DNA of 14,049 nt. Origin: Amoebophrya sp. A120. Taxonomy: Eukaryota; Protista; Dinoflagellata. A model generated the notes under the pieces. That model saw nothing but the letters and a program-made list of their open reading frames with translations, was not told the DNA's origin and searched no databases. Position numbers and translations under genes: made by a program. Positions 1-14,049 of the stretch are shown piece after piece. Position 1 is the first letter of the stretch. Each line of letters opens with the position of its first letter. The stretch covers positions 1,802,579 to 1,816,627 of the forward strand of contig CAJINV010000015.1 of the NCBI GenBank assembly GCA_905178155.1. Reading direction: 5' to 3'.

Positions 1-185
1 GCCGTCCCAGGAGCTCTTGTGACTGTCTCTCGGTAGAGATCGCTTTGCCCGTGCTTATTCCACTCAGAGTTTGCTGGGTAGGTGGCTACCGTTTTAAGTT
101 TATAAACGAATGGGACGCCCTGCCCTTAGCCTTCCAACATGACAAGTCGCGCACTCTTCCAGACCCAGACAATTTTACATTTATA
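1..185. mobile_element. Introner-like element E0 (family B), right part only
   Basis: Right TIR TTCCAGACCCAGACAATTTTACATTTATA ends at 185 and matches the family B end (e.g. 8599-8628). Exon sequence resumes after it. The left end is outside the window. Confidence 0.8.
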
Positions 186-187
186 AT

Positions 188-3100
188 CTGCGAGCTTTTA
201 CCAACGTGATCGCGACACAAGATCCGATATCCCACACAAAAAAGCTTCTAGGGCTACTAGCATAGTATGTTTGTCATGCAAATAAATAAGACAAGCACAA
301 AGAAAATACGCTTCCTCAGGGGGATCGACGCCCTTGGTCTGTTCTTTGAGATTGATATGCGGCACGACAGATTTTTTTGTGTACTGGATTTTGCATGACA
401 AATTAGTGTCGTGGCGACATGCTATAATCTTTTTTCTGTGTGATATCCGAAGACGTTCATCGACGCCTCTATGCTGTCCTTCGCCTTTTCCTCGTCCGTG
501 GATATCAGCAGGTCCGTCGGTTTATCCTGTGCCAAAGTATTGCTCGTACTATAACTTGCATTACAAATTGTTTATAGCATGATTACAAATTGAATTTGTA
601 ATGCGGATTTGACTTAACAAAAAGATTTGTAATGCATGATTGTAATTAGTACGGGCGCGATACTTTTGCAGTGCATACGGATTCAAGTCCTTCGAAGAGG
701 ACTATCAAAAGGAAAAACCCGCCCTCCCCATATCGAAACGAAGTTTCTGATGCTGGATTTGCGTACACAAATCAGATTTGTCTTGCTGCTGAGGACTGCA
801 GACCCATATCAAGCCTGAGCAGAGAGGCTTTGGCCTAGGCGCTTAGCATGAAAAACGCCCTCGCTGTAGGCCCAACAGCATGACAGCCCGCCTGTATAAT
901 GCGGGGGAGACTGTGGAGTTGCCTTCTTGCAAGACAGACATGCTTTGTGGCCACAAATCAGCAACGCAAATCTTCGAAAACGTGCCTTGTCGATATGGGG
1001 AGGGGGGATCTTTCCTCGCGATAAGGACGGGAAAATGTACTGCGTCGCACCGATCACGGACAGTATTCAAGAAAAAAACTGTGTAAGTGTATAATTTGTG
1101 TTGCAGAAAATCAAAAACTGTTACACTTGTCATGCTGGACATGCATCAGAGGCAATTTTCGTGCGTGTTTTCACGTACTAGCTACGCATGACAGGTTTTG
1201 TCATGCAGAGCAAACTTGAGATGCTATTCCTCCAAAAAAACTTACACTTGCACAGTTTTTTTCCTGGATAGACAGCAGTATGGCACTGATATGAATCGCA
1301 AAAAAAGTGTCGTACTCGTACTGATTGCAGATTATATGCATGACAAATCCTCTATTTCCGTTGAAGCTGTTGAAACAGCATTTTTACATACGAATTTCAC
1401 TTGTCATGCGAGCCTACTTGTTCGTAGCAATTTATAGTACTAGTGCGATGCAGCTTTATCATTGCATGACTGAGTATGGAAGTGTCAAAATCGAAATTGA
1501 CAAAATCGAAAAACTTGTGATGCACAAAATCGATTTCAATTGGAGCATCAGTTTCCAAGTGGCGCATGACAAATTTCGGGAGCACCCAAATCCAGTCTGT
1601 CATGCTGTTTGGGCAAGGAAGACTGCTTCTGTCGTGCTACTATGGCAGCGCATTGCATACTCCTAAACAGGCTTGCAATCGGTCTCATTTGCCTCCTCCC
1701 CAATACAGGCCATCAGTGCCCTACATCTTATGCATCACAAATTATTTCGATTTTGTTGATTTCAATCCTGACACCCCCATACTGAGTTCCCCGGTCCACT
1801 TCTGGGCGGTCGGGCAGGATTGCTGTGAATCCAGGAGTGTCACATGCAAAAAATGTGTCTGGGTCTGGAAGAGTGCAGGAGTTTGTCATGCAGATTTTGC
1901 ATGACCCGCGACCACGTCTGTGATGCATTACTAGCATCACAGATTCTGCGAGAGCTTTCTGATGCCCATACCACATGAGCAATGCCGTCTCGACACCCGC
2001 GTAGCAAAAAGTGGGCCTCCTCTAGTACTGTTTATGCAATACAGATTTCATGTAGAATCCAAAGGCAGCATTGCAAGTCGGCATACTTCCAGAAACAGAC
2101 ACGTTTGCATTTGATAGGGAGTCACTTCACCTGCGGGGACGTCCACAACGCGAAGGCACACGCGGGTATCCTGTGCAAAAGTATCGTACTCGTATTGCAA
2201 TCATGCATTACAAATCCTTTTGTTAAGGTAAATCTGCATTACAAATTTTATTTCTCATGCTGAGGAAATTTGTAATGCATGACGTGGCCTGGGTACGCAC
2301 ATACGACTCGGTGCGCCAAATCGTATGTGGGGCGTTACAATTTTCGCGCTTTTTTCATTGAGAAAACCCGCCAAAGAGCAGCACCGAGCCCGGTGCGGTT
2401 TGTAACGTATGGCAGCACCGAGCCCGCGAAAGTATGTCTTTTTGCCCACCTACAAAATTTGTATTGTCGTGGCGCGCCTTCACAATACATTTTGGCGCAC
2501 CGAGGCGGGGGGCGCCGTTTTTCGAAAACGCAAAGCGCCCCCGCAGCTTGTTCGCGTTTCTTTGCCACTCCTCGCTCTCACATGGGAAGCGCCCGCGCGC
2601 CTTTGCTATTTTTGCAGGGGCGGCGGGCAGCTTAAGATTAAGTGGCCCAGGACTAGTCTCGCGCGTTTGTGTCAGGGGGGTCGAGCGCGCGTGTTGAGTC
2701 GCCCGCCCCGCTGGCGCGCCTTGGGCTGGTGAATTTCTTACCTTGCGTTCGGGCTTGGGCCATGGTCCGGGCTTTGTTTCCCGCCTCCTGCGAGTTGGAG
2801 CACCTGCGCGCGCCTTGCCCCCCCGCGTTGTTGGGGGCTGGCGCGTTACCCGCTTCCGCCCGCGGGTCCAAGTCCCCCCCCGCCCCCCCCCCCGAAAAAA
2901 ATACTCCGTTGGCGCCGCGGCCTATTTTTTGTTTTTTCTCTTTTCCGCCTTCCTGTTCCGCCTGTCTTTGGCGGCGCCCGTGCATACAACTTGGCGCACC
3001 GAGGCCGCCGGCCTCGGTGCACCGAGGCGGCCATTTCGCAAAATCGCAAATTTTGGCCTCGGTCCGCCATTTCGTATGCGCGTCCTAAAGAAAGTTCTTC

Positions 3101-4155
3101 TAGCCTCGGTGCGCCAATTTGTATTGGCGTACCCAGGCCACGACACTACCGAGGCGACGTCATGCATTTATACGAATGCGATACTTTTGCAGTTCATAGC
3201 GGGGGTGGTGGTATGAAATAGATTTTTATTTTTTTACGTATACTACGTGATTCCCGATTCTCTTTCTTCCTGGTCTTGCTGTGGTTATGCATGGCAGAGT
3301 GCGAGAATACCAATACGGCCACGGCCACGCATGCAGATTTTTGGGGCATCATGGCAATTGAAGATTCTCATGGGAGCTCCAAGTCAACCAACTCAAAATG
3401 TAGTCACGCTCACCCACGACAAATCAGGTTCTCCGTCCCGAAATGTTCGTGCCTCCGATGGCCAGTTGGATAGTGGAAAAGCAAGACAAACTCTTGGAAC
3501 AGTACAGCCGAGCGGTTACCCTTGCGCAGAACGTTTATCCCCGAGAAAAAATATTCTGGCAGGGCATCTTTGCAGGAAGTGATAAAACGAACTTCGAAGC
3601 TACAACAAAACCCATAGAGCCTGGGGCCTAAACTATGCAAGACAGAATTGTTTTGTGGCCCATTCTATGCAAGACCTAATTTGTCAATTGTCATGCATTT
3701 AAATTATTTTTTGCCTGTACAAATCAATGCGGCAACGTGCTAGCGTTTGTCTTCACTGGGATAAGGTGTTCGGCATAGCAGAAACTGCGGAGGATCCATC
3801 GATTACTCCAGCGCAGGGAACCACCTCTAGTGACACCCCAGCCAGCAAATCCGGCGCAATAATACCAACCACCTCGGATGACCAGAAGCACATGAAGCAC
3901 GTTTTCGTCCACTGGACCTTGACGCCATTGAAAACCAAATCTGCATACAAATCGGCAGCGGACGCCTGGTTCAGCTTTATCACCATCTTCGGTCTGATCT
4001 TTCTCTACTACCTGGCGTATTACGGGTTTGGGTTGACCGGAGGCGGTAATGGGAGCGACTCCAGAGCTTCGACAAGCTCAAAGAACAAGCACCTGCACAG
4101 CTTGAGTCCGCCCTCGTCGTCACCCATGAAAAGTGCGGTGGGGGACTTTAGGTGA
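188..4155 (+). CDS. Gene 1, 5'-partial and spliced: uncharacterised membrane protein with a YCVAPI...FWAVGxDCC...FxCG motif and a C-terminal transmembrane helix
   Basis: Join, keeping the left DR copy: 188-227, 451-522, 683-702, 1029-1063, 1276-1289, 1474, 1787-1837, 2122-2166, 3204-3210, 3428-3535, 3769-4155 = 780 nt, with no internal stop and TGA at 4153-4155. Translation: LRAFTNVIATQDPKTFIDASMLSFAFSSSVDISRSVGFKSFEEDGKMYCVAPITDSSMALSSPVHFWAVGQDCCESRSHFTCGDVHNAKAHAGVVVLRPEMFVPPMASWIVEKQDKLLEQYSRAVTLAQNVFGIAETAEDP...KHVFVHWTLTPLKTKSAYKSAADAWFSFITIFGLIFLYYLAYYGFG...VGDFR*. The motif order resembles an alveolate uncharacterised family I recall; no search was run. Confidence 0.88.
228..445. mobile_element. 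Introner-like element E1 (family D), non-canonical intron
   Basis: TIR TATCCCACACAAAAAAG / CTTTTTTCTGTGTGATA. Perfect DR TCCGA at 223-227 and 446-450. Removal restores D-P-K-T-F. Confidence 0.92.
523..677. mobile_element. Introner-like element E2 (family A)
   Basis: TIR TATCCTGTGCCAAAGTAT / ATACTTTTGCAGTGCATA. DR CGGTT (518-522) vs CGGAT (678-682); the difference is synonymous (Gly). Removal gives V-G-F-K. Confidence 0.92.
703..1023. mobile_element. Introner-like element E3 (family E)
   Basis: TIR TATCAAAAGGAAAAACCCGCCCTCCCCATATCGA / TCGATATGGGGAGGGGGATCTTTCCTCGCGATA. Perfect DR AGGAC at 698-702 and 1024-1028. Homologous to 9427-9746 in the opposite orientation. Confidence 0.93.
1064..1270. 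mobile_element. Introner-like element E4 (family F)
   Basis: TIR TATTCAAGAAAAAAACTGTGTAAGTGTA / TACACTTGCACAGTTTTTTTCCTGGATA. Perfect DR GACAG at 1059-1063 and 1271-1275. Confidence 0.93.
1290..1468. mobile_element. Introner-like element E5 (degenerate, family A-like)
   Basis: Left end TATGAATCGCAAAAAAAGTGTCGTACTCGTA; eroded right end ...CATTGCATG. Perfect DR ACTGA at 1285-1289 and 1469-1473. Its removal eliminates an in-frame TGA. Confidence 0.82.
1475..1781. mobile_element. Introner-like element E6 (family C)
   Basis: TIR TATGGAAGTGTCAAAATCGAAATTGACAAAATCGAAA / TTTCGATTTTGTTGATTTCAATCCTGACACCCCCATA. Perfect DR CTGAG at 1470-1474 and 1782-1786. Inverted homologue of 9065-9371. Confidence 0.93.
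1838..2116. mobile_element. Introner-like element E7 (family B)
   Basis: TIR TGTCACATGCAAAAAATGTGTCTGGGTCTGGAAG / CTTCCAGAAACAGACACGTTTGCATTTGATA. DR AGGAG (1833-1837) vs GGGAG (2117-2121). Removal joins CCESR-SHFTCG. Confidence 0.9.
2167..3198. mobile_element. Introner-like element E8 (family A) carrying a nested 881-bp insertion
   Basis: TIR TATCCTGTGCAAAAGTATCG / CGATACTTTTGCAGTTCATA. Perfect DR GCGGG at 2162-2166 and 3199-3203. Without 2281-3167 it is colinear with 5313-5463. Confidence 0.93.
2281..3161. mobile_element. Nested GC-rich non-autonomous TIR element unrelated to the TAT...ATA families
   Basis: Flanked by ATGCAT on both sides (2275-2280 and 3162-3167). Ends are GACGTGGCCTGGGTA / TACCGAGGCGACGTC. 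There is a perfect 16-bp inverted repeat (2283-2298 vs 3127-3142) and multiple GCACCGAG/CTCGGTGC subterminal motifs. No credible ORF. Confidence 0.85.
3211..3427 (+). other. Canonical GT-AG spliceosomal intron (217 nt)
   Basis: GTG|GTATGA...AAATCAG|GTT. Removal joins AGVV to VLRPEMFVPP in frame. No terminal TIR or DR pair. Confidence 0.78.
3536..3763. mobile_element. Old introner-like element E9 (family D-like) whose DRs allow GT-AG boundaries (intron 3533-3765)
   Basis: Decayed TIR TATCCCCGAGAAAAAATATTCTGGCA / TGCTAGCGTTTGTCTTCACTGGGATA. DR ACGTT (3531-3535) vs AGGTG (3764-3768). Removing 233 nt joins LAQN-VFGIAE in frame. Internal TTGTCATGC at 3688. Confidence 0.8.
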
Positions 4156-4874
4156 TGCTCGGTGCGGCCGCGGATCCTGAGGAGGAAAAGCGTTGTTACA
4201 ACGGTATGAATTGAAAATGAAACCGAACAAGGTGGCACAGTGACAGTTTTTTCCCCTTTCGTTCTGTATTGAGAACGCAACGGCGCCGCAAAATGAAAAA
4301 CGACGGCCAAAGAAGCCGACTCGAAAGCAAAAAGTAAAAGCTCATGCGAAATAACTTTCGGTGCGCATGTAGTTATGCTGTCCGCCTGCTTGAAGATGAG
4401 ACCACCGGATTCATGATCCGTGGTCCTCGCAAATTCAACATTCTCGTTGTTCTCTCGGGACCTGCGTGCTCTGCGTCGGTCCTCAGAATAGCTCGTGGAA
4501 GAAGTCGTTGCTCTAGCATCTGCTGCGCTTCAAAACTCACTTCGAAATAGTTCCGCGAGTGTGATGACCGATGTTGTTCTTATCGAGCGTCTTGCATAAT
4601 TTGTAGACAAAATGACAAGACGAAGACACAGAAACAGCACAAAGAAGAGGGTAAAAACGAGACTTGCGTAGGGGATGAAAGAATGCAACGTATCAACTAC
4701 GACTTTTAATCATGCGTCAGTAGCAAAGTCAAATTATCCCGTATCCGTTAAAAAAGGTTCTTGATGCTCGCGATCGAGATGAAACAAATGGACGACCAAG
4801 AAGCAGTTGTGGCTTGCACCGTCGTGGCCAGTTTTTGATAAACCCCACCAAAAATATAAAAAAAACCCAAGAAG

Positions 4875-7800
4875 ATGGAGGATTTCCTCACTGGTATCCA
4901 AGATATCTCCAGTTCTGCTTCCACCAGTCTCCTCCCGCTCTCGCACCCCGTTGGCTTGGACTTTGTCGTGACCACGTCACTGCAGAATAACCTGTATCAA
5001 GTGCAAAAATGTCTGGGTCTGGACAAGTGTAGACTTGTCGTGCAGATTTTCCATGACCCATGAGGTCTGAAATGCGGGACCTAGCATGACAGACATTCTG
5101 TGAGATCCCTATCATGCCTATCCTGCAGGAGAAACTCCCTTCCAACTTGGTCAAAAGTTATACAGCTTTTGGCAGTCATGCAACACAGATTTTTGCATGC
5201 TTCAGATTTACCATGACAAGTTGCAATCGTCCAGACCCAAACATTTTTGCAATTCATAACCTGCAACTAAACGCAATCCCGGAGGACAAGCAGATCGTGT
5301 TTTTGGAGTCGTTATCCTGTGCAAAAGTATCGTACTCGTATTGCAATTATGCAATACAAGTTAAAGTTTCCTTCTCAAGTCAAATCCGCATTACAAATTT
5401 CATTTTTCATGCTGAAGAAATTTGTACTGCATTTATACGACTACGATACTTTTGCAGTTCATAGTCGTTATGATCCTGTGCAGAAGTGTCCTCGTCGTGC
5501 CTACTACAACTGGTGATTCATTTTTTTTGCAACATCACAAATTTCTGATGCTAATCGCGACGAGGAACAAAATTTCTCATGCTGATTTGCTTGAGGAAGG
5601 ATATCGATATCGATATTGATTTGTGTTTGTGTTATTTGTGTTGCCGTATTGCAATATAGAAGTTTGCTCACTACTCCCCAAGAGATCTGAGTCGAGCACC
5701 GCCCGAGATCTTACTTGGTGAATATCTGAAACAGCTAAAAGATAACTCTTTTTGAATTTTTGCAGCGCGCGCATGCTTGCGCTGCCTGGGGGCTTCGCCC
5801 TCCCCACGCTCGCGAAGCTTTTTGGACTTTTCCCCGCCCCTGTGGCTTTTTTTTCCATTGCGTGCAGTGTAGCCTCGGCAGGCGATTCGTTTTCCCCGCG
5901 GCCGGCTTGCGTGCTGATGTGGGCGCCGTTGCAGTGTTTTCCGTTTTTTTTGTTGCTCGCGTGGCGCGGGCTTCCATGTCTGAGCTAAGGCGAGCGGCTC
6001 CGCGTTGCTTTGTGCTTTATTTTGCCGGGGCTTTTTGTGCTTTCTTGCTATTTTATGGCAGCAGGAACATGAACAATTGCCCGCCCCTGCAGTTGGCGCC
6101 CTTTTGCTCTTTTTCGTGTCGAATTTTTTGCCGCTGCTCTGTTTTTTTTTCGCTAGTAAATATTAGCCCGCTAGTAGTAGTACATAGTCTAGCCCGCGGC
6201 GCTTGTGCCTTTCCGTGCCTTTTGGTAGCGTGCCTGCCAGCGCAAACGGTCGCGGGCCGTTTTCCGTATTGCAGTGGCTTTTGCACTGGCTCGCGCCGGT
6301 CTGTGCACTTCCCGGCCCCCTGCGCGTATTTTTGTGGGCCAAACCGCGCTGCGCCGGTTGTCTGTGTTTTTCGCACTTTGCTTCCAGAGCTAGCGGCGCG
6401 ACTGTTTCGCGCAAGCGCCCTGCATTAGCACCAAGCTAGGCTCTTCGCTGGTTTTCCATGTAATGCAATCCCGGAGGCCGGTCCGGCGTGTCAGCCAGCG
6501 GCCTGCTTTTTGATGTGGGCAATTTTCTGACGTTTTTCGCTTCGCGCACTGACCGCATGGCGTTTATCTTCATGCCCGGGCGCAGAGGAGTGACGCGGCA
6601 GCGTTTTTCGCTCCTTTTCTGCAAGTGCGCAGCTTTGTCTTTGTTATTCTTTTTGTGCTGCAGCGCCAGACCCGACCTACCAAGGAAGCACGAGAGGCGC
6701 CGCAGTTGCTAAGGTTCTGCGCTAAGGGTGGCGACGTTGTCCATGTTCTGCCTTAGTCTTCCTTTTTTCTTTGTTGTCTTTTCGCTGCTTTTTTGCCGTA
6801 TTTCGCTCATTTTGTTGCGTTTTTGTGCCTTTTCGAGCTACGCGGAGCTTTTTCGGCGCGTTTTCTTTTGGTCTAAAAACAAACAAACTGTCAGCCTGGG
6901 GATGGTTATTCTCGCCTTCTTTTTGCCGTACTTCATTGGCTCACTCTGTCGCGCTTTTGCGCCTTTTTAAGCTGAAGGAAGTTGCCTTGGCGCATTTCGG
7001 TCCTCGGAGCGGCCGAACTGTCTGGAATTGGCCTGGCGGGTGCGATACATAGCGCCGCCGCTCTGTGGACTTGCTTCTGCAAAATCACTGGCGCGCGCCT
7101 TGTTGCGCTTTTGTGAGTGTCTTTTTGGAGGGTTTGCAAAGCGTTGCACTTTTTCGCCTATTTCGATGGCTTTGCGATGTTTTTGCCTTAGCTTGCGCCT
7201 TTTATTTGGTGCGTTTTCACCTTTTCGAATAACTAAGTGAAGCCCATGGCCCACATGTGTCGCATTTGCGGGCTTTTGACTTAACGCGGCCGGTTCTGCG
7301 CTGTTTTTCCTCGCATTTGGATCCTTTTGCTGTGTTTTTGTGCTTTCCCAAGATCGTTTTGCTGTGTTTTTGGGCCTTTTTTGCGGACTTTTGCGGAGTT
7401 TGAGGATTTTCGACACATTTCGGGCCTAAAAAAGTCCGCGCCGTCTGCTTTTGGCTTTGCCCGTGAGTCATTGCCAGCGAACGCGCTGCAGCGCTTTGCA
7501 AAAACATCGGCGCCCGTTTTGGTCTGTTTTTGGCTGGTCGTGGTTAGTGCGCAAATGGTCGCACTTTCTTACTTATTTTGATGGCTTTCCGACGTTTTTG
7601 CTTTAGTTTGCGTCTTTTGGTGCATTTGTGCACGTTCCAGGCCTAACTAGGTGAAGCCCACGGCCCGAATGTTGCGCGTTTTTGGTTTTTTGGCGGAACA
7701 AGAGCAATCTTGCTGCAAAATACGCCGCATTGTCATCAAAGAGACGCGCTCTTTCTTTACAAAGAGCGTGACCTTGTTGCCATCGGCACGCGGGTCGCTG

Positions 7801-10800
7801 TGGTTTTGGCTGTTTTTCGTTGGTGTGCAAAGTGTTGCGCTTTTGTGTTTATTTCAATGGACTTGCGTCCTTTTCGCCTAAGTTTTCGCTTTTTTGCGCA
7901 TTTGCGCAATTTTTACGCTTAACTAGGTGAAGCCACCGTGCGCATTTTCGTCGTTTTTTTCCTTTTTGACTTAACAAAGCCATTTTTGCACTAAAATGAT
8001 TCTACTTAGCTTCACAAAGGTGCGTTTTTACCTTAAGAAAATTGGCATTTTTTTTTGCATGTAATGCATGTTTGCAATACAAGTTAGAGACGACTACGAG
8101 TGCGATAGCGATACTTTTGCAGCGCATACTCTTCCTTTTTCGAGAAGCGCACAATCCAGCTTTACAACTTGCTCTGGCCAGAGTACGAAAATCTGCCCGA
8201 TCGAAGCTCCTGTGGCCACTACTCGAACCGCAGAGCAGTCGCAGGCGGGGCTGGTGGGGTCATCTCTGCTAGTGGTCAACATGGCAGCCGCGGCGGTCGT
8301 GGCGGGGCTGCCTCGGGAAAGAGCGGCAGAGGTAGCAGAGGTGCGGCAAGTAACCACTGGAAGCAGATGAATTTATCAAATGTAAAAGTGTCTGGGTCTG
8401 GAAACTTGTGATGCTGGGTGGCGTCTCATGATGAGACCAGAAATGCTGGCTCAGCATCACAAGTTTCTGAGCTTCTAGGTGTTGCCTATTCTGCATGACA
8501 AACTGCGTTTCTGTATAATCACAGAAAAATGGAGCTCTTGGGTAACTTGCATGACAGATTTAAGAGCCATGCCAGACAAGCATGACAAACATGCATTCTT
8601 CCAGACCCAGACATTTTTACATTTGATAGAATTCCCGGCGGAACAATAGCAGAGGGAGGACTTCTGGGGGAGTGGGAGTGCGACCGACTGGTAATCATGT
8701 TATTGAGGATATGAAATGTAAAAATGTCTGGGTTCTCTGGAAGGTTGGAACTTGTGATGCTAACTTTGGACTCTAAAAAAATCTGCATTGCATGACCAGT
8801 GACAGGAGTCTAGGTTGTGCTACGCGGGGACGAGGGCATTTGTCATGCGGAGTAGGCATCAGGAAGTCCTCTAAAAATCTGTGATGCTAGGTTGTGCGTT
8901 ACAGACATCCTGGGTCATGCAAAATATGCATGACAAACCCGGCAATCTCCCAGACCCAGACACTTTTGCATTTGATAGAGGACGATAATTTCGACAGTGC
9001 TACAACCCCGCCAAGACGACGAAAGACCTATCCAGCGTCCAGTTACTACGGGCGTGGCGGGGGGTATGGGGGTGTCAGGACTGAAATCGTCAAAGTTGAA
9101 ACGATTTGTGATGCATAAAATGCAACCCACAGAGGGCCTGTCTTGCAGAGTAGGCAAGGGAGGCAGATTGTAAGCCTGTTGAGGGGTAGAAATAGAGCTG
9201 CTAAAATAGCACGACAAAAGGCGCCTCCCTTACCCAAACAGCATGACAAACTGGATTTAGGGACCTCCAAAATTTGTCATGCGCCATTTGGAAACTGGGT
9301 TCCAACTGGCATCCATTTTATGCATGACAAACCATTTCAACTTTGTCGGTTTCAAACCTGACACATCCATAGGGGGCGCGCAAACAGCTGCAGTTCAACT
9401 TCCTCCGATGAGGAAAGTTCCAGTTCTATTACAATGAAAAATCTCCCGTCGACATCCCAATACTTAACCGGAAATTTGTGTAGCATGATTTGTGATCACA
9501 AATCACGTTGCCATGCTGGGAGGGAAGTAGGGATGCGGTCTGTAGTGCTGGTTGGCGTGGGTCATTTTTGCGTCTTCAGCGTGACAGGAAGCAACTGGAA
9601 ATGGGAAACAGCATGACAAATCGCCTGCAATTGAGGCTGCGACTGCGTCTCTTGGCCCTCTAGCAATACAACTGGATTTGTGTACGCAAATACAGCATCA
9701 CAAGTTTCCTTTTCGATATGGGGAGGGCGGATTTTTCGTCTTAATAAGTTCGGACGGGGACAAGAGCGGCACCGGTGCCGCGCCGTATCAGCGATCATCC
9801 CCGGGCGCAGCTGGGCAGACGACGCCAAGGCATCATTCGATCTCAGGCTCCTCGAGTAGCTCCACGTCGCATTCTATGCAATACAAATTTCCCGTACATG
9901 TACAACATGCATCACAAATTTCACTATTACTTAGAGCAGACAACTTGTCATGCTGAACAGAATCGAAGGGAAGCTTTAGCTTTGTCATGCAGAAACGGCA
10001 TTTGAATTTGTACGTGTACGGGAAATTTACTGTGGATACATTCACAGCATTCGGCGTCCACATCTCAGCTCGCTGGACTGCAACACCAACACCAGCAGCT
10101 CAGGCCACGGCAATTCCTGTACCCCGACGGGGCGAAGGGCTGCTTTCTTCGCTCGTTCCTGAAGTGCGGAATTCTCGCTGGCCTGTTGCTCAGCGTTTCC
10201 TCCGTTGCTAGTGTCGTTCTATTGAAGTCGTCTGGACGAACAGCGCAGCCTGCACCCTCGAGAAGTGGAACTACTTCAACGAGCCGGCACTTACTCCTCG
10301 CGAAGATTCTTCTCCACCACCTGCGCAACGCTACTTCCTTCGGCGCCCTCATCGCCGCCTACAACACGTTGCTGTACTGCATCAGCAACAAGTCCGCCTA
10401 CGTCCGGGGGACCTACGCGTGGTTCGCGGGGCTTGTTTGCGGCTTGGCGATCCTGATTGCGCCGGAGGATGGACAGCACTGGGGCACCGTGTTTTGCACG
10501 TCGCGGGTGGTGGACGTGGCTTTGCAAGCGGTGTATTGCTCGATTGCAGATCATTGGAAGAAGAACACGAAGGAGAAGATGCTGACAGGCGGAACAGAAG
10601 TTGCAGGTGCTGCACAACAAGAACAGCGGGAGCTGCACCAGCACCTTTCGACCGGGAACCCGGGCACGAGCACGTCGACAGAAGTTGTACACGAAAAGAA
10701 TCAGAGAACCACTACACCGGTCTACTTCAAAAACACGCCTGAAGCTGAACAACAGGAGCATCAGGTTGTAGATGAAACGAACACAGCCAAGACATCTTCA

Positions 10801-12064
10801 AATAAAAGTCCCAAATCATCGTCCGACGAGACGAGTCGCTCGAACTCCGAGATCGGCGCGATCCCGTACCTGGACCTCATCCTCACCTTCTTCGGGACCT
10901 TATCCATTGCAAATATCTCGGGGTCTGCAACAAGGTTCGAAGAATTTTTCATGCTGTCTTTGGATTCTGGAAAAATTTGTATTGCATGAGCCTCAAAATC
11001 AATAAAAAGGAGTCCAGTTTCTTGTGCTACGCTGGGACGGCATTACTTCTCATGGGGAATAGGCATCAGGAAGGGTTCTAGAAATCTGTGATGCTAGGCC
11101 ATACATTACAGGCATGACGCGCCATGCAAGATATGCATGACCAGTCTGGCAATGTTCCAGCCCCAGAGAATTTGCATTTGATAGACCTGGCGGGTGTACC
11201 ACTGCGTCTGGACGGATAGCTCGGTCCTTATCCCCTGAAAAGAATTTTTTATACCATCCCCATCCACTTTTTGCAAGACTACAGACACAGACTTTACTTA
11301 CATGCTTTGCATGACAAATTGGATGAAGATGGTGAATTTTCAGGGCATAGTCCTGGACGTCAGACTCAAAAACATCATCGCGCGGGAGTTCGGCGGCGCG
11401 CTGGAAAAGCGGTTTATGCATCACAGAAGTATCGCGCGCGTAGTAGAAGAAATCGCATTACAAATTTGGTCCGTGCAGCAGTGAGAAAAAAAAAATCTGC
11501 TTTCTCATGCTGATTTTGGAGATCTGTCGTGCATGTTAGCGATATATGTTTACGTGCGAGAGCGATAGTACTGTTGCAACGCATACGGTTGAAATCGGAG
11601 CAGCTTCCCTTCGGAAAGTCCGTCGTGATGAAATGGCGCAAGGAAAACTTGATGAGTCTTGCGCTATCGCTGAAAAACTTCCTCAACTGCCTTTCCCGGT
11701 CCGTGAAACAGTTCGCATTGGCGTCCTTGGTCCCGAAAGTCGCCCTGTGGGGTTTGGTGCGGCTCTGTATTCACAGGGAACTTGCTATATTTTTGTCCTC
11801 GTACCAGTTCGCACAGAACAAATGCTGTTTTTCCTTGATGCCAAAACTTTTCTTGAATCCTGTGCAGCACAGCATGAAAAATGACATGCTTCATAGTGCC
11901 GTTTGTTTACGGAGAGGAAATTTGCATTGCATTTTGTACACCGTGTACGGCAAAAATATTGTGTTTGCATTGCATACCTTACATCCTAATTTTCGTGAAG
12001 AAATTCGGAGCAAGACGAACGAGCTTGACGTCCGCGGGGAGCGTCTTACCGAGCGGGGGAATCA
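4875..12064 (+). CDS. Gene 2, 3'-partial and spliced: TMEM135-like (Tim17/Tim22/Tim23/Pmp24 superfamily) multi-pass membrane protein with a long Ser/Gly-rich N-terminal extension
   Basis: ATG at 4875 (aagATGg, in-frame TAA at 4857). Join: 4875-4994, 5264-5312, 8134-8373, 8634-8709, 8983-9064, 9377-9426, 9752-9874, 10044-10900, 11189-11228, 11355-11414, 11591-11767, 11982-12064 = 1957 nt (about 652 codons) with no stop. It contains GCFLRSFLKCGILAGLLL...LRNATSFGALIAAYNTLLYCIS...AWFAGLVCGLAILIAPEDGQHWGTVFCTSRVVDVAL, a pattern typical of TMEM135/Tim17-like helices (recognised by eye). The frame of the last exon is less certain. Confidence 0.82.
4995..5258. mobile_element. Introner-like element E10 (family B)
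   Basis: TIR TATCAAGTGCAAAAATGTCTGGGTCTGGAC / GTCCAGACCCAAACATTTTTGCAATTCATA. Perfect DR ACCTG at 4990-4994 and 5259-5263. Confidence 0.93.
5313..5463. mobile_element. Introner-like element E11 (family A)
   Basis: TIR TATCCTGTGCAAAAGTATCGTACTCGTA / TACGACTACGATACTTTTGCAGTTCATA. Perfect DR GTCGT at 5308-5312 and 5464-5468. Confidence 0.94.
5469..8128. mobile_element. Introner-like element E12 (family A-like) expanded by a nested insertion of about 2.46 kb
   Basis: Left end TATGATCCTGTGCAGAAGTGTC, right end GATACTTTTGCAGCGCATA. DR GTCGT (5464-5468) vs CTCTT (8129-8133), 3/5 match. The two ends together resemble the short copy at 11415-11585. Removal restores FLES-SFFEK in frame. Confidence 0.78.
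6750..7990. repeat. Degenerate T-rich tandem repeat array inside the E12 insertion
   Basis: AACTA(A/G)GTGAAGCC occurs at 7231, 7645 and 7921. Each copy is preceded by related blocks (GCAAA..G.TGC(A/G)CTTT, TATTT(C/T)(G/A)ATGG, TTTTGC.T(T/A)AG.TT). Region 6770-6880 resembles 7320-7433. Boundaries are approximate. Confidence 0.65.
8374..8628. mobile_element. Introner-like element E13 (family B)
   Basis: Near-perfect 30-bp TIR TATCAAATGTAAAAGTGTCTGGGTCTGGAA / TTCCAGACCCAGACATTTTTACATTTGATA. Perfect DR GAATT at 8369-8373 and 8629-8633. Confidence 0.95.
8710..8977. mobile_element. Introner-like element E14 (family B)
   Basis: TIR TATGAAATGTAAAAATGTCTGGGT / ACCCAGACACTTTTGCATTTGATA. Perfect DR GAGGA at 8705-8709 and 8978-8982. 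The interior is homologous to 10901-11183. Confidence 0.94.
9065..9371. mobile_element. Introner-like element E15 (family C)
   Basis: TIR TATGGGGGTGTCAGGACTGAAATCGTCAAAGTTGAAA / TTTCAACTTTGTCGGTTTCAAACCTGACACATCCATA. DR GGGGG at 9060-9064 and 9372-9376. Confidence 0.94.
9427..9746. mobile_element. Introner-like element E16 (family E)
   Basis: TIR TATTACAATGAAAAATCTCCC / GGGCGGATTTTTCGTCTTAATA. Perfect DR AGTTC at 9422-9426 and 9747-9751. Confidence 0.92.
9875..10038. mobile_element. Introner-like element E17 (family G)
   Basis: TIR TATGCAATACAAATTTCCCGTACATGTACAA / TTGTACGTGTACGGGAAATTTACTGTGGATA. Perfect DR CATTC at 9870-9874 and 10039-10043. Confidence 0.93.
10901..11183. mobile_element. 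Introner-like element E18 (family B-like)
   Basis: TIR TATCCATTGCAAATATCTCGGGGTCTGCAACA / TGTTCCAGCCCCAGAGAATTTGCATTTGATA. Perfect DR GACCT at 10896-10900 and 11184-11188. Confidence 0.93.
11229..11349. mobile_element. Introner-like element E19 (shortest, 121 bp; family D/F-like)
   Basis: TIR TATCCCCTGAAAAGAATT / AATTTTTCAGGGCATA. Perfect DR GTCCT at 11224-11228 and 11350-11354. Confidence 0.92.
11415..11585. mobile_element. Introner-like element E20 (family A-like)
   Basis: Ends TATGCATCACAGAAGTATCGC / GCGATAGTACTGTTGCAACGCATA. Perfect DR CGGTT at 11410-11414 and 11586-11590. Removal gives EKR-LKSEQ. Confidence 0.92.
11768..11976. mobile_element. Old introner-like element E21 (family G-like)
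   Basis: Decayed TIR TATTCACAGGGAACTTGCTATATTTTTG / CAAAAATATTGTGTTTGCATTGCATA. The right end resembles the reverse complement of the E17 left end. The DR is poorly conserved (CTCTG vs CCTTA), so the boundaries are less sure. Confidence 0.65.
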
Positions 12065-14049
12065 TATCAAATGTAAAAGTGTCTGGGTCTGGAAGAATGC
12101 AATTTGTCATGCTAAATCTGAAGCATGCAAAAATCTGTGTTGCGTGAAAAGAACAGAGCAGAGGCTGGCCGTAGGGGAAAGCGATCCAGCAAAACAGCAG
12201 AGGCCCGCACTGAATGAAATTAAGGGGGGAAAAGGAGAGAAGGAGGCTGCCCAGAGGATAAATGAAAAGCAAAAGGAGCGGCGCGATAAAGAGGCACAAG
12301 GAGGCAGATTCTCAGCAGTGCAGCCAAAAGCAAGAGCGTCGCTAGAAAGCAAGGGCATAAGCATAGGGATGGCGCGGAGTAGCACCGGCAAAGAGGTAAG
12401 AAGTACGGGAGGAAATGACAAGCCGACGGCTCAACGGAAGCCAAAGAAGCAAGAGGAAATAAGAAAAAAGGAAAGCAAGACGGAAAGAGGGCCGGCCGAA
12501 GAAACACGCGCAGAAGTGGACCCGCTGACATCGCGAGCACCGTACTCCTTAGAGTTTTCGAACGGAGGGCATCGTAGATACTCAAAAGAGGCAGAGGCGA
12601 CTCAAGGCCGCGGAGCAAGTAGCTCTTCAGGACAAAGAGGAAGAGAGAGGAACAGTGAAAATGCAAGGAGGAGGAACAGCCCGGAGGGGGGAGAAAAGGG
12701 CTCAAAGAAAAGTGTGGCGGAGGATGGTGGCACAATAGCAAGAAAAAGGCAAAAGAGTAAAGAGCAAGAAAATAGTAAACAAAAAGCGGCGGGAGAGGGG
12801 GAAACGCTGGCGCAGACAATGCGCAGCGGATTATTCGGAGATCGCTGCAAGACAGCACAGGAGGGGGGGCGGGGGGACGACTTCAGGCGACGCAGGATCC
12901 CTATGATTGAAGTGACATAGTGACGGACCGAAAATCGGACACCAGGCCGAGCGACTGAAAAGTCTGAGAAATGCACTCCGGAGATTTTTGAAAAACGCAC
13001 AGCATCGAAATCATAGAAAAAAACGAAAACACTATTTCCCGTCTGAATAAAAAAAGAAAAGGCCCGGCAGGCTCGAGGACTGCCGGAAAATATGACCCGG
13101 CGCGTTCGCCTTAAGATCCTGCCCCCATACTTCTAAGATCGTTTCAGCGCAGTCAGATTAAGGATCTCCAGGGGATCCCTTAAGTTGCCAACGAACGCGA
13201 CAGGGCCAAGATCACCCCGAGAAGCTTCAGGCGAATCGCGGGGCGCGTTTCAAAATGTCCAAACTTTCAAACAGGCGGCGACGATAGGCCAAGAAGATCG
13301 ACCGCACTCAGAGAAACAAGCGCGGCGCGGATCCAAAAAAAAAAAAAAACGAAGGTAACAGAGCAAAACGCTGCGCAGAGGTCGAGGAGCTGAGAAGAGA
13401 AGCCGCGAAGATTTCACACCATGCGCCGAAGTAAAGCCGTTGGCGTCGCGGGTTAAATTGGCAGGAGAGTGAAATTGAGGACGGAGTTTTCAGCGAGATA
13501 AATGGGGAGGCGAGTTAAATGTATGACCGGGCAGCAGCAGGCTCGCGAGCCTGTGAGTCGAGGCTGAGGCTGGGCGGTTGGTATTTTATACCGACCAGAC
13601 CCAGTATCTATCCCGGTAGCCAGGACCTAGATAAGATGAGGATCTGCGTCAGGCCCTCGGGTTTGACGTTTTTCCTTTTTCTTCCTTGGTCCCAGGGAGT
13701 AACGCCCCTGCCTTTGGTAGTTGTCTGTCTAGCTGTGTACAGCTGTTTGGAAGGGAAGAGGTGCCATTCGCCCTCGACCCGCGTCTGTCTGTCTATCTGT
13801 GGGGGAAGAGGTGCTATTCGCCCTCTGCCTGTTGGTCTGTTTTTCGGGGAGAGGAGCCATTCGCCCTCGACCCGTGGTTGCAGAGTGTGGAGGCTGCCAT
13901 TCGCGCCTCCACTGCTTTTTGCAGCTGATCCCGGATCCTTTTGGCTCGCGCGAGGTCGGCTCTGTGGCACTGGCGGTTTGAACCCGTTAAACCTAAGAGA
14001 GGCGGAGCGAGGGACTTAGGGGCCCGGTTTGGTTTGTGGTTTTGGTTTT
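12065..14049. mobile_element. Introner-like element E22 (family B), left end plus a nested insertion of more than 1.9 kb; right end outside the window
   Basis: Left TIR TATCAAATGTAAAAGTGTCTGGGTCTGGAAG. Region 12065-12147 matches the reverse complement of about 5176-5258, then the sequence switches abruptly to unrelated purine-rich DNA. No matching right TIR occurs before the window end. Confidence 0.75.
13690..13910. repeat. Degenerate minisatellite with units of about 40-50 bp
   Basis: GGGAAGAGGTGCCATTCGCCCTC at 13753, with variants at 13803, 13846 and 13889. The intervening sequences are related to each other (GACCCG, GTCTGT). Confidence 0.75.

Follow-up and report, generated by a model that had tools for sequence, protein, structure and literature searches.

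Imperfect target duplications suggest a common cut position for introner elements in two genes of Amoebophrya sp. A120

Results

The window (the whole stretch of DNA analyzed, 14,049 nt) carries parts of two genes, both on the forward strand. Gene 1 is represented by its 3′ part (186 to 4155; 259 codons, closed by a TGA at 4153 to 4155), which corresponds to residues 131 to 394 of P0002, and gene 2 by its 5′ part (4875 to 12063; 652 codons from an ATG at 4875), which continues past the window and corresponds to residues 1 to 652 of P0001. The rebuilt exon proteins share 100% and 99% identity with records named Amoebophrya sp. A120 (P0001 and P0002). Gene 1 is predicted to encode a membrane protein without a Pfam family, and for gene 2 a language model offers a lead only, to a possible TMEM135/Tim17-like product. 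The two genes are interrupted by 21 complete inverted-end elements and 2 partial ones clipped by the window ends (1 to 185 and from 12065). With 23 elements in 2,735 coding nt, the density is one per 119 nt, in agreement with the roughly 120 nt estimated in a sequence-only reading of the same stretch.

Element coordinates are given without strand. In gene 1, the partial element at 1 to 185 comprises a right end with its copy of a 5-bp direct repeat (DR; 186 to 190), and one contig of run X4 shows a loose end ahead of 186. Perfect DRs flank the elements at 228 to 445 (TCCGA), 703 to 1023 (AGGAC), 1064 to 1270 (GACAG), 1290 to 1468 (ACTGA), 1475 to 1781 (CTGAG), and 2167 to 3198 (GCGGG; a 145-nt core plus a nested insertion), and imperfect DRs flank those at 523 to 677, 1838 to 2116, and 3536 to 3763. 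A plain GT-AG intron of 217 nt (3211 to 3427, forward strand) starts with GTATG and has no inverted ends. In gene 2, perfect DRs flank the elements at 4995 to 5258 (ACCTG), 5313 to 5463 (GTCGT), 8374 to 8628 (GAATT), 8710 to 8977 (GAGGA), 9065 to 9371 (GGGGG), 9427 to 9746 (AGTTC), 9875 to 10038 (CATTC), 10901 to 11183 (GACCT), 11229 to 11349 (GTCCT), and 11415 to 11585 (CGGTT). Imperfect DRs flank 11768 to 11976 and 5469 to 8128; the latter contains a T-skewed insert of ∼2.4 kb (about 5590 to 8020) and adjoins the element at 5313 to 5463, leaving a 0-nt exon between them. The final partial element (12065 to 14049) has a family-like left arm (12065 to 12147) followed by an unrelated insert to the window end; from 12195 onward, it is not covered by X4 at 99% likeness.

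The sequence-only reading had described 21 complete elements among 23, with TAT...ATA ends and 16 perfect, nearly all different DRs. The counts were confirmed, with 5 imperfect DRs making up the remainder, and the 21 left DRs comprise 19 distinct 5-mers. Both TAT and ATA are present in 19 of the 21 elements; the description of the ends fails for 1290 to 1468 (right end ATG) and 1838 to 2116 (left end TGT). Ungapped complementarity of the element ends ranged from 9 to 19 of 20. When we required TAT..ATA, a perfect DR, and an inverted complement of at least 12/20, the window held 15 pairs, versus a mean of 0.055 and a maximum of 2 in 200 dinucleotide shuffles.

All but two of the 21 elements are 121 to 321 nt long. 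Within the window, 11 element pairs share 62 to 78% identity; the related elements at 1475 to 1781 and 9065 to 9371 (78%) lie in opposite orientations, as do those at 1838 to 2116 and 8710 to 8977 (75%). The element families are repeated across the genome, with 30,496 contigs from a single DNA-like run aligning to the window. Among the 19 short elements, 16 folded better than their shuffles (z < −2) and 18 had paired ends; an Rfam search of the elements gave no match. The elements are short, have terminal inverted repeats (TIRs) and a target duplication of constant length, and lack coding capacity, all MITE-type traits, and they are likely nonautonomous DNA transposons. They could not be assigned to a superfamily because no transposase was found. 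The same elements are present in a second assembly, in which DRs measured 5 bp in 189 of 257 end pairs, A occupied positions 11 to 14 in 450 to 498 of 536 ends, and four long end pairs had longest frames of 86 to 198 aa. IS3EU/GingerRoot transposons are alike in their TA..TA termini and terminal inverted repeats, but their target duplication is usually 6 bp (PMC10045372) and not 5 bp as here; a 6-bp duplication was found in none of the 268 strict elements of the second assembly.

Deletion of each element plus one DR copy had been said to rebuild 259 and about 652 aa. Both frames were obtained, although gene 1 also requires removal of the GT-AG intron at 3211 to 3427; under the element rule alone, its longest stop-free stretch is 172 aa. 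The unspliced frames are interrupted by stops, and, as claimed, most removed lengths (15 of 21) are not divisible by 3. Frame retention was less of a test than had been supposed, and an open frame by itself is weak evidence: after the removed lengths were randomized modulo 3 (20,000 trials for each gene), stops were still absent in 10.3% of the trials for gene 1 and in 0.45% of those for gene 2. Protein comparison, which the same reading had proposed, placed the rebuilt sequence colinear with three gene 1 homologues (63, 44, and 31% identity) across the junction-dense part. Five extra residues of the public gene 1 model at the 2167 to 3198 junction are absent from all three. The second assembly also follows the rule of element plus 5 nt; in 298 cases, the junction frame was open in 34% for +5 and 33% for +8, and in 7 to 10% for +0, +3, +4, +6, and +7.

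GT-AG borders of the canonical U2 type do not characterize these junctions. As had been expected of nearly all of them, a sense-strand GT-AG placement exists for 1 of 21 elements (3536 to 3763, when cut after DR base 2) and, in the second assembly, for 14 of 168; 2 further window elements read CT..AC, that is, GT-AG on the wrong strand.

Contigs that are likely RNA (runs X3 and X4) skipped exactly the element plus 5 nt in 15/15 listed joints, covering 19 of the 21 elements and matching the predicted junctions to the base (e.g., a skip of 223 nt at 228 to 445). A second run showed identical gene 2 spacings (56, 331, and 100 letters), and removal of the element at 11415 to 11585 follows from contig arithmetic, with 10895 and 11586 separated by 100 letters in two runs. 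Same-family copies were removed whichever way they were oriented, as were copies with kilobase inserts. X3 and X4, both examined as contigs, were called RNA by automated guess; they are without intergenic and insert cover, as for RNA, and X4 skips the plain GT-AG intron too. P0001 and P0002 are not independent of X3 and X4, which may underlie the public gene models. In the DNA-like run X1, the elements at 228 to 445, 3536 to 3763, and 11415 to 11585 are each spanned with their flanks by single contigs at a depth of 41 to 47 (single copy). We conclude that the elements are very probably removed at the RNA level, as had been proposed.

The alternative named at the outset was excision at the DNA level, in a particular stage or nucleus, as for ciliate internal eliminated sequences (IESs), with transcripts made from the cleaned DNA. 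The transposon-like ends and the exact restoration of the target would suit this reading, and the kinds of X1, X3, and X4 are not on record; it is nevertheless extremely improbable, given that three whole elements are read through without a break in X1 contigs at unique-sequence depth, that no skip of element plus 5 nt occurs among the 15 X1 joints listed (a further 1,028 rows lay beyond the listing), and that X3 and X4 behave as RNA in their cover and, for X4, in skipping the GT-AG intron. No element-free DNA allele of the ciliate type was found in the contigs of this one run, a view in which a minor excised DNA fraction could escape since contigs drop rare variants.

A hairpin combined with a short direct repeat is a classic setting for reverse-transcriptase template switching, and the contigs showing the skips are all cDNA derived, so the skips might be artifacts of true RNA that retains the elements. 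This is highly improbable, because all elements of a gene are skipped in one contig, including those of 1.0 and 2.8 kb, the resulting protein is colinear with homologues from other sources, stops break the unspliced frames, and the +5 frame preservation is seen in the DNA of the second assembly.

The imperfect DRs constrain the position of the cut. It must fall after base 4 or 5 at 523 to 677 (CGGTT/CGGAT; left base retained at DR position 4), after base 4 or 5 at 5469 to 8128 (GTCGT/CTCTT), after base 2, 3, or 4 at 3536 to 3763 (ACGTT/AGGTG), after base 3 or 4 at 11768 to 11976 (CTCTG/CCTTA), and after any of bases 1 to 5 at 1838 to 2116 (AGGAG/GGGAG; left base retained at DR position 1). Only base 4 is common to all five, which gives an intron of the form N-TAT...ATA-NNNN, and a single register with the cut after base 4 is probable. 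Support for it is modest, as the register is informative at four junctions and independent random cuts would agree in 12% of cases (0.12); the upper bound from 3536 also admits a reading as ordinary GT-AG, and that from 11768 derives from protein P0001 and from the point where contig pieces stop (11765). In the base-4 register, +2 is T in 22/22 left ends, +1 is T in 8, G in 7, A in 3, and C in 3, none of the 21 introns ends in AG, and A stands at −2 in 1 of 21. In 10 of 21, a purine comes directly after the 3′ border, and the element at 1290 to 1468 is followed by a net 1-nt exon (1473).

Removal might instead be precise in length while the position of the cut within the 5-bp repeat varies among elements, which is how the Fig. 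3 legend of PMC7789003 words it; the same source calls splice sites variable relative to the hairpin, 3536 to 3763 does fit GT-AG after base 2, and four informative junctions with a 12% chance of agreement leave room for it. We consider a floating cut unlikely, since base 4 is allowed by all five imperfect repeats and the mirror register (after base 1) fits none except the uninformative 1838. Moreover, all 9 predominant noncanonical A120 pairs in Table S4 of PMC7789003 start N-T, as placed by the authors' aligner at ambiguous junctions, and in 26 imperfect cases with a frame in the second assembly, cuts 0, 1, and 5 yielded one stop each and cuts 2 to 4 none. The first inverted-end base was not clearly better conserved at the 5′ end (1 versus 4 changes of 186).

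On the sense strand of the second assembly, we detected no spliceosome-type selection: G was observed 32 times at +1 (29.9 expected) and 31 times at −1 (30.2 expected). Only A at −2 was raised (40 versus 27.4 expected of 99; P = 0.007, uncorrected for 20 cells). Mismatches in a shared internal motif gave no 3′ bias indicative of a branch point (39 versus 44).

Discussion

The exon proteins match Amoebophrya sp. A120 records, and the window elements are therefore the introner elements (IEs) published for this genome by Farhat et al. in 2021 (PMC7789003), the type that the sequence-only reading had named. The elements and their removal are thus already published for the A120 genome, and the system is not a discovery. 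As described there, A120 IEs have inverted repeats of 8 to 20 nt at the intron ends (TAT + 7 bases + AAA) and a DR of 3 to 5 nt across the borders. The elements here are alike in TAT followed by seven variable bases and an A run, the 5-bp DR, non-GT-AG borders, repeated families, the hairpin, and RNA-supported removal, with no difference in kind from the features given in that account; two are longer than its validated introns (40 to 1,000 nt). The new detail is the border position, given in the same source as “remains unknown” and “variable”, for which the imperfect repeats suggest one common cut. That paper and a 2024 review go no further than an “alternative splicing mechanism.” Imperfect DRs offer a cheap readout of the true cut from existing RNA-seq. 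If the register holds genome-wide, the apparent chaos of A120 splice dinucleotides would reduce to one rule, gene models could be fixed (at one junction, the public gene 1 model carries 5 residues too many), and exact coordinates would be at hand for deciding between a second splicing machine and a relaxed spliceosome.

The earlier proposal of a TIR- or structure-guided process holds in outline, in that both orientations are removed and the ends pair, while its enzyme is a matter of prediction. We lean toward catalysis by a spliceosome. In the proposed mechanism, the 5′ site would precede the left inverted end by 1 nt, and the 3′ site would follow the right one by 4 nt. The element would supply T-A-T at +2 to +4, matching the place of T-A-T in the plain GT-AG intron (GTATG), and the +1 base and the last two intron bases would be target derived and free. 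Coding sequence would be restored at any insertion site because the element plus 5 nt is removed. The end hairpin is predicted to replace recognition of the AG and pyrimidine tract and to define every intron singly, so that 1-nt and 0-nt exons would be handled stepwise, one after another.

According to PMC7789003, A120 has 83 of 89 spliceosomal proteins along with U2, U4, U5, and U6; no U1 was found. Fritillaria borealis offers a precedent for an altered U2 spliceosome (PMC13326754), and its introns are likewise MITE derived, with TIRs and TSDs, non-GT-AG borders, and precise removal (PMC11282704, PMC13326754). In F. borealis, however, U1 is present and borders are mostly AG-AC/AG-AT, whereas in A120 U1 was not found and the +1 and last two bases are free; the same sources implicate U2AF paralogues and m6A changes in the former.

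The same RNA-level removal and register could also result from nonspliceosomal, hairpin-guided cutting and joining that releases full-length circles, as in euglenids. We regard this as possible though rather unlikely. The geometry parallels that of Euglena, where a complementary motif lies at fixed spacers from both borders (5′-N3CDG...CH′GN5-6; PMC12501133); the spacers here would be 1 and 4. Removal in both orientations, 1-nt and 0-nt exons, the absence of a +1 G, AG, and branch-point bias, and the report that U1 was not found point the same way, while the T at +2, in the same register as the plain GT-AG intron of gene 1, the slight A excess at −2, and the retention in A120 of a near-complete spliceosome (PMC7789003) and 35% GT-AG introns argue for the spliceosome. 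Euglenid nonconventional introns resemble the elements in being non-GT-AG, with base-paired ends, fixed spacers, and a likely MITE origin (PMC11282704, PMC12501133). They differ in their CAG/CTG motif, placed at +4 and roughly −6 to −8, and in a purine past the 3′ border, compared with TAT/ATA at +2 and −5 and any base here, and circles are reported for them. In motif and border the window elements depart from the euglenid pattern, having TAT/ATA ends and a purine past the 3′ border in 10 of 21.

Taken whole, the model of transposon-like elements in two A120 genes, spliced by an altered U2-type spliceosome with a paired-end ruler and a base-4 cut, is in our judgment evenly balanced between right and wrong. 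It seems somewhat probable that one positional code, N-TAT...ATA-NNNN, splices tens of thousands of A120 insertions, in which the hairpin would set both cuts, only the +2 U would be fixed, no G or AG would be read, either orientation would serve, and 1-nt and 0-nt exons would be tolerated; catalysis would fall either to a spliceosome that lacks U1 and is blind to AG or to a second, hairpin-guided machine that resembles the euglenid one by convergence. If this code is true, every insertion of this transposon clan that duplicates 5 bp would be silent immediately, a route for a transposon to turn harmless in coding sequence without protosplice sites.

The insertion nested within the element at 2167 to 3198 is itself an 881-nt element (2281 to 3161; no strand assigned) whose inverted ends read GACGT and whose duplication, ATGCAT, is 6 bp long, and it is absent from some DNA copies (skip of 887).

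Elements and their absence from likely transcripts

Scripts run on the whole window located 21 complete elements with inverted ends (mostly TAT...ATA) and flanking direct repeats (DRs). Nine lie in gene 1 (228-445, 523-677, 703-1023, 1064-1270, 1290-1468, 1475-1781, 1838-2116, 2167-3198, and 3536-3763) and 12 in gene 2 (4995-5258, 5313-5463, 5469-8128, 8374-8628, 8710-8977, 9065-9371, 9427-9746, 9875-10038, 10901-11183, 11229-11349, 11415-11585, and 11768-11976), and partial elements occupy 1-185 and the sequence from 12065. All elements listed in the sequence-only reading were recovered, with perfect 5-bp DRs in 16/21 and imperfect ones in 5/21. A strict count gave 15 pairs in the window versus a mean of 0.055 in shuffles (n = 200); a less strict, unconstrained scan for inverted repeats and DRs gave 448 pairs, mostly chance, and was excluded from analysis. 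A search against Rfam returned 0 matches.

The observation is real, and the system is already known, also for this genome. The available text of PMC7789003 describes such introner elements for A120 itself, with 29,850 repeated noncanonical introns that fall into 1,954 families, terminal inverted repeats beginning TAT plus 7 bases plus AAA, DRs of 3 to 5 nt, hairpins, and a missing U1. In the parts available, PMC12130899 holds up A120 as a showcase that carries tens of introns in each gene, and it reports a terminal inverted repeat family with integrase-like frames, and PMC11282704, PMC11453091, and PMC12005148 repeat the A120 account and offer no mechanism. Our contribution is a splice code specific enough to be tested, together with a set of very short exons.

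Eleven sequencing runs were listed, none on record as RNA, and the RNA status of X3 and X4 is a guess. The four guessed-RNA runs contain ∼0.4 of the words. The comparison with the window covered 4/11 runs (X1, X3, X4, and X9). The run evidence consists of contigs from which rare variants were dropped, and the same runs may underlie the public gene models. In X4, gene 1 is covered by one 1,445-nt contig (depth, 117) and gene 2 by one 4,188-nt contig (depth, 17). Of 18 joints in X4, the 15 listed all match the predicted removal at single-base precision, bearing out the proposal of precise removal from RNA; they span 19/21 elements plus a GT-AG intron, and the gene 2 spacings in X3 (56, 331, and 100) agree, so that the junctions predicted earlier are found in likely transcripts. 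For element 11415-11585, both runs have 100 letters between 10895 and 11586, as predicted; for 11768-11976, the left side alone is visible, the contig pieces stopping at 11765 in both. Removal is still exact for elements enlarged by inserts to 1,032 and 2,660 nt.

The DNA-like run X1 covers 30/30 bins of the window, and its single contigs (depth, 41 to 47) cross 228-445, 3536-3763, and 11415-11585 with both flanks. From these spans and the skips in X3 and X4, therefore, the elements are present in DNA and missing from likely transcripts. Joints arising by RT switching are very improbable, and excision at the DNA level is the least probable reading of all.

The raw RNA run X9, which shares no exon of the window, carries the element arm 12065-12147 with other flanks. 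It holds related element ends only, with 179 loose ends behind 12147, and it follows that this family occurs in another strain or species.

Rebuilt proteins and public gene models

The two largest exons match public Amoebophrya sp. A120 proteins, P0001 (1,125 amino acids, gene 2) at 100% and P0002 (394 amino acids, gene 1) at 99%, each as a single match among 5,436 and 579 candidates, respectively. Rebuilt gene 2 equals P0001 at 652/652 residues when cuts are placed after DR base 2, 3, or 4 and differs by 1 or 2 residues with cuts at 0, 1, and 5. Rebuilt gene 1 equals residues 131 to 394 of P0002, save five added residues (AVQFI; residues 222 to 226) in the public model, at the junction of element 2167-3198. 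These residues are absent from the gene 1 contig and from 3/3 homologues found (P0003 to P0005), whose alignments run unbroken over the junction-dense part of gene 1, in line with the expected colinearity. Because the homologues lack AVQFI and align without a break, the precise rule is right and the public model is likely off there, probably through an annotation slip at an intron of >1 kb.

The claim that one deletion rule (element plus one DR) rebuilds both genes needs amending for gene 1, where a plain GT-AG intron at 3211-3427 is also required. Frame retention, taken earlier as a real test, is a modest one: removed lengths leave remainders modulo 3 of 0, 1, and 2 in 6, 7, and 8 elements, and with lengths randomized modulo 3, 10.3% of gene 1 trials and 0.45% of gene 2 trials still stayed open.

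At the gathering level, Pfam gave no family for three exons, P0001, or P0002. A full-library search with P0001 found, besides itself, 2 partial matches, too few to judge gene 2 colinearity. The ESM Atlas pointed to TMEM135/Tim17-like clusters at 0.84 to 0.89, which we treat as a lead only.

Cut position and very short exons

The cut is ambiguous within a perfect DR, and the kept base is informative in the five imperfect ones. With k as the number of left-copy DR bases kept, the elements at 523 and 5469 allow k = 4 to 5, that at 3536 allows 2 to 4 (at k = 2, GT-AG also fits), that at 1838 allows 1 to 5, and that at 11768 allows 3 to 4 (from the leftmost placing of joints, as read from the rows listed, plus P0001). 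The sole value compatible with all five is k = 4; the probability that independent random cuts have some register in common is 0.12. We infer one cut register, k = 4, with introns of the form N-TAT...ATA-NNNN, and consider cuts that float from element to element unlikely. At k = 4, T stands at +2 in 22/22 left ends, +1 is any base, and zero introns end in AG; the GTATG start of the plain intron stands in the same register. Table S4 of PMC7789003, as available, gives nine predominant noncanonical A120 pairs, all beginning N-T; this agrees with the register and hinges on the authors' aligner. No paper found in our literature search states a fixed cut register for A120.

Gene 1 exon lengths at k = 4 are 72, 20, 35, 14, 1, 51, 45, 8, and 107 nt. 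The net 1-nt exon at 1473, between elements 1290-1468 and 1475-1781, can be read in the gene 1 contig (9 letters between, 708 removed). Elements 5313-5463 and 5469-8128 adjoin with zero exon between them, one having landed precisely on the other's left repeat. This pair (5313-8128) is lost as 2,821 nt: either a single intron is removed by way of the outer ends, or removal proceeds in two steps around an exon of zero length.

Elements in a second assembly

Metagenome contigs scanned with the element end yielded at least 150 stretches (∼460 estimated), of which 148 loci were analyzed; 78/78 loci among the matches listed come from contigs JACKZZ01, and viral contigs gave 0 matches to the element end. 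The loci hold 268 unique strict elements, and a relaxed search gave 359 (DR perfect in 291, imperfect in 68). Element families are shared with the window (67 to 83% identity to window elements), as are the 5-bp repeat and the frame rule. Among 298 elements in loci of >1.5 kb, with 300 nt required on both sides, the frame was open in 34% and 33% of cases upon removal of the element +5 and +8, and in 7 to 10% for +0, +3, +4, +6, and +7. The sense strand was set by the longest frame, so some assignments are wrong. Among 26 imperfect DRs with an assigned frame, one stop each arose at k = 0, 1, and 5, and none at k = 2 to 4. In 57/125 cases, the inferred cut coincides with a codon boundary.

Base counts on the inferred sense strand of the second assembly did not support preferred insertion at protosplice sites (G at +1 and a terminal AG): G showed no excess at +1 or -1, and A at -2 occurred in 40/99 against an expectation of 27.4 (P = 0.007, 1 cell among 20), with just 1/21 in the window.

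Exact DRs were 5 bp in 189/257 end pairs picked by inverted complement alone and 6 bp in 0/257. On this duplication length we reject IS3EU membership, for which the available text of PMC10045372 gives usually 6 bp. Four long end pairs contained no transposase-length frame.

Symmetry, folding, and the route of removal

Both orientations of same-family copies occur in the co-oriented genes, and all are skipped; examples are the pairs 1475/9065 (78% identity), 1838/8710 (75%), 523/5313 (71%), and 4995/8710 (69%). Arms pair in 18/19 short elements with mean probabilities of 0.61 to 1.00 (0.29 for 1290-1468), and folding z scores of short elements range from -1.0 to -10.6 (25 shuffles per element). 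Of 67 near-matches to the motif GCATNACAAA, 62 fall within arms of elements and 1 falls in exonic or intergenic sequence. The motif lies ∼40 nt inward from both element ends with no sense bias and is no better conserved at the 3' end of the sense strand; we therefore reject it as a branch point for now and consider a role in transposition more likely. Within the plain GT-AG intron, a copy of the element motif with two mismatches stands at 3414-3423, 4 nt short of the intron end. This intron, which begins with GTATG, may be an element that inserted long ago and has since decayed.

The element anatomy suggests insertion by a DDE-type transposase that makes cuts staggered by 5 bp, and removal of the element plus 5 nt restores the target. 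An altered U2-type spliceosome could carry out this removal. We favor this whole account at about even confidence, because the inferred 5' site keeps a +2 U in the ordinary register, most spliceosomal parts are retained in A120 (PMC7789003, available text), and a tunicate precedent exists (PMC13326754, available text). Its closest competitor, which we regard as possible and hold more tentatively, is a euglenid-type (PMC12501133, available text), hairpin-guided removal, favored by spacers at a fixed distance from a paired motif, the absence of a G or AG preference and of a branch-point bias, and the report in the same portion of PMC7789003 that U1 was not found in A120.

Nested inserts and neighboring repeats

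Element 2167-3198 contains an 881-nt element of another kind (2281-3161) with GACGT inverted ends, an ATGCAT 6-bp duplication, and 61% GC; family copies without it occur in DNA contigs (skip, 887). Inserts in two further elements (∼5590-8020 and 12148-13140) are strongly skewed between strands (AT skew, -0.42 and +0.53), contain internal repeats at 415- and 276-nt spacing, and are few-fold repeated in the DNA-like run. Frame 12150-12917, in the insert of the last partial element, had no Pfam match at the gathering level. In the stretch 13517-14049, short repeats occur around positions 13753 and 13846, and X3 and X4 contigs connect 13536 with 13956 at 90% likeness; this stretch may hold the end of a further repeat family.
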